The position numbers and the translations under genes were made by a program. A stretch of 64,000 nucleotides of DNA, taken from Candidatus Methylacidiphilales bacterium. GTDB taxonomy: Bacteria; Verrucomicrobiota; Verrucomicrobiia; Methylacidiphilales; CAZTYG01. This document shows, piece by piece, positions 1 to 64,000 of this stretch. Below the pieces are notes generated by a model that was given only the letters and a program-made list of their open reading frames with translations, did no database searches and had not been told where the DNA came from. The stretch is taken from the NCBI GenBank assembly GCA_033875315.1, contig JANRJG010000014.1:115166-179165 (forward strand), given 5' to 3'. Position 1 is the first letter of the stretch. Each line of letters starts with the position of its first letter.

Positions 1-128
1 TTCCCGGGTTGGGTCAGTAGGTTGGATAGGCCTGCACAGGCAGCGCACCGCCAGGAAGCCGGGCCTGCGGCAGCAGGCGCGGAGAATCCCCTGCGGACGG
101 GCCAGGGTGGCGGCAAAGGCAGGACGGA

Positions 129-569
129 TCAGGCCAACCGGGGCGGGGGCGTTGGAGGGGTGCCCGAAACGAGGGGCGCGTATTCCTCAATGACCGGATA
201 TGTCCATGGGGACGGGGCCGGACGGACGACCACGGGAGCCGTGGCCAGGAGGAAATCTTTCTTCAGGTCGGGCAGCTTGCCGTGATCGGACTTTTCCTTT
301 TCCTGCTGTTTTTTTTCGGCGATGGCCTGGCACATCTTGCAGGGGAATTTTCCACTGAGGGTCATTTCGATGGCCCGGGCTACCGGGACATGTTCGGAGT
401 ATTCCCGGACCATGTTGACCCAAGCCACCCCCTGCAACACGACCCAATGGCCGCCGCAGGACAGCACGAAGGCCGTCAACAGGATGGAAGCATAAACACG
501 GAGGAACACCCTGCTCTGATACCAAGCCCCACCCAACCCGTCAAACGAAACCCCGGCAAGAAGCGCCAT
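129..569 (-). CDS. hypothetical membrane protein with CxxC motif
   Basis: ORF 129..662. ATG at 567-569 (MALLAGVSF) is preferred over the TTG at 660-662. Hydrophobic helix ILLTAFVLSCGGHWVVLQGVAWV, then GKFPCKMCQAIAEKK and a Lys/Glu/Pro-rich tail. Divergent from the hydrolase gene. Confidence 0.55.
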   Translation of the reverse strand: MALLAGVSFDGLGGAWYQSRVFLRVYASILLTAFVLSCGGHWVVLQGVAWVNMVREYSEHVPVARAIEMTLSGKFPCKMCQAIAEKKQQEKEKSDHGKLPDLKKDFLLATAPVVVRPAPSPWTYPVIEEYAPLVSGTPPTPPPRLA

Positions 570-605
570 GGCAACTTTTTCCTGTGCTGGTGGTTGTACC
601 AACCC

Positions 606-1583
606 ATGAACACACGGTTGGTTTTTCTCGTTTTTCCGCTTCTGACGACGCTCTCCCTCCAAGCGTATGATCCGACAGTCACCGGACCGGCCCCGACCTA
701 CATCGACCGGAATTTTGCCGTCTCTTCAGACCGAATCCTGCCAGTGCGCATCTTCCTCCCGAATGAGAAGGCCGTCTGCCCGGTCATCGTCTTCAGTCAC
801 GGACTTGGAGGATCCCGTGAGGGATCGAATTTTCTCGGCCGACACTGGTCCTCCCGCAGCTATGTCACGGTTTTTCTACAACACCCCGGCAGCGACAGTT
901 CGGTGTGGCAGGGCGAGGCACCGGGAGAACGCCTTCAAGCCATGAAGCGCGCCGCCAGCGGAGCCCAGTTCATGAACCGGGTGCGCGACGTCAAAGGAAC
1001 GCTCGACCTCCTGACCCGTCTTAACGCCGACCCCAAGGATGCTCTCGCGGGAAGACTGGACCTGTCCCACATCGGCATGTCCGGCCATTCGTTCGGAGCG
1101 ATGACCACCCAGGCGGTTGCAGGCGAGTCCCTCGGCACGGGCATACTGGGCAAGGGGGCCAGCCTGACCGACACACGCATCCGGGCCGCCGTCATCATGA
1201 GCCCCAGCCCACTGGCCAAGGTTGATCCGCAAACCAGTTTTGGAGCGGTCGCCCTGCCCTGGCTTTTGATGACCGGAACCCACGACGGTGCTCCCTCGGG
1301 CCTCAGTTCCGTCACTCCGGCCGACCGACTCAAGATTTATCCGGCCCTGCCCCCGGGGGACAAATACGAACTGGTTCTAGATCAGGCGGAGCACTCGGTC
1401 TTCACCGACCGCAAGCTTCCCGGCGAACACAAGGAACGCAACCCCAACCACCACCGGGTCATCCTCGCCACCAGCACAGCTTTCTGGGATGCCACGCTCA
1501 AAAACGATGCCGCTGCCGCGGCATGGCTGAAGCACGACGCCCGCTCGGTCATGGAAGAAAAAGACTGCTGGCAATTCAAATAA
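606..1583 (+). CDS. secreted alpha/beta hydrolase (dienelactone hydrolase / PAF-acetylhydrolase-like)
   Basis: Internal ATG at 606 of ORF 282..1583 gives signal-like MNTRLVFLVFPLLTTLSLQA. Has VIVFSHGLGGS and the nucleophile elbow GHSFG. Confidence 0.8.
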   Translation: MNTRLVFLVFPLLTTLSLQAYDPTVTGPAPTYIDRNFAVSSDRILPVRIFLPNEKAVCPVIVFSHGLGGSREGSNFLGRHWSSRSYVTVFLQHPGSDSSVWQGEAPGERLQAMKRAASGAQFMNRVRDVKGTLDLLTRLNADPKDALAGRLDLSHIGMSGHSFGAMTTQAVAGESLGTGILGKGASLTDTRIRAAVIMSPSPLAKVDPQTSFGAVALPWLLMTGTHDGAPSGLSSVTPADRLKIYPALPPGDKYELVLDQAEHSVFTDRKLPGEHKERNPNHHRVILATSTAFWDATLKNDAAAAAWLKHDARSVMEEKDCWQFK

Positions 1584-1585
1584 GA

Positions 1586-1627
1586 CCGGGGATTTTTTAA
1601 CCGCCAGGAACGCGGAGGACGCGAAGG
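1586..1627 (+). repeat. solitary arm of the 9-nt-period intergenic repeat family
   Basis: CCGGGGATTTTTTAACC GCCAGGAAC GCGGAGGAC GCGAAGG, starting 3 nt after the hydrolase stop. Same skeleton as the arms at 3.5, 7.6, 30.0, 31.3 and 58.6 kb. Confidence 0.55.
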
Positions 1628-1719
1628 TGCTTTAGTTACAAGAAGAATCCAGTGGAATGTTTTTTCAACAAGAGGTGATTTGCTTTGTTATCCGCCTGAG
1701 GCTGATTAATTTCTGTTCG

Positions 1720-2382
1720 ATGTTCTCGGTTCGTCTGATCATCGACCCTTCCAGTGACAAGGCCTGGAACATGGCCGTCGACGAGGCCCTGCTCCGCCTG
1801 GTGTGTGTCCCCGTGCTGCGCATCTACCGCTGGACCGAGCCGGCGGTTTCCATCGGCTATTTTGAAAAAGCGTCCGATGTCCCGGCAGGCCGGCCCTTCG
1901 TCCGGCGTTACACCGGAGGCGGACTGGTGGACCACGCCGAGGATTTTACTTACACCCTGGTCCTCCCAAAAGATCATCCCCTCACCCTGGCTGGAACCGG
2001 GCCGAGCTATGAGGCCATCCACGCCGGAATCAACACGGCCTTGCAACGGGAAGGCATTGATGCCCGCCTGACTCCGGTGAACGACGCAGTCGACCACCAC
2101 GCCTGTTTCCAAAAGGCCGTGCGCTTTGACATCGTGGACGCGAAGGGCCGCAAGCTGGCGGGAGCGGCCCAGCGCCGGACAAGGGAAGGCTGTCTGCACC
2201 AGGGAAGCATCCTGCCCGGAAAGTTCGATTTTGATTCCCTGGCCCGGAATACGGCCCAAGCCCTCGAGCCGGTGTTGGAAGGAACCCTCGAAGAATCATC
2301 CCTCACCCGGGCCGAAATCGCAAAAGCGCAGGAACTCGAAGCCAGCCGTTACCGCACGCGGGAATGGAACGAGTCCCGGTGA
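1720..2382 (+). CDS. lipoate-protein ligase A family protein (BPL/LPL catalytic domain)
   Basis: ATG at 1720 within ORF 1657..2382. WNMAVDEALL and LRIYRWTEPAVSIGYFE resemble LplA/LipM N-terminal motifs. Confidence 0.7.
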   Translation: MFSVRLIIDPSSDKAWNMAVDEALLRLVCVPVLRIYRWTEPAVSIGYFEKASDVPAGRPFVRRYTGGGLVDHAEDFTYTLVLPKDHPLTLAGTGPSYEAIHAGINTALQREGIDARLTPVNDAVDHHACFQKAVRFDIVDAKGRKLAGAAQRRTREGCLHQGSILPGKFDFDSLARNTAQALEPVLEGTLEESSLTRAEIAKAQELEASRYRTREWNESR

Positions 2383-2454
2383 ACTAGAGCAATTCCGGAT
2401 TAGATAGGCACAATAGACTGTACAATCCCTGTCCGATGCCGTACCAAACTGGGG

Positions 2455-2835
2455 ATGAACCCATTGAGTGCAGATTTAAGGAAGCGGATCATTGCAGCGC
2501 GTAAAAAAGGCCACCGTATCGTCGATATCGTCGAGCACATGGAAGTCAGCCGTAGCAGTGTCGTGCGGTTGTGGAACCAATTCACCCAGCAGGGCCATTA
2601 TCAGCCCAAGCAGCAGGGCGGCTACCTGCGGTCCCGTCTGGAAGGGCATGACTCCAGTCTGCGCCAGTGGATTGCTCACCGGCCCGACCTGACTTTGGAA
2701 GAGATCAAGGAGCGCTGCCGCACCGAACTCGGGGTGGTGATCGGCAAAAGCGCCGTGGCCGATCGTCTGGTCAAGCTGGGACTGTCCTTTAAAAAAAACC
2801 CTGCGCGCTGCCGAGCAAGAGCGGCCCGACATTGA
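2455..2835 (+). CDS. IS630 transposase, N-terminal HTH part (orfA frame)
   Basis: MNPLSADLRKRIIAARKKGHRIVDIVEHMEVSRSSVVRLW is typical of the IS630 HTH. The frame leaves the conserved sequence at the A8 run 2791-2798. Confidence 0.85.
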   Translation: MNPLSADLRKRIIAARKKGHRIVDIVEHMEVSRSSVVRLWNQFTQQGHYQPKQQGGYLRSRLEGHDSSLRQWIAHRPDLTLEEIKERCRTELGVVIGKSAVADRLVKLGLSFKKNPARCRARAARH

Positions 2836-2887
2836 GCAGGCACGCCTTGCCTGGAAGCAAAAGCAAGCCCTGTGGGATCCCCGTCGG

Positions 2888-3397
2888 TTGGTCTTCATAG
2901 ACGAAACCGGTCTGAACACCAAGATGACGCGGCTTTATGGACGCTCCGCGGTCGGCGAACGTTGCAGGGACGCCGTGCCTCATGGTCACTGGCACAGTTC
3001 CACCTTCCTTGCGGCCTTGCGCCATGACGGGTTCACGGCCCCGCTGCTCATTGATGGGGCCTTGGATGGGGACATGTTCCGGGCCTATGTCGAACAAAGT
3101 CTGGCTGCCACATTGAGTCCGGGGGATATCGTCATCCTCGACAATCTCTCCAGTCACAAGGTCCATGGAGTGCGCCAAGCCATCGAAGCCCGTGGAGCCC
3201 ATCTGCTTTACCTTCCAGCCTACAGTCCCGATCTCAATCCCATTGAAATGGCCTTCTCCAAAATCAAAGCCTTCTTACGCCGGGCTTGTGCAAGAACCTA
3301 CGAAGAACTCATGCGGGCGGTCGCAGACTGCTTGTCACTGTTCACTCCACAAGAATGTATCAACTACTTCACTCATGCACATTATGTGTCTATATGA
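2888..3397 (+). CDS. IS630 transposase, DDE catalytic part (orfB frame, +1 relative to orfA)
   Basis: FIDETG, ILDNLSSHK and YSPDLNPIE form the DDE triad context. The frame is open back to the A8 run, reading KKTLRAAEQERPDIEQARLAWKQKQALWDPRRLVFIDETG from 2792. Confidence 0.85.
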   Translation: MVFIDETGLNTKMTRLYGRSAVGERCRDAVPHGHWHSSTFLAALRHDGFTAPLLIDGALDGDMFRAYVEQSLAATLSPGDIVILDNLSSHKVHGVRQAIEARGAHLLYLPAYSPDLNPIEMAFSKIKAFLRRACARTYEELMRAVADCLSLFTPQECINYFTHAHYVSI

Positions 3398-3459
3398 TCC
3401 GGAAATGCTCTAGGGTTGACCGATCGGTGAATGGAGTCTTTGCCAGCCAAAATCCGTAT

Positions 3460-3628
3460 AACTTCGCGAACTTAGCGTTCTTCGCGGTAAACAACTGCAT
3501 AGTTACGGCTCAGCAGGAGCTTTGCCCTCCCGTAAGGCACTTGGGTCCTGCCCAAAGGATTCGGGGACTAAAGATTCAACGCCCTCTACCTCTCTGTTCT
3601 CTGTTTCCTCTGTATCCTCTGTGGTGAA
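3460..3628 (-). repeat. composite repeat: two same-orientation 9-nt-period arms plus a GGAGCTTTGCCCTCCCG module
   Basis: Reverse complement of 3460-3508 is CCGTAACTATGCAGTTGTTTACC GCGAAGAAC GCTAAGTTC GCGAAGTT. Reverse complement of 3583-3628 is (GA)TTCACC ACAGAGGAT ACAGAGGAA ACAGAGAAC. Module CAGGAGCTTTGCCCTCCCG lies at 3514-3532. Confidence 0.6.
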
Positions 3629-3988
3629 TCATTCGGGCATGAGCGCCCGTTTCCACACCGCTTCCTCAAAACCGACCAAGCCGACCCCGGGTCCGATCGC
3701 GAAGGGCCGGCGGATGAGGTTGCCGTTGGCCGCCAGCAATGCCAATGCCTCCGCGGGTTTTATGCCGGGGAGCTGGTCCTTCAAGCCTAGGGCGCGGTAA
3801 TCCCGGCCCGAGGTGTTGAACAGTCGCCGGAGGTCCCCACCCTGGGCCGCGAGCACGGCCCGCAATTCTTTCTCACTTGGCGGGGTTTCGCGGATGGGGA
3901 TTTCCCGGAATTCCACCCCGCGGGCGCGGAGAAATTTCAGGGCCTTCCGGCAGGTGTCGCATTTGTCGTAAACGTAAACCTTCAGCAC
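3629..3988 (-). CDS. ArsC/Spx family protein (YffB-like glutaredoxin-fold reductase)
   Basis: LKVYVYDKCDTCRKALKFLRARGVEFREIPIRETPPSEKEL, and RRPF near the C-terminus. The track start at 4006 is TTG. GTG at 3986-3988 fits the family N-terminus better. Start uncertain. Confidence 0.7.
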   Translation of the reverse strand: MLKVYVYDKCDTCRKALKFLRARGVEFREIPIRETPPSEKELRAVLAAQGGDLRRLFNTSGRDYRALGLKDQLPGIKPAEALALLAANGNLIRRPFAIGPGVGLVGFEEAVWKRALMPE

Positions 3989-4050
3989 CCACCGATTTGA
4001 GCGCAAGGATCGGAGTTGTCCAACCGCGAAAGCTCAAGCAAACTACTGCC

Positions 4051-4767
4051 ATGCGCATCCTGGCCGCGGCTGATCTTCATTACGCGCTGCGGCAATTCGA
4101 CTGGCTCGGCACGGACGCCCCCGCCTGCGACCTCCTTGTCCTGGCCGGCGACCTCCTCGACATGGGTTCGTCCGTCGATCTGGAAGTGCAGGAAGTGGTG
4201 GTGCAGAAATACCTCCGCCGGTATTCCGCCGGGAAAGTTTTGCTCACGTCCTCGGGCAACCACGACATCCAGGACCTGTCCCCCACAGGAGAACGCACCG
4301 CGCGCTGGATGAAGGAACTGGGAGGAGATTCGATCAAATCGGACTACGATTCCCATGAGCAGGACGGGGTGTTGTTCAGCGTCTGCTCCTGGTGGGACGG
4401 TCCGGTCAGCCGGGCCCAGACCGAGGCCCGGCTGGCGGAGGACGCGGCCCGCGCCAAGAAGGCCTGGATCTGGTTGCACCACAACCCGCCCGCGCGCACG
4501 CCGGTGGCCTGGACCGGAAAGCACGATGGCGGCGACCCCGTGGTGGTGGAGTGGATTGAGCAATACCAGCCCGACTTGGTCTTCAGCGGCCACATCCACA
4601 ACGCACCCTTTTACGGCGAAGGCAGTTGGCACGCCCGCATCGGCAAGACCTGGATCTTCAATCCGGGGAAACAGATCGGCGGCGAACCCACCCGCATCCT
4701 GGTCGACCTGGCCGCCCGCCGGGCCCAATGGTTTTCCGCTGAAGGAGTGGATACACTGGAGTTGTGA
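4051..4767 (+). CDS. metallophosphoesterase (calcineurin-like)
   Basis: ATG at 4051 within ORF 3877..4767. MRILAAADLHY, LVLAGDLLD, SSGNHD and FSGHIHN are classic metallophosphoesterase motifs. Confidence 0.8.
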   Translation: MRILAAADLHYALRQFDWLGTDAPACDLLVLAGDLLDMGSSVDLEVQEVVVQKYLRRYSAGKVLLTSSGNHDIQDLSPTGERTARWMKELGGDSIKSDYDSHEQDGVLFSVCSWWDGPVSRAQTEARLAEDAARAKKAWIWLHHNPPARTPVAWTGKHDGGDPVVVEWIEQYQPDLVFSGHIHNAPFYGEGSWHARIGKTWIFNPGKQIGGEPTRILVDLAARRAQWFSAEGVDTLEL

Positions 4768-4920
4768 ACAGTGCAGATTGAGAAAAGTTAGTGGCAGCGG
4801 CCAAGACGCTTGGACGCCACCCTTTGTCAAGATCTCGGGCTGACCCCATGTGCATACCATGTGCGCCATATGCTACGCTTTGTTTCGCGCTTTGGCTCAA
4901 ACGGATAGTTCGCTTATGCC

Positions 4921-5766
4921 TTATGTTGGCAGAAACTGCTTCCACTGTTCTTTGACGTAATCAATGAATTCATCTACTCCTGGGGAATTGCAAACAGTAA
5001 CAAGCTCCATGCCAAGATTTGTTAAAATAACATGACCGATAGGCAGCTCATTATTTTCTTCGTTAGGCAATACAAGATTTAGTGGTTTTCCACAGTATGA
5101 TGCAGCAAACATTTTTGGTAGACCAGTTCTGTTAAAACCAGCAAGCCCCTGAAATTGCACTAATCCAATGCTGTCCAAATGAACAAGGGAATTAAAGTTG
5201 ATTCCCTTCTTGTTGTATATTTCTGCCATCGGATCGAAAATTAATGTTGTAAATGCCCCAACATTCCAACCAAAACTACAAAGATTCTGAAATAACTCAG
5301 CATCACGCTTGTCGAGGTCTCCTAGAAAATTTACTGTTCGTTTTGAAAAGGTTCCGGGAGAATTAGCTTCTCCGGCTAATACCTTTGCCCAGATCTGTTG
5401 CATTTCGTCATCCGAGACAATACGTGACTTATCAAAAAAGTTTGTCACCCAGTCATCCTCGATAAGACTTGGATCTGAATTTTCCTCAAGTTGAGGAAGT
5501 GCTTTTGCGGTTATGTTTTCCATGTTGTCTTGTCGTTGTGCTTCCTCCTCCACAAAGCGGCACATTGCTCGTCTGTGCAGATTAGTGACTTGAATCTCTG
5601 ACTGAGCCTTAATTAAATTAGCCTTTGCTTGGGCTTTAGCTACTCTCTCGATCTGCCAAGGCTCAAATAGACCTCCAACAGCCGAAGAGACTTTTTTGAT
5701 GAGGGTGTCCGCAGGCTTAGAAAGCTTGCCTAGATTTACGAGTGATATTGATTGATCGTCAGACAT
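4921..5766 (-). CDS. DUF2806-like protein (function unknown)
   Basis: ATG at 5764-5766 (the track start at 5793 is TTG). N-terminal coiled coil, then DDWVTNFFDKSRIVSDDEMQQIWAKVLAGEANSPGTFSKRT, which matches my memory of the DUF2806 signature. AT-rich codon usage, unlike the flanks. Confidence 0.6.
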   Translation of the reverse strand: MSDDQSISLVNLGKLSKPADTLIKKVSSAVGGLFEPWQIERVAKAQAKANLIKAQSEIQVTNLHRRAMCRFVEEEAQRQDNMENITAKALPQLEENSDPSLIEDDWVTNFFDKSRIVSDDEMQQIWAKVLAGEANSPGTFSKRTVNFLGDLDKRDAELFQNLCSFGWNVGAFTTLIFDPMAEIYNKKGINFNSLVHLDSIGLVQFQGLAGFNRTGLPKMFAASYCGKPLNLVLPNEENNELPIGHVILTNLGMELVTVCNSPGVDEFIDYVKEQWKQFLPT

Positions 5767-5975
5767 ATGTTTTTTGTTGAGCCTTGGGATCAACGTCTGA
5801 CATTTGACAGTGTCTTGCTACTATTTTTCAAATAGTGGCGTCCTCAAACACTACTCGCACTGGCCGGGCCGAAGTGCTGCTTAAGAGGTTCTGTCAATTG
5901 CGTCAATTGTCAGACGATGATCCCTGTCGCTTCAGTATTGCCTCGGTTGTTTTGATGTATTCCAAGTGTTCCGCG

Positions 5976-6431
5976 TTAGTCGCGCGACCTAGCGCGTTGG
6001 CTGGATGCGAAAGTCAACCACTCTATCTGTTTAGAAGAATCATAAATGAGTTTCATGTAGTAGCCTCTTACTTCGCCCACATGAGAGGCAATCTTACCTT
6101 GTAACGGAAAATTCAGGCTCTTTTTCTGTATATGGTATTCCTTCAGAATATCGTAGTTCAGGCTTGGATCAAAACAGATTTTAATTGTGGGGTTTGTGGA
6201 TATATATCGCAACTGAATTTGGGCTATCCCAATGGATACATGTCCTGCCATCTTCCTGTTAAACAATAACAGCCACTTACACCAAAGGTACTCAATCAAT
6301 CGAAACCAAGCAGGCCTGAAAAATGATTCAGTGATCAAAATTGCTATCAAATCAGGATCTGATCGGCCGCTCCGGAGAAGCCTTGCTATTCGAGGAGACC
6401 ATGAAGATAAGTGACCTTTGATGGTCGTCAC
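5976..6431 (-). CDS. hypothetical protein, weak SLT/lysozyme-like motifs
   Basis: GTG start at 6431, or TTG at 6350. LIAILITESFFRPAWFRLIE ... HVSIGIAQIQLRY resembles the E-S and G-x-x-Q motifs of lytic transglycosylases, but the spacing is atypical. AT-rich. Confidence 0.4.
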   Translation of the reverse strand: MTTIKGHLSSWSPRIARLLRSGRSDPDLIAILITESFFRPAWFRLIEYLWCKWLLLFNRKMAGHVSIGIAQIQLRYISTNPTIKICFDPSLNYDILKEYHIQKKSLNFPLQGKIASHVGEVRGYYMKLIYDSSKQIEWLTFASSQRARSRD

Positions 6432-6759
6432 GCAATTGTTGCCGAAGCTTTCTGTCGGTAATTAGCGATGTTGCAACACCCGCTACAAGCGCGACGATCA
6501 ATCCCAATACTATAATCTGTCCAAATAACAGTATGCGAATCTCTTTCCAGAGCCCTATCAGATCACCAGATTTAACATATGGACGCGCCCAATCGTAGCT
6601 GATCTCAAAAATTGTAATAAAACATCCAAAATAAACAAAATAAATAATTGTATATATAAGTATATTCTTTTTGGTGGCGACCGCATGTTCACCAAAGGTG
6701 ATTGCTGACTGCACCAAACCAATTAGTTTGTATGCTACGAAAAGTATAAAAAGGCCCAA
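6352..6759 (-). CDS. small multi-pass membrane protein (function unknown)
   Basis: Only a TTG start (6757-6759). About 3 hydrophobic helices (IYTIIYFVYFGCFITIF, ILLFGQIIVLGLIVALVAGV). AT-rich islet gene. Confidence 0.5.
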   Translation of the reverse strand: MGLFILFVAYKLIGLVQSAITFGEHAVATKKNILIYTIIYFVYFGCFITIFEISYDWARPYVKSGDLIGLWKEIRILLFGQIIVLGLIVALVAGVATSLITDRKLRQQLRDDHQRSLIFMVSSNSKASPERPIRS

Positions 6760-7097
6760 AAAGACGACACAGGCAGAAAAAAGCTTGATGCAAAACCTGC
6801 TATCGCTGGTGTAACAACTACAGATATAGTCATAGAAATAATTGAGTTCCGAACGATCTTTTTCTGTAATTCATCCAATTCTTTTTTTGATAAACTTGCT
6901 CCTTCCCCAAAAAACCAATCATCAGCCAGATATTTTGAGAGGTCTTTGTTTAGTTCCCTAAAGGGGAAAATTGAAAAATAGATTGGGACATAGAATAGTT
7001 TCTTAAAACGTCGGATGATTCCGGGCACCTCAATGAAAAGAAGGGCTACAATCACCGGGATAAGCTGAATCTCTAAATTCCAGAGGTTTTGAAACAT
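6735..7097 (-). CDS. small membrane protein (function unknown)
   Basis: MFQNLWNLEIQLIPVIVALLFIEVPG and a C-terminal helix TISVVVTPAIAGFASSFFLPV. First gene of the AT-rich cassette. Confidence 0.5.
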   Translation of the reverse strand: MFQNLWNLEIQLIPVIVALLFIEVPGIIRRFKKLFYVPIYFSIFPFRELNKDLSKYLADDWFFGEGASLSKKELDELQKKIVRNSIISMTISVVVTPAIAGFASSFFLPVSSFWAFLYFS

Positions 7098-7296
7098 ATA
7101 CTTGTTGGCTATGTGAATGATATGGCAGATAGGTAATGGTGTATTAAACGACGAGCTTACTTTTGCACGAAACCCAACCTGATCCGTTCCCAGAACCCTA
7201 GCTCAAGGCGTTAGTCTGTCGAGAGGGAATGGAGAGCGGGGCTTCGGCGGCCAATGGGGTCAAGGGGCCACAGAACGGCGGCAGGGGACTGTCCCG

Positions 7297-7618
7297 TGAC
7301 CGCGTCTTGCGGACGCGACCTCGCGGCAGCCCTACAGGTGATTCGTCTGGTCAGCTTAATTTGGTGTTATACCCAAACACGTTGAGTAGGCGGCGGGTTT
7401 TTCGGGAAGGCGAGGCTCCCGGGTCCACCCGTAGCGTCGTATGGCGGGACCGGGCCGTTCAGTGGTCTTTCTTCCGAAGGCGGCTCTGCAGGAGCTTCGC
7501 CCTCCCGCTGGGCGCACGATGGCCTGATGATTGTGGTTTTGTATCAATCCAAACCGAAAAACTTCGCGTCCTTCGCTTTCTTCACGCTCCTCGCGGTGAG
7601 CAACAGCCTACTTACGGC
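7297..7618 (-). repeat. repeat-dense non-coding tract: two arms plus an inverted pair of the GGAGCYTCGCCYTCCC module
   Basis: Reverse complement of 7557-7618 is CCGTAAGTAGGCTGTTGCTCACC GCGAGGAGC GTGAAGAAA GCGAAGGAC GCGAAGTTTTT. A degenerate arm lies at 7297-7350. GGGAAGGCGAGGCTCC (7404-7419) is complementary to GGAGCTTCGCCCTCCC (7491-7506). Confidence 0.6.
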
Positions 7619-7640
7619 CGCAGACTGGCTTCCGGAAGCC

Positions 7641-8087
7641 TCAGGTCTTGGGGACGCGGTGGGCGAGGTTGAGCAGGACTTCGTCGAGCATGCCGAGGTG
7701 GTCCTGGCGGTCCTCGTACTGGGCCTTGATGTCGGCCAGGTAGCCAAGCATGCCTTTCAGGCGTTTGGCCAGCAAGTCGGCCACGAAGAGGGTGAGCTCG
7801 GGCGTGGAACTGAGGAAGGCCCGCCCGCCGCGGGTCACGTGGCAGACCACCTCGGTGACCGCTTTCACGTCGACCTGGTGGGGCACGTCGAGCAGAACGG
7901 ACAATTCCCCGACGATGGAACCCGGTTCGGTGATGAAGGTGATGGGCGTGTCGCGCTGGACCACTTCGAGTTTCCCGGAAACCAGGATGTAGAGGCACCC
8001 GGTCTTCTGGCCCTGGGGCAGTAGCACCTCGCCGGGGGCGAAGCGGACCTGTTCCAGATCGCGGCAGAGTTCGAGGACGGAGGCCAT
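7641..8087 (-). CDS. cyclic nucleotide-binding domain protein
   Basis: ATG at 8085-8087 within ORF 7641..8189. FAPGEVLLPQGQKTGCLYILVSGKLEV ... GSIVGELSVL is typical of the cNMP-binding beta-roll. Confidence 0.8.
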   Translation of the reverse strand: MASVLELCRDLEQVRFAPGEVLLPQGQKTGCLYILVSGKLEVVQRDTPITFITEPGSIVGELSVLLDVPHQVDVKAVTEVVCHVTRGGRAFLSSTPELTLFVADLLAKRLKGMLGYLADIKAQYEDRQDHLGMLDEVLLNLAHRVPKT

Positions 8088-8243
8088 GACGGCAGGATGC
8101 CGGAGGACGGACGGCGGACGCCAGCAAAAAGACGGGCCCGGACCTGATGCCACCGTTTCAGAGCCCACCCGGGCGGATACTGGAGCCACCCACTTGAAAC
8201 CATACCCCGCATCTTATGATAAGCAGTTGCGGAGAATATCAAT

Positions 8244-8474
8244 ATGCACTATTTGTATGTCATGAAGACCACCATTGATATTCCCGATCAGGAGCTTTTG
8301 GACGCGATGAAGTACTCCGGAGCGACCACGAAACGGGAAGCGGTCTTGCAGGCGTTGCAGGCATTCAACCACAAGAACCGCATGGAGGAATTGCTGAAGT
8401 TTTCAGGCACCTGCGACTTCCCTACGAATGAATCCCTGGAAGTGCTGGAATCCAAAGAAGAACGGCGGCGATGA
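8244..8474 (+). CDS. vapB: type II antitoxin VapB (DUF2191-like)
   Basis: MKTTIDIPDQELLDAMKYSGATTKREAVLQAL. GGAGAA sits 7 nt upstream of ATG 8244. Alternative ATG at 8262. 4-nt ATGA overlap with the PIN gene. Confidence 0.8.
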   Translation: MHYLYVMKTTIDIPDQELLDAMKYSGATTKREAVLQALQAFNHKNRMEELLKFSGTCDFPTNESLEVLESKEERRR

Positions 8475-8851
8475 CGTTGGTGGACACCTCATCCTGGGTG
8501 GAGCAGCTCCGCAAGCGAGGCCGGGCGGATGTGCGGAAGCGGGTGGAGGATTTACTGCGGAACGGCGAGGCGGTTTGGTGTGCCCCGGTGGAGTTGGAAT
8601 TGTGGGCCGGGGTGGGTTCGGATCATGAACGGAACGTATTGCGCCGTTTTGCCGAGGTGCTGCCCCGTCTTCGGGTGGATGACACGGTGTGGCAACGGGC
8701 GGTTCACTTGGCCGATGCCGCGCGGGCGCGGGGATTGACGGTGCCTTCTTCGGACATTCTGATTTTTGCCTGTGCCCGGGAACACGGCGCCGCGCTGGAG
8801 CATGCAGACCGGCATTTTGAAATGCTGGAAAAGTTGGATGCTGCAGGATGA
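8471..8851 (+). CDS. vapC: PIN-domain toxin VapC
   Basis: MTLVDTSSWVEQL, with acidic residues (D5, E42 region, D-containing SSDILIFA). 126 aa, immediately coupled to vapB. Confidence 0.85.
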   Translation: MTLVDTSSWVEQLRKRGRADVRKRVEDLLRNGEAVWCAPVELELWAGVGSDHERNVLRRFAEVLPRLRVDDTVWQRAVHLADAARARGLTVPSSDILIFACAREHGAALEHADRHFEMLEKLDAAG

Positions 8852-9102
8852 TGATACCAACTCCGATTGATTAGTCGCGAAAGCGCCCCGGAGGGCCGTA
8901 CGCTGAGCGGCTTGGTCGCCCCGTGATGCAAGCAAATGGGGCCCGTCTTGCAACCACGCTTCAAGCGGCGACCCTCCGATTGAAACAGGCTCATTCAACA
9001 TGATTTGGCATTGGCCACCTATCTGATTGATGGCAGAAAAATAGGGAGTGGACTGAAGGCTATTCCGAAGAAGAGCCGCGACTCCGCCTGGAGCGGTCCG
9101 GT

Positions 9103-10935
9103 TCAACCGGATGCGGCTTGCTCGGCGCGTTTGCGCTTGTTGGGGTCGAGGTGCCGCTTGCGCAGGCGCAGGCTGAGCGGTGTCGCTTCGAGCAATTCGT
9201 CGTCGGCCAGGTATTCCAGCGCGCGTTCCAGGCTCATCTTGATCGGGGTCATGAGCTGGATGCCCTTGCCGTCGCCCTGCGAACGCATGTTGGTCAGGGC
9301 TTTGGCCTTGCACGGATTGGCCACCATGTCCTCGGGACGGACGTTTTCGGCGAAGATCATGCCGCAATAAACCGGTTCACCGGGTCCGATGAAGGGCTTG
9401 CAGCGTTCCTGCAGGGCGGAGAGCGAGTAGGCGGTCGATTCCCCGTTTTCCATGGCGATGACGACGCCGTTGTTGCGGCTGACGACTTCGCCGCGGAAGG
9501 CGCCGTATTCCTTGAAGATGTGGGACATGATGCCCATGCCCTTGGTCATGTTCTTGAGGTCGGTTTCGAAGCCGATGATGCCGCGGGTCGGGATGTCGGC
9601 GGTGACATAGACCGTGGTGGCCTGGTGCTTCATGTCCTTGATCTCGCCTTTCCGGCTGGCGAGGTTCTGGAGGGTATCGCCGAGGTTTTCCGTCGGGACT
9701 TCCACGTAGAGGGTTTCGATGGGCTCGAGCTTGTTGCCGTTCTCGTCCTTCTGGAAAATGACCTGCGGGCGGGAGACCATGAGCTCGAAGCCCTCGCGGC
9801 GCATCTGTTCGACCAGGATGGCGATCTGCATTTCGCCGCGGGCGCTGACGATGAAGGTGCCGGCGGCATCGGTGTCCTTGACGAAGAGCGAGACGTTGGT
9901 GCGGGTTTCCTTGATCAGGCGGTCGCGGATGTGGCGGGCGGTCAGGAGTTTGCCCTCCTTGCCGCAGAGGGGACCGTCGTTGACCATGAATTGCATTTCG
10001 ATGGTCGGGGGATCGATGGCGACGAAGGGGAGGGCTTCGGCGGTCTCCGAATTGGTGATGGTTTCGCCGATAAAGACTTCTTCGACCCCGGCCAGGCCGA
10101 TGATGGTGCCAGCGGTGGCGGATTCGATTTCGACCTGCTCCAGCCCATGGTAGCCGAAGAGTTTGGTGACCTTGGCCTTGGTCTTGGTGCCGTCGCCGTG
10201 GCTGCACCAGATGGTTTCGCCCATCTTGATCGTGCCGGAGTAGACCTTGCCGTAGGCGATGCGGCCGACGTAGTCCGAGTAGTCGAGGTTGGCCACCAGG
10301 AGGGTGAAGTGTTCGTGCGGGAGGAGCTGGGGGGCGGGCACGTATTTGAGGACGCTGTCGAAGAGGAAGGTCATGCCGGCGTTCTTGGTCGCTTCGGTGA
10401 GTTCGCCTTCCCATTTCTCGACCGCGAAGCCGTCCTTGCCCGAGGCGTAGACGATGGGGAAATCGAGCTGCTCGTCGGTGGCGTTGAGTTCGAGGAAGAG
10501 TTCGAAGACCATGTCGAGGACGGCATGGGGACGGGCGTTGGGGCGGTCGATTTTGTTGATGACGACGATGGGCTTGGCCCCGACTTCGAGGGCCTTGCGC
10601 AGGACGAATTTGGTCTGGGCCTGGGGACCGTCGAAGGAATCGACAACCAGGAGGACGCCGTCGATCATCTTGAGGATGCGTTCGACTTCGCCGCCGAAGT
10701 CGGCGTGGCCGGGGGTGTCGACGATGTTGATGTGGACGCCCTTGTATTCGAAGGAGGCGTTCTTGGCCCGGATGGTGATGCCTTTTTCCTTTTCCAGGTC
10801 CATGGAATCCATGACGCGTTCGGCGACGACCTGGTTGGTGCGGAAGGTGCCGGCCTGCTTGAGGAGCTGGTCGACCATGGTGGTTTTGCCGTGGTCAACG
10901 TGGGCGACGATGGCGATGTTGCGAATTTCTTTCAT
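9103..10935 (-). CDS. typA: translational GTPase TypA/BipA
   Basis: [39 protein letters not shown] and NKIDRP, 610 aa. ATG at 10933-10935. The 968-aa track ORF is upstream read-through. Confidence 0.95.
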
Positions 10936-11030
10936 GGGTATTCCGTGGAAAAGGAGGACTAGGTCTAGCAGCCGCCCGGGGACGGGCAAGGCCTTTGTGT
11001 GCGACGGCTGAAGAGTCGGACTCCCCGGGG

Positions 11031-11945
11031 TCAGCGTTGCAGGATGATTTTTTGCCCGGCTTCCACTTTGAGGAACTGGCCGGCGGAGCCTTCCTTGACC
11101 GCGATCTCGGCCTCGTCGTCGCTGTTGATCAGGATGAAGGGGCGTTTGTCGGGGGCTTCGGCGTAGTTGGCGATGAAGGGCAGGGAGTAGGTTTTGCCGC
11201 CGACGAGCACCCGGAGGAGGGCGTTCTTGGGCATGGGGTCGAGGAATTCGCGGGGGATGTTGGTCAGGACATTGCCAAATCCGTCGATGTGGGAGATTTC
11301 GCCGTTCACTTTGTCGCCGAGGGTGGCGGGTGGGTTGATGGAGAGGAGATTGAGTTTCTTCATCACCGGGCCGACGGACGAGAAGGAGGTCCCGGCGGCG
11401 AGGTGGGCCGCGACCGGTCCGAAGATATCGCGGCCATGGAAGGTGGAGGAAACATCCGGGGTGCGGAACAGTTCCCGGTTTTCGATCGAGCGGGCTTCGG
11501 CGAGTTTTTCCCGCAGGACGACATGGCTGAACAGGCCGTTGTCGGGTCCGATGAAAATACGGCCGGTGCGGGTTTGCAGGGCCACGGCGGCGCGGGCCGA
11601 GCCCACTCCGGGATCGACGACGGCCACCACGATGGTGTCGGCGGGGAAATGACGGACCGCCTTGTCGAGGAAGTAAGAACCTTGGCGGACGTCGTGGGAC
11701 CGGATGGTGTGGCTCAGGTCCACCAGCCGGGCATCGGGATAGATGGACAGGATGGCGCCCTTCATCTGGGCGACGTAGGGGTCCTGGGAACCGAAGTCGG
11801 TGAGCAGGGCGATGGGGCGGTTCATGGGGGGAGGCGTGCTGCAGGAAACCCACACCAGGGAAACCCCGGCCAAGAGAAGCAGGGGCCACCGGCGGAGGTG
11901 GCGGTGGAGGAGAGAGGAGCAATGGACTGGAAGGGCGCTGGACAC
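11031..11945 (-). CDS. SAM hydrolase / SAM-dependent halogenase family protein (DUF62)
   Basis: IALLTDFGSQDPYVAQMKG, VVDPGVGS, GPDNG and FHGRDIFGPVAAHLAAG. GTG at 11945 adds a lipoprotein-like leader. Alternative ATG at 11825 (MNRPIALLTDFG). Confidence 0.8.
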   Translation of the reverse strand: MSSALPVHCSSLLHRHLRRWPLLLLAGVSLVWVSCSTPPPMNRPIALLTDFGSQDPYVAQMKGAILSIYPDARLVDLSHTIRSHDVRQGSYFLDKAVRHFPADTIVVAVVDPGVGSARAAVALQTRTGRIFIGPDNGLFSHVVLREKLAEARSIENRELFRTPDVSSTFHGRDIFGPVAAHLAAGTSFSSVGPVMKKLNLLSINPPATLGDKVNGEISHIDGFGNVLTNIPREFLDPMPKNALLRVLVGGKTYSLPFIANYAEAPDKRPFILINSDDEAEIAVKEGSAGQFLKVEAGQKIILQR

Positions 11946-12074
11946 GTTGGCAGAACATTAACGGAGACGGGGAGAAGGTAAACCTTGGAAATCGGGAAAG
12001 CTGGGGCATGTTGGGGGTAGATTCGGCTTGAAGAACCCGCCGATGAAGCCCCAGTTTTAATTGCCTCCCCGACC

Positions 12075-12953
12075 ATGGCCAACGCGCTCCTACCCGAATA
12101 CCTCCAGTTCCACGGGCAGTCCCGGAACACCGGGTGCATGACCGTGCAGAGTGATTTGGGCACCGCCCTCATCTACATGATGGACGGCGAGGTCATCCAC
12201 GCCGAGTCCGAAGGGCAAAGGGGCATCATCGCGCTTTTTCAAGCCATGGGCTGGGATCCGGTCACCATCAGCTGGCAGGAAGGAGCCATCCCCCCGGTCG
12301 TGCAGTCGAGGCACCCGGTCGATGCCCTCCTCTTCCAATACGCCCAGCTCGAGGACACCCAGCAGACCGACATGGAGTCGCTGCAAAGAAACTTTGGCGA
12401 CAGCACCCATGAACCGGATGACATCCGCCTGATGGATCTGGGCCAATACCAAATTTCCTTCGAGGTCCTCAACACCCCCTTCCGCGGTTTTCTTTTTTAC
12501 CTGGAGAAGGCCGTCTCCCTGGTCGGGCGCGGGGAGGACTGCGACATCATCCTCCCGGACGCCTCGGTCTCCAGCCACCACTGCAAGATCACCCTGGAAA
12601 AACACTGCATCCGCGTCGTCGATCTTGGTTCGACCAACGGCACCCGCATCAACAACGAGATCATCGCCGAACGCATCCTCCAGCCGGGAGATGCCTTCCA
12701 AATCGGTTCCGTCATGGTGGCGATGAACCTGAAGCTGCGCCGCAACCTCGATGCCCAGAAGGTGGCGTTGACGACCAAGCAGTTGAATGTCTCCACCCTG
12801 GCCGCATCCGGTCAGACCCAGTTGATCGACCCCAAGGCGCTGATGAAGAAATCCGGCAAGCTCGAGGGGCCCATCACCTGGAAAAACCTCACCGGTGAAG
12901 GGGCCAAGAAGGGCGACAACAGCCTCTTCACGAAGATGTTCGGCAAGAAGTGA
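12075..12953 (+). CDS. DUF4388 (PatA-like N-terminal) plus FHA domain protein
   Basis: GCMTVQSDLGTALIYMMDGEVIHAE is the DUF4388-like part. VSLVGRGEDCDIILPDASVSSHHCKI ... DLGSTNGTRINN is the FHA part. Confidence 0.75.
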   Translation: MANALLPEYLQFHGQSRNTGCMTVQSDLGTALIYMMDGEVIHAESEGQRGIIALFQAMGWDPVTISWQEGAIPPVVQSRHPVDALLFQYAQLEDTQQTDMESLQRNFGDSTHEPDDIRLMDLGQYQISFEVLNTPFRGFLFYLEKAVSLVGRGEDCDIILPDASVSSHHCKITLEKHCIRVVDLGSTNGTRINNEIIAERILQPGDAFQIGSVMVAMNLKLRRNLDAQKVALTTKQLNVSTLAASGQTQLIDPKALMKKSGKLEGPITWKNLTGEGAKKGDNSLFTKMFGKK

Positions 12954-12960
12954 CCCCCGG

Positions 12961-13938
12961 TCAGCGCCGGATGTCCTGCGGCTTCCATGAGGCGTATTGC
13001 CCGCCGCTGTCCCTTGCCAGTCGCTGGAGTAAGACCTCCGGCCGGCTCCCGCCCGTGAGGTAGAAGCCCACGGCATCAATGCGGGTGCGCCGTCCCCTGC
13101 GGTTCTGGAGGTGGTTCACCTCGGCCACAATGGCCGCATCCTCGGAGTTGGCCTCGCCGTCGCTCAGCAAAAGAAGGGTGTCGGCCTCCATGGAGAGGGC
13201 CAGGCGCAGGGCATCCTGCAGGTTCGTGCTGCCCCCGCAATCCACCCCGCTTTCCAGGTAACGCCGGGCGGCAAGGACTTGGCCCGACTCCGCCGACACG
13301 GGGCCCGGTCGGAAGGCGTCCACACGGTCGGCGAAAAGCAGGATGTTGAAACGTTGGCCGGCCTCCAGGCCTTCCAGAGCACGGGCCACGCCGTCAAAGG
13401 CTTCACGCAACCGATTCCCCTTGCCGGACTTTTCCAACATGCTCCCGGAAACATCAATGACAAAGACCACCGTGCCGCCGGTGAAGGGTCGTCCGAAGAA
13501 AGTGGGTGCGGTGCGTGGTCCGGATGCGGCGGTGCCGGCGTTCGGGGGCGAGGATGGCCGGGCCGCTCCCGTTGCAGCGCCGGGAACCGCCGACGCCGGG
13601 GACGAAGGAGAACGGGTGGTGATCGTCGCAGGAGAAGTGGCCGGGACGGCCGGAGAGGAGGGTTCTCCGACGTTGGCCGGCGTGCCCGCCACCGGGATGC
13701 GGAAAAACACCTCTTCTTTCTGGGCGGTTTCGATTTCCGGCCTGTTCAGTCCCTCGGCAAAAGCCGCCGGCAGCACCGGACTGGAACCCTTTCGGATTGC
13801 ATGAAGCGGGAGGCCGTGAATGGCCACCAGCAGGAGGAGGTGGCCGGTGGCTGAAAGGGCCAGAATACCCCCGAACGGACTGATCCGCCCTTTCGCGGTG
13901 ATCCGCTCCAACAGCCCCGGGAGGAAGCGAACGGTCAC
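12961..13938 (-). CDS. membrane-anchored von Willebrand factor A domain protein
   Basis: N-terminal TM (GGILALSATGHLLLLVAIHG), a Pro/Ser-rich linker, and MIDAS VVFVIDVSGSM. GTG start overlaps the upstream stop (GTGA). Confidence 0.8.
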   Translation of the reverse strand: MTVRFLPGLLERITAKGRISPFGGILALSATGHLLLLVAIHGLPLHAIRKGSSPVLPAAFAEGLNRPEIETAQKEEVFFRIPVAGTPANVGEPSSPAVPATSPATITTRSPSSPASAVPGAATGAARPSSPPNAGTAASGPRTAPTFFGRPFTGGTVVFVIDVSGSMLEKSGKGNRLREAFDGVARALEGLEAGQRFNILLFADRVDAFRPGPVSAESGQVLAARRYLESGVDCGGSTNLQDALRLALSMEADTLLLLSDGEANSEDAAIVAEVNHLQNRRGRRTRIDAVGFYLTGGSRPEVLLQRLARDSGGQYASWKPQDIRR

Positions 13939-14312
13939 ACGGGAGGGGGACTGTCGCCGCGATGGCGTTCGGGGTCGTCGATCATCTTCCAGAACTGGGG
14001 GTTCTTCTGCAGTTCCTCGTCCTCACCTCCGGGAAGGGAAGAACGGAAGAAAAAATCCTTCAGGGTGTTTTTGTGCAGCACGCGGTGGACGGTCAACCCC
14101 TGCTTGGTCTTCTCAAAATAGATCCGGTAGTCCTTGGCCCGGTAGCGGAAAAGCTTCCGCTCGTCCTGGGTGATGACCCCGAACAGGTCGGGGTGTTCCT
14201 CAAAAAAATTGGGGGTCAGGACATGGAACTGGTCCAGCACCTCCAATTGCAGAAGCTTCGGCATCTGCGACATCTCTGCGGAACTGGTGGGCGTGAAAAC
14301 GATCTGCATCAT
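13935..14312 (-). CDS. RelE/ParE-fold toxin-like protein with acidic C-terminal extension
   Basis: IVFTPTSSAEM ... LFRYRAKDYRIYFEKTKQGLTVHRVLHKNTLKDF follows the RelE/ParE pattern (YRxRxGDYRxxY ... HR). No antitoxin-sized ORF upstream. Confidence 0.5.
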   Translation of the reverse strand: MMQIVFTPTSSAEMSQMPKLLQLEVLDQFHVLTPNFFEEHPDLFGVITQDERKLFRYRAKDYRIYFEKTKQGLTVHRVLHKNTLKDFFFRSSLPGGEDEELQKNPQFWKMIDDPERHRGDSPPPV

Positions 14313-14361
14313 GGACGGAGAAAGTTAACCTTGTTCCCATCCATCCCGCAAGCGGGAGGTT

Positions 14362-15084
14362 TCAACGGATGCGCCGGCCCCGGTCCCATTGGTAATCGAT
14401 GGGATCGACCTCGAATGCCATCTCCAGCTCCGCCCCCGCCTCCCGCATCACCGGAACATCCTCGTCCAGCACGGCCACCGGCCTGCTGCACCACCGGCTT
14501 TCGTCGCGGGTGATCGTGAGGGCATGGATCGAGTCCCCCCTATGCGAAAGGGCGCAGGCGGGATACTTCAACAAACGAACCGCCTCCTCCACACTGTGGA
14601 AGGGGGAGTGGTCGCGGTCACGCAGGGAGGCCGCGCGGTCCAAAGTCCACCGGGCGGGCTGCGATCCACCGATTTGGATCTGGGTCCGGGGACCGTTTTC
14701 CTGCCAGGCCACGCGGGAGGCGTGGAATTGGAAGTCGGTCATGATGTTGCCGATGGGAACCAACGGAGGCAGGTCGCAGTCGCTGCGTAAAAAATACAGA
14801 CCCGCCCGCATCGAGCCGTCGGCCAGGCGGGCCCGGCAGAGGATGCGGAGGGCGGCGTGGTGGTAGTGAAAACCCATCCACGGCGGTAATGGGGCCGGCC
14901 GCATGTGGCGCACCTCACACACCACCCAATGGTAGAATCCAAACCCGTAGTGTTCGACGACCTCCAAGCCCCCGGGCAGACGGGCCTGCACCGACTCGAT
15001 GGGTGCCCGGTAAACCACCAACCAGCAGCGGGCCAGGCGGCCTCGCATGGCCAGGGGGTTGGGGGGAAGGGAGATCAGACCCAT
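14362..15084 (-). CDS. DUF2071-like protein (acetoacetate decarboxylase-like fold family)
   Basis: ATG at 15082-15084 within ORF 14362..15237. The pattern LPGGLEVVEHYGFGFYHWVVCEVRHMRPAP ... AGLYFLRSD resembles DUF2071/COG3361. Confidence 0.55.
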   Translation of the reverse strand: MGLISLPPNPLAMRGRLARCWLVVYRAPIESVQARLPGGLEVVEHYGFGFYHWVVCEVRHMRPAPLPPWMGFHYHHAALRILCRARLADGSMRAGLYFLRSDCDLPPLVPIGNIMTDFQFHASRVAWQENGPRTQIQIGGSQPARWTLDRAASLRDRDHSPFHSVEEAVRLLKYPACALSHRGDSIHALTITRDESRWCSRPVAVLDEDVPVMREAGAELEMAFEVDPIDYQWDRGRRIR

Positions 15085-15536
15085 AAGACCGCTCCTGTCA
15101 GAAAGAGTGCCGCCCCGTCGAGTCCGATGAACCAACCGATGAGCAAATTGATAACTGAGGTTCCCAGCCGGCGTCCGTTCAATACGAACACGCCCAGCAT
15201 GAGAACATGCGAGGCCAATATCGAAACCACATACCAAGCAATCCCTGAGTCAAAACAGGAACCCAGCGAAGCGAGACCCAGCAGCATGGAGCCCGCGGCC
15301 ATGCTGCGCAGGCAAATGCGGGCGGCAGTCATGAGACTCCAGCCAAAGATCAGCGGGCACAAAGCCCCGAAGAGAACCCAGGCCAAGCCGGGCAGGACCC
15401 ACATCAGCAGGATGCCATCTTGGTGCGTGAGACCGCCGGTGGCCGACGCGAGCGAATGGCCTAACAGTCCCGGTCCCAGAAAAGACAAGACCCCGTAGAT
15501 CAGATTCACAAGGACCCCCTTGAGGCCAACCGCCAC
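15075..15536 (-). CDS. multi-pass membrane protein (function unknown)
   Basis: About four hydrophobic helices. Start uncertain: GTG at 15536, or GTG at 15509 overlapping the upstream TGA. Confidence 0.5.
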   Translation of the reverse strand: MAVGLKGVLVNLIYGVLSFLGPGLLGHSLASATGGLTHQDGILLMWVLPGLAWVLFGALCPLIFGWSLMTAARICLRSMAAGSMLLGLASLGSCFDSGIAWYVVSILASHVLMLGVFVLNGRRLGTSVINLLIGWFIGLDGAALFLTGAVLWV

Positions 15537-15886
15537 GCCCAAAGGCTGAGGCCGGTCATGATGACGGGCCACAATAACAACGGGGGTAGATGGTGGGTTT
15601 GGTAGGCAACAAACAAGCCCAAGGCGACGCCCAGTCCATTGTAAGCGGCACTGACCAACCACAGGTAGCGCTGGGTGGGCTTATTGCGGCTTGCTTGGAG
15701 GTAGGTCCACCAGAGCACGTATCCGGGGATGGCGATGAGGATGCAGCCCAACGAACAGGCAGCCTCTTTCCAATTACGGAATTGAAAGAGATAAGCGACC
15801 GGGAAGATGAGATAGATGCCCGCGAGTATGCCCAGGAGTCCATTGAGCACGGCCATAGCTCGCGCGATCCAGCGAAACGTATTCAT
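15506..15886 (-). CDS. multi-pass membrane protein (function unknown)
   Basis: ATG at 15884-15886 (MNTFRWIARAMAVLNGLLGILAGIYLIF). Four predicted helices. 4-nt overlap with the DCC gene stop. Confidence 0.55.
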   Translation of the reverse strand: MNTFRWIARAMAVLNGLLGILAGIYLIFPVAYLFQFRNWKEAACSLGCILIAIPGYVLWWTYLQASRNKPTQRYLWLVSAAYNGLGVALGLFVAYQTHHLPPLLLWPVIMTGLSLWAWRLASRGSL

Positions 15887-16305
15887 CGGCTGCAGCCCCC
15901 TGTATGACAGAGAACGCCCATGGCCGCGTCTTTCAACCCGTCGGGTTGCAGGCCGAGCAGGTTCGAGACCCGGTGGCGATTCGAGGAAATCAGGCGATAC
16001 AGGTTTCGGATCAAAGGCCGGAAGGATGAGTGAGCAAACTTGTCGGCCAGATCCCGGTAATCTCGCAGGGTGTATAGACACATCACCCATGCGGCATCGC
16101 CCATCCAGAGATCGCCGTTGTCGGCAATGGCCAGCATCTGTTCCTCCGGTCGCATCTGCCGCAGGTCACCAAATCGCCGGGCCACTTCCTCTGATTGCAA
16201 CGGCAGGAATTCCAGGGGAATGATCTGGTCCTGTGCCTCCAGCCAATCGCGGCACCGGCAGCAGAACCCGCACGAGCCGTCATACAACACCGTCAATCGT
16301 TTCAT
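15883..16305 (-). CDS. thiol-disulfide oxidoreductase DCC family (DUF393)
   Basis: MKRLTVLYDGSCGFCCRCRDWL is the DCC signature (YDGxCxxC). ATG at 16303-16305. Confidence 0.75.
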   Translation of the reverse strand: MKRLTVLYDGSCGFCCRCRDWLEAQDQIIPLEFLPLQSEEVARRFGDLRQMRPEEQMLAIADNGDLWMGDAAWVMCLYTLRDYRDLADKFAHSSFRPLIRNLYRLISSNRHRVSNLLGLQPDGLKDAAMGVLCHTGGCSR

Positions 16306-16335
16306 TTTTTTGAATCTGTTGGGTGTCGTCCCCAT

Positions 16336-16755
16336 TTACGGGTTGAAGGTTTCGAGGTTGGTTTGGACCAGTCCCTGCGCCGGGATCGGGGGAGGGGCTT
16401 CGCATCCCGCGCGGAGGGCACGGCGGCGGATGCGCGAGAAGACGAAGAGATTGAAGAAGTGGAGGAGGCCGAGGGCCACCAGCACTCCGCCCACTTTTCC
16501 GCTCAGGACTTCCACCCCCGCACGGGTGGTATCAATTTCAAAGGCATAGCGCAGGTTGAGCGCGATGTAGCCCAGGTTGATGAGATAGAATCCGACCACC
16601 AACAGGTGGTTGGTCGAATCGGCCAGTTCGGTGTTCCCGCCGAAGACATCGACCAGGAAGACCCGCCCGCCCTTGTGCAGCGTGCGGGCCACCCAGATGG
16701 TCAGGGCCAGGCTGAGGGTGACGTAGGCGGTGTAAGTCCAGAGGATCGGGGTCAT
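16336..16755 (-). CDS. membrane protein (function unknown)
   Basis: Four hydrophobic helices. ATG at 16753-16755. Lies between the regulator and the DCC gene on the same strand. Confidence 0.6.
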   Translation of the reverse strand: MTPILWTYTAYVTLSLALTIWVARTLHKGGRVFLVDVFGGNTELADSTNHLLVVGFYLINLGYIALNLRYAFEIDTTRAGVEVLSGKVGGVLVALGLLHFFNLFVFSRIRRRALRAGCEAPPPIPAQGLVQTNLETFNP

Positions 16756-16827
16756 GGTCGGGTCTTTCTGTTGATGTTTATGGGAGATTCAGGAAATATT
16801 GAAAATAAGTGGCAAATAAAAAGCGGT

Positions 16828-17349
16828 TCATTTGATCAGTTTCTTGGCCAGGGGAAGGAAGACGCGGGCCGGGCCGGTCGATACTTTGTCCATGACCCCG
16901 TTGGCCAGGGCGACAAAGTCGGCCAGGGCGGTGATTTGTTGGTGGAAGGCGGTGGCGGCATCGCCCTTGAGCCCCTTGGTTTGCTCCTTGCAGCGCTGCA
17001 GCGCCTGGAGCGCGGGTTCGATCTCGCGCCGTTTCCGCTCGCGCACGATGATGGTGAACATCTTCCAGACATCTTTCTCGGCCTCGAAGTATTCCTTTCT
17101 TTCGCCCTTGCGGATCACGCTGCGGACCAGCCCCCACCCACAGAGTTCACGCAGGTTCATGTGGGCATTGCCGCGACTGATCTTCAATTCCTCCATGACC
17201 TCGTCCGTGGTCAGGGCCTGGGGGGTGGTGATGAGCAGGGCATGGATCTGGGCCATGGTGCGGTTGATCCCCCAGGCGCTGCCGATCGTCCCCCACTGGG
17301 TGACGAATTCGTCCCGGGCCTGCTCCAGTGTGGGATGGGGATCGCTCAT
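16828..17349 (-). CDS. GbsR/MarR-type winged-helix transcriptional regulator
   Basis: FVTQWGTIGSAWGINRTMAQIHALL ... LTTDEVMEELKISRGNAHMNLRELCGWGLV. ATG at 17347-17349. Confidence 0.75.
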   Translation of the reverse strand: MSDPHPTLEQARDEFVTQWGTIGSAWGINRTMAQIHALLITTPQALTTDEVMEELKISRGNAHMNLRELCGWGLVRSVIRKGERKEYFEAEKDVWKMFTIIVRERKRREIEPALQALQRCKEQTKGLKGDAATAFHQQITALADFVALANGVMDKVSTGPARVFLPLAKKLIK

Positions 17350-17352
17350 TTG

Positions 17353-17376
17353 TATTTTCAATAAATACTGAAAATA
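17353..17376. promoter_or_regulatory. AT-rich inverted repeat TATTTTCA-N8-TGAAAATA (candidate operator)
   Basis: Perfect 8-bp arms, 4 nt upstream of the regulator start and about 90 nt upstream of the TonB-dependent receptor. A half-site-like TTGAAAATA also occurs near 16797. Confidence 0.35.
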
Positions 17377-17468
17377 CGATAAATGTCAAGCTTCTAGGGC
17401 GCAGGCCCGATGACGGTAAACCAAGACCGGGATTGTCGGAGGGGCACCGGTCCTCCAGCTTGGAGCGC

Positions 17469-19532
17469 ATGTGGATCTGGTCCGGAGTTCTATGGCTGCT
17501 GGTTTGGGTCGGCGCGGCCGCGGCGGTCCAAGAACCGATCGTGGTCCGGGCGGATGCTGACCGGGCGGGGGTCTCACCCACGGTCCCCTCCTCCCGGCTG
17601 GAACTGGAACGGCTGGCCGGTGCGGTCTCGGTGGAGGAACTGGAAAGGGTTCAGGAGGGTGCCCCAGCCACGCTCGCCGACAGTCTTCTCGAAGTCCCCG
17701 GTCTATACAGCCGTTCGCGCAACGGCTCCGCCCAGACGCGCTTTTCCCTCCGCGGCAGCGGCCTGGCCCGAAATGCCGACACCCGCGGGATCGCCCTGCA
17801 GCTCGACGGCCTGCCGCTCAACGTGTCGGATGCCGACTTTGATTTTCTCGGGGCGGTCGAACCCCTCGCCCTTTCCCATGTCCGGGTGTTCCGCAGCGCC
17901 AATTCGGCAGGAGGAGTGACCAACGCGCTGGGTGGTTCGTTGGACTTCATCACCCGGACCGGCCGCGATCTCCCCCAAGCCGAAGCGCGGACGGAATTCG
18001 GCAGCTATGGCAGCTATCGCCAACACGTCGCCGGAGGCTGGGCCACGGATACGGTCGATGGCTTTGCCTCCCTGACCAACTCCACCGCCGATGGCTTCCG
18101 GCAGCACGGCCAATTGAACCGCCAACACGCCACCGTCAACCTCGGCTGGGGTGATCCGGGTCACTGGGAAAACCGTTTGTACTACACCGGATTCCAGAGC
18201 GACGAAGAATTGCCCGGTGCCCTGACCCTGGCGCAGATCGGCCGTGACCGCCGACAGGCCGCCTCCAGCCCGGCCCCCGCCTTCGACCGCGTGCTGGCCG
18301 ATTGGCGCGATGAATTGGTGTGGCACCGCGTGGCCGACCGGTTTGCCTGGCAGGGGACGGACGACCGCATCGAGGGCGGGGCCTGGTTCACCGCTTCCTC
18401 CATCCGCAATCCCCGCAACCGGGTTTTTGACACCGACGGCTGGGACAGCGGGGCGCGCGTGAAGTGGACCCGCGAGGCAGAACTGGCCGGACGTCCACAG
18501 CTCTTTTCCGCAAGCCTGACCGGCGGCGCGGCGGGCAATGAGGAAACGAGCTACGAAAACACCGGCGGGGGCAATCGGGGTGCCGTGGTCGACGACACCA
18601 GGGACCGTTTTGCCAACTCTGACTTGTTCCTCCAGCATGACGTCGAATTCGTCGATCGGTGGCATCTGGTGACCTCGCTCCACATGGGTTACGCCCTGCG
18701 CGCACTCTCAGACCGGGTGGTGGGTGCGGGCGAGCAGCGGACCGCCGACGAAGTCGATTATTTCCTGGTCAATCCGGCCATCGGGGTGGTCTTCCGGCCC
18801 GTGGATGACGTGCAAGTGTATGCCAACGCCGCGCACGCCCAGGAACCCCCGACCCAAGCCGACCTCTACCGGGTGGGTGCCGCCAACTTTTTCCCGCTCG
18901 ATGTCCAGCAATCCACCACTCTGGAAATCGGCTCGCGCGGGACTTTCGGGAAACTGGCCTGGGACGCGGCTTTTTACCACGCCTGGCTGGAGGATGAATA
19001 CCTCATCACCGAGAATGCCCCGGGTTCCACCGACACCCGCAACACACCGGAATCCATCCATCGTGGCATCGAATCGGAAGTGTCCTGGGAATTCCTCCAG
19101 CCGGTGGACAACGTCGCCGGCCATTCGGTGCGGCTGACACAACAGGCCACCTGGAACGACTTCCACCTCGTCGGTGATCCCCAATTCGGCAGCAACCGCA
19201 TCGCCGGGGTGCCGGAAGTGGTCCTGCGCAGCGCTTTGGAGTTGCGACATGGATCCGGCTTTTATCTGGTGCCCGAGGTGCAGGTGCAACCGTTGGGGAT
19301 CCCGGTTGATTATGCCAACAGCTTGAAGAGCGACGCCTTTGCGCTCTTCGGGTTTCGGGCAGGCTATGGCAAACCACAGGGGATACAGGTGTTTTTCGAA
19401 GCGCAGAACCTCGGAGATGATACGTTCATCGCCGACGTCTCCGTCATCGCCGATGCCGGCGGTGCGGACCGGCGGGTTTTCTTCCCGGGAACGGGTCGCG
19501 CCTTCTATGGCGGGGTCTCTTGGAAGTGGTGA
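17469..19532 (+). CDS. TonB-dependent outer-membrane receptor
   Basis: Signal peptide MWIWSGVLWLLVWVGAAAA. Plug motifs (LADSLLEVPGLY, FSLRGSG, LQLDGLPLN). C-terminal FYGGVSWKW, ending in an aromatic residue. Confidence 0.85.
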   Translation: MWIWSGVLWLLVWVGAAAAVQEPIVVRADADRAGVSPTVPSSRLELERLAGAVSVEELERVQEGAPATLADSLLEVPGLYSRSRNGSAQTRFSLRGSGLARNADTRGIALQLDGLPLNVSDADFDFLGAVEPLALSHVRVFRSANSAGGVTNALGGSLDFITRTGRDLPQAEARTEFGSYGSYRQHVAGGWATDTVDGFASLTNSTADGFRQHGQLNRQHATVNLGWGDPGHWENRLYYTGFQSDEELPGALTLAQIGRDRRQAASSPAPAFDRVLADWRDELVWHRVADRFAWQGTDDRIEGGAWFTASSIRNPRNRVFDTDGWDSGARVKWTREAELAGRPQLFSASLTGGAAGNEETSYENTGGGNRGAVVDDTRDRFANSDLFLQHDVEFVDRWHLVTSLHMGYALRALSDRVVGAGEQRTADEVDYFLVNPAIGVVFRPVDDVQVYANAAHAQEPPTQADLYRVGAANFFPLDVQQSTTLEIGSRGTFGKLAWDAAFYHAWLEDEYLITENAPGSTDTRNTPESIHRGIESEVSWEFLQPVDNVAGHSVRLTQQATWNDFHLVGDPQFGSNRIAGVPEVVLRSALELRHGSGFYLVPEVQVQPLGIPVDYANSLKSDAFALFGFRAGYGKPQGIQVFFEAQNLGDDTFIADVSVIADAGGADRRVFFPGTGRAFYGGVSWKW

Positions 19533-19585
19533 GCTCGTAAAAATCGGCGTGCGTTGGCAAAGCGGGGAGGCACAATCCACCGCTC

Positions 19586-20641
19586 ATGACTGCCCCTTCC
19601 CTCACCGGTCAGCCCATCGTGATGGGTGTGCCCGGCCCCGAACTGACCGATGGCCTGCGCGACCTCATCCGCCGCGTCCAGCCCGGTGGGTTCATCCTCT
19701 TCGGACGCAATCTGGCCTCGGCCGAGCAGGTCTACCGGCTCATTTCGGAGTTCTACGAACTCTGCCACCAGACCCCCATTGTGACGATCGACCAGGAAGG
19801 AGGACGGGTTTCGCGCCTCAAGTTGATCGGCCAGGAACCGCCCTCCGGCTACGATCTTTGCCTGGCCGGGCGCGAAGACTGGTGTGAGGAGCATGGTGTG
19901 CTGACGGGACGCTTGCTCAAGCTCTTCGGCTTCAACCTCAATCTCGCCCCGGTGGTCGATTGGAGCATCGATGAGGAGCGGGACAATTCCCTGCGCGGCC
20001 GCTGCCTCGGCCGCACAGTGGAAGAAGTCCAGCGCAACGCCTCGGCCTTCCTAAGGGGAATGGAATCGCAGGGCGTGCGTGGCACGGCCAAGCATTTCCC
20101 GGGCTACACCTACTGCGCCCTCGACCCCCACGGGGAACTGCCTCGCATCGACCGCACCCGCGCCGAAATGGAGAAAGAAGAACTGCAAAGCTTCCGCAAT
20201 TTCCTCCACGCCTCCGCCTTCATGGTCGGGCATGGATTCTTTCCCGCCTGGCACAGCGACGCCCTCCCGGCTTCGCTTTCGCGCAAAGTGGTGACCGATC
20301 TCCTCCGCGGGGAACTGGGCTACCGCGGGCTGGTCATGACCGACGACCTGGAAATGGGCGCCATCGCCAACCATTACCCGAGCGAGTCGGCCACCCGGCT
20401 CGCCATGGAGGCCGGGCATGACATCCTGCTTTACTGCCACAACCCGGCCTGCGTGCAGATCGCGAGTGATGTGTTGGAGTCACTGCCGTCCACCTTGTTG
20501 GAGCCCGCCCTGGCCCGCATCTCCGCCTTCAAAAAAACCGTGGTCTCGATACCGCCGGCCTTCGACGCCCAAGCCTTTGCCGCCATCAACGACGGGATCA
20601 GAGCCCTGCGGGAAAAAGTTCGCGCGCAGGTGGGGAAATGA
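19586..20641 (+). CDS. nagZ: beta-N-acetylhexosaminidase (GH3)
   Basis: GGFILFGRN, IDQEGGRVSRL, KHFPGYT and MTDDLEMGAI. Confidence 0.85.
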   Translation: MTAPSLTGQPIVMGVPGPELTDGLRDLIRRVQPGGFILFGRNLASAEQVYRLISEFYELCHQTPIVTIDQEGGRVSRLKLIGQEPPSGYDLCLAGREDWCEEHGVLTGRLLKLFGFNLNLAPVVDWSIDEERDNSLRGRCLGRTVEEVQRNASAFLRGMESQGVRGTAKHFPGYTYCALDPHGELPRIDRTRAEMEKEELQSFRNFLHASAFMVGHGFFPAWHSDALPASLSRKVVTDLLRGELGYRGLVMTDDLEMGAIANHYPSESATRLAMEAGHDILLYCHNPACVQIASDVLESLPSTLLEPALARISAFKKTVVSIPPAFDAQAFAAINDGIRALREKVRAQVGK

Positions 20642-20943
20642 CCCGGGCCCGACGGCTGGTGGATGCAGTTGTCCAAGAACGACTCTCACAAATCCCGGGG
20701 TGGTCGTTGAAAGACGGCAAGCTCCACCGGGAATTCAAGTTTGCCAATTTCGTGGAAGCCTTTGCGTTCATGACCGCCAGTGCCTTGGAAGCGGAGAAGT
20801 TGAACCACCACCCCGAGTGGTCGAATGTCTGGGCCACGGTCAAAGTCGACCTGACCACCCATCATGCCCAAGGCATCACGGACCTGGATTTTGAATTGGC
20901 CTCGCGCATGGAAGTCCATGCCCGCACCAACGGCGAAGCCTGA
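20638..20943 (+). CDS. 4a-hydroxytetrahydrobiopterin dehydratase (PCD/DCoH)
   Basis: GWSLKDGKLHREFKFANFVEAFAFM ... NHHPEWSNVWATVKVDLTTH. ATGA overlap with nagZ. Confidence 0.85.
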   Translation: MTRARRLVDAVVQERLSQIPGWSLKDGKLHREFKFANFVEAFAFMTASALEAEKLNHHPEWSNVWATVKVDLTTHHAQGITDLDFELASRMEVHARTNGEA

Positions 20944-20961
20944 CGGGCCCGGCCGGGTCCT

Positions 20962-21666
20962 TCACGCGTCGGGCAGATCGATGAGCAGGAATTCCGACTC
21001 TTCGGAGGCTTCGAGGAGCAGATCCGTTTCCCCTTCCACTGCGGCGCCGTCACCAGTGCCCAGAGTTTGCCCGTTCAGCTTCAACGCACCCCGGACGATC
21101 TGGATCCAAGCCTGTCGTGGAGAAGGCAGCGCGTGTGTGACACGGCGACCCGGTTCCAGAATCGAGGCATAGACGACGGCGTCTTGTTGCAGCGTCACCG
21201 ACCCCTCCCGCCCATCCGGGCTCAGGATGGGGTGCAGGCGGTTGAGTTTTTCCTCCCGGCTGAACTGCTTTTCCGCATAACCCGGATCCAGCCCACGGGC
21301 TTTGGGCTTGATCCAGATCTGCAGGAAATGGACAGCCTCGCTGGGCGATGGGTTGAATTCGCTGTGGGCGATGCCACGGCCCGCCGTGATCCGTTGCACG
21401 CCGCCCGCTCGGACGATGCTGCCGTGGCCCATGCTGTCGCGGTGTTGCAAAGCCCCCTCGACCACATAGGAGAAGATTTCCATGTCACGGTGGGGATGGG
21501 TGGGAAAGCCCCCGCCCCCGGCCACCCGGTCGTCGTTGATGACGCGCAAGGGGCCGAATTCGATGTGAGCGGGGTCTTGGTATTCGCCAAAAGAAAAGGT
21601 GTGCCGGCTGTCCAACCAACCGAAGTCGGTATGGCCGCGGTCTGAAGCTTTGCGAAGATGGATCAT
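20962..21666 (-). CDS. pirin family protein
   Basis: RGHTDFGWLDSRHTFSFGEY and FPTHPHRDMEIFSYVVEGALQHRDSMG. ATG at 21664-21666. Confidence 0.85.
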   Translation of the reverse strand: MIHLRKASDRGHTDFGWLDSRHTFSFGEYQDPAHIEFGPLRVINDDRVAGGGGFPTHPHRDMEIFSYVVEGALQHRDSMGHGSIVRAGGVQRITAGRGIAHSEFNPSPSEAVHFLQIWIKPKARGLDPGYAEKQFSREEKLNRLHPILSPDGREGSVTLQQDAVVYASILEPGRRVTHALPSPRQAWIQIVRGALKLNGQTLGTGDGAAVEGETDLLLEASEESEFLLIDLPDA

Positions 21667-21715
21667 GGTGGTGATTTCCGGTTGAACGTTCGGGTTAGGG
21701 TTCAAGAGAAGTCCT

Positions 21716-22174
21716 TCACAGGCGTCGGGCGATCAGCCGGTCGAGCGACCAGCGGCCAGCACCCCCGATGACCACGGCGAGGGAGGCGCCGGCCAGAAGG
21801 ATGTGGTATTCGATCCCATGGGCCCCCTGTTGGGTATTCATCCAGTCGATGAAGAATCCGTTTTGGATATGGGCCATGAAGGCGGCGGTGGCGATGGTGA
21901 AACCGATGCCGAAGGCGGCGATGCGGCTGGTCAAGCCCAGCACCAAGGCCAACGGGGCGAGGAATTCCGCGGCGATGGCCAGCAGGGCGAAGACATAGGG
22001 AATGCCAAGTTTGCTGGTAAAGAAGCCCATGGTTCCCTCAAATCCGTAGCCACCCCACCACCCGAGGGCCTTTTGCGCACCATGTGGGAAGATGGCGATG
22101 GCCACAATGAGCCGGAGGACCAGCAGGTGGAGGGCGTTTTCAGTTTGGAGGAGTTGTTGGAGGATTTTTTTCAT
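21716..22174 (-). CDS. DoxX family membrane protein
   Basis: LRLIVAIAIFPHGAQKALGWWGGYG, four TM helices. ATG at 22172-22174. Confidence 0.8.
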   Translation of the reverse strand: MKKILQQLLQTENALHLLVLRLIVAIAIFPHGAQKALGWWGGYGFEGTMGFFTSKLGIPYVFALLAIAAEFLAPLALVLGLTSRIAAFGIGFTIATAAFMAHIQNGFFIDWMNTQQGAHGIEYHILLAGASLAVVIGGAGRWSLDRLIARRL

Positions 22175-22206
22175 GATTTTTGGATTGGATGGTTTGGGTG
22201 GGTGAA

Positions 22207-22836
22207 TCAAAGGCTGGCGGCAGCCGCGGCCAGGGCAGGTTGGAGGGCGGTTCGGGAGGCTTCCTGAACATCAGCCGGAGCGAGGGTGGGCTCGACCAGA
22301 ACATCGGTCACATCGGACACCCCGATGAATCCGAGAAGCTGACGCACGGTCCGGGTCTGGAGGTCATAAGCCTCGGCTCCGGTTCCGGGCCCGTAGGCCC
22401 CGCCGCGGGCGTAAACCACGACGGCTTTTTTGCCAGCAACCAGACCGGTGTAACCCGTTTCGGGCGAATAGCTGAAAGTCAAACCCGGCTGGATGACCAG
22501 ATCGAAGTAATGCTTCAGGATGTAGGGAACGCTGAAGTTCCACATCGGCGTGGAAATAACGATGGCGTCCGCCGAAGTGAGCTGGGCGGCGTAGCCGGCG
22601 ATGATGTCCCAGGCAGCCTTCTCCGCGTCCGTATGAGGCAGGCCGTGGAGGATGGCGTATTTGGCGTCAAGAGCCGCTTCATTGAAGGGCGGGAGTTCCG
22701 CCGACCAAAGATCGAGCGTTTCCACATTTCCATCGGGGTGGCTTTGCCGCCAAAGGTCGATCAGTTGGCGGGCGGCCGCGAGGGAATGTGAACGCTGTTT
22801 GCGCGGGGAGGCTTCAATATGGAGGAGTTTTTTCAT
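22207..22836 (-). CDS. azoR: FMN-dependent NADH-azoreductase
   Basis: MKKLLHIEASPR, ADAIVISTPMWNFSVPYILKHYFD. Confidence 0.85.
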   Translation of the reverse strand: MKKLLHIEASPRKQRSHSLAAARQLIDLWRQSHPDGNVETLDLWSAELPPFNEAALDAKYAILHGLPHTDAEKAAWDIIAGYAAQLTSADAIVISTPMWNFSVPYILKHYFDLVIQPGLTFSYSPETGYTGLVAGKKAVVVYARGGAYGPGTGAEAYDLQTRTVRQLLGFIGVSDVTDVLVEPTLAPADVQEASRTALQPALAAAAASL

Positions 22837-22908
22837 AAGGGGTTTCGGGGGTTGGGGTTTGGGGATGCTTGGGATGGCAGGAGGTGATTCATTTAACTTA
22901 GTGGATGT

Positions 22909-22926
22909 TATCTTGATATCAAGATA
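22909..22926. promoter_or_regulatory. perfect 18-bp palindrome TATCTTGATATCAAGATA (candidate MarR operator upstream of azoR)
   Basis: Located between the marR stop (22939) and the azoR start (22836). A 16/18 related copy lies at 23445-23462. Confidence 0.5.
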
Positions 22927-22938
22927 TGAGGGTAAAAT

Positions 22939-23424
22939 TCACACATCGTTGAAGGTATTGGCCCCGGCGGGTCGCTGGGGGGCTTGGATGGTCTCGGCGT
23001 GGCGTCCCAGTTTGGTCAGCAGCCGGACCAGTTGGCGGCGCTCGTCCGAGCCAAGAACGTCCGAGAGCAAATCGAGCCGCTGTGCGTGCTCCCGGTAGAC
23101 GCGTTCAATGAGAAGACGTCCCTTCGGGGTCAGTTCGACCAGAGTGACCCGGGCGTCGTCGTCGGATTCCTGGCGGCGCACCAACTTTTTGCCTTCGAGG
23201 CGGTCGACCGCCGTGCTGATGGAGCCGCTGGTCAGGTGCACCTTGCGTCCGATGGTGTTCACCGGAAGGGGTCCCCGGTGGAGGCAGACTTCCAGGACCG
23301 CAAAATCAGAAAAACCCAAGCCAGTCGCGCCAATGGAGGAACGATCGTAGGATTCGACCGCTTTCCATGACTTCCACAGAGCGAGGAATACCCGGGCTCC
23401 GTTGGCGGATGCGCTTTTGCTCAT
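22939..23424 (-). CDS. MarR family transcriptional regulator
   Basis: FAVLEVCLHRGPLPVNTIGRKVHLTSGSISTAVDRLEGKKLVRR (winged HTH), 161 aa. Confidence 0.8.
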   Translation of the reverse strand: MSKSASANGARVFLALWKSWKAVESYDRSSIGATGLGFSDFAVLEVCLHRGPLPVNTIGRKVHLTSGSISTAVDRLEGKKLVRRQESDDDARVTLVELTPKGRLLIERVYREHAQRLDLLSDVLGSDERRQLVRLLTKLGRHAETIQAPQRPAGANTFNDV

Positions 23425-23444
23425 GTGCCCAACCTAAACAAATA

Positions 23445-23462
23445 TATCTTCACGTCAAGATA
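23445..23462. promoter_or_regulatory. imperfect palindrome TATCTTCACGTCAAGATA (candidate MarR autoregulatory operator)
   Basis: Starts 21 nt upstream of the marR ATG. Shares TATCTT / AAGATA half-sites with the 22909 palindrome. Confidence 0.45.
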
Positions 23463-23493
23463 ATTTGAAGAGAGCGGAATCAGCCAGGGCAGA

Positions 23494-24399
23494 TCAGGCT
23501 GGGGCTTGCTTTTGTTTGGGGAGTTTCTGCGCGGCGGCCCGGGCCCTGAGGGCTGAGAGGAAGCGGGAGGCCAGCGGGGTGAGTGAACCCTTCCAGAGTG
23601 CGGCGACCGGAAGGGTGGGGAAACCCTGAAGCGCCAGGGCGCGGACTCCGGGGACGGGTGGAGCGGCGGGGGAGGCGGCTGAAAGGCCGGCCCCTATGCC
23701 GAGGGCGACGTAACGCCCGGCAAGTTCGGTCGAATTGACCTCGATGCTGACGGGCCAACGGAGGCCTTTTTCACGCAGGGTGGTTTGAAACAACCTGCTG
23801 AGAAGCTCGTGGTCCGGCAGGGCTACCAACGGGACCTTTCCGGCCGCCCCATCTCGGATCACATCGACCGACCTTTTGTAGGGACTGCGGGATTGGACCA
23901 GGATCAAGAGGGGCAGATCGATCAGCTTATCGACTTTGAGCCCTGCCGGCGGGCGTGTCTCCATGACAGCAACAGCCAGATCAACCTCGCCGCGCAGCAG
24001 TAGATCTTGGGCCGTGCGCTGGTCGGCTTCGATCAGACGAAGTTTTGCACCCGGTTCCTCCCGTTGGAGCCGGGTGAGCAGCTCGGGCAGGTGATCCCGC
24101 ATCAACTGGGTGGGGCCGGCCAGCCTCAATTGGCGCAAGACCCTGCCTTTGAGGGAGGATTCGACATCCGCCAAACCGGCAAAAAATGGACTGATGAAAG
24201 CGAAAAGCTCCGCCCCGGCCGTTGTCAGCTGGAAGGGTTTCCGCTCGAAGAGGCGTGCGCCGACCGATTCCTCCAGCTTGATCAATTGGGAGCTCACCGC
24301 CGGTTGTTGCACGCCATAGGGGATATGACGGCAGGCGGCGACAATCCCGCGATGCTTGGCCACGTAGTAAAAAAGTTCGAGGTGGTGGGGATTCATCAT
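23494..24399 (-). CDS. LysR family transcriptional regulator
   Basis: MNPHHLELFYYVAKHRGIVAACRHIPYGVQQPAVSSQLIKLEE (LysR HTH) plus a substrate-binding domain. Confidence 0.85.
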   Translation of the reverse strand: MMNPHHLELFYYVAKHRGIVAACRHIPYGVQQPAVSSQLIKLEESVGARLFERKPFQLTTAGAELFAFISPFFAGLADVESSLKGRVLRQLRLAGPTQLMRDHLPELLTRLQREEPGAKLRLIEADQRTAQDLLLRGEVDLAVAVMETRPPAGLKVDKLIDLPLLILVQSRSPYKRSVDVIRDGAAGKVPLVALPDHELLSRLFQTTLREKGLRWPVSIEVNSTELAGRYVALGIGAGLSAASPAAPPVPGVRALALQGFPTLPVAALWKGSLTPLASRFLSALRARAAAQKLPKQKQAPA

Positions 24400-24459
24400 C
24401 GTCCGTCCGCTCCGTTCTGCGTCCGGCCGGCTTGGCCCCTTGGCAAGCAGATGCCAGAC

Positions 24460-24474
24460 ATTGATAGAATCAAT
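24460..24474. promoter_or_regulatory. ATTGAT-AGA-ATCAAT dyad (LysR-type T-N11-A-like box)
   Basis: Perfect 6-bp arms in the divergent region between lysR (24399) and the aas fusion gene (24531). Confidence 0.4.
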
Positions 24475-24530
24475 ACTACAATACAGATTATCGATTGGAA
24501 GTATTTTTCAAAACCACGCAGGGTGGACGC

Positions 24531-27500
24531 ATGGAAAACGAAACCACCCGCCCCGGACTGGTCCGGGTCCTTCTGGCCCAGGCCCAAGTGGCCTTCCACG
24601 ACAATGCGGTCAAGCTGGTCCTGATTGGCCTGGCCTCGGCCGTGCTGAGCCCGGCGCAGGCCGCCCACTGCGTCAGCATTCTTGCCCTGCTGCTGGTCGT
24701 GCCCTTCGTGATGTTCGGCCCCCTTGCCGGATGGATGGCGGACCGTTTTGCCAAGGATCGCATCTTCCGCTGGGCCTTGGTGGCCCAGGCGGGCATCACG
24801 CTCTGGGTCATGACGGCGGTTCACCTGGAGGCGCTGGGCTGGGCGGTGGCCGGGTTCTTCCTGCTCGGATTGCAGGCGACGTTCTTCTCCCCGGCCAAGC
24901 GGGGCATCCTGAAAGACCTGGTCGGTTCCCGTCGTCTGGCCCAGGCCACCGGCGCGTCGGAAAGCCTGGTGGTGCTGTCGATTTTGGTGGGCAGTGTGGT
25001 GGGAGGGGCGGTCTTTGACCAACAAATGGCCCATCAGGGCGGGCCCTGGATTGGGGCTTTCATGGCACTGGCGATCTTCTTGACCGGCTGCGTGGGGGCC
25101 TGGTTGCTGGTCTGGGGCGTGCGTGCGGCCCCGGTTGTTGAGTCGGGGGCACGTCCTTTTGAATGGTCCTTGGTTTGGGGCCATGGGGCGCAGGTGGCCC
25201 AACTGGTCCGCCAACCCGGTCTCTTCAAAGCAGCCCTCGGCGAAGCGGCTTTTTACTTCATGGGTGGTGCGGTCATGGTTTCGTTGACCCAATGGGTCCA
25301 GGAAGATTTGGCCGGAGCTTTGGGCACGGCCAGCCGGACCGGCTTCCTCATGGCTTTGATGGGTGGTGGGGTGATTCTGGGCAGCTTGCTGGCGGCGGGT
25401 ATTTGTCGCCGAACGATCCGCCTCGGGTTGGTTCCGCTGGGCGCGATGTTCATGACCCTGGCCCTCTGGCTGATGGCAGTCACCACCGGGCATCCCATGG
25501 CATTTGCCGCCGCCTTGATGCTCCTCGGTGTCAGCGGCGGGCTTTTCCTGGTTCCGGTGAGTTCATACCTGCAGGATCGATCCAGAGAAGATGAACGCGG
25601 CAATATCCTGGCTGCGACGAACCTTCTATCCAGCCTGGGAGGCATGCTGGCCGTGGGGTTGCAATTCGGTTTGGCATCGATGCTGCATGTGCCCGTGCGC
25701 GGACAATTGCTGGTCTATGGATTTCTCGCCGCGGGCCTCGCGGTGTATCTCTTGTTCCTTCTTCCGGACGAAGTGCTGCGACTGGCCGGGCTGGCTCTGG
25801 CCCGGGCGGTCTACCCGACCCGGATCGTCGGCGCGGAAAACATCCCCAACCGGGGTGGGGTGCTCATTGTTTGCAACCACGTCAGCTACGCCGACACCTT
25901 CCCACTGGCGGGCTCGTGTGTGCGTCCGATCCGGTTCCTTTCCCTCGATTCCCTGTTCAAAGTGCCCCTGCTGGGTGTGGTATTGCGCATCTTCGGCTGC
26001 ATCCCGGTATCCCCGCACAAGGCCAAGGAGGCGTTGAAGCGGGCGAGCGAGGCCCTGCAGCGTGGCGAAGTGGTCTGCCTCTTTCCCGAGGGCCAGTTGA
26101 CCCGCACCGGGTCGTTGATGGAATTGAAACCGGGCTTTGAACTGATTGCCCGCCGGGCTGGTTGCCCGGTGGTGGTGGCGCACCTTGATGGGCTCTGGGG
26201 ATCGATTTTTTCCTTTGCCGGGGGACGCTACTTTTTCAAATGGCCCGCCCGTTGGCGGGTGCCGATCACGGTGACTTACTCGAAACCCCTGGCCCCGGAA
26301 GAAGCCACCACGGCCCGCGTGCGCCAATTGATGCTGGAGATGGGGGCGGATGCTTTCGCGGGCCGCGAGGAGGTGCGGAACCATCTGGGACGCGCCCTGC
26401 TGCGCCAGATGAAAACCAGACCATGGGAGACGCAGTTGGTGGACTGCACGGATTCGCCCCGCTCCTACTCCCGCGGACGGCTGCTGTCGGCCTCGCTCGC
26501 GCTGGCCGGGCGCTGGAAGCGCACACTGCCGGCACGCCGGGTGGGCGTGGTCCTTCCGCCCGGTTATGCCGGAACCGTGACCAACCTGGCCTTGATTTTC
26601 GCGGGCAAAATCCCTGTCAACCTCAACCCCACCGCCGGGCCGTCCGCGGCCGGACACTCCCTGAAAAGTGCCGGGGTCGAAACGGTGATCACGGCCGCGG
26701 TGTTGCGTCGCAAATTGGGCAAATTCCCCTGGCCGGAGCAGACCCTGGATCTGGCGGACGAAGCGGCGAAACTTGGCATTCCGGAAAAAATCAGCGCCCT
26801 GATAGGTGCCTGGGCCGTTCCTTATCGCTATCTGAAACACCGCCTCGGCTTGCCCGCCCGTGGGGGCGACGAAGAAGCCGCCCTGCTCTTCACCAGCGGA
26901 AGCAGCGGCCTGCCCAAGGGGGTTCCCTTGAGCCATGCCAATCTGCTCGGCAACGCCCTCCAGATCCGAGACATCGAATTGGTCCAACGGCATGACCGCA
27001 TCCTGAGCGGACTGCCGCTTTTCCACAGTTTCGGCCTGACGGTCGGCCTGCTCTGCCCGCTGCTCGGACGCTGGACTCTTGTCACCGTGCCCTCACCCTT
27101 GGAAAGCGATAAGATCGCCCGGGCCGGGCGGGAGGGGAAAGCTTCGCTCCTGCTTGGGACACCCACCTTCCTGCGGCAGTGGATGAAACGAATGGACACC
27201 ACGGATTTCCCGAACCTTCGCCTGGCCATCACCGGGGCGGAAAAGCTGCCCGCGCCCCTGGCACAAGCCTTCCAAGAAAAGTTCCATGCCCCGGTCATGG
27301 AAGGCTACGGCCTGACCGAAACTTCGCCAGTGGCCTCGTTCAATCTGCCTGATCCCGGCCTGGGGCTGGGGGCTGGCAGTGTGCAGAAGGGCCACCGGCC
27401 CGGCTCGGTCGGCCGGATGTTGCCCGGTCTGGCCGCCCGGCTGACCGATCCCGCTACCGGCGAACCGATGCTGACCGGTCCGGGCATCCTCGCCTTCCGG

Positions 27501-27950
27501 GGGGTCAATGTCCTCAAAGGTTATCTGGGGGGCCAGGAGTCGGATAAGTTTCACCAGGGTTGGTTCCTCACCGGCGACCTCGCCCGCTTTGATGATGATG
27601 GTTTCCTGTATATTGAGGGACGATTGAGCCGCTTTTCCAAAGTGGGAGGGGAAATGGTGCCCCACCTGGCAGTGGAGGAGGCGATCCAGAAAGCCTTCCC
27701 GGCGGAAAACGAAAAAATTCCCGACTGCGTGCTGGGACTGCCCGACGGCGAGAAAGGGGAACAACTGGTTCTGCTGACCACCCGCACCCTCGACTTGGCG
27801 GCTGTCCGGGACGGCCTGGCCGCGGCCGGAATGCCCAACCTATGGGTGCCGAAAAAGATATTGCCGGTGGAAAACATCCCTGTGCTCGGCAGTGGCAAGT
27901 TGGACTTTGGTGCCTGCAAAAAACTGGCGGAGGAGCTGGCACGCTCATGA
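24531..27950 (+). CDS. aas: triple-fusion lysophospholipid transporter (MFS, LplT-like) / PlsC acyltransferase / acyl-ACP synthetase (Aas-like)
   Basis: About 12 TM helices at the N-terminus. HX4D acyltransferase motif NHVSYAD. AMP-binding motifs TSGSSGLPKG and GYGLTE. ATG at 24531 (MENETTRPG). Confidence 0.8.
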   Translation: MENETTRPGLVRVLLAQAQVAFHDNAVKLVLIGLASAVLSPAQAAHCVSILALLLVVPFVMFGPLAGWMADRFAKDRIFRWALVAQAGITLWVMTAVHLEALGWAVAGFFLLGLQATFFSPAKRGILKDLVGSRRLAQATGASESLVVLSILVGSVVGGAVFDQQMAHQGGPWIGAFMALAIFLTGCVGAWLLVWGVRAAPVVESGARPFEWSLVWGHGAQVAQLVRQPGLFKAALGEAAFYFMGGAVMVSLTQWVQEDLAGALGTASRTGFLMALMGGGVILGSLLAAGICRRTIRLGLVPLGAMFMTLALWLMAVTTGHPMAFAAALMLLGVSGGLFLVPVSSYLQDRSREDERGNILAATNLLSSLGGMLAVGLQFGLASMLHVPVRGQLLVYGFLAAGLAVYLLFLLPDEVLRLAGLALARAVYPTRIVGAENIPNRGGVLIVCNHVSYADTFPLAGSCVRPIRFLSLDSLFKVPLLGVVLRIFGCIPVSPHKAKEALKRASEALQRGEVVCLFPEGQLTRTGSLMELKPGFELIARRAGCPVVVAHLDGLWGSIFSFAGGRYFFKWPARWRVPITVTYSKPLAPEEATTARVRQLMLEMGADAFAGREEVRNHLGRALLRQMKTRPWETQLVDCTDSPRSYSRGRLLSASLALAGRWKRTLPARRVGVVLPPGYAGTVTNLALIFAGKIPVNLNPTAGPSAAGHSLKSAGVETVITAAVLRRKLGKFPWPEQTLDLADEAAKLGIPEKISALIGAWAVPYRYLKHRLGLPARGGDEEAALLFTSGSSGLPKGVPLSHANLLGNALQIRDIELVQRHDRILSGLPLFHSFGLTVGLLCPLLGRWTLVTVPSPLESDKIARAGREGKASLLLGTPTFLRQWMKRMDTTDFPNLRLAITGAEKLPAPLAQAFQEKFHAPVMEGYGLTETSPVASFNLPDPGLGLGAGSVQKGHRPGSVGRMLPGLAARLTDPATGEPMLTGPGILAFRGVNVLKGYLGGQESDKFHQGWFLTGDLARFDDDGFLYIEGRLSRFSKVGGEMVPHLAVEEAIQKAFPAENEKIPDCVLGLPDGEKGEQLVLLTTRTLDLAAVRDGLAAAGMPNLWVPKKILPVENIPVLGSGKLDFGACKKLAEELARS

Positions 27951-28549
27951 AAACCGTCCTTCTGGATGGATTTTGCGGGAATCACTCGCGCATGGGCCGG
28001 ATGGCACGGACGCTTTCCGATGAAAGCGGGCATGTTTGCCAGATTCTGCGCTACGACTCGAGCGGGCGCACCGAGATAGGCCCATTGGGCGCCCGGCTGG
28101 CCGAAAGCCTCGGGGATTTGAAAGAACCCTTCCATGCGGTGGGCTACAGCATGGGCGGCCTGGTCATCCGCGAGGCCCTGCGTCAGTCGCCCGACCTGCC
28201 ACTCCGGCGGGCGGTTTTTCTGCATACGCCGCACCGCGGCACCTGGATGGGACAATTCCTCGGCCTGCCCGCCGTGCGGCAAATACGTCCGGGAAGCCCC
28301 TTTCTGCAACAACTCGCACAGGCCACATGGAGCACACCGACTTTGAACATCTGGTGTCCCGGCGATCTGATAGTGGTGCCGGGCTGGCAGGCACGTTGGG
28401 AAAAGGCCACAGTGGAAGAATGCTGCCACGTCCCCGGTCATGTCTGGCCGCTGTTCTCGAAGAACATGCACCAGAGGATCGCGATTTTTTTGAAGGGCCA
28501 TCCACACGAATCCACGGAGTGCGGTAATGGATCCAGTCAAAACCAATGA
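27947..28549 (+). CDS. alpha/beta hydrolase (lipase/esterase-like)
   Basis: ATGA overlap with the aas stop. MKTVLLDGFCGN and GxSxG as GYSMGG. Confidence 0.65.
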   Translation: MKTVLLDGFCGNHSRMGRMARTLSDESGHVCQILRYDSSGRTEIGPLGARLAESLGDLKEPFHAVGYSMGGLVIREALRQSPDLPLRRAVFLHTPHRGTWMGQFLGLPAVRQIRPGSPFLQQLAQATWSTPTLNIWCPGDLIVVPGWQARWEKATVEECCHVPGHVWPLFSKNMHQRIAIFLKGHPHESTECGNGSSQNQ

Positions 28550-29522
28550 CCAAGGCCCCAAGAAAAAGAACCAACACATGAACCAAAAACAACTCAAACC
28601 CCACTTGGAAGAATGGTCACGGAAAGGCCTGATCCAACCCACCCAGGCCGAGGCCATCCTCGCCCTCTATCCTACCTCAGGAAGAAATTATTGGACGATC
28701 GCCTTTGCCGTCATCGGGACCTTTCTGATCCTGGGCGGCGTGATCCTGATCCTATCCAGCAACTGGGAAGACATTCCCGACACCGTGAAAATGGCCGGAC
28801 TGCTGGCCTTGCTGGCGGCCTCGTTGATCACCGGGGTGGAGGCCCAACGGCGCGGCATGAACCGGGCCTGGTGGGAATGCGGCTACCTCGGGGCGGCGGT
28901 TTTTCCTCTCCTCGGCCTGATGCTGGTCAGCCAGATTTTTCATGTGCAGGGGAAGGCCACCGGGTTGGTGTTGGTGTGGACACTGGCCACGCTCCCCTTG
29001 CCCTTGTTGACCCGCAGTGTCAGCACCTGGGTCGTACAGATCCTGGCCCTGATGTCCCTGCTCATCTGCGCCAAGGAAGACGGATACCTGGGCGCCCGCT
29101 ACGACTTCCATCAATGGTGCCAGGTGTGGATGGCTTTCGGGGGTCTTTTGGCCCTGCTTTCCCAGGCCTGGCATCGCGTCGGAGAAAAAATCCAGGCCGG
29201 CCTCGGAGAGTTCTGGGGACTCTTGATGGTTTTCATCGCCGCTTACGTCTGGGGCTTTGAGTTGAAACCTTGGTTCGGTTGGTGGACGTTGGTGTTCCTG
29301 GGGGCTCTCGGATTGATATACCGGGGCTACCTCCGGGCCAAGGCCCACCAAGTCAACATGGGCTTCGTCATGGTCGCCCTGGTCACGCTCTCGGTTTTCT
29401 TCCGCTTGGTCGGCACGATGTTCAACACCGGTCTGATCTTCATCGCTGGCGGCGGCATGATCATCCTCACGGTATGGGGCCTGAACCGGATCAGGAAACA
29501 AGTGCTGGGAGGAATCGGGTGA
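28527..29522 (+). CDS. DUF2157-like polytopic membrane protein
   Basis: LEEWSRKGLIQPTQAEAILALY followed by about 9 TM helices. Alternative ATG at 28578. Confidence 0.6.
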   Translation: MDPVKTNDQGPKKKNQHMNQKQLKPHLEEWSRKGLIQPTQAEAILALYPTSGRNYWTIAFAVIGTFLILGGVILILSSNWEDIPDTVKMAGLLALLAASLITGVEAQRRGMNRAWWECGYLGAAVFPLLGLMLVSQIFHVQGKATGLVLVWTLATLPLPLLTRSVSTWVVQILALMSLLICAKEDGYLGARYDFHQWCQVWMAFGGLLALLSQAWHRVGEKIQAGLGEFWGLLMVFIAAYVWGFELKPWFGWWTLVFLGALGLIYRGYLRAKAHQVNMGFVMVALVTLSVFFRLVGTMFNTGLIFIAGGGMIILTVWGLNRIRKQVLGGIG

Positions 29523-29551
29523 GTCTCCACGCAGACAAGGAAAGAAGAACC

Positions 29552-30022
29552 ATGAGAACAAGACTGTTGTATACGTTATTGGCCGTGCAGATGCTGGGAT
29601 TGGTGGCGCTCTATGCCTGGCATCAGGCGGGTTTGGGCTATCCCAGTGTCATGTTGAAGACCCTGCCGGTGGATCCCCGCGATCCGCTCCGTGGAGACTA
29701 CATCATTTTGAACTACGAGATCAGTCGGGTGCCGGAAGATTTCAACCACCAAGAACACGAAGGGCGCGAAGTCTTTGTGATACTCAAGGACGTAGGGGGA
29801 TTTGCGGCAGTCGAGCGGGTGCAGCTGTGGGACCCGGGTTATGGGGAACGTTTCATCAAGGGCCGGGTGAAAGGAACCCGGATCGAGTACGACCTGGAAA
29901 AATTCTTCGTCCCCGAAGGCAAGGGCAATCCGCCGTTGCCGATCACGGTGGAGGTGTCTTTGCGGGGCGACGGGCATGCGCAGATCAAGCGTCTCTTCTC
30001 CCAAGGAAAGCCGTGGCCGTAA
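29552..30022 (+). CDS. GDYXXLXY domain protein
   Basis: N-terminal TM, then PVDPRDPLRGDYIILNYEIS (the GDYxxLxY motif itself). Confidence 0.75.
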   Translation: MRTRLLYTLLAVQMLGLVALYAWHQAGLGYPSVMLKTLPVDPRDPLRGDYIILNYEISRVPEDFNHQEHEGREVFVILKDVGGFAAVERVQLWDPGYGERFIKGRVKGTRIEYDLEKFFVPEGKGNPPLPITVEVSLRGDGHAQIKRLFSQGKPWP

Positions 30023-30030
30023 AAGCAGCA

Positions 30031-30073
30031 GGGGAGTTTTTGAACAGAAGGCAACAAAGGTAACGGAGCAAGG
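30031..30073 (+). repeat. degenerate solitary arm of the 9-nt-period repeat family
   Basis: GGGGAGTTTTTGAAC AGAAGGCAAC AAAGGTAAC GGAGCAAGG, 9 nt after the GDYXXLXY gene stop. Confidence 0.4.
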
Positions 30074-30123
30074 TAGTGTTGGCGACGCAGCAAAGCCCGG
30101 GAACAATTCGTGAATAGACAGAG

Positions 30124-30909
30124 TTACAATTTGACCGCCACTATTACGAGCCGCTGCCACCACCAGGTGGTTTTTCCCTGGTCATTTTCGTCAAGGTGGA
30201 ACAGCTCCCGGGCTTCCGCCGGAGCGGTGCGGATGCGTTCACGAACCAACCTGCGGTTTTCCGGACTGGTATTGGCGGTGGTGAAATACCATTCCAGATC
30301 GGGTTGTTTCATGGGCTGGATTTCGGAGTGCGTCACCTTCAGGCCGACGTGGCCACAGAGATGGATCCATTTCTGCGGGGTGATGAACCGGCCATGGGAG
30401 GGGTCGCGGAGCTTTTCAATTTCGTGAATCCACGCCTCGGCCACGGGGTGTCCGTCTTCGACCGTGCCATCGATGAGGAGAAGCTTTCCGCCCGGCTTCA
30501 AGACCCGGGCGGTCTCCATGCAGAACGTGGCGGGGCAGGAAAAGTGGTGGGCAGCGATGCGACAGGTGAGGAGATCGAATTCTCCGTCGGCATAAGGCAG
30601 GGACTCGGCGGGATGTTCCCGGGTTTCCAGCGCCACCCCGGCATCGGCCGCCAGGGTCCGGGTCTGCACCAGCATCCCCGGGGCGATATCGGCCGCGGTG
30701 ACGACAAGGCCTTGGTGGGCGAAGAAGACGGCCGTGTGCCCGGCCCCGGTGGCCACATCGATCGCCTTCATGCCGGCCCGCAGGCCGAGATGGGGTAGGG
30801 CCGATTCCAAATCGCTGGTTTGACTGAGGATATGCCCGGCGCCATAAGCGGCACTCTGACGGTCGAACTGTTCACGTGAGGCCGTTTGGGTGGAATCCAA
30901 TCCGCACAT
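30124..30909 (-). CDS. class I SAM-dependent methyltransferase
   Basis: IDVATGAGHTA (motif I), FDLLTCRIAAHHF and LKPGGKLLLID. Confidence 0.8.
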   Translation of the reverse strand: MCGLDSTQTASREQFDRQSAAYGAGHILSQTSDLESALPHLGLRAGMKAIDVATGAGHTAVFFAHQGLVVTAADIAPGMLVQTRTLAADAGVALETREHPAESLPYADGEFDLLTCRIAAHHFSCPATFCMETARVLKPGGKLLLIDGTVEDGHPVAEAWIHEIEKLRDPSHGRFITPQKWIHLCGHVGLKVTHSEIQPMKQPDLEWYFTTANTSPENRRLVRERIRTAPAEARELFHLDENDQGKTTWWWQRLVIVAVKL

Positions 30910-31011
30910 AAAGGCAATCTTACCCAGCCACCGGGCCGAGACAAACCTTCTCCGTTTGCATTAGATGAACGTTTCCTTGAACGGGAAACTGATCCAAACA
31001 AACAATGTCAC

Positions 31012-31254
31012 ATGATGGCCCCAGTTTTACCGTCCTGTCGGATTCACGAGCACCTTGAAACCCGCGAAGTCGAGCGGATCAAGCGACTGCTCGGACGGAT
31101 CAGTTGGGGCTTGGGGAACCCCATCCAGGCCCGGGACATCGACGACGAAACCGTCCTGAGCCATTGCCCTTACATGAAGCCCAACGGGCCGTCGCAGTTG
31201 TGCACCCATGCCTGCCATCTGCACCATTTGGTTTTCGCCGAAAGCTGGCCGTAG
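31012..31254 (+). CDS. small Cys/His-rich hypothetical protein (80 aa)
   Basis: ATG ATG at 31012. Strong GC3 bias in this frame. The C-terminal half SHCPYMKPNGPSQLCTHACHLHH has 3 Cys and 5 His. No family recognised. Confidence 0.45.
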   Translation: MMAPVLPSCRIHEHLETREVERIKRLLGRISWGLGNPIQARDIDDETVLSHCPYMKPNGPSQLCTHACHLHHLVFAESWP

Positions 31255-31257
31255 CTG

Positions 31258-31456
31258 AAACGATGTAGTTGGTTGACCACAGAGGACACAGTGAACACAG
31301 AGGAAGAGAGAGGGTCGTGCGGCTATTCTTTTTGGTCACCATTCGGTGATGCTGAGTACAAAGGCAATGTAGTTGGAATCATTCGTAATCATTGTATTTC
31401 AAACGATTTAACTCTGTGATCTCTGTGTCCTCTGTGGTTAAACTGCATTTTTCCGG
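31258..31456. repeat. inverted pair of 9-nt-period repeat arms around a 97-nt unique core
   Basis: Left arm: ATGTAGTTGGTTGACC ACAGAGGAC ACAGTGAAC ACAGAGGAA. Reverse complement of the right arm: CCGGAAAAATGCAGTTTAACC ACAGAGGAC ACAGAGATC ACAGAGT. Confidence 0.7.
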
Positions 31457-31569
31457 CTTAGAGTCTTGGTGGTTAATCAGCTGTATCGTTGCGGCTGATG
31501 TCTATCCCCAGCATGGACGGGGAAAAGATTTCCGGAATAGAAAAGCCTGATCCGGCGTCTTATGAGGGT

Positions 31570-31968
31570 ATGAAAACCGTCCTCTCCCTCCTCTGTCTCA
31601 CCGTCCTGGCCGTGTTCACCGTCCAGGCCGGGGAAAACGCCGTCAAAGAAATCAGCCACGCCGATCTGCAGAAAGCCATCAGCGATGGCAAGGTTCTCCT
31701 GATCGACGTCAATGGCTCCGAAAGTTACAAGCAGGGCCACATCCCCGGTGCCATCGATTTCCAATCGAAGAAGGATGATCTGGCCAAACACCTGCCCAAG
31801 GACAAAGGCGCCCTGGTGGTGGCTTATTGCGGCAACGAGCACTGCGGCGCATACATGCGCGGGGCCAAAGCCGCACTCGATCTGGGTTACACCAATGTGG
31901 CCCACTACAAGCCCGGCATCGCCGGATGGATCGCCAGCAAAGGTGAGATCGAGAAACCGAAATCCTGA
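31570..31968 (+). CDS. secreted rhodanese-domain protein
   Basis: Signal peptide MKTVLSLLCLTVLAVFTVQA. GHIPGAI and active-site loop YCGNEHCGA. Confidence 0.8.
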   Translation: MKTVLSLLCLTVLAVFTVQAGENAVKEISHADLQKAISDGKVLLIDVNGSESYKQGHIPGAIDFQSKKDDLAKHLPKDKGALVVAYCGNEHCGAYMRGAKAALDLGYTNVAHYKPGIAGWIASKGEIEKPKS

Positions 31969-31987
31969 ACCAACGTCCTCTCAACAA

Positions 31988-32020
31988 GCGCATGGGTGTC
32001 CACACCCATGCGCTTTTTTT
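31988..32020. terminator. Rho-independent terminator (11-bp perfect stem plus T7)
   Basis: GCGCATGGGTG tcca CACCCATGCGC TTTTTTT. Lies between the convergent rhodanese and cupin genes. The T-tract overlaps the cupin stop codon. Confidence 0.8.
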
Positions 32021-32519
32021 ACGCCCCGTGGTCCGGTGGCTTGATGACGATCCCGTAGTTCGGGGCCACCGCCAACAAGCGTTCGAAGTCAGCACTGCCC
32101 GGGGGGATGGGATCGGCCACGGCCGAGGGCAATTCGGTGCCCACTTCCGCCAGGAAACGGTCGAACCCGGCGGGAAGGCAGTGGATCAGCATCCGGGCCG
32201 ATTTTCCCGAAAGATTCTTGAAGCTGTGCAGCGTTCCGCGGGGGATCTGCAAAAAGGAGCCGGGCTTAGCCACGATGGTGCGGTCGCCAGCAGTGAATGT
32301 GATCTCGCCCTCCAACACGTAGAAGGTCTCCTCCTCGCGGGTGTGGAAATGGGGCGGGGGCCCACCTCCGGGGGGAACGGTGGCTTCCAACAGGCAATAG
32401 GCCCCGGCTGTCTGATCTGCGTCGGCCAAAATGGTGTATCGGTCTCCCGCCGCCGACCATGTTTTACCGATGCCCGGTGGGTGTACGATCAGGCTGGCGG
32501 CCGCATGCGGGGAGCTCAT
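32019..32519 (-). CDS. cupin domain protein
   Basis: PPHFHTREEETFYVLEGEITF ... IPRGTLHSF. ATG at 32517-32519. Confidence 0.75.
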   Translation of the reverse strand: MSSPHAAASLIVHPPGIGKTWSAAGDRYTILADADQTAGAYCLLEATVPPGGGPPPHFHTREEETFYVLEGEITFTAGDRTIVAKPGSFLQIPRGTLHSFKNLSGKSARMLIHCLPAGFDRFLAEVGTELPSAVADPIPPGSADFERLLAVAPNYGIVIKPPDHGA

Positions 32520-32584
32520 GGGACAAGGATAATCCAGGGCAGGAGCATCTGCCACAGGATTTTGCCTCACCGCCTATGAAGCCA

Positions 32585-33997
32585 TTACAAAAGGAAGCCC
32601 AAGGGCGGTTGACCCGACAGGGGGTCGTGGAAGGCGCCGATGTTCGGCAGGACGGTGGAGAGGTCACGCGGCGAAACACCCAGCCAAAGAGCCAGTTCGG
32701 CGCTGTATTGGTCGACGGAAAGCGTGGGGATCAAGCGGCCCTGTCCGGCGTCGACATCCGACTTCAAGGCCAGACTGGGGTAGCGCCCGTAGATTTTTCC
32801 ACCCTTGACCGGACCACCGAGAACGAGCTGGTTGCCGCCCCAGCCGTGGTCGGATCCGCGACCGTTCCAGGTCAGGGTCCGTCCGAAATCCGAGGCGGTG
32901 AAGAGAACGACATCGTTGGCCGTGCCCAACTCATCCATGGCGGTCATGAAGGCCGCGAGGGCGGCACTGACCTCGCCCAGCATGGTGTTCTGATTGACGA
33001 TGACTTCATTGTGATGGTCCCATCCTCCGCGGTTGACGAAGAAGGTCTGGCGTCGCAGGCCCAGGGCGGAATGGGCCCCAATGGCACGGGCGACCATGCG
33101 GAGGTCGCGACCGGTGCGGGTATCGGGGAAAACGGTGTTCATTTTCACCGGATTGACGGCGGCGGAAAAGCGCTGGTGTGCTTCGATGGCGTTCTCCGTG
33201 GTCTCCACATAGGTCTGCTCGAACAGGCTCTTGTATTGCTGGTCGAGCAGGCTGCGCACGGCCGCGGACTCGCCGGGCCGGGCGCCCTTGGACTCGAGGC
33301 TCTTCATGCCGACGCTGCCGTTGGGGGTGATGCAGTATTGGAAGCTCTGGCGGGTGGATTGGAAGGTATTGATCCCGGAGAGCGAGATGTTCATGGAAAT
33401 TTTGGCGTCCGGATTGAGTCCCCGCAGAAGATCGGAGGCACGACCGCCCCATCCATTATCGGAGCGTCGGTTGGGCAGCGCGGTCATCCATTGCTCCGAC
33501 TGGTCGGAATGCGAGTAGAGGCCGAGCGGGAGGGAGGTTTTTGTTTTGTATTCGGCCAGGGTGACCGGGCGGACGAGCGAGCCGACATTGGCAATGAAGG
33601 CGGCGCGTCCGGCGTCGAAGAGGGCCTTCAATTCAGGCATGGCCGGATGCAAACCGAGCTCGGGGTGGTGGTCGCCCGCCGGACCGAGGGGGAGGAGCTT
33701 GTCCATGGGATGGGCCAGGCCCTGGCGGCTGGCGGCGTAGGCGGCATGGGCCTCGCCGGACCGGGGGCAGAGCATGTTGAAGGAATCGTTGCCACCACCG
33801 AGGAAGAGGCAGACGATGGCGCGGTAGCCGGGAAGGTTGCTGCTTTGTGCGGCGGCATTGCCGGCCAGGGCCAGATTGAGCAGGGTGGAAAAGACCGGGG
33901 TGCAGCTGATGCCCGCACAGGCGGCCTGGCCGAGGAAGTGCCGCCGGGAGAGGCCGGGCGGATTTCCGGATGATTTAATGCGGGATGTGAGGCTCAT
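32585..33997 (-). CDS. DUF1501 domain protein (sulfatase-fold, Tat-type leader)
   Basis: SRRHFLGQAACAGI leader. GGNDSFN and GWDHH motifs, C-terminal SDHGWGG. Confidence 0.85.
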   Translation of the reverse strand: MSLTSRIKSSGNPPGLSRRHFLGQAACAGISCTPVFSTLLNLALAGNAAAQSSNLPGYRAIVCLFLGGGNDSFNMLCPRSGEAHAAYAASRQGLAHPMDKLLPLGPAGDHHPELGLHPAMPELKALFDAGRAAFIANVGSLVRPVTLAEYKTKTSLPLGLYSHSDQSEQWMTALPNRRSDNGWGGRASDLLRGLNPDAKISMNISLSGINTFQSTRQSFQYCITPNGSVGMKSLESKGARPGESAAVRSLLDQQYKSLFEQTYVETTENAIEAHQRFSAAVNPVKMNTVFPDTRTGRDLRMVARAIGAHSALGLRRQTFFVNRGGWDHHNEVIVNQNTMLGEVSAALAAFMTAMDELGTANDVVLFTASDFGRTLTWNGRGSDHGWGGNQLVLGGPVKGGKIYGRYPSLALKSDVDAGQGRLIPTLSVDQYSAELALWLGVSPRDLSTVLPNIGAFHDPLSGQPPLGFLL

Positions 33998-35598
33998 GGC
34001 AGGATGGCGCTTTCCGGGCTGATGCTGGTGAGGTAAACGGCCAGCTTGGCGCGCTCCTCGGGTTTGGTGTCGGGAATTTCCCCGATGGCGCCCCGGATGA
34101 TCTGCCGGGTGGAATCCCGCAGGCGCCCGCCGGCCAGAAGCAGGTTGAGGTGCTGGATGAGCGCGTCGGGGTCGCGGGCCAGCTGGATTTCCCGGGAAAA
34201 GTCCAATACCACCTCGCCCTCGGCCCGCCCGATCTTGCCCCGGTAAATGAAGTCGCGGAGGAAGTTGGGCAGGCTGATGGCAGTGACAGCATTGGTGATT
34301 TCGAACTCCGGGGCGACCAGGCCGGCATCGGCGATCGGGCCCGGGGGGGAATAACTGGGCAGGTAAAAATTAAAAACACTGCGCGCGCTGCCGGGTTCCT
34401 GGCCGAGGAATTGGGCGAGGTTGGAGACGGTGAATGTGCCGTCCTTGGCCGTGCCGCGGAACGCGCGGACCAGGGAGACCAGCCGGAGGTAAGGTTCGCG
34501 CTGCATGCCTTTGTCGTAGGTGGCGGCGGGCAGGCGGGCCTCGGCGTCCATGAGGATGGCACGGACGACGGCCTGCAGGTCGCCGCGCACCCCGCGGCCG
34601 TTGTTGACGAAAACTTCTGACACACGGCGCAGGTAACCCGGGGAGGGATTGGAAGTGGTCAGGCGCTGGATCAGGAGGCGGCAGACAAAGGGCGGGGTGT
34701 TCGGATGATGGAAGAGGATGTCGAGGGTGTCCTCCACATCCTTGCCTGCGGGCTGGTCGGCCGGAAGGGTCTTGCGACCGAGGATGTTTTTCGGCCCGTT
34801 GTCATGGAACTCGGGGTAGTGCACCAACGGGGTGAACCATTGTTGGGGGGCGTTCTTGAATCCAACCTTTCCATCCTTTGGAGGAAAACCCATTCCGGTG
34901 AAAACCCGGGCCAGCTCCTGGATGTCCTCGTTGGTGTAGGTGGGCACCGGCTGGCCCTTGACCAATTGGCGCGTGCCGTCGGGGTTGAGTTCGTAGAGCC
35001 CGATGGTGAAGAGCTGCATGATCTCACGGGCGTAATTCTCGTCCGGACGACGTTTGCCCTCGGGGTCGGCTTTCTCGTTGCGCAGGTAGGTCAGGTAGAC
35101 CCCCATGGCGGGGTGGTGGGTCACGGCTCCGAGGAGGGTGCGGTAATTGCCCAGGCCCTGGTCCACCAAGGTGTCATAATAGTGGGCCAGCGCTTCCGGG
35201 TTGCCCGAGAGCGAGTTGGCTTCGTCGGAGACGACGAAAATCTGGCTCCATGCGTAGGCCAGACGTTGCCGGAGCTGGTCCCCGCCGGTGACCGCATTGC
35301 GCCACCAAATGTATTTCCGGTGGGCGTTGTTGAGTTTGCCCTCCTTGACCAGGTCGGTCCGGGTTTTGAGTTCGAGCAACAACGGGAGATTGTGGCTGGC
35401 CGGACGTTGGAATTGTTCGGTGATCCAGCCTTCGTAGTGCAGTTCCTTCACCCGCGCCACATCGGCTTCGGTGGGACCAAAACTGGCCTGCATCAGGAAC
35501 CGTTCGGCATCACCCGGTTCGATGAGCAGGGCATGGGCGCTGAGGGTCGTCAGAAAAACAACACCCGCCAGCCAGCCGCGAAGAGCGAGAGCCATCAT
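33994..35598 (-). CDS. DUF1800 domain protein
   Basis: FLMQASFGPT and RQRLAYAWSQIFVVS are typical of DUF1800. ATGA overlap with the DUF1501 gene (the canonical pair). Confidence 0.85.
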   Translation of the reverse strand: MMALALRGWLAGVVFLTTLSAHALLIEPGDAERFLMQASFGPTEADVARVKELHYEGWITEQFQRPASHNLPLLLELKTRTDLVKEGKLNNAHRKYIWWRNAVTGGDQLRQRLAYAWSQIFVVSDEANSLSGNPEALAHYYDTLVDQGLGNYRTLLGAVTHHPAMGVYLTYLRNEKADPEGKRRPDENYAREIMQLFTIGLYELNPDGTRQLVKGQPVPTYTNEDIQELARVFTGMGFPPKDGKVGFKNAPQQWFTPLVHYPEFHDNGPKNILGRKTLPADQPAGKDVEDTLDILFHHPNTPPFVCRLLIQRLTTSNPSPGYLRRVSEVFVNNGRGVRGDLQAVVRAILMDAEARLPAATYDKGMQREPYLRLVSLVRAFRGTAKDGTFTVSNLAQFLGQEPGSARSVFNFYLPSYSPPGPIADAGLVAPEFEITNAVTAISLPNFLRDFIYRGKIGRAEGEVVLDFSREIQLARDPDALIQHLNLLLAGGRLRDSTRQIIRGAIGEIPDTKPEERAKLAVYLTSISPESAILP

Positions 35599-35707
35599 GG
35601 AATCCTAAGCGGATTTTTGGTGGATGGCAAAAAGAGAAAGAATGTCCTGCGGCTTTGCGGAAGATTACATACTTGAACCCGCGAGTTGCCGGGCATAAAG
35701 CTGGAAA

Positions 35708-36799
35708 ATGATTCCGAATCCGCGCTCTTTTTTTCTCCCGGACCAAGTCTGGACCGATGATCGCGGTATTCCCATCAACGCTCATGGCGGCGGCGTCCTG
35801 TTCCATGCGGGTGTTTATTATTGGTTTGGAGAACACAAAACCCAGGGCGATGCGGCGGAGGTGGGGGTCCATGTGTATGCCTCGCATGACCTTTACAATT
35901 GGCGGGACGAAGGCATTGCCCTGCCGGTGTCGGATGATCCGGCAAGCGAGATCACCCGTGGGTGCATCATTGAGCGGCCGAAGGTGATTCATCACGCAGG
36001 CACGGGTAAATTCATCATGTGGTTCCACTTGGAAAAAAAAGACGAAGGCCGCCGGGCGGCTCTGAGTGGGATTGCGGTTTCAGACACCCCCGTCGGGCCC
36101 TATGTTTTCCAAAAAGCCGTCCGCCCCGATGCCGGGGTCTGGCCGATCAACGCCACTGAGGAGGACAAGGCCGGGCTGGCGGAAGCCCGGAAGCTGCTTG
36201 GTTCTTCATTCGTCGGGAGTCCGCACCCCGACCGGGCCAGACAGAATTTTCTCGCCCGCGATTTCGAAGGCGGCCAGATGGCCAAGGACATGACCCTGTT
36301 TGTCGACGACGACGAGCGGGCCTACCATGTTTTTTCCTCGGAAGAAAATGCCACCCTGCACATCTCGCTTTTGTCCTCCGACTACCAATCCCATGCTGGA
36401 AAATGGGCGCGCGCCTTTCCTTACCTTTGGCACGAGGCCCCGGCGGTCTGCAAGCATGACGGGCGCTACTGGATGATATCCTCCCACTGCACCGGATGGC
36501 ATCCGAATGCCGCCCGGTCGGCGGTGGCTGATTCCATTTGGGGTCCCTGGAGGGAACTGGGTAATCCCTGTGTGGGGGATGCACCACCCGGTCGATTGGG
36601 ACCGGATCTGACGTTTGGCGGTCAGAGCACATTTATTCTTCCGGTGCAAGGCCGTCCGGGCGCTTTCATTGCCATGTTCGACATCTGGCGCCCTGAAAAC
36701 CATCCCACCGGGGGGTATGCCTGGTTGCCGGTGGAATTCGAGCGTGACCGCCTCACTATCCGCTGGCACGATCGCTGGGATCTCTCAATATTTGATTGA
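35708..36799 (+). CDS. glycoside hydrolase family 43-like protein
   Basis: INAHGGGVLFHAGVYYWFGEHK and ERPKVIH ... KFIMWFH follow the five-bladed propeller GH43-type pattern. Confidence 0.7.
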   Translation: MIPNPRSFFLPDQVWTDDRGIPINAHGGGVLFHAGVYYWFGEHKTQGDAAEVGVHVYASHDLYNWRDEGIALPVSDDPASEITRGCIIERPKVIHHAGTGKFIMWFHLEKKDEGRRAALSGIAVSDTPVGPYVFQKAVRPDAGVWPINATEEDKAGLAEARKLLGSSFVGSPHPDRARQNFLARDFEGGQMAKDMTLFVDDDERAYHVFSSEENATLHISLLSSDYQSHAGKWARAFPYLWHEAPAVCKHDGRYWMISSHCTGWHPNAARSAVADSIWGPWRELGNPCVGDAPPGRLGPDLTFGGQSTFILPVQGRPGAFIAMFDIWRPENHPTGGYAWLPVEFERDRLTIRWHDRWDLSIFD

Positions 36800-36868
36800 A
36801 GGACACCGCCCGATCGATGCCCGATTGGAGTTCCATTGGCGCCGCCTTGCCCGCCGCCCGGAAAGGGA

Positions 36869-38134
36869 TCAGTTCATCAACAGGCGTTCCCAGGCGCTTT
36901 CAACCTCGAAGACGCGGTTGAGGAAGCTGAGGTCGCTTTTGTCGCCGGATTCGGATGAAACGGGCTGCACGGGAAAGTTGAGGGTGAATTGGGTGCCGGT
37001 CCCGGGCTGCGAATGGACGCTGAGGGTCCCACCGTGATGATAGACCAGGAAGAAGACCGAGAGCAGACCAATGCCCAGATCGGAGGGGGACTCGGGCTGG
37101 ATGTAAAAAGGATCGAAGAGCCGGAAGAGCGCGTTTTCGGGGAACCCCGGGCCATTGTCATGGATGTCGATGGTCACCCGTGGCCCGCCGATGGCATTGG
37201 CCGGGGAGAGCTTGAATCCGATGCGGATTTCACCGCCTTTGGGCAAAAGCTTGATCTGCTCCCTTCCGAGGGACTCGAAGATCTGGAGGAAGAGTTTCTG
37301 GTTGGCCTGGATGGCGGGCAAACCATTGGATTCCTCCAGCACGAGACGGATGGAATTGGCGGCGAAGGCGGCCGTTTGCGGGGCATAGGCCTCGCGCACG
37401 GCGGTTGGGATATCAAGCCGGTCGTCGAACCGTGATGCCGGCGGGGTGACGTAGCCGTCGATGTCGTGGAGGAAGCCGACGATGCCCTCAAGCTGGTCCT
37501 GGGCTTTTTTGTAAAATTCGTTCCAGTAGGAAGGGTCCTGGAGGTGCTGCAGACTGATGTTCTCCTGGGCCAGCTTGGCCGGTGCGAGATCGAGGAAGGC
37601 CTTGACCGCCGTTAGGGAATTGCGGAGGTGGTGGCCGAGCCCGCTGGCCATGATGCCGAGGCTGAGAAGCCGGTCGGTGAGCATCATGCGGTGGATGGCG
37701 GAGATTTTTTCCCGCAAGAGATGGTCGCGTTCCTGTTGGACGATGTAGAACTCCATCGCCCGGCGGAGGGTGAGCTCAAGATTGGCGTAGTCGAAGGGTT
37801 TGGTGATGTATTTGTAGATGGCCCCGGTATTGACCGCCTGGATGGTGGCGTCCATGTCCGCATAGGCGGTGGCCATGATGCGCAGGGCGCGCGGTTGGAT
37901 CTTGCGGGCCTTTTCCAGGAATTCGACCCCGGTCTCGCCCGGCATGCGCTGGTCGGTGACGATGATGCCGATCTGGTCGCCGTGTTTCTGGAGCAGCATC
38001 AGGCCGTCGGTGGCGTTGGCCGCGGTGAGCACATGGAATACCGATTCCAGGTTGAACGTGAAATATTTCAGCGAGAGCTCCTCGTCATCGACGAAAAGAA
38101 TGCTGAATTTGCGGTAATTATAGGTTTCCTGCAT
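36869..38134 (-). CDS. response-regulator receiver fused to a histidine kinase core (REC-HK)
   Basis: ILFVDDEELS ... VTDQRMPGETG (REC). GLGHHLRNSL (H-box-like). HDNGPGFP ... GIGLL (HATPase). ATG at 38132-38134. Confidence 0.8.
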   Translation of the reverse strand: MQETYNYRKFSILFVDDEELSLKYFTFNLESVFHVLTAANATDGLMLLQKHGDQIGIIVTDQRMPGETGVEFLEKARKIQPRALRIMATAYADMDATIQAVNTGAIYKYITKPFDYANLELTLRRAMEFYIVQQERDHLLREKISAIHRMMLTDRLLSLGIMASGLGHHLRNSLTAVKAFLDLAPAKLAQENISLQHLQDPSYWNEFYKKAQDQLEGIVGFLHDIDGYVTPPASRFDDRLDIPTAVREAYAPQTAAFAANSIRLVLEESNGLPAIQANQKLFLQIFESLGREQIKLLPKGGEIRIGFKLSPANAIGGPRVTIDIHDNGPGFPENALFRLFDPFYIQPESPSDLGIGLLSVFFLVYHHGGTLSVHSQPGTGTQFTLNFPVQPVSSESGDKSDLSFLNRVFEVESAWERLLMN

Positions 38135-40808
38135 GGCGGAGGTTCTCCGTGGGATGGGATGATAGGTTGGGTACAGAGTCTGGCAAGGGGAATTGGACGG
38201 TGAATTCGCAGAAGCGGCCGGGTTCGGAGCGGACGTGGATGGTGGCCCCGTGCTGGCAGGCAATGCGGTAACAGGTGCTCAGGCCGAGGCCGACGCCTTT
38301 GCCGACTTCCTTGGTGGTGAAAAAAGGGTCAAAAACACGCTTCTGGATATCCGGGGGGATGCCGGCCCCGTTGTCGCGCACGGCCAATTCGGCGTGGTTG
38401 TTGCGTCCCTTCCATGAGAGGTGGATGGTGCCCTGGGCCGGTTGCTCCGCCAGGCTGTCCAGGGCGTTCTGCAGGAGATTGGTGACGAGGTGGACGAGCT
38501 GGTTGGCGTTTCCTTCAATGCCGAGCCTGGGGTCGCACTCCTGGGTCAGTGAGACCCCTTGGAGTTGGTGGCTGACCAAAGCCCGGGCGATGCGGAAGAC
38601 TTCCTCCATCTGGACGGGGCGCACATCGGTGGCGTCGGGGTGGGTGAATGAGCGGAGGTCGGAGGTGATCTTCTGTGCGCGCTCCAGACCGGTGCGGAGG
38701 TCGCGGAGCATTTCCTCCAGAGTGGCCCGGCCTTCATTACTGGCGAGCGAATCCAAGCGCCGTTCGATCGCACGGAGGGCGCCGGAGGAAAAGTTCAGCG
38801 GGTTGTTGACCTCGTGCAAAATACCGGCGCTGAGTTGGCCGAGGGACGCCATTTTGGCGGAGTGGACCAATTGGTCTTCGGTTTCACGGAGGGTTTCCAG
38901 CGTCCGGGATAGTTCTGTCTGGGCCGCGCGGAGCCTGACCAGATTGCGGCAACGGACGAGGAGTTCGATGCCGGAAAACGGCTTGGTCAGGAAATCGGTG
39001 GCGCCTGCCTCCAGGGTCTGCAAGCGGGATTCCTCATCGGCCCGCGCGGTGAGAAGGATGACAGGCAGGTGGCGGGTCGCCTCCTGCTGGCGCAACGCCT
39101 TGCAAGTGGCCAGGCCGTCCAGTGCGGGCATCATGTAATCAAGGACGGCAAGCTGGGGTTGGTGCCGGTGGATGAGGTCGAGGGCTTCCCGTCCATCCCG
39201 TGCGGCGAGGACATGGAACTCGCGGGAAAGCTGGGATGACAGGAAACGGAGCATTTGCGGTTCATCATCCGCGATCAGGATGACCGGCAAATCGGGGTCG
39301 CCGTCGGGGATGGAGGTTTGGGTCCCGTTTTCGGAGGGCGGGGCCAGCGTGGGGAAGTATTCGGCCTTGCGATAGAGATTGGCCAGCCAGGGGTCGGTCG
39401 TTTCTTCGGTGGGAGCGGCCGGAACGGCCTTCTCGGCGGGGGCCGGAGGGACGGGGGTGTTGGACGCGGCGGTGGGGGCCATGGCTGCCGGGACCCTGGG
39501 GAACAAAAGGGTGAAGGTGGCCCCGTGACCGGGGGTGGAGTCCAGTCGCACGCTGCCGCCATGGGCCTCGGTCAGGTCTTTGACCAGAGCGAGCCCGAGC
39601 CCAGCGCCCTGGTGCTTGCGTGTGCTGGCCTGGTCGGCCTGCCAGAATGGATCAAAGATGCGTTGCTGGTCTTCGGGGGGGATGCCCGGACCGGTGTCGG
39701 CCACGGTGATCTCCAGATTCTCCGCCGTATCGCGGGCCCCGAGGGTGACGGTGCCTCCGGCGGGCGTGAATTTGAGCGCGTTGAAAAGGAGGTTGAGGAC
39801 GGCTTTTTCCATTTTGTCGGGATCGGCCTGCAATTCACCAAGGCCGTCGGCAATCGACAGGCTGAGGGTGACTTTGTTTCTTTCCGCCAAGGGCTGGGCC
39901 AGCCGGGCGAGGCCGTGGAGGAAGTCGGAAGGGGCGACGCGGACAAGGTCGAGTGTGGTTTTGCCTTCCTGCAGGCGGACCAATTCAAGAAGATCGTTGA
40001 TCAGTTTGAGCAGGCGGAGCGCGTTGTTGTGCATCAGGTCGAGGAGCCCGGATTCCTCGGCTGTGCGGGCGGCGGAGGTGCGGAGTCGTTCGAGCGGGGC
40101 GACGAGCAGCGTGAGCGGCGTGCGGAGTTCATGGCTGATGTTGGCAAAGAACCGGCCCTTCATCTGGTCGAGCTCCATGAGCTTGCGGTGGCTCGATTCA
40201 ATTTCGCGTCGGCTGGCATCGAGTTGCTGGCGGTTGGCGAACTCACGGAAACGGAGCCGGTTGAGGAAATAGTTTCCCGTGATCATGACCACCCCGGTGA
40301 GGATGATGAAATAGAGGTTGTTGAATAGCAGTCGCGTGTCGGAGTCCCCCTGGAGGCTGCAGGCGGCGACATACATCGCAAGGGTGAGGATGAAGGCGGT
40401 GGCACTCTCCAGCACCGTGACCTGGGCGACCCAGCTGACGGCGATGAGCACCAGGGTGAGTCCGGCGTAATAAGGTGAACGCACGCCCTCGGACTGGTAG
40501 ATCATCAGGCATATGAAGGCGGAGGGAAGGATGAACCAGGAAAGCCCGAGTTCGCGGAACCAGCGCCGGGCGAAGGCCGGCCAGGAAAGGAGGAGGAAAA
40601 GGACGCCGGCCAGGGCGGCGCAAATGAGGCGGAGGAAGAGGAAGGAGCCGGCCATTTCCGGGTAAACGAAATGGTCGAGAAGGGTGCCTGCGGGCATCAG
40701 GACGAAGGCGAGCAGACAACCGACCTTGGATGTGCTGATGCGGAAATCGCGGTTGTAATCGAGGAAATCACGCTCGAGCGGACTCTGGCTGGCGGCGTCC
40801 GGTTTCAT
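38118..40808 (-). CDS. membrane hybrid sensor kinase with HK-REC-HK architecture
   Basis: About 6-7 TM helices. FANISHELRTPL plus DTGPGIP (first kinase). ILIADDEP ... VLDYMMPALDG (REC). LSAGILHEVNNPL plus DNGAGIP (second kinase). ATGA overlap with the upstream gene. Confidence 0.85.
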   Translation of the reverse strand: MKPDAASQSPLERDFLDYNRDFRISTSKVGCLLAFVLMPAGTLLDHFVYPEMAGSFLFLRLICAALAGVLFLLLSWPAFARRWFRELGLSWFILPSAFICLMIYQSEGVRSPYYAGLTLVLIAVSWVAQVTVLESATAFILTLAMYVAACSLQGDSDTRLLFNNLYFIILTGVVMITGNYFLNRLRFREFANRQQLDASRREIESSHRKLMELDQMKGRFFANISHELRTPLTLLVAPLERLRTSAARTAEESGLLDLMHNNALRLLKLINDLLELVRLQEGKTTLDLVRVAPSDFLHGLARLAQPLAERNKVTLSLSIADGLGELQADPDKMEKAVLNLLFNALKFTPAGGTVTLGARDTAENLEITVADTGPGIPPEDQQRIFDPFWQADQASTRKHQGAGLGLALVKDLTEAHGGSVRLDSTPGHGATFTLLFPRVPAAMAPTAASNTPVPPAPAEKAVPAAPTEETTDPWLANLYRKAEYFPTLAPPSENGTQTSIPDGDPDLPVILIADDEPQMLRFLSSQLSREFHVLAARDGREALDLIHRHQPQLAVLDYMMPALDGLATCKALRQQEATRHLPVILLTARADEESRLQTLEAGATDFLTKPFSGIELLVRCRNLVRLRAAQTELSRTLETLRETEDQLVHSAKMASLGQLSAGILHEVNNPLNFSSGALRAIERRLDSLASNEGRATLEEMLRDLRTGLERAQKITSDLRSFTHPDATDVRPVQMEEVFRIARALVSHQLQGVSLTQECDPRLGIEGNANQLVHLVTNLLQNALDSLAEQPAQGTIHLSWKGRNNHAELAVRDNGAGIPPDIQKRVFDPFFTTKEVGKGVGLGLSTCYRIACQHGATIHVRSEPGRFCEFTVQFPLPDSVPNLSSHPTENLRHAGNL

Positions 40809-42226
40809 GCGGCAGGCTTGCGGATTTCCAGGAAAATGTTGACCCCCGTGCTGTCCGAACGGACCTGGCAGCGGGAGGGGTCGGCTTTGGCCGGAGCGAG
40901 GCGGCCCAGTTGGTCGGCGGTCCGGTAGATCAGGTGCCACTCCATGAGGTATTCCATCATGTGGCGGGAGGGGTTTTTGAGATCGACGTTGGTGACGACG
41001 AGCAACCCGTCAGGGGCCAGGAGGTCGTAAAAAATTTCCACCAGGCGTTTGCAGATGCGGTCGGAGAGGTAATCGAAAAGGCCGGCGCAGTAGATGAAGT
41101 CATAGACCGTGCCCGGTGCGGCCCCGGGTTCCGGGCCGTCTTTGAGGATCTGGTGGACGGAACGCTGGAGCATGCGGATCTGGGTTCGGCGTCCGAGATG
41201 GGCCCGGAGATTGCCGAGGGCATGCCCGGTGTTCTGGATGGTTTCCTCGTTGAAGTCGAGGAGGGTGAGGTGGGCACGGTCGCAGAGGTCGTCTTCGGTC
41301 AGGAAGCTCTGCACCTCCTTGGCCGGGCCACAACCCAGATTGAAGATCCGGGCCGGCTGGCCGCGGGCGGCACAGCGCTGCGTCTCGCCGCGGAGACAGT
41401 CGCGCAGATAGATGACGCGGTTGCGGTGGGCCTCCCCCGCCGGGAGGCGCAAAAAGTGCATGTTGAGCAGTTTGGCGAAGAGGGAGGCCCCCTCGATGGG
41501 GTCGCGCAGGATCATGTTCACCATCTCGTAATCACCGGCATAGCCCAGGGGTTTGGTGAACGTGCGCCAAAAGAAGGGCGAGCACAAAGTGAGGGGGTGG
41601 AGCTGGCGCCGGGCATAAGCGCGGTGCAAGGGCTGGAGCGGGGCTTCGATACCCTCGGCCAGTCCTTCAAAACGCACAAAGATGTCCTCCACGGTGGGAA
41701 GAATCAGGCCGCCCAGTTCATGGATGACGTCCCTTTCTATTTTATTGCGGTCTGAGCTGTTGCCCGAGGAACGGATGCCCAGCTCCACCTGTTCCAACCA
41801 GCGGCGGAGATCGGCCAGCAGGGTGTGCATGTCCGCAACCAGGATCTTGAAGTCCGGCGCCACCACCTGGAGTTTCTTCCACTCGAGGAGGAAGCCTTCG
41901 AATTCCGACCGGATGCGGTCGCCGGCGTACGAAGGATTGAAGAGATCGACATCCAACCATCCGTCTTCCAGGGTGGCCTCACAGACGAGGATGATGCCGG
42001 TGTTGACGAGCGAGCTGACGACCGCTCGCCCGGAGTAGACGAGGTGGTTGTTGAGGTGGATCTGGAAGTCGTTGAGAACTTCGGAAAGTTGGAGGATGCT
42101 GTAGGGGTTGTAGACCTCAAAGGCGATGATGTAGCGGGTCAACCGCAGGGATGAGCCGCGGACGGGCATTCCCTGGCTGTTTTTGCACAGTATGAAGGTC
42201 TCTTTTTCCTGAATGGGGGTGGCCAT
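40805..42226 (-). CDS. SAM-dependent methyltransferase with N-terminal beta-barrel (PilZ-like) region, PhcB-like
   Basis: KPLGYAGDYEMVNMIL, IFNLGCGPAKEV (motif I), LTLLDFNEE and YDFIYCAGLFDYL. At 473 aa, similar in size to what I recall for Ralstonia PhcB (about 470 aa, from memory). Confidence 0.6.
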   Translation of the reverse strand: MATPIQEKETFILCKNSQGMPVRGSSLRLTRYIIAFEVYNPYSILQLSEVLNDFQIHLNNHLVYSGRAVVSSLVNTGIILVCEATLEDGWLDVDLFNPSYAGDRIRSEFEGFLLEWKKLQVVAPDFKILVADMHTLLADLRRWLEQVELGIRSSGNSSDRNKIERDVIHELGGLILPTVEDIFVRFEGLAEGIEAPLQPLHRAYARRQLHPLTLCSPFFWRTFTKPLGYAGDYEMVNMILRDPIEGASLFAKLLNMHFLRLPAGEAHRNRVIYLRDCLRGETQRCAARGQPARIFNLGCGPAKEVQSFLTEDDLCDRAHLTLLDFNEETIQNTGHALGNLRAHLGRRTQIRMLQRSVHQILKDGPEPGAAPGTVYDFIYCAGLFDYLSDRICKRLVEIFYDLLAPDGLLVVTNVDLKNPSRHMMEYLMEWHLIYRTADQLGRLAPAKADPSRCQVRSDSTGVNIFLEIRKPAA

Positions 42227-42242
42227 GCGGGGGGCTCAGGGT

Positions 42243-43379
42243 TCAGGCGGGGGTTTCCCTGGGCAGAACGACGTCGAAACGGCACCCACCCCCGGGAAGA
42301 TTTTGGGCGGTGATGTCGCCCCGGTGGGCTCGGGCGATCAAACGGGCTATATGGAGCCCAAGACCGGAACCCTGGTTGCCCTTGGTGGTGTAGTAAGGGA
42401 GGAATATGGAGTCCAACGCATGGGGCGGGATGCCGGGCCCGTTGTCACGCACCGAAATATGGATCTGATGTTCCTCATACCGGGCGAGAAAATCCACCCG
42501 TCCGGTCGATAGCGGGGCGGCCTGGATGGCGTTGAGGCAGAGGTTGTTGAGCATCCTCCTGAGGGAGCGGGCGTGCCCCCGCATGGGGAGGGCCCCGGAG
42601 GGAAAACGGGTGCAAAGCGTGATGCCGCGTTCCACCGCAAGGTGGATGATGTCCTCGCGCACGGTCTGCAAGACCTCATTCAAGTCGAGGGGTTCGGGCG
42701 CCTGTTCTAGCATGCGACCCAAGTCACTGCCCTGGCTGATGAGTTCTCCACAAAAACCGGCCTGCTTGCCGGCGGTGTGCGCGGATGCCTGGACCAACTT
42801 GATTTTTTCGGCGTCGCTGAGGTTTACTCTTCCGCAGATATCGAGGATGTGGTCGCATTGCAATTTGACCACGGTGAGCGGATTGCGGATATCGTGCAGG
42901 ATATCCCAATGGCGGAGGGGATCGCGGCCGGTGGACTCCTGTACCCGCGCCAGATCCGTCGGGGGCGGCGGGAAGGCATGGACCCGGTTGATATGGGCAT
43001 CGAGCGCGCCCAGCAGATTGGCGGCATGGAAAGGTTTTTCCAAATAATCGCTGGCCCCACTGCGGAGGGCCTGTTTGGCCGATTCCAAAGTGGCGTGTCC
43101 GGTCAGGATGATGACCGGGATGGCCCGGTTGAACCGGCGGATCTCCCGCAGGGCCTGCAGGCCGTCGACGCGCGGCAGGCAGAGGTCGAGGGTGATCGCC
43201 ACCGGCTTCTCCAAGCGCAAGAGATTGAGACCTTCCTCGGCGGTACCTGCTTCGAGCACCCGGTAGCGCGACCCCAGGACCATGCTGAGCGAGGCGCGGA
43301 CTGAAGGATCATCATCAATGACCAATACACTCCCCAGGGCAGCGGAAGGCGAGGCCACAGGTTGCAAGGCAGGAGGCAT
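42243..43379 (-). CDS. receiver domain fused to histidine kinase core (REC-HK)
   Basis: VLVIDDDPS ... TLDLCLPRVDG (REC). ILHDIRNPLTVV (H-box). RDNGPGIP ... GSGLGL (HATPase). ATG at 43377-43379 (the track start is TTG). Confidence 0.8.
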   Translation of the reverse strand: MPPALQPVASPSAALGSVLVIDDDPSVRASLSMVLGSRYRVLEAGTAEEGLNLLRLEKPVAITLDLCLPRVDGLQALREIRRFNRAIPVIILTGHATLESAKQALRSGASDYLEKPFHAANLLGALDAHINRVHAFPPPPTDLARVQESTGRDPLRHWDILHDIRNPLTVVKLQCDHILDICGRVNLSDAEKIKLVQASAHTAGKQAGFCGELISQGSDLGRMLEQAPEPLDLNEVLQTVREDIIHLAVERGITLCTRFPSGALPMRGHARSLRRMLNNLCLNAIQAAPLSTGRVDFLARYEEHQIHISVRDNGPGIPPHALDSIFLPYYTTKGNQGSGLGLHIARLIARAHRGDITAQNLPGGGCRFDVVLPRETPA

Positions 43380-43451
43380 GGTGATCGTGGTTGGGGGGAA
43401 CTGGCGCAAAGCCCACGATAAGGAAAAACGCGATTTAGTTCAAGAACCGAG

Positions 43452-45503
43452 TCAGTGAGCCGGACTTATTTCACCGAGGGCTCTCAACACCACCCCCGGG
43501 GTCAGGATTTCGGGTAGAATCACGGGATCGGAAGCATTCGGAAGATAAACCAAGTTGAAGGGCACGGCGGATCGACCCCAACGGGCGAGTTCGCGGGTGA
43601 TGGCCGGATCCTGGCTGGTCCAATCGGCTTTCAGCGTTGCCACATTTTTGAGCCGGAAGGCGGTCCGGACCTCGTCTGAGCCGAAGACCACTTTCTTGTT
43701 GGTTTGGCAGGTGGCGCACCAGCGGGCGGTGAAGTCGACATAAACCGTCCGGCCTTCTTTTCGCAGGGCGCTGACCCGCTCCGCAGACCAGGGCTCCCAA
43801 TGGATTTCATCTTGGCCTGGAGCCGTGGGCCACCCGGCGGTCAGCCCGCCCAGGGCCAGGAGGAGGGCCAGGGCACCGGCCATCCGGCGGACACGCGGCG
43901 GGCGGGCGGGCGGACACCAGCGGCCATAAATCCAGGCCGCCGCCGCCACGGCGACCCAACCCAAAACGGCAGACAGTTGTGAGGATTCCGGCAATTGTCC
44001 GAACAACACCCAGAGCAGGAAGCCGAAGGCCCCGTAGAGCAGGAAAGCCAGCCCCTGTTTGAAACTCTCCATCCACGGACCCGGGCGGGGCAGATGGTTG
44101 GCCAGGAAGGGAAAGAGCGCCAGCAAAAGATAAGGCAACGCCAGTCCCAGGGCGATGACGGTGAAGAGAACCAGGGCCGGCGCGGGAGGGAGCGCCAGGG
44201 CGGCGCCCAAAGCCGGGGCCAGAAAGGGTGCGGCACAGGGGGTGGCCACAATGGTGGCCAACACCCCGGAAAAAAAGGCGCCCGAGAGGGTGGGGCGCCG
44301 GGCCAGGGGGAGCGCGGAGCCGGCGCTGACCAGAGACGTGCCGACCTCGAAGACGCCTCCCATGTTGAGGGCAAAAACGAGCATCAAAGTGGCGAGGGCG
44401 AAAACGAAGGCCGGGCTTTGCAATTGGAAGCCCCAGCCGAGCTGGCTGCCGCCCGCACGGAGGAGCAGGAGCAGTCCGGCCAGGATCCAAAACGAAACCA
44501 GCACCCCGGAAGTGTAGGCAAGCCCGTGCCGGGCCACGGTGGACCGTTTTTCCCCCGATTGTCCCACCAGGCCCATGATCTTGATCCCGAGCACGGGGAA
44601 GACACAGGGCATGAGATTGAGAATCAGGCCCCCGATAAAGCCCAACAACACAATAGAAGAAAACGAGGAGGACGGGGGGCGCGGGAGGACGGAAGTGGGG
44701 GGAATCTCATAAGCCTTGGATCCCGCCGGGGTTTCCACAAGCAGGACGCCGGAAAAGGCGGGGGATTGGATGTTCCCGGCTTTGGGAAGACGGAGCCGCA
44801 ATTCACCCCTGGCCGGACTTTGGCGCGTCTCAAGTTCCTGCTTCTGGGCGTGATCAAGGGACTCGCCGGCATCGGGAAAAAACCAGGCCGAGAGGATCTG
44901 AGGCGCATCCGGAAGGATGGCCCGCAGGAGCCATTGGCCGCCCAGGTCTTCAAAGACCGGGCTGAAGGAAGCAGGAACGGGCAAATGACTGCGGGCTTGC
45001 TCGAAAAGCGGCGTTCGCTGTGGTTGCGCCTGCGTGGATACCGGCAGCACCAGGGACCATTCCGTGTTTCCGGGAACACAGATGTCCTCGCATTCCAGCC
45101 AATCGACCCGTGCCTTGAGGGTGATTTTCTGCCCTGTCTTCAATTGGGCCGGCGGGGTGAGTTCGGTCAGAAGGACAACCTCTCCTTCATAGCCATAACT
45201 GACCAGGCCGGATGCCTCAATCCGCTTCGGCACCGGCCACAGGATCGGGCCCGCGGTGAAGCCCTCGGGAAGGGCCCACTGGATCGTGGTGGCCAGCCCG
45301 GAATCGCCGGGATTTTTCCAATAGGTGTGCCAATGAGGCTCCATCTTCATGCGCACGGCCACTGTGAAGGGAACACCGGGAACGATGGCGTTGGTGTCGG
45401 CCATCGCTTCCACCGTCGTATGGGGCGCGGCCTGCAACGGGGAGGCCGGGGGCAACCCCAGGATGAAAAACAAGGGGAAAAGTTGGATCAAGGTCCGGTG
45501 CAT
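43452..45503 (-). CDS. dsbD: thiol:disulfide interchange protein DsbD/ScsB-like
   Basis: N-terminal PHWHTYWKNPGDSG domain. TM core with LMPCVFPV and TPCAAPFL. C-terminal thioredoxin WCATC. Confidence 0.85.
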   Translation of the reverse strand: MHRTLIQLFPLFFILGLPPASPLQAAPHTTVEAMADTNAIVPGVPFTVAVRMKMEPHWHTYWKNPGDSGLATTIQWALPEGFTAGPILWPVPKRIEASGLVSYGYEGEVVLLTELTPPAQLKTGQKITLKARVDWLECEDICVPGNTEWSLVLPVSTQAQPQRTPLFEQARSHLPVPASFSPVFEDLGGQWLLRAILPDAPQILSAWFFPDAGESLDHAQKQELETRQSPARGELRLRLPKAGNIQSPAFSGVLLVETPAGSKAYEIPPTSVLPRPPSSSFSSIVLLGFIGGLILNLMPCVFPVLGIKIMGLVGQSGEKRSTVARHGLAYTSGVLVSFWILAGLLLLLRAGGSQLGWGFQLQSPAFVFALATLMLVFALNMGGVFEVGTSLVSAGSALPLARRPTLSGAFFSGVLATIVATPCAAPFLAPALGAALALPPAPALVLFTVIALGLALPYLLLALFPFLANHLPRPGPWMESFKQGLAFLLYGAFGFLLWVLFGQLPESSQLSAVLGWVAVAAAAWIYGRWCPPARPPRVRRMAGALALLLALGGLTAGWPTAPGQDEIHWEPWSAERVSALRKEGRTVYVDFTARWCATCQTNKKVVFGSDEVRTAFRLKNVATLKADWTSQDPAITRELARWGRSAVPFNLVYLPNASDPVILPEILTPGVVLRALGEISPAH

Positions 45504-45585
45504 CGGAGTTGGGGTCGCGGAAAAGGGGTTGAAGGCCCAATTTACATGGGTGTGCATCTCTGTCCATCGTGGTTAAGATGGAGGG

Positions 45586-47145
45586 ATGTCCGCCCAGCCC
45601 GACCTCATGCCCAAAGTGCGCGCCCTCCCGCACAAGCCCGGGGTCTACCTTTTCAAGGACCGTTTCCACAAAGTGATCTATGTGGGCAAGGCCCGGGATC
45701 TCCACCGCCGCGTCGCGCAGTATTTCCATCCCTCCCGGCGCATGTCCGCAGACCTGAAAACCCGCGCCCTCGTGGAAAGCATCTGGGATCTGGAAACGCA
45801 TGAGGTCCACTCCGAGCCGGAATCCATCCTTCTCGAAGGCCGACTCATCAAGGAGTACCGTCCGCGCTATAACATATCATTCCGCGACGACAAACGCTTC
45901 CTCCTGGTCAAAACCAATCTCAACGACCCTTTCCCGCGCTTCCAATTGACGCGCGTGCGCAAGGAGGACGGTTGCCGGTATTTCGGTCCGTTCGCCCATT
46001 CGGGGGCCCTGCGCAGCACGCTCAATCTGCTGAAAAAAATCCACGGCCTTCGTTCCTGCCAGCCGGTCATCCCGGGGGAGAAAGACCACCGGCACTGCCT
46101 GGACCACATCATCAAGAACTGCTGTGCACCCTGCATCGGCAAAACCACCCGCAGCGAATACCTGGCCCGTGTCCAACAAGCCTGTGCCTTCCTGGAAGGC
46201 CGCTCCGCCGAGATGATGGCGGAATTGGAGGAAGAAATGCGGCGGGCGGCGGAACGGCTGGACTTCGAGAAAGCGGCCCTGCTGCGCAACATGCTGAAGG
46301 ACATCCGTCAGACCACGACCCCCCGGCGCCAGTTTGTCCGGGAAATCCCCACCACGGTCATCCCGGAGCGGGACCTGTCGCTCCTGCGCGATGCGCTCGG
46401 GCTGCAAGCCCCGCCCGCCCTCATCGAGTGCTTCGACATCTCCAACATCTCGGTCACCCACAAGGTCGCTTCCATGGTCGTATTCCGGAATGGACGCCCC
46501 GACCGGGCCGGCTACCGCCGTTTCCGCATCCGCGGCGTCGACGGCCAGGACGATTTCGCCAGCATGGCCGAGGTGGTCGGGCGGCGCTACCGCCGGCTGG
46601 CCGCCGAGGGACGGGATATGCCCGATCTGGTCGTGGTCGACGGCGGCAAAGGCCAGGTTTCCAGCGCCTTGCGCGAATTGGAAGCCCTGGGTCTGGGAAC
46701 CCAGCCCATCATCGGCCTGGCCAAGCAACGGGAGGAGATTTTCCGCCCTTTCCACCCGGAGCCCATCGTGCTCCCGCCGGAATCGGGTGCCCTGCGCCTG
46801 CTCCAACGCATCCGGGATGAGGCCCACCGCTTCGCCAATGGATACCACCAATTATTGATGAAAAAGCGCATGAGTGAAAGCGTGCTCGACGAATGTCCCG
46901 GGGTCAGCGAAGCGAAAAAACGCGCCCTCCTGACCCGTTTCGGTTCGGTCCAGCGGATGAAAACCGCGGACAAGGCGCACTTTTTGGAAGTGCCCGGGGT
47001 GGGGGAGAAGCTGGCCGGCGAATTGGTGGCCTTTTTCCAGAGGTTGAAGCGCACCCCGTCCCAGACGCTTCCGGCATCGGAAGCCGGCCCCGGGGATGTG
47101 GTCTACTCGCTCCGTTCAAAGCATCCCTCTGCCGGGCCGGATTGA
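45586..47145 (+). CDS. uvrC: excinuclease ABC subunit C
   Basis: GIY-YIG (PGVYLFKD ... VIYVGKA ... YN). UVR motif (FEKAALLRNML). C-terminal HhH (VPGVGEKLA). At 519 aa it is on the short side. Confidence 0.9.
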   Translation: MSAQPDLMPKVRALPHKPGVYLFKDRFHKVIYVGKARDLHRRVAQYFHPSRRMSADLKTRALVESIWDLETHEVHSEPESILLEGRLIKEYRPRYNISFRDDKRFLLVKTNLNDPFPRFQLTRVRKEDGCRYFGPFAHSGALRSTLNLLKKIHGLRSCQPVIPGEKDHRHCLDHIIKNCCAPCIGKTTRSEYLARVQQACAFLEGRSAEMMAELEEEMRRAAERLDFEKAALLRNMLKDIRQTTTPRRQFVREIPTTVIPERDLSLLRDALGLQAPPALIECFDISNISVTHKVASMVVFRNGRPDRAGYRRFRIRGVDGQDDFASMAEVVGRRYRRLAAEGRDMPDLVVVDGGKGQVSSALRELEALGLGTQPIIGLAKQREEIFRPFHPEPIVLPPESGALRLLQRIRDEAHRFANGYHQLLMKKRMSESVLDECPGVSEAKKRALLTRFGSVQRMKTADKAHFLEVPGVGEKLAGELVAFFQRLKRTPSQTLPASEAGPGDVVYSLRSKHPSAGPD

Positions 47146-47166
47146 ACCCGGGTGGGCTGCCCGGGT
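47146..47166 (+). terminator. stem-loop ACCCGGG-tgggctg-CCCGGGT directly after the uvrC stop
   Basis: 7-bp stem and 7-nt loop. Only a weak U-tract (cgatttc) follows. Confidence 0.3.
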
Positions 47167-47238
47167 CGATTTCAGGTCCGCAAACAAGCGGCGGTTCCTT
47201 TCTTGCATAATTGTCTGTAAAAAGTTAGTACCCTTCTA

Positions 47239-48210
47239 GTGCACGCCTTGTGTCAAAAATCATTACGCGTCCTTGGGCTATCGACTGGCTTTTGGGCCGC
47301 CATTTGTTTCCCCGGAGGCGGACTTTCCGCCCAGACCTCCTCGTCCGGCCAGGCTTCCATCGAACAATCCCGTTTGTTCCAAAACCAACCCACCTTGCGG
47401 TCGGAGGAAAGCCAACCCGCGGCGGAAGGGGAAAAAGCCCCGGCGACCGAAGGCGACCCTGATCTGGGCGCCCAGCTCCTGCTCAAGCGCAACAACGAAT
47501 ACGACGCGTTCAAAATCACGGCTTCCAGCCAGGTGCTTTTCACGGACAACGTGGCCCTTGTGAAAAAAGGGGCCGAATCCGACGCCTACATGGTCCACTC
47601 CGCTGGGGTGCAGTGGAAACCCAAGATCACCGAAACCCTCTACGCGGTGGCCGGGGTCCGGCAGGGATTTTTCCGTTACGACGAGTTTGACGCACTGGAC
47701 TTCGACAGTCTGGATGCGGGCGCGGGATTGGAAAACACCTGGCAGGATTTGGGCGGGGTCACCACCAGCGCGACATACAATTACAACCGTCTGACCGAGG
47801 CCACCCTGGGCCGGGAATTTTTCCGCAACCACCAGTTCATCTTCAGTGCGGACAAGAGCTTCACCCTTTCCCGCAACCTCTTCCTCTTCACCAACGCCTC
47901 CGCGACCATTTCCCTTTCCGACCCTTATGACTCCCAGCGTTGGGATTATGCCCTGGTGGGCGGGCTTTACGGACGCATCACCCGCCACTGGGACGCCCAA
48001 TTGACCTACCGCGTCGCGCTCTTTGATTACTCCGCCCAGGACCGGACCGATTTCAACCAGAATGTCGGCCTCAACACCTCATACAACCTGGCTGAATGGG
48101 CCGCCGTGGGGGCCTCGACCAACTTCACCTTCAACAACTCCTCGGAACCGGTTTTCGATTATGAATCGATCAATGCCGGCGGCGGGGTTTATTTGAACGT
48201 TAAATTCTAA
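47239..48210 (+). CDS. putative outer-membrane beta-barrel protein
   Basis: GTG start and a signal-like N-terminus. Alternating amphipathic strands rich in Y/F/N/T. Terminal VYLNVKF, with a C-terminal Phe. Confidence 0.6.
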   Translation: MHALCQKSLRVLGLSTGFWAAICFPGGGLSAQTSSSGQASIEQSRLFQNQPTLRSEESQPAAEGEKAPATEGDPDLGAQLLLKRNNEYDAFKITASSQVLFTDNVALVKKGAESDAYMVHSAGVQWKPKITETLYAVAGVRQGFFRYDEFDALDFDSLDAGAGLENTWQDLGGVTTSATYNYNRLTEATLGREFFRNHQFIFSADKSFTLSRNLFLFTNASATISLSDPYDSQRWDYALVGGLYGRITRHWDAQLTYRVALFDYSAQDRTDFNQNVGLNTSYNLAEWAAVGASTNFTFNNSSEPVFDYESINAGGGVYLNVKF

Positions 48211-48219
48211 GGAGCCACC

Positions 48220-51200
48220 ATGCGCATGACCAAACTGCCTTTCCCCGGTTTTTCCATTCTGGCGGCGTGGGGTCTTTCTTCCCTGTCCTTCCTCACCGGC
48301 CTCCAGGCCGCACCTCTCAAAGAGGCCAACCTGACCCGCATTGTCAATGACGTGCGGATCATGGAACTGCCGGCCAACGTCCAGAAACCCGCCCTCCTCA
48401 ACCAGAAGGTCATCGACCAGCAGGCCGTGGTCACCGGTTTGCAGAGCCGGGCCGAGCTGCTCTTCAGCGACAAGACCCTCACCCGTCTCGGCGCCAACAG
48501 TGTCTTCACCTTCAAAGAGGGCACCCGCAACATGGACCTCAAGCGCGGCACCATGCTTCTTCAGGTGCCCAAGAATGCCGGGGGGGCCCAGATCAAGACC
48601 GCCGCCGTCACCGCCGCCATCACCGGAACCACCCTCCTGGTGGAATACCAACCCGGTGCCGGCCCCTCCCCGCAGACGTTCCCTTCCGCCGACCTTTCCA
48701 CTCCAGTGCCTCCCCTGAACGCCGTCGCTGCCGCACCTGCTTCCGATGGCTCCGGTGCCGTCGCTTCCAACGTCGAGGGCACCACCCGCATCCTCGTCCC
48801 GGGAGAATCCACCTTCCGTCCCCTGCGCGCCGGAGAATCCATTCCGGCCGGCAGTTCCCTCATGACAGCCGAAAGCGGTTCCGCCGTGGTTTCGCCCGCG
48901 CCGGGTGTGGCCCTCCGGTTGCTTCCCAATTCCATCCTCCGTGTCGATGCCGCCGAGGGCGACGGCAAAACGCCCAAGGTCCGCCTCAATCTCAAGGAAG
49001 GCGGCGTGATCAACATCATTTCCAAGGCCAAGTACAACCAGGTCGACTACCAGATCACCACCCCGCAGGGCGTATGCGCGGCGCGTGGCACCGTCTTCGG
49101 TATTTTTGTCTCCGGCGGGCGTGTGCTCGTCCTCGGAGCCCACGGCGCTTCCGCCTTCAACGGCCAGCCGGTTCCCGCCGGCCGGGCCAGCTTCTTCGGC
49201 AGCGGGCGCAGCGGCAACCTCGATCCCAATTCCCCCGAGTTCCGCCGTCTCCTCGGCCAGACGGTCGATGCGCTCCGTTCGGCCTCCGACCGCGGTTTGA
49301 TCCCCCCCTCCTTCCTCCCCCAGGTGCGCGACCAGCTTGAGCGCGGCGGGGTCCGGCTTGATGAAAGCCAGAAACAACAACTGCAACCGCCCCAATCCCA
49401 GGGCCAGGGAGGCAACACCGGTCCACAAGTCGCCGGCGGCGGCAACGGTGCCGGATCGACGGGCGGTGATGGGGGTTTCGCCAAGGTCGTCGTCCTTGAG
49501 GGCGAAGTCCGGGTCTTCATCACGGGCCAGGTGGGCGAGTCGATGCTCCTCCAGCCCGGCCAGATGATCATCTTCCCGCCCAACACCACGCGCCTGCCCG
49601 AGGCAGTGGATGTGAACCTCGATTTATTGGTTAAAACTTCGAAGTTAGTCCAGGAAATGGACCCGAATGATGGCGCGCTGGTGGCCGACCAGGGCGGGGC
49701 TGTCGATCCCACCGGCGGCAGCCCCCTCAATCTCGATCCCGTCCAGGATGCCATCGGCGGCCAACAACAATTGATCGACAGCGGTCTCTTGGGGGACACC
49801 AATCTGATCATCCTCAGCGGGGACAGCGCGATCGTCCTGACCCCGGACCAATTGACCGCCATTCAAAACGCAACGAACGCCGGCACGCCACCGCCGCCCG
49901 TCAACCTGAACCCGGCGCTGCTCGGACCCCTGACCACCATCTCCGGGCTCAACACCCTCGATGCTTCCACCCTCGTCTCCACCAATCCCACCATCACCCA
50001 GGGCAATGCCACTTACGAGGGCAAGATCATGACCGGCAGGCCTGGCGATGACCTCGCGGCTTCCAAGGCGGAGTATCTTTTCGGAGCGGAGTCCCCCTTT
50101 GATCAATTCATCAACTTCCAAGCCAACGCCCCGACGCCGTCGGCCATTTTCCGATTTGCCAACCTCACGATCGCCGGTCCATTCCCCATTTCCACCGCAG
50201 GAGCCAACGCGCAGTCCACCCTGGGTTTGGTATCGGAGGGCAATTTGGCCATCAATCTTGCCTCCCAGACGCTCTCCCTGAGTCCGTTGTCCGGTGGCTT
50301 CTTCCTCATCACCAAGGACGGCAACATCCAGTTCAACAACGGCACCTTGGATGTGGGTGGCAGGGAAGCCTTCTTCCTGGCCCGCGATGGGAACACCCTC
50401 GGCGATTACAACGGCAGCGGGGGGGACATCACCTTCTCCGCCACTTCTGTCATCACAGGAACATCCGGCGGGTCCTTCGGCGCCCTGGCCCAGAACAATC
50501 TGACCTATTCCGGCTCTTCCGTCGGCCTGACGGATTTTGACCTGGCGGTCGGCACGGGTAATCTTGTCTACAATGGCAATGTCCAGTCGGGTCGCTTCAG
50601 CCTCTTTGCGGAAAATGGCGGAGTCACCAATGGCCCCGGAACACCCTTTCTCTCTTCCTCCCCGGTCATTCAGCTCAATGGCGGCACGGTCAATGCCTCC
50701 AACATCGAGATCGGCGGCTTTGATGTCCAATTCAACAACACCGCCCTGGCCGCCACTTCTACCCTGCGCGTCTATTCTCCGCTGATCTCACTGAATGGAG
50801 GCTCCTTTGAAAGCCCATCCGTCGAACTCAATTCCACCGACCTCATCGAATGGGGGGGCGTTTCATTCCTGGCCGCCAATCCTTCACTGGTTAAATTCTT
50901 CGCCGAGGACATCACCCTGCTGCAAAGCCAGTTCATCACCAATCCCAACCTCAAGGTCGAATTGGAACTGGGTGGCGGCACGTTGAGTGGGCCGTTCCAA
51001 CTCAGCGGAATCCGCAAGCTGTCCGGCTTCGGCGCCGTCAATGGATTGACCCAACTATGGGTCAACAAGGGGAGCATCGACGATTTTTCCGGCAACATCT
51101 TCGTGACCGGTGGGCTGGCCGCTTTTGATGGCGGGATCGGCGGGGAAGGCAGGATCAACGTCCAGGGTGATCTCAGCGCCAACCAGATTTATGCCGATGG

Positions 51201-52653
51201 CGATATCTTTGCCTTCAACATCAATGCGGTCAACGGGGTCACGGCCAATGGCACCACCAGCAGCATCAGCACCGGGAACCTCACCGTTACCGGCACCGGC
51301 GCCAACGTTCTGGCCCGTGGAACCGTCCAAACCAACCGGATCACCGCCCCCAACACCACGATCACAGCCAACTCCGTCCAGATCCAACAAGCCGGGAACT
51401 CGACCGCTTTCTGGATCAAGTCCAATTCCATCCAGGGTTCTTCCGCGGATCTGGATGTGGATTTCATCAGCCCGAATCCGCAAAGTCCCAACACCGGGAA
51501 CATCCAACTGAACAGGCTCTCCTCCTCCGGCGGAATCAATTTTGCCGGAATCAACCCCGGAAACAACGGATACAACCTCAACCTCAACATCCTCGATGCT
51601 TCCTCGGGGCTGGGTTTTGGCAACTCCGGCTCGGACATCCTTTACGCCAAATCCAGTGGCGCGGACAATCCCTCCGGTCCCGGTGGCAATGGTGCGGTCA
51701 TCAACATCACCTCCCCCAAGGTCAAAGTTTCGAGCGGCGGAGGCATCCTTTCCGAGGGCGGCAGCTCCGGCATTGGAACCTTCAACGGTGGCAGCGGCGG
51801 CCAGATCATCCTGAATGCGGCCCAGGGCTTTGACATGAACGGCGGCCTCATTTCCGTGGCCGGCGGCAATGCCTCGGTTACCGGTGGCGAAGGCGGCAAC
51901 GGCGGATCGGTTCAGATCTCGTCCTCGTCGAACATGAAGCTCCAGGGCGCGGCCAAGATTGATGCCACGGCCGGTGCGGCCGGGGGCGTCACTCCGATCA
52001 GTTCGCAGGGTGGCAGCATCCAGCTCACCGCGACGGGCGCGGAGATCGAAATCAACGGTTCCAATTTGGCCACCTCTGACAAAACCAACACCTTCACCAA
52101 GGCCTCCCAGGGTGGGCTCATCAAGCTCATTTCCAACATCGCCTACGGTTCCTCCAATCCCACCAGCAATCGCGCGGTTTACGTCAGGAACAGTTCCGAA
52201 CTCTACGCCATGACCCATATGGCCAATCTGTCAAACCTTGGCACCATAGATCTGCAGGCCACCGGCAACAATGCCAGCGTCGTCATCGACAACGCCACCC
52301 TCCGGGCCGACATCGTCAAATTGGGCGCAATCAACAGCAACGGCAATCTCGTCATTGGCGGATCGACCATCGAAGCCTCATCCCTCATGAAACTCTACGG
52401 GGGCACCACCGCGGGCAACGGAGTCATCTTTGTCGCCAACACCAACTTGGATGGCAGCGGGGTGAAATACATCCGCGGCCAGACCGTGACCATCAACAAC
52501 GGGGTTACGGTCAATGTCACCGGCCCGGCCGCCCAAGTCTTCACCAATGTGGCCAACTACTCCGCCATCAACGGCGGGAATGGCAACACGACCGGGCTCT
52601 TCACCGGCAGCGGGGCCACCACCCAGCCCCTGGCCAACGCCCCGTCCTTCTGA
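48220..52653 (+). CDS. giant secreted FecR-domain protein with Gly/Asn/Thr/Ser-rich beta-helix-like region (1477 aa)
   Basis: Signal peptide. Two to three FecR-like modules (LTRLGANSVFTF ... GTMLLQVP; LRLLPNSILRV ... GGVINIISK). About 1000 aa of low-complexity G/N/T/S repeats follow. Confidence 0.75.
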   Translation: MRMTKLPFPGFSILAAWGLSSLSFLTGLQAAPLKEANLTRIVNDVRIMELPANVQKPALLNQKVIDQQAVVTGLQSRAELLFSDKTLTRLGANSVFTFKEGTRNMDLKRGTMLLQVPKNAGGAQIKTAAVTAAITGTTLLVEYQPGAGPSPQTFPSADLSTPVPPLNAVAAAPASDGSGAVASNVEGTTRILVPGESTFRPLRAGESIPAGSSLMTAESGSAVVSPAPGVALRLLPNSILRVDAAEGDGKTPKVRLNLKEGGVINIISKAKYNQVDYQITTPQGVCAARGTVFGIFVSGGRVLVLGAHGASAFNGQPVPAGRASFFGSGRSGNLDPNSPEFRRLLGQTVDALRSASDRGLIPPSFLPQVRDQLERGGVRLDESQKQQLQPPQSQGQGGNTGPQVAGGGNGAGSTGGDGGFAKVVVLEGEVRVFITGQVGESMLLQPGQMIIFPPNTTRLPEAVDVNLDLLVKTSKLVQEMDPNDGALVADQGGAVDPTGGSPLNLDPVQDAIGGQQQLIDSGLLGDTNLIILSGDSAIVLTPDQLTAIQNATNAGTPPPPVNLNPALLGPLTTISGLNTLDASTLVSTNPTITQGNATYEGKIMTGRPGDDLAASKAEYLFGAESPFDQFINFQANAPTPSAIFRFANLTIAGPFPISTAGANAQSTLGLVSEGNLAINLASQTLSLSPLSGGFFLITKDGNIQFNNGTLDVGGREAFFLARDGNTLGDYNGSGGDITFSATSVITGTSGGSFGALAQNNLTYSGSSVGLTDFDLAVGTGNLVYNGNVQSGRFSLFAENGGVTNGPGTPFLSSSPVIQLNGGTVNASNIEIGGFDVQFNNTALAATSTLRVYSPLISLNGGSFESPSVELNSTDLIEWGGVSFLAANPSLVKFFAEDITLLQSQFITNPNLKVELELGGGTLSGPFQLSGIRKLSGFGAVNGLTQLWVNKGSIDDFSGNIFVTGGLAAFDGGIGGEGRINVQGDLSANQIYADGDIFAFNINAVNGVTANGTTSSISTGNLTVTGTGANVLARGTVQTNRITAPNTTITANSVQIQQAGNSTAFWIKSNSIQGSSADLDVDFISPNPQSPNTGNIQLNRLSSSGGINFAGINPGNNGYNLNLNILDASSGLGFGNSGSDILYAKSSGADNPSGPGGNGAVINITSPKVKVSSGGGILSEGGSSGIGTFNGGSGGQIILNAAQGFDMNGGLISVAGGNASVTGGEGGNGGSVQISSSSNMKLQGAAKIDATAGAAGGVTPISSQGGSIQLTATGAEIEINGSNLATSDKTNTFTKASQGGLIKLISNIAYGSSNPTSNRAVYVRNSSELYAMTHMANLSNLGTIDLQATGNNASVVIDNATLRADIVKLGAINSNGNLVIGGSTIEASSLMKLYGGTTAGNGVIFVANTNLDGSGVKYIRGQTVTINNGVTVNVTGPAAQVFTNVANYSAINGGNGNTTGLFTGSGATTQPLANAPSF

Positions 52654-52665
52654 TGACCGTCAGGA

Positions 52666-53535
52666 ATGCCTTGCCCCGCAGGCATTCCCGCGCTTGATTC
52701 TCCGATGCACCTCTCCGCCGACCGCTCCGTCCTGCTCTGCTACAACACCGTCGAGCGCATGCTCAAGGGGGATTTCTTCCACACCGTGACTTGGGAAACA
52801 GTGGCCGGGGAGATTTCTTCTTTCCCGCCCGAATGCCCCATCGTGGGAATTGGCACCACCAATTGGTTTCGTCGCAACGGGGAAACCATTGTCCTGGGAA
52901 CGGTTTCCGCTCCGCAGCTTCTCTGGGCCGACCCGGAAGGGGAGCGGCCGATGGAAGTCATCGATTTGCTCCAGGAACGTCCCCGGTCCGGCGGCACGGC
53001 CCTGGTCACGCCTTCGATGGGCGACGACGGCGCATCGCCGCCCCTGCCCTTTCTGGCCTTGGGCGTCTGCCAGCCCGCCAGCGCGCGGGTATGGGAATGT
53101 CCGGCCACGGCCTCTCTCCATGCCTGGATTCAGGACCGCATGGCCCAGGAAAACATCGGCCTGGCGGCCGTGCGCATCCAAGCACAGGCCCGCGCGGTCA
53201 CCGCAGCGGCGGCTTTTTACCTGCCGCTGGAGGGACTGGATCTTTCCCACGGCTACAACGCCAAAAACAACCTGAAACTGGCCGATTACCCGTCGGGATC
53301 ATGGGAGGTCGCCGGCATCTATGCGGCCAATCCCACCCTCCAACGCATGATTTCGGTGGAAGGACTCCCCCTCCACCTCCATGGTTCCAGCCCGGAACTC
53401 CGCCAAGGCGGCCACGTCGTCAAAATGGACGTGGCATCCGCCAAGGTCACGGTTTGGCCGTTACAGGATCTGGTCATGCAGATCAAGAACATCGACCAGA
53501 CCTGGCTTCCCGTCCGCAATCTGGCCGCCTCCTGA
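52666..53535 (+). CDS. alpha-acetolactate decarboxylase family protein (AlsD-like)
   Basis: IVGIGTTNWFRRNGETIVL resembles the AlsD N-terminal GxGT ... GE motif. PLHLHGSSPELRQGGHVV matches the HxH-x10-H metal-site pattern. Alternative ATG at 52705. Confidence 0.55.
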   Translation: MPCPAGIPALDSPMHLSADRSVLLCYNTVERMLKGDFFHTVTWETVAGEISSFPPECPIVGIGTTNWFRRNGETIVLGTVSAPQLLWADPEGERPMEVIDLLQERPRSGGTALVTPSMGDDGASPPLPFLALGVCQPASARVWECPATASLHAWIQDRMAQENIGLAAVRIQAQARAVTAAAAFYLPLEGLDLSHGYNAKNNLKLADYPSGSWEVAGIYAANPTLQRMISVEGLPLHLHGSSPELRQGGHVVKMDVASAKVTVWPLQDLVMQIKNIDQTWLPVRNLAAS

Positions 53536-53550
53536 GCGCGGGCCCACCCC

Positions 53551-53916
53551 ATGTCTGCACCCCTGAAATTGCTCTTCATCTGCGGTCGCAACAAGCGCCG
53601 CAGTCCCACCGCCGAACGCCTGTATAAAAACGACCGGCGATTCCAGGTCCGGGCCGCCGGTCTGGGCGAAACCAGCCCCCGTCGCGTGAATGCAGGCGAT
53701 GTGGCCTGGGCGGATCTCATCCTGCCCATGGAACGCAAAAACGCCGTCCGCCTGAAAGTCATGTTCCCGCAGTTCGAGCCATTCCCCCCCATGGAGATCC
53801 TGGACATCTGCGACGACTTCAAATTCATGGACCGTAAGCTGCTGGAAATCCTCCCGGGGGCGGTTGACGCCGCCGTGGAACGCTACCAGGAGGAAAAAGC
53901 GGGAACGGCGGACTGA
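53551..53916 (+). CDS. low-molecular-weight phosphotyrosine phosphatase-like protein
   Basis: LLFICGRNKRRSPTAE is the CX5R(S) P-loop. 121 aa. Confidence 0.65.
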   Translation: MSAPLKLLFICGRNKRRSPTAERLYKNDRRFQVRAAGLGETSPRRVNAGDVAWADLILPMERKNAVRLKVMFPQFEPFPPMEILDICDDFKFMDRKLLEILPGAVDAAVERYQEEKAGTAD

Positions 53917-53929
53917 AGAGGCGCGGCCA

Positions 53930-55507
53930 TCAGGGAACCGGGGCCTGCCAGCCTTCGACCCGGTAAAGCCTGACCCGCCAGTGTTTGAAATGAATCGCCG
54001 GGGGGCGTTGGAAAAGCGCGGCTTCGCGCAACCCCAGATCATTCCGTTGGACCACGACCGGCAGGCGGTTGCTTTCCGTATAGACCCGGGTCATCCCGGC
54101 CAGAGCGGACTCCCAGGCCCCCGGTTTCCGCAGTTTATCCAATTCCACGACCCGGAAACCCGGTGCCGCTTGTTGGAAATGTCTCAGGGACTCATTCAAC
54201 ACGACCAGGGTCGAAGCCCGCTCCCCGGGCGGCACCTGTTCCTCCAACCAGGTGACGGCACGGAACGGAGGACAGGGTTCGGTATGGTTCTGCCAGGCCA
54301 GCGGCAGGGACACACAGAGAAAAGTCACCGGCAACGCGATCGCACCGAGCACGCCGATCCGGCTGCACCGGCCCCAGGCCGACCAACCCGCCGTGGCCGC
54401 CAGCACCAATGGCGCCAGCACAGGGATATAATATCGGCTGGAACCGGGCAGAAAAACGAACATCATGAACGCGTAAGGCGCCATCCACGACAACTGAACA
54501 ACCACCTGTCTCACCAGTCCTTGCGCGCTCCGTTCACCCACTCTGCGCATAAAACCCGCCAGCCCGACCAGCACCAACGGGGTGGTCAGCAGCACCGAGG
54601 GATCGGTCCCGTTTCCCAGCCCGAGAAAGAGACCACTGGCGAGGTGAATGCCGAGGCGCTTGATCAGCAGGGGGTCTCCGGCCAGGTCGGCCCCGGCATA
54701 GATCAAGGGCTGGTCAAAGCGCCAGCGGAACTGCCTGTTGTTTCCAGCCCAATAGGATGTCCAGAAATCCCCGTTTTCTGCCGCCGCTTGGAGGGCCATC
54801 GTTGGCAGAAGCCAAAGCAGGCAGCCTCCCATCCAACAAACGAGGACGATCGCGCTCGGACGCCAACCGATCCGGCAGACACCAAGCGACACACCGAGTA
54901 TCAGAAGGGCGGCGAAGCTGTTCTGAGGTCGCAGACCCGATGCGACCACAGCGCAGGCCGAGGCCAACAATAGGAGCCGGTAACGTCTGGAGGGATGGAA
55001 CCAGGCGGCCGTGCCCACGGCGGCGGTGGCCAGAAGAAAGCCGGAAGCGGGCGCGTCGGTCATGGCCTTGATGGCATTCATCCAAAGCATGGGAGAAAAT
55101 CCCACGGCCAGACTTCCGCACAAAGCCCAGAACCGCGAGAGACCGGTGCGGGCCAGCACGAAGGAGGCCAGCACCGCAACGGCGCCACCCAACGCACTGA
55201 TGGTGGTGAAGGCCGTGTGGCCGCCCACTCCGGTCAGAGCACGCACCAACCAGGCGGCACCAAGGTAAAGGGGGTATCCGGGAGGATGGGGTTGGTGGAG
55301 CTTGATGTTGAAGTGGTCCAATCCCCGGAGAAATTGGATCGAATCCCAGTCGTCGGGCGCACAACTGGCCGTCAACAGGTAGAGCAGCGTGAAGCCCGGG
55401 CCAAGGAAAAGGACCAGTCGCCAGTCGCTCCGGGTCCAGGGTTCCGGCCGGTGAGCGGCTTCGGGGTCGGGCAGCATCCGGGCCAGAAGTTGGGGCAAGG
55501 GGATCAT
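53930..55507 (-). CDS. GT-C fold membrane glycosyltransferase (ArnT/PMT/DUF2723-like)
   Basis: About 12 TM helices. An early loop with DSIQF ... HPPGYPLY. ATG at 55505-55507. Confidence 0.6.
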   Translation of the reverse strand: MIPLPQLLARMLPDPEAAHRPEPWTRSDWRLVLFLGPGFTLLYLLTASCAPDDWDSIQFLRGLDHFNIKLHQPHPPGYPLYLGAAWLVRALTGVGGHTAFTTISALGGAVAVLASFVLARTGLSRFWALCGSLAVGFSPMLWMNAIKAMTDAPASGFLLATAAVGTAAWFHPSRRYRLLLLASACAVVASGLRPQNSFAALLILGVSLGVCRIGWRPSAIVLVCWMGGCLLWLLPTMALQAAAENGDFWTSYWAGNNRQFRWRFDQPLIYAGADLAGDPLLIKRLGIHLASGLFLGLGNGTDPSVLLTTPLVLVGLAGFMRRVGERSAQGLVRQVVVQLSWMAPYAFMMFVFLPGSSRYYIPVLAPLVLAATAGWSAWGRCSRIGVLGAIALPVTFLCVSLPLAWQNHTEPCPPFRAVTWLEEQVPPGERASTLVVLNESLRHFQQAAPGFRVVELDKLRKPGAWESALAGMTRVYTESNRLPVVVQRNDLGLREAALFQRPPAIHFKHWRVRLYRVEGWQAPVP

Positions 55508-55527
55508 CAACAACCGGATCCGCCTGG

Positions 55528-57732
55528 CTACTCTCCGACCGGGACCGCCTTGGGCGCCACGGTTTCCGTGTTGTCTTGGATCACGGCCCGGGGAACGGTG
55601 GCGTTGCCCGCGGGGGTCTGGTTGGCGAACTGGTCTTTCTCATCGGGTTTCCAGATCATGCCCACGGCCCGGTCCCAGAGCGTCGGGTGGGTGGGCGGGA
55701 TCTGGATGTTTTCCATGGCCTTGCGGTCGAGGCGGGCCAGGGCCGTGCCCCGCTGGTCGTCCCGCACCCATTCGGCGCGGGTGGAGAGGGATTCTTTCTT
55801 GAAGAAGAAGAACACCGTTTCCTGTCGCCGCATCTGTGCCAGTTGCACGCCCGGGGGAGGCGGGAAATCACCGGAAGGATAGGTTTCCAGCGCGGGTTTG
55901 ATGATGGCGGCCCAGGTGGGCACGGCGATGCGGCTGGAATATCCGCCGGGCATGATGGTGCTCGGGTTGTCGTAGCCGATCCAGAGGGCGGCGGTGAACT
56001 CGGTCGTGTAGCCGCAGAACCAACTGTCCTTGTAGTCGTTGGTGGTGCCGGTTTTTCCCGCCAGCGGTCCTTTGAGTCCGTAAGTCGAACGCAGGGCCGA
56101 GGCAGTGCCCCCGTCGACCACCCCGGCCAGGAGGTCATGGATCTGGAAGGCCACCTGGGGCGACAGGACACGCTTGCGGGCATCGATGTGCCGGTAGATC
56201 AACTGTCCCTCATGCGTGCTGATGGATTCCACCAGGAAGGGTTCGATGATGACCCCGTAATTGGCAAAGGCGCTGTAGCCCTTGGCCAGATCCAGGGTGG
56301 TGAGCTCGGGCGTGCCCAGGAAGGAGGAGGCAAAGGGCTGCGGCTGGACACCGGTGCACTGCTGGAAAAAATAGGAAAAGCCCTCCACCCCGGTGGCCAG
56401 GCCGGTGCGCATGACGGCGTAGTTGTTGCTCTGGGCCAGGGCCTGCCGGACCGTGATCCACTTCGGGCTGTTTCCCTCGATGATCTCCGGGCCGATGGCC
56501 TGGGTCAGGTCGAATTCGCCCGAATCCACCTCGGTGCAGCCGGTGAAGTTGAGCGTGTTGAAAGCGTGGGCGTAGATGAAGGGCTTGATGGTCGAACCGA
56601 TCTGGCGCCGTCCGTTCAGCACCCGGTTGTAGGAACTTTCATCGAAGTCCCGTCCCCCCACCACCGCCAGGATGCTGCCATCGCGGTTGTTCAGGGCGAC
56701 AAAGGAAGCCTGGAGGTAGGGCGGCACCTCGGTGTCGTCCGGCTCCGAGGCCAACCAGGCCGCGCGGGTCTTGTGGGGGTAGCCGGAGGATTTTTCGATC
56801 TTGGTCAGGGACGTTTCGATCTGCTGCTCCGCATTGCGCTGGAATCCGAGGTCGATGGTGGTGTGGATTTGCAGGCCGCCCCGGAAAAGCAATTCGTCGG
56901 ATATGAACCGGGGCAGGCTGTCACGCACCGCGGAGGTGACGTAGGAACCGGGAAGGTCGGCGCGCGGGCGGAGGCTGAGCGGTTCTTTCTTGGTTTTTTC
57001 CGCCACCGCACGGGAGATGAATCCCGCCTCGGCCATGTTGTCGAGGGTGACGGCGCGGACTTCGCGTGCCTTGCGGGCGTTTTTCCACGGCGAAAAACTG
57101 TTGGGCCCGGCGATGATGCCGGCGATGAGCGCGCTCTCGGAAAGGGTCAGGTCCTTCGGTTTCTTGCCGAAGTAGGCCTCACTGGCCGCCCCTACCCCAT
57201 AGAGGTTCCCGCCGAGGAAGATGCGGTTGAGGTAGAAGGTGAGGATTTCGTCCTTGGAGAAGACCACCTCGATGCGCATGGCCAGGAAGACCTCCTTGAT
57301 CTTGCGGTCGAAGGTGCGGTCGAACATGCCGGCCGAATTGCGCGCCAGTTGCTGGGTGATGGTGCTGGCCCCGGTGGTGATCCTGCGGCCGGAGGCATTG
57401 ACGAAACCCGAGCGCACAATGGCCACGGGATCAAAGCCGAAATGCCAGTAGAAGCGCTTGTCCTCCTTGGCGATGACCGCCTGTTTTAGCACCAGCGGAA
57501 TGTCCTCCTTGTCGACCAGGACGCGGTTTTCATCGAAGAGACGCTGGATGACATAGCCATTGCGGTCGTAGATGACCGAGGTGGCGGGCATGTGGGAGAC
57601 TTTCCGCAGATCAAAGGCCATGGCCCACGCGCCAAACTTGGCCAGGAAAAGGGCCACACCGGCCAGGGCGAGGATGACCAGGGCATTGAGCCACAGGGGC
57701 GGGCGGGGGAATTTCCAGCGGCGGGCGGACAT
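55528..57732 (-). CDS. mrcA: class A penicillin-binding protein (transglycosylase/transpeptidase)
   Basis: AKEDKRFYWHFGFD and GASTITQQLARN (GT51). STIKPF and KTGTTN (transpeptidase). Confidence 0.9.
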   Translation of the reverse strand: MSARRWKFPRPPLWLNALVILALAGVALFLAKFGAWAMAFDLRKVSHMPATSVIYDRNGYVIQRLFDENRVLVDKEDIPLVLKQAVIAKEDKRFYWHFGFDPVAIVRSGFVNASGRRITTGASTITQQLARNSAGMFDRTFDRKIKEVFLAMRIEVVFSKDEILTFYLNRIFLGGNLYGVGAASEAYFGKKPKDLTLSESALIAGIIAGPNSFSPWKNARKAREVRAVTLDNMAEAGFISRAVAEKTKKEPLSLRPRADLPGSYVTSAVRDSLPRFISDELLFRGGLQIHTTIDLGFQRNAEQQIETSLTKIEKSSGYPHKTRAAWLASEPDDTEVPPYLQASFVALNNRDGSILAVVGGRDFDESSYNRVLNGRRQIGSTIKPFIYAHAFNTLNFTGCTEVDSGEFDLTQAIGPEIIEGNSPKWITVRQALAQSNNYAVMRTGLATGVEGFSYFFQQCTGVQPQPFASSFLGTPELTTLDLAKGYSAFANYGVIIEPFLVESISTHEGQLIYRHIDARKRVLSPQVAFQIHDLLAGVVDGGTASALRSTYGLKGPLAGKTGTTNDYKDSWFCGYTTEFTAALWIGYDNPSTIMPGGYSSRIAVPTWAAIIKPALETYPSGDFPPPPGVQLAQMRRQETVFFFFKKESLSTRAEWVRDDQRGTALARLDRKAMENIQIPPTHPTLWDRAVGMIWKPDEKDQFANQTPAGNATVPRAVIQDNTETVAPKAVPVGE

Positions 57733-57782
57733 CCGGTCAACCTAGCGCGATCTCGGCCAAAAGAAGCGCAAAAATTGCGCCC

Positions 57783-58523
57783 TCATTTCCGCAAACGTGC
57801 GGGATCCAGGGACTCATCCTCGCGCGTCGCGGCGTAAATCGGCCCGAACCAGGTGTCGACCAGGCAGAGTCCGAAGACGGCCGCGAACGGGATGGTGTAG
57901 AAAAACGCGGTGGTGATGCTGTTCAGGCCGGTCAGGAAAATGGAGGCTATGAGATAGGACTTCCAAGCTTTGCGGAACAGGCGGAAGTTTTCCCCGTAGT
58001 TCAGGGCGCAATCCAAAGGGGAGGCGCCGTCCAGCCAGCGGCAGCAACCGACGCCGCAGAATGGGATGACGAAGAGCATGGCCGGCGGGACAAAAAGCGA
58101 AAGCATCGAGACGGGCAGACCGAGAATGGAGATGAAAACCAGATGGCAAAGCGCTATCCAGATGCCCACTGGGAGGATGAGGGTGAAGACGGCAATGAGC
58201 AGTTTCACCGAACCTTCGTAGGCGAAGCGCCCGAGCACGGCGAAGGACCAATCCGGAAGTTGCGGGGCGGTGGCGAAGCGGGCCCGGCGCAAGACTTCAT
58301 AAGTGAACCCCAGTGGGAACCAGAAGCTGATGACGTTGAAGCCGAGCGCGGTGTAAAATATGGCCGGAACGTAAGGATTTTCCGTGCCGGAAAAGAAGGC
58401 GGGGGCGGTGGCCAGAAGGAACGGGTTGATGAGCAGGAATCCGCCCAGGAGAACTTTCCACACCGCGTTCCGGTCGCTCAAAATCTGGGCAAAGCCCCTG
58501 CGAATATCCTCAAATTGCACCAT
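57783..58523 (-). CDS. DUF4013-like membrane protein
   Basis: ATG at 58521-58523 (MVQFEDIRRGF ... NAVWKVLLGGFLLI). About 6 TM helices. Confidence 0.5.
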   Translation of the reverse strand: MVQFEDIRRGFAQILSDRNAVWKVLLGGFLLINPFLLATAPAFFSGTENPYVPAIFYTALGFNVISFWFPLGFTYEVLRRARFATAPQLPDWSFAVLGRFAYEGSVKLLIAVFTLILPVGIWIALCHLVFISILGLPVSMLSLFVPPAMLFVIPFCGVGCCRWLDGASPLDCALNYGENFRLFRKAWKSYLIASIFLTGLNSITTAFFYTIPFAAVFGLCLVDTWFGPIYAATREDESLDPARLRK

Positions 58524-58569
58524 AGGGATCCGGATTTTCCGAAGAAACGCCTCCGGGTCAAGGCTTAAG

Positions 58570-58743
58570 CCGGAAAAATGCAGTTGCACCACAGAGAGCA
58601 CAGAGGACACAGAGGAAGATAGAATTTAGGGGCTCTTTTTTATCGACGTTCGGCACATCCCTTTTCGCCCCCAATCCGTTTCACTTTTCCTCGGCGTCTC
58701 TGCGTCTCGGCGTCTCTGCGCGATATCAACTGCATGGTTCCGG
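58570..58743. repeat. inverted pair of repeat arms with conserved CCGGAAnnATGCAGTTG termini but different unit flavours
   Basis: Left arm: CCGGAAAAATGCAGTTGCACC ACAGAGAGC ACAGAGGAC ACAGAGGAA. Reverse complement of the right arm: CCGGAACCATGCAGTTGATATC GC GCAGAGAC GCCGAGAC GCAGAGAC GCCGAGG (8-nt period). 66-nt unique core. Confidence 0.7.
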
Positions 58744-58816
58744 ACAAGCTCAAAGCCTCCGGTTCGGTCGCCGGAATCACCCGCTCACCCACTCACCACA
58801 GCTGGCGGGGCAACGA

Positions 58817-59359
58817 TCAGGGTGCGCTGAGTGCCGCTTCCAGGGCGGCGGCCAATTCGGGACTGTCGGGAGCCGTCTTGCTCGGGAACTCGCCGACCAC
58901 CCGGCCGTTTTTATCGACCAGATACTTGTGAAAATTCCACTTCGGCTCCCCGCGTCCACGGGTCAACCAGGCGTAGAGGGGGTGCCGGGCCTCCCCCTTG
59001 ACCGCCACTTTCTCCGTCATGGGAAAATCCACCGCGTAGGTGCTGCGGCAGAAAGCGGCAATCTCCTCCGCCGTCCCGGGTTCCTGGCCGCCAAAATCGT
59101 TCGACGGCACCCCCACCACGACGAAGCCACGGTCCTTCCAGGTCGTGTAGAGTTTTTCCAGCCCGTCGTATTGTTTCGTGAAGCCACAGCGCGAGGCCAC
59201 GTTGACAAAGAGAACGGTCTTGCCCTGGAGGCGGGTCATGTCGAAGGGTTGCCCATCGAGCCCGTTGATTTTGATGGTGGTGAGTTCGCTGGCGTTCGTG
59301 GTCATAAGGGTTGTGGCCAGACCCATGAGGAGGGCCAGCACCATCGGGATTCGTTGCAC
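58817..59359 (-). CDS. glutathione peroxidase (Cys-type), with signal peptide
   Basis: VLFVNVASRCGFT (Cys codon TGT, not TGA). WNFHKYLV. GTG at 59359 or ATG at 59344. Confidence 0.85.
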   Translation of the reverse strand: MQRIPMVLALLMGLATTLMTTNASELTTIKINGLDGQPFDMTRLQGKTVLFVNVASRCGFTKQYDGLEKLYTTWKDRGFVVVGVPSNDFGGQEPGTAEEIAAFCRSTYAVDFPMTEKVAVKGEARHPLYAWLTRGRGEPKWNFHKYLVDKNGRVVGEFPSKTAPDSPELAAALEAALSAP

Positions 59360-59438
59360 GGAGCCAATGTGTCACAAGCTCCGGTGGGCGCAAGTGGAGA
59401 CTGTTCAAGGGCGGGCTGAAGTCCCTACCGTCACTGGC

Positions 59439-60650
59439 ATGTGGACACTACCCCGTCTCCTCTCTTCTTCACGACGCACTTCCGGGCCGCCCGACCCGAA
59501 ACGGGGTATTCATCTGATTGGAGATTACTCCATCGCCATCGGGCTGGGGGTTGCTTTCCGCTTGCTGACCCGGGCCCTCCGCCAGGCCGGTTATCCTTTG
59601 GCCCATACCCAGGTGAACCTGACTTCCGACCGCAGGACCGGCGATCATCTGGAGCCGGATGTCCAACCTGAAGCCTGTGACATCACCCTCATTCATCTCA
59701 ACGGTGATTACATGTACGAGTGGATCCGCCATGCCGCCCCGGCGTTGCGCGATTCCAAGCGGGTGATCGGGTATTGGTATTGGGAACTCCCGCTATTTCC
59801 AGAGGTTTGGAAAAAATGCCTCCCCCACCTGGACGAACTGTGGGTGTCCTCCCGTTATGTGCAGGACCACGCCGCCGCCATTTCTCCCGTGCCCGTGGTC
59901 CGCATCCCTCCCCCCATACCACGGATTCATGGCACCCCGCGTCGCGCGGACTTTGGCCTGCCCGAAGACCGCACCCTCTTTCTGTTCATCTTCGAACCCA
60001 ATTCCAACATCGGAAGGAAAAACCCCTTCGCCATCATCGAGGCCTTCCGGAAGGCATTTGCCGGAGTGGCCGATCCCCCGCTCTTGGTGTTGAAAACCCA
60101 CCACCTCCACACGGTCGCCCTCCACCAGCAATTGGCCCACGATTTGAATGCCGCCCTCCGCGCTGTGGGGGGGATCATGGTCGATGCCTCCTGGGAACAC
60201 CCAAAGCTCCTCGACTTCATCGCTTCTTGTGATGTTTTTGTATCACTGCACCGGGCCGAGGGATTCGGGCTGGGGATGGCAGAGGCCATGGCCCTCTGCA
60301 AGCCGGTCATCGCCACCGGGTTTTCAGGAAACACCGATTTCATGACCCCGGGCAACAGCTACGCCGTCGACTACCACCTGCGACGTATCACTGCGGTAGA
60401 CCACCGTTACCAGCCGGAATTCGCCGGCGTTTACGAACCCGGCCAATGGTGGGCCGAACCCGACATCAACCATGCCGCCCGTTTGATGCGGCAGCTTTGG
60501 GAAGAACCCGCGGAAGCCGCCCTCCGGGCCGAACGCGGCCAAGCTTCCATCCGCTCGCTCTATTCGGTCGAGGCCATCGCGGAGACCATCCGGGCCCGCC
60601 TTGGGTCGGTCAACTCTTGGAACGGGAACGACCGAAAACAGCGCAAATGA
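59439..60650 (+). CDS. glycosyltransferase family 4 (GT-B)
   Basis: ATG at 59439. C-terminal FVSLHRAEGFGLGMAEAMALCKPVIATGFSGNTDF is the EX7E-type GT4 motif. Confidence 0.75.
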   Translation: MWTLPRLLSSSRRTSGPPDPKRGIHLIGDYSIAIGLGVAFRLLTRALRQAGYPLAHTQVNLTSDRRTGDHLEPDVQPEACDITLIHLNGDYMYEWIRHAAPALRDSKRVIGYWYWELPLFPEVWKKCLPHLDELWVSSRYVQDHAAAISPVPVVRIPPPIPRIHGTPRRADFGLPEDRTLFLFIFEPNSNIGRKNPFAIIEAFRKAFAGVADPPLLVLKTHHLHTVALHQQLAHDLNAALRAVGGIMVDASWEHPKLLDFIASCDVFVSLHRAEGFGLGMAEAMALCKPVIATGFSGNTDFMTPGNSYAVDYHLRRITAVDHRYQPEFAGVYEPGQWWAEPDINHAARLMRQLWEEPAEAALRAERGQASIRSLYSVEAIAETIRARLGSVNSWNGNDRKQRK

Positions 60651-60662
60651 CCCACGCGCGGA

Positions 60663-61406
60663 TCAATTCAACTTCTTTTTGTATTCGGCCTTGATGACCG
60701 AGAAAACGATGGCCTGTTCGGCGTATTCGATCCACGGACCGTAGGGCACCTCATCGTCCTCGACGAAGCGCCAGTTGGTTGTATCCATGCCATCGAGACC
60801 CAGGTAATCCTGCACCGCGGGCGAGACGTCCAGCCCCGCCTGGCTGTGTTCGCGGGTGGGCCGGTCGTTGCCGAAAACATAACCGACACTGTCGTAGCGC
60901 AACGGGCCCACGTCCTCCCATTGGGCGAAGCACACCCGGCCCTTGAACTCGATCATGATCCACCGGCCTTTGCACTGGGAGACAAACGGGTTTTTGCGGT
61001 GGAAATCGGCATCCCACCAGGGAACATACTGACGGGCCAGTTTGGGATACTTGATGTCATTGAAAGGCAGGGCCACGTAATAGGGATTGAGCGTCGGGGC
61101 GAAGCGTTTGGGCAGGGTCACCGCGCCGGGGATGGCCACGCCCACCCGCTTATCTGGGCAATCCGTGCCGCCAAAATTGCGCGTCCACGAACCGTCCCAG
61201 GCGCTCTTGTAATTGGTCGTGCTGTTGTAACCGGTCGAGCCCTGGCCGATCCAGAAAGTGGTCGTGACGATGCCCCGCTTGAGGGGATAGCTTGAGCTGA
61301 GTTTGACGTCCTCCAGCTTGATCGTCCGGGGGGCAACCGTTCCTTCCGCACCCCAGACTGTGGAGACGGCGAGCACAAGGCCCATCAACAATGCCCTCGC
61401 ACGCAT
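60663..61406 (-). CDS. secreted hypothetical protein (possible double-psi beta-barrel/RlpA-like fold)
   Basis: Signal peptide MRARALLMGLVLAVSTVWGA. CKGRWIMIEFKGRVCFAQWEDVGP ... GLDVSPAV is reminiscent of DPBB domains. The assignment is weak. Confidence 0.45.
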   Translation of the reverse strand: MRARALLMGLVLAVSTVWGAEGTVAPRTIKLEDVKLSSSYPLKRGIVTTTFWIGQGSTGYNSTTNYKSAWDGSWTRNFGGTDCPDKRVGVAIPGAVTLPKRFAPTLNPYYVALPFNDIKYPKLARQYVPWWDADFHRKNPFVSQCKGRWIMIEFKGRVCFAQWEDVGPLRYDSVGYVFGNDRPTREHSQAGLDVSPAVQDYLGLDGMDTTNWRFVEDDEVPYGPWIEYAEQAIVFSVIKAEYKKKLN

Positions 61407-61716
61407 CCGCCTACCCTAGCCCACCCCGGGAACCCGTCAATGGGTTTTTATGTACAAACCGTGGAATCCATCGTTGTACAGTGCTCTGGACGGGATTAAG
61501 TCGGTTTTTATCAACTTCGAACGGCGTTGAGCCCTTTAAAGAATCCCAAGCGGGCTGAGAAAAAGCTTGTCCGGGTTCGGCCCTCCGGTAACTTTTTCCG
61601 CTTACTGTGATGGAAACGGCCGTTCTGCGGCCATCCCAACACCCAACCCCATTCCCTAGAAAGGGAAGTCCCGAACCGCCCCGGCGGATGATGGATCATA
61701 AACCGAAAATACTGAA

Positions 61717-62472
61717 ATGGCCAAGATCGACCCGAAAGAACTGTTGGAAGCTGGCGTCCACTTCGGACACCGCACCGACAAATGGAACCCCAAGATGAAG
61801 CCCTTCATTTATGAAGCGCGCAACGGGATCCACATCATCAACCTCTCCAAAACCTCCGACCAGATCGACGCCGCCGGCAAGTTCCTCAAGGACGTCGCCG
61901 CCCGCGGTGGCAAGATCCTCTTCGTCGGCTGCAAAAAAGCCTCCCAGGAAGCCGTCCGCGAATCCGCCACCCGCTGCGGTGCCTACTACGTCTGCGAACG
62001 CTGGCTCGGCGGCACCATGACCAATTTGAACACCATCCGCAAAAGCGTCGCCCGCATGCGCCAGATCGACGAGATGGAAACCAACGGCAAGTTCAAGGAG
62101 ATGCCCAAGCAGGAAGTTTCCGCCCTCCGCCGCGAAGGCGCCAAGATCCACAAGAACCTCGACGGCATCCGCGACATGGAACGCTTCCCCGACGCCATGG
62201 TCATCGTCGACATCACCCGCGAGGAAATCGCCCTCAAGGAAGCCCACCGCTTGAAAATCCCCGTCGTCGCCATCACCGACACCAACGCCGACCCCGAGAG
62301 CGTCAACTACCCCATCGCCGCCAACGACGATGCCATCCGCTCCATCCGCATCGTCCTCAATTCGCTGGCCGACTCGGTCATCGAGGGATTCAACGCCGGC
62401 GGCAAGAAGCGCGGCGGCAAGGACGAGGCCCGTTCCACCGCCTCCGACAGCCTCCAGGCCGTTTCCGCCTGA
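61717..62472 (+). CDS. rpsB: 30S ribosomal protein S2
   Basis: LLEAGVHFGHRTDKWNPKM, ILFVGCKK and VVDITREEIALKEA. Confidence 0.97.
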   Translation: MAKIDPKELLEAGVHFGHRTDKWNPKMKPFIYEARNGIHIINLSKTSDQIDAAGKFLKDVAARGGKILFVGCKKASQEAVRESATRCGAYYVCERWLGGTMTNLNTIRKSVARMRQIDEMETNGKFKEMPKQEVSALRREGAKIHKNLDGIRDMERFPDAMVIVDITREEIALKEAHRLKIPVVAITDTNADPESVNYPIAANDDAIRSIRIVLNSLADSVIEGFNAGGKKRGGKDEARSTASDSLQAVSA

Positions 62473-62521
62473 GCTCAAGCCCAAGCCTAACCCCCACCCA
62501 TCTCCACCAGGAACCATTACC

Positions 62522-63133
62522 ATGTCTGAAGCCGTCGCCATCGACCCCAAGATCGTCAAGGACCTCCGTGACCGCACCAACGCGGGCATGATGGACTGCA
62601 AGCGCGCCCTCGAAGAAGCCAAGGGCAACATGGAGGAAGCCGAAAAGATCCTCCGCAAGAAGCTCGGCCTCTCCGCCGCCAAAAAAGCCAGCCGCGATGC
62701 CAAGGAAGGCGTCATCGCCTCCTACATCCACCTCGGCGGCAAGGTCGGCGTCTTGATCGAAATCAACTGCGAGACCGACTTCGTGGCCAAGAACGACAAC
62801 TTCCGCGAGTTCGTCAAGGACATCACCCTCCAGATCGCCGCCGCCAACCCGGTCTGCGTCACCCGCGAGGAAGTCCCGCAGAAACTCATCGACGCGGAAA
62901 AAGAAGTCGCCGCCGCCCAGATCAAGGACAAGCCCGCCGCCGTCATCGAGAAGATCGTCCAGGGCAAGGTCGACAAGTATTACAGCACCGTCTGCCTGAT
63001 GGAGCAGCCCTTCATCAAGGACAGCAACAAGACCATCCGCGACGTCGTCAACGAAAAGATCGGCGAACTCGGCGAGAACATCGTCGTCCGCCGCTTCGTC
63101 CGCTACGCCGTCGGCGAATCCGTCCAGGCTTGA
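62522..63133 (+). CDS. tsf: elongation factor Ts (short form, 203 aa)
   Basis: VKDLRDRTNAGMMDCKRALEE and VLIEINCETDFVAKN. ATG at 62522 within ORF 62330..63133. Confidence 0.95.
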   Translation: MSEAVAIDPKIVKDLRDRTNAGMMDCKRALEEAKGNMEEAEKILRKKLGLSAAKKASRDAKEGVIASYIHLGGKVGVLIEINCETDFVAKNDNFREFVKDITLQIAAANPVCVTREEVPQKLIDAEKEVAAAQIKDKPAAVIEKIVQGKVDKYYSTVCLMEQPFIKDSNKTIRDVVNEKIGELGENIVVRRFVRYAVGESVQA

Positions 63134-63151
63134 TCCCGGCCCTAAGCCCCC

Positions 63152-63190
63152 AAAACCCCCTCCCCATCTGGCGAGGGGGTTTTTCGTTTT
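63152..63190 (+). terminator. Rho-independent terminator after tsf
   Basis: AAAA CCCCCTC cccatctggc GAGGGGG TTTTT cgtttt. Confidence 0.8.
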
Positions 63191-63248
63191 CATATGGGGA
63201 TCTAGGGATGCGGTTGCCAAACGGAAAGGGGTCGATTATAAAACGCCC

Positions 63249-63953
63249 ATGCGCACATTGCCTGTGGTGCTTGTCGTTCTGTTAATGCTATCCGGCTTTG
63301 TCCGGGCAGGAGAGGCGTCCTTGGGCTCTTTGAATCATCCGGAATTCGTCACTACACGTGGCAAATGGCTGGTTTTTGTCCACGATGGTGGGGTCGCCGA
63401 AGTGGAAGCTACTCCTGAGGCTCTGGCTGCAGCAGGCCTGACTCAGGCACCTAAGGAAGAACAAGCCCAGTCCACGGCCTTCATCGAATCACTTCGCTTT
63501 CGTACACAATCATGGCTTCAGAAAGTCCAATCCGTGGGTCAAAATGCCCATGAAGCCAAGCAGGCTACCGCACTGGCTGCCGCCCAGTCGGCCCCGGCAA
63601 AAGAGATCAGTTCCCCGCCCCCGGTATCACCCGTCGCCGCCCCCAAAAAGCCCAAGCCCTTTTACCAAGCTGCAGATTTGGTCGCCGAGTTCGAGCCTGA
63701 CGTGCACAGCGGGCGCTACTTCCAGGTTTCCGGCTTCATCACGCGCATCACCGAGCCCTCCAAAGGCATCTTTAATATCATGTTAGACGACAAGGTATTG
63801 GTGACCATCCGTTACTTAAACGACAAAATCCGGGCGCGTGATACCAGCGGCAACCCCAAGGCGGTGGGCAACTACAAAGTCGGGGAAAGTACCACCATTT
63901 CGGGTTATTGTCGGGGCTTGGATGCCGACGGGCGCGTGCTGATGGGGGATTGA
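63249..63953 (+). CDS. secreted hypothetical protein
   Basis: Signal peptide MRTLPVVLVVLLMLSGFVRA, an Ala/Gln/Pro-rich linker, and a C-terminal beta-rich region. Somewhat lower GC than its neighbours. Confidence 0.5.
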   Translation: MRTLPVVLVVLLMLSGFVRAGEASLGSLNHPEFVTTRGKWLVFVHDGGVAEVEATPEALAAAGLTQAPKEEQAQSTAFIESLRFRTQSWLQKVQSVGQNAHEAKQATALAAAQSAPAKEISSPPPVSPVAAPKKPKPFYQAADLVAEFEPDVHSGRYFQVSGFITRITEPSKGIFNIMLDDKVLVTIRYLNDKIRARDTSGNPKAVGNYKVGESTTISGYCRGLDADGRVLMGD

Positions 63954-64000
63954 GCGCTCGGGCGGACGACTAGGGCGCGCTTCATTTGATTGGCTCGCTC

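Follow-up and report, generated by a model that had tools for sequence, protein, structure and literature searches.

We report that an inverted repeat at positions 31255-31460 of the window, by which we mean the whole 64-kb stretch analysed (64,000 nucleotides of a Verrucomicrobiota, Methylacidiphilales MAG), is built from a module, ACC followed by three short units, that constitutes a cross-phylum family without an Rfam 15 entry or a description found in the searchable literature. The arms of this family share a common plan, in which the outer head is specific to the lineage and is followed by a TTWRCC junction, almost always three units of 8-9 nt of the form RCNRAG(NN)C, and a purine-rich tail. 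The explanation that fits best, which we put forward tentatively, is that the arms form a cross-phylum superfamily of REP/REPIN-like extragenic repeats, the paired form of which serves as a post-stop-codon or intercistronic stem-loop, and that they have spread as non-autonomous DNA. The position of the arms, their structure, their gain and turnover at given sites and the lack of a linked gene are matters of direct observation. The initial annotation had proposed a structured intergenic family of the source genome; the family proved to be real and modular, but it is not a feature of that genome alone, being present in many phyla and in phages.

The structure of the first element (element A, 31255-31460) can be read directly from the sequence as two facing arms, composed of a head, ACC, three 9-nt units of the ACAGAGNNC type and a purine tail. 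The left arm (31255-31314, + strand) starts with the outer head (TAG)CTGAAACG-ATGTAGTTG-GTTG-ACC, in which ATGTAGTTG occupies 31263-31271 and ACC 31276-31278, and continues through three 9-nt units at 31279-31305, namely ACAGAGGAC (31279-31287), ACAGTGAAC (31288-31296) and ACAGAGGAA (31297-31305), into the purine tail GAGAGAGGG. The upstream gene, an ORF with homologues present in relatives, ends in the TAG inside this outer head (31252-31254). The right arm (31412-31460, - strand) reads TAAGCCGGAAAA-ATGCAGTT-TAACC-ACAGAGGAC-ACAGAGATC-ACAGAG. Between the arms lies a core (31315-31411, + strand) with a small hairpin, TCACC-attc-GGTGA (31336-31349), and a third head, ATGTAGTTGG (31367-31376), after which two units of the AATCATTNG type form a short repeat (AATCATTCGT AATCATTGTA); both the small hairpin and the third head were found where the first reading had placed them. 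A repeat finder recovered the two arms as 30 nt of 90% complementarity, 109 nt apart, and the region 31250-31470 folds as a single long hairpin of -87.7 kcal/mol (z = -6.5 against 200 shuffles). The inverted pair of modular arms originally proposed for 31258-31456 was thus borne out by reading, by repeat detection and by folding. The same repeat finder aligned the right arm with 58566-58614 (88% identity over 49 nt), and the arms of element A gave further alignments with 58566-58623 (36 nt, 86%) and with 3599-3631 (33 nt, 82%).

Besides the third head of element A, the window contains eight convincing arms, slightly fewer than the strict nine or more that had been counted initially. Element B (58550-58760) is a second pair, which also folds into a long hairpin (z = -4.3). 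One of its arms (58566-58623, + strand), TAAGCCGGAAAA-ATGCAGTTG-CACC-ACAGAGAGC-ACAGAGGAC-ACAGAGGAA-GATAGA, adjoins the promoter of the - strand gene 57783-58523; the other (58680-58743, - strand), nearer the stop codon of glutathione peroxidase (58817), consists of CCGGAACC-ATGCAGTTG-ATATCGC and the 8-nt units GCAGAGAC GCCGAGAC GCAGAGAC GCCGAGG. A solo arm after an ArsC-family gene (3583-3628, - strand), TTCACC-ACAGAGGAT-ACAGAGGAA-ACAGAGAAC-AGAGAGGTA, follows the TGA of that gene (3629-3631) with no gap before its TTCACC-ACAGAGGAT, and a second arm in the same orientation (3459-3512, - strand) is TGAGCCGTAACT-ATGCAGTTG-TTTACC-GCGAAGAAC-GCTAAGTTC-GCGAAGTTA. Further solo arms are found at 7560-7621 (- strand; GCGGCCGTAAGT-AGGCTGTTG-CTCACC-GCGAGGAGC-GTGAAGAAA-GCGAAGGAC-GCGAAGTT), 19 nt from the stop codon (7641) of a gene with a cNMP-binding domain, and at 1593-1629 (+ strand; TTTTTTAACC-GCCAGGAAC-GCGGAGGAC-GCGAAGGTG), 9 nt from the stop codon (1581-1583) of gene 282-1583. 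All these recurrences had been recognised in the initial annotation, but two other sites on its list fared less well: at 30031-30073 the 9-nt periodicity is loose, making it a weak member, and 7297-7350 is a GTAG-type hairpin module (TGTAGGGC...) from which the 9-mer array is absent. Tandem Repeats Finder reported period-9 arrays at 3599-3622, 7562-7595, 31274-31300, 31412-31436 and 58590-58616, and period-8 arrays at 58690-58720 and 58777-58797. The five elements of the window all lie behind a stop codon in the sense orientation, and in four of them the first arm is 0-19 nt away. The view that the arms abut stop codons holds for these four, but not for the fifth, element B, the 58743 side of which is about 57-73 nt from the glutathione peroxidase stop. 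The gene content of the window is that of ordinary chromosomal genes, and the protein encoded at 57783-58523 matches one from 'Candidatus Methylacidiphilales bacterium' with 100% identity.

It might be argued that such arrays are products of chance, low complexity or tandem repetition in coding sequence. The single 9-mer unit is indeed not enriched in the window (11 matches against 10.7 expected), and coding repeats do occur among the genome matches listed (L033, L042, L099) and account for many viral GCGAAG matches. However, the degenerate three-unit pattern RCNRAKNNC-RCNRAKNNC-RCNRAK was found four times in the window against 0.01 expected (200 dinucleotide-preserving shuffles), each time preceded by CC, and the similarity between arms therefore stands above low-complexity chance when scored against shuffled controls. 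The motif ATGYAGTTG is enriched as well (6 occurrences against 0.49 expected, a count reached by 0 of 100 shuffles). Moreover, the anatomy of head and tail is constant in 136 arms among the matches listed, the arms are intergenic, and the period-8 variants cannot code. For the listed window arms this explanation is already refuted, and as a general account of the family it is barely credible.

The extent of the family became apparent from an exact search with the pattern CACAGAGNNCACAGAGNNCACAGAG, which has 21 specified bases and for which we estimate fewer than one chance match in the 596-Gb collection. It returned at least 120 loci in species-representative genomes, labelled as more than 10 phyla, and at least 120 loci in viral contigs of IMG/VR. 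Planctomycetota, Verrucomicrobiota, Acidobacteriota, Chloroflexota, Bacteroidota, Cyanobacteriota, Gemmatimonadota and others are represented among the matches listed, as are delta-, beta- and gammaproteobacteria, and the genome matches listed include frequent + / - couples 30-200 nt apart. Among the viral contigs that carry the array, L144 has phage hallmark genes (phage metallopeptidase, HNH, ParB_N), and in L219 the arm adjoins the major head protein gene. A BLAST search with a consensus arm revealed copies in cultured Bacteroides ovatus, B. finegoldii, Nostoc, Anabaena, Calothrix, Pseudoalteromonas and Gemmatirosa replicons, including 24 and 16 places with an arm in two Gemmatirosa megaplasmids; the same search gave no match to any of 5,426 complete E. 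coli genomes. When the window and 18 loci were compared with Rfam 15, two tRNAs were the only matches at gathering score, and in the E-value mode the matches were generic miRNA-precursor hairpins alone, far below threshold. A full-text literature search by arm sequence returned only primers, and a keyword search found no description, in agreement with the earlier statement that no formal description was known. Intergenic repeats like REPs are usually taken to be lineage-specific; here, the head, the pattern of the units and their number in one non-coding module of ~35 nt are retained in phages, in several classes of proteobacteria and in Verrucomicrobiota, Planctomycetota, Acidobacteriota, Chloroflexota, Bacteroidota and Cyanobacteriota.

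The conserved anatomy was derived from the 136 arms, which come from genome loci of more than 10 phyla among the matches listed. The bases at -5 to -1 ahead of the first CACAGAG are T (.71), T (.65), A (.55), A/G (.97) and C (.89); an A-rich stretch lies upstream of the TTWRCC head so defined, a purine-rich tail follows the array, and the spacer dinucleotides are mainly GA, AA, AG or AT. The positions RC.RAG..C are constant across phyla, while the two spacer bases vary. TTWRCC is the universal head. The terminus ATGYAGTTG, originally regarded as a mark of the family, is a lineage-specific outer head common to a Methylacidiphilales relative; its enrichment in the window stands, but in the heads of other taxa it is not enriched, and 151 arms from other taxa show neither a fixed position nor an excess of GTAG in their heads.

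The number of units turned out to be nearly fixed, since exactly three were present in 126 of the 136 arms and, for the GCAAAG (CGCAAAG) flavour, in 43 of 47 viral-contig arms listed. In roughly half of these 47, as judged by eye, the head is of the TTNRCC type. Arrays in the listed loci that had not been picked by the search pattern comprised two, three, four and five units in 79, 68, 0 and 1 cases, respectively, which indicates that three is a ceiling and not the tail of a slippage distribution. The GCGAAG (CGCGAAG) flavour is known mainly from the window, its matches in viral contigs being mostly coding repeats. Loci selected solely through protein homology (460 kb) contained few strict period-8 or period-9 arrays, and these were again of the RCNRAG-unit type. 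Several unit flavours, and both the 8- and the 9-nt period, are found together in one genome and even in one element.

Among the matches listed, the tail side of a genomic arm has an inverted partner within 300 nt in 55% of cases and the head side in 5%, and about 45% of genomic arms are solo; in viral contigs, 12% of the listed arms have a partner and about 88% are solo. The paired copies occupy 39 co-directional, 21 convergent and 3 divergent gene contexts, and the gene end lies at a median distance of 30-37 nt from the head side and at least 120 nt from the tail side (both among the matches listed). The bias towards gene 3' ends that had been suspected is thus supported. In the hairpins of elements A and B the outermost pairs are formed by ATGCAGTTG and CAACTGCAT, with CCGGAA/TTCCGG further out. 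With two arms oriented heads outward, RNA transcribed from the upstream gene, and likewise single-stranded DNA, would be able to fold into an imperfect hairpin of 30-50 bp, the foot of which would coincide with the stop codon or lie no more than a few nucleotides from it. Such a hairpin might act as a barrier to 3' exonucleases and to read-through, thereby protecting the mRNA, and might decouple neighbouring cistrons, as enterobacterial REP elements do. Judged by the REP precedent, a 3'-end or intercistronic barrier would be the most likely function of the paired form.

The proposed stem is far from regular. Partner arms resemble each other beyond the fixed 7-mers (head z = 5.8, tail z = 3.8), and their spacer dinucleotides match weakly (z = 2.3), so that pairing in the stem is broken every 7 bp, with frequent 2-nt mismatches. 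No compensatory change pointing to a selected RNA structure was seen in the comparison of partner arms. Furthermore, an arm on its own is structure-free: when six single arms were folded as DNA, the ACAGAG arms gave -0.3 to -0.9 kcal/mol (z = +0.5 to +1.5), and the non-ACAGAG arms z = -0.3 to -1.0, relative to shuffles. Solo arms, having no partner, cannot form the hairpin, and this counts against the stem-loop reading.

Could the elements be canonical intrinsic (Rho-independent) terminators, the stems of which are repetitive by chance? This would agree with their location downstream of genes and with the avoidance of divergent promoter regions. Read in the sense of the upstream gene, elements A and B both end with CTGCATTTTT, and B stops shortly ahead of a promoter-like TTGACC-16-GAAAAT upstream of the next gene. 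Nevertheless, an A/T run outside the head (at least 6 A or T in 8 nt) accompanies 30% of paired arms among the matches listed, and the base of the stem is itself A/T-rich (TTWRCC). No terminator-like site was called at element A or B, copies within operons, between pdhA, pdhB and pdhC and, in Bacteroides, between gmd and fcl, are without a T run, and solo arms would be unable to terminate transcription. A terminator, which the initial annotation had entertained, is therefore abandoned for these elements in its canonical intrinsic form as very improbable.

Comparison of orthologous sites provided an insight into the turnover of the repeats. At the GSHPx|gene junction of a Methylacidiphilales relative (81% protein identity), the same ATGCAGTTG...CTGCAT termini enclose different inner modules: one side has a GTAG-type hairpin, the other has 8-nt GCAGAGGC/GCGAAGAC units. 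In another relative, where a different gene lies upstream at the counterpart of this junction, the spacer is only 88 nt long and showed no arm when read. In a 77%-identical relative (L241) the locus of element A is rearranged and the rhodanese gene is missing, which makes it uninformative as an empty site, and an exact-protein look-up for this comparison gave no match. Between gmd and fcl, B. ovatus and B. finegoldii carry a hairpin of about 75 nt, TTCACC-ACAGAGGAC-...-GGTGAA, the inner part of which, from the order of its units, is apparently inverted between the two species. The element is absent from Phocaeicola and Parabacteroides, in which gmd and fcl overlap, and from Prevotella, in which they are 22 nt apart; this absence from tight or overlapping junctions in other genera indicates that the element was gained at a previously tight junction. 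A possible AATG duplication at this site, being 4 nt long, is too short to count.

At one phage site, the two spacer dinucleotides are identical in 13 of 13 related contigs among the matches listed, whereas the coding sequence around the array varies. As these contigs had passed the pattern search, 21 of the bases were fixed beforehand, and the constancy of the array may be regarded as a weak hint of constraint. Mosaic breakpoints flank the element on either side in related phage contigs. Under the REP/REPIN-like reading, the elements would propagate as non-autonomous DNA through a trans-acting activity or recombination, would move horizontally, partly by means of phages, and would exchange and homogenise their modules rapidly within a site.

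A separate problem is whether any host function has to be assumed at all. The arms could be purely selfish or neutral MITE- or REPIN-like DNA, mobilised in trans by a transposase acting on the terminal inverted repeats and tolerated solely at gene-poor positions behind stop codons. Their multiple copies, terminal inverted repeats of at least 45 nt and lineage-specific outer heads are consistent with this, as are the gain at the gmd-fcl junction and the presence in phages and megaplasmids. In addition, the heads of the window contain G[T/C]AG, as RAYT-mobilised REPs do; it occurs within ATG[T/C]AGTTG in five of the six heads, and also in the relative L323, but is paired inside the hairpin, whereas the GTAG (GYAG) tag at the end of a REP is unpaired. 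On the other hand, the cores differ between copies and none is common to them, a point on which the first reading was right in denying a simple MITE. No target-site duplication was seen at element A or B, and no convincing one was found elsewhere in our comparisons. No transposase recurs nearby: in an all-vs-all BLASTP comparison of ORFs within 8 kb, no protein family that might travel with the arms was present in more than 5 of 120 loci among the matches listed, and no Y1 transposase appeared among the 25 of 59 families listed for window ORFs. The sole IS of the window (IS630-like, 2384-3413) has inverted repeats unrelated to the arms, and an IS630 origin was accordingly rejected. Neither the cross-phylum unit pattern nor the unit number would be expected of lineage-specific transposon ends, and the array, which appears not to change at a given site in related phages, hints weakly at constraint. 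We consider selfish DNA devoid of host function unlikely.

The limit of three units and the conservation of RCNRAG suggest some recognition factor rather than a generic hairpin, which would also not account for the many solo copies in phages. It is possible, if doubtful, that TTWRCC together with three RCNRAG(NN)C units is a cis-element for a widespread putative trans-acting factor (an RNA- or ssDNA-binding protein, or a nuclease/recombinase) of bacteria and phages. The three-unit array, of the form (CACAGAGGA)3, would then be the predicted target and the hairpin of paired copies would be secondary, a proposal that we view with the same reserve. Three protomers or domains might bind single-stranded RNA or DNA, as a small RRM-type protein or an HUH-type nuclease could, or a repressor-like protein might bind the duplex, in the manner of mycobacteriophage stoperators. 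Such recognition would be in line with arrays that have three units and almost never four, with the fixed RC.RAG..C positions next to variable spacer bases, with ACAGAG arms that are less structured than shuffles, and, as a weak hint, with the spacer dinucleotides kept in all 13 related phage contigs among the matches listed. Phage copies are mostly solo, lie in short intergenic gaps and show a sense to antisense ratio of 28:13 among the matches listed; in viral contigs, the stop codon of the upstream ORF (TAA, TGA or TAG) falls within the head in 14 of 33 cases among the matches listed, many of them from one lineage, and the next start codon is often close behind the tail. RbpB of B. thetaiotaomicron was shown to bind in vitro a purine-rich 8-mer repeated three times, and not a C/U-rich one (bioRxiv 10.1101/2021.04.27.441718), which serves here as a lead only.

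Several observations are difficult to reconcile with a single recognition factor. The mixture of flavours and of 8- and 9-nt periods in one genome or element would be hard for a single sequence-specific binder to accommodate. Genomic solo arms between co-directional genes lack a sense bias (6 sense and 14 antisense among the matches listed), and no candidate protein gene is linked to the arms. A scan for the RNP1 motif found no RRM gene in the window or the loci, a sample that is uninformative on the presence of RRM proteins. If a shared recognition mechanism did exist, it would imply an undescribed, widespread layer of post-transcriptional control or DNA mobility, and the cis-element would represent a new class of signal, regulatory or mobile, placed behind stop codons and common to many phyla, beyond lineage-specific REPs.

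Returning to the REP/REPIN-like reading, REP, BIME and REPIN sequences are repetitive extragenic palindromes that bear a GTAG tag and are moved by RAYT transposases of the tyrosine-HUH type (PMC3733652; Bertels & Rainey 2011, PMC3116915). A survey of tagged REPs found head-to-head dimers to predominate, described termini that supply stop codons and variants of the GYAG tag, and detected a verrucomicrobium in which such families abound (Di Nocera et al. 2013, PMC3733652). The repeats studied here are likewise short, high-copy, extragenic and mostly arranged as head-to-head dimers forming a long hairpin (8 arms per 64 kb in the window; 24 and 16 places in the Gemmatirosa megaplasmids); they lie near or overlap stop codons, occur inside operons, form modular mosaics and include several families per genome. 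They differ in that a REP monomer is an imperfect palindrome of 20-40 nt, whereas the arm consists of three tandem units and is structure-free; the six arms folded no better than about their shuffles, and the arm is thus not a palindrome and not a REP in the strict sense. Moreover, GYAG is not conserved outside the source lineage, and the inner module is common to many phyla and phages, in contrast to the species- or genus-level range typical of REP families.

MITEs and small palindromic repeats (Correia/NEMIS, ERIC, RUP, BOX) are non-coding, intergenic sequences of about 100-250 nt with terminal inverted repeats. The elements share all these properties, inverted repeats at the termini included, and, like them, may affect transcripts. 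Unlike MITEs, they have no shared core, no clear target-site duplication and no IS cognate to the arms, and their inverted repeats are made of 8-9-nt tandem units, the flavours of which vary by copy. The classical MITE was rejected because cores differ and no transposase recurs in the 120 loci listed. The cyanobacterial STRR sequences reportedly described by Mazel et al. in 1990 are short, tandemly repeated, intergenic heptamers; they resemble our arrays as short intergenic tandem oligonucleotide repeats that co-occur with other short-period arrays. However, the period here is 9 or 8 and not 7, the unit number is limited to three, and the arms have a defined head and tail, are usually present as an inverted pair and range far beyond cyanobacteria. 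The phage copies also recall the stoperators of mycobacteriophage L5, which Brown et al. are said to have described in 1997 as single 13-14-bp repressor sites of one phage cluster, in that many asymmetric sites lie in short intergenic gaps and mostly in one orientation relative to transcription; the arms differ as three-unit arrays common to unrelated hosts.

A number of other known signals were also considered, and most were rejected. A sigma-70 or ECF promoter does not fit, as the head resembles a -35 box at TT.AC alone, no -10 box lies at the proper distance and the pairs converge. DnaA boxes (TTWTNCACA-like TTAACCACA) were dismissed because other unit flavours lack CACA, and a CsrA GGA sponge, Hfq ARN motifs and SD-like arrays because GAGGA is found in about a quarter of units among the matches listed. 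TTTAAC...GTTAAA fits the RYYYAAC/GTTRRRY of integron attC sites in about half of the arms, but neither an integrase nor cassette logic accompanies them. A coding or read-through peptide is incompatible with the period-8 variants, with the variable dinucleotide and with the inconsistent frame relative to the stop codon: among the matches listed, 20 of 41 genome cases have a stop-to-arm distance that is a multiple of 3, and 14 of 33 viral cases one that equals 2.

The presence of the module in tractable Bacteroides, Nostoc/Anabaena and Pseudoalteromonas makes direct testing possible. The arms also give rise to spurious ORFs with tripeptide repeats and at the same time flag the 3' ends of genes, so a model of the arm would improve the annotation of MAGs.

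Two copies of a hairpin module resembling the GTAG-tagged repetitive extragenic palindromes (REPs) were found, one on the minus strand of the window at 7297-7350 (CACC-TGTAGGGCTGCCGCGAGG...) and one in L323, a locus from a Methylacidiphilales relative, at 2763-2800 (TGTAGGGCGGC-ATGAGCC-GGCCGCCCTACA). Because this GTAG-type hairpin occupies, behind the same kind of head, the place otherwise taken by the 9-mer array, our data suggest that tandem-unit arms and classical GTAG REPs are interchangeable modules in the source lineage. Arms and REP-like modules also form the borders of a stretch at about 4800-7640, in which G+C content is 0.49-0.52, as compared with about 0.61 elsewhere. This stretch includes a DUF2806 gene (4921-5793, minus strand) and several ORFs without Pfam matches, and it may represent a horizontally acquired island.

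The spacer containing element B, the heads-outward arm pair near the glutathione peroxidase gene, holds an additional short-period module, a period-8 array at 58777-58797 (GGTGAGTG GGTGAGCG GGTGATTCC, as read on the minus strand), located between the element and the glutathione peroxidase stop codon. In one phage lineage, represented by L184, L195, L204 and L223 together with related viral loci, three or four 8-nt repeats of the CTTAAAAC type come directly after the arm and extend to the next start codon (for example, L204 10548-10590), and at other loci arrays of (AATCGCAA)n, (GGATTTTN)n or (ATCCAGYA)n adjoin the arms. Such spacers seem to mix various short-period tandem modules. An alternative head, AAGATT(G/T)TCTCT, precedes CACAGAG units in viral-collection contigs with G+C content of about 0.5 (L161, L148, L171, L190 and L224); in L161, arms with this head are present in most intergenic gaps. 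The CGCAAAG arrays of L407, L416 and L424 are preceded by this same TCT-C head. Whole arm pairs can be repeated as well: in the Pseudoalteromonas shioyasakiensis megaplasmid CP076682.1 (L326, 438960-439500), a composite unit of about 240 nt, consisting of a heads-outward arm pair with flanking sequence, occurs in tandem. This repeat region probably differs between strains, since the other strain aligns in only four pieces, covering 62% of the query.

The arm at 3459-3512 adjoins an insertion sequence of the IS630 family (2384-3413), whose terminal inverted repeats, each of 29 nt (2384-2412 and 3385-3413), are 86% complementary and unrelated to the arms. Its transposase appears to be split into two ORFs, of which the one at 2888-3397 matches DDE_3 (PF13358, E = 3e-33) and the one at 2455-2835 has no Pfam match. 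Downstream of two arms, a shared 20-nt motif, GCAGGAGCTT(T/C)GCCCTCCCG, is present at 3513-3532 and 7488-7507; this motif is distinct from both the arm and the insertion sequence. The GDYXXLXY gene (29270-30022) also has an arm-like pattern, CC-ACCAAGAAC-ACGAAGGGC-GCGAAG, in its coding sequence at 29746-29771; this pattern could reflect chance, a repeat in the coding sequence or a copy located inside a gene.
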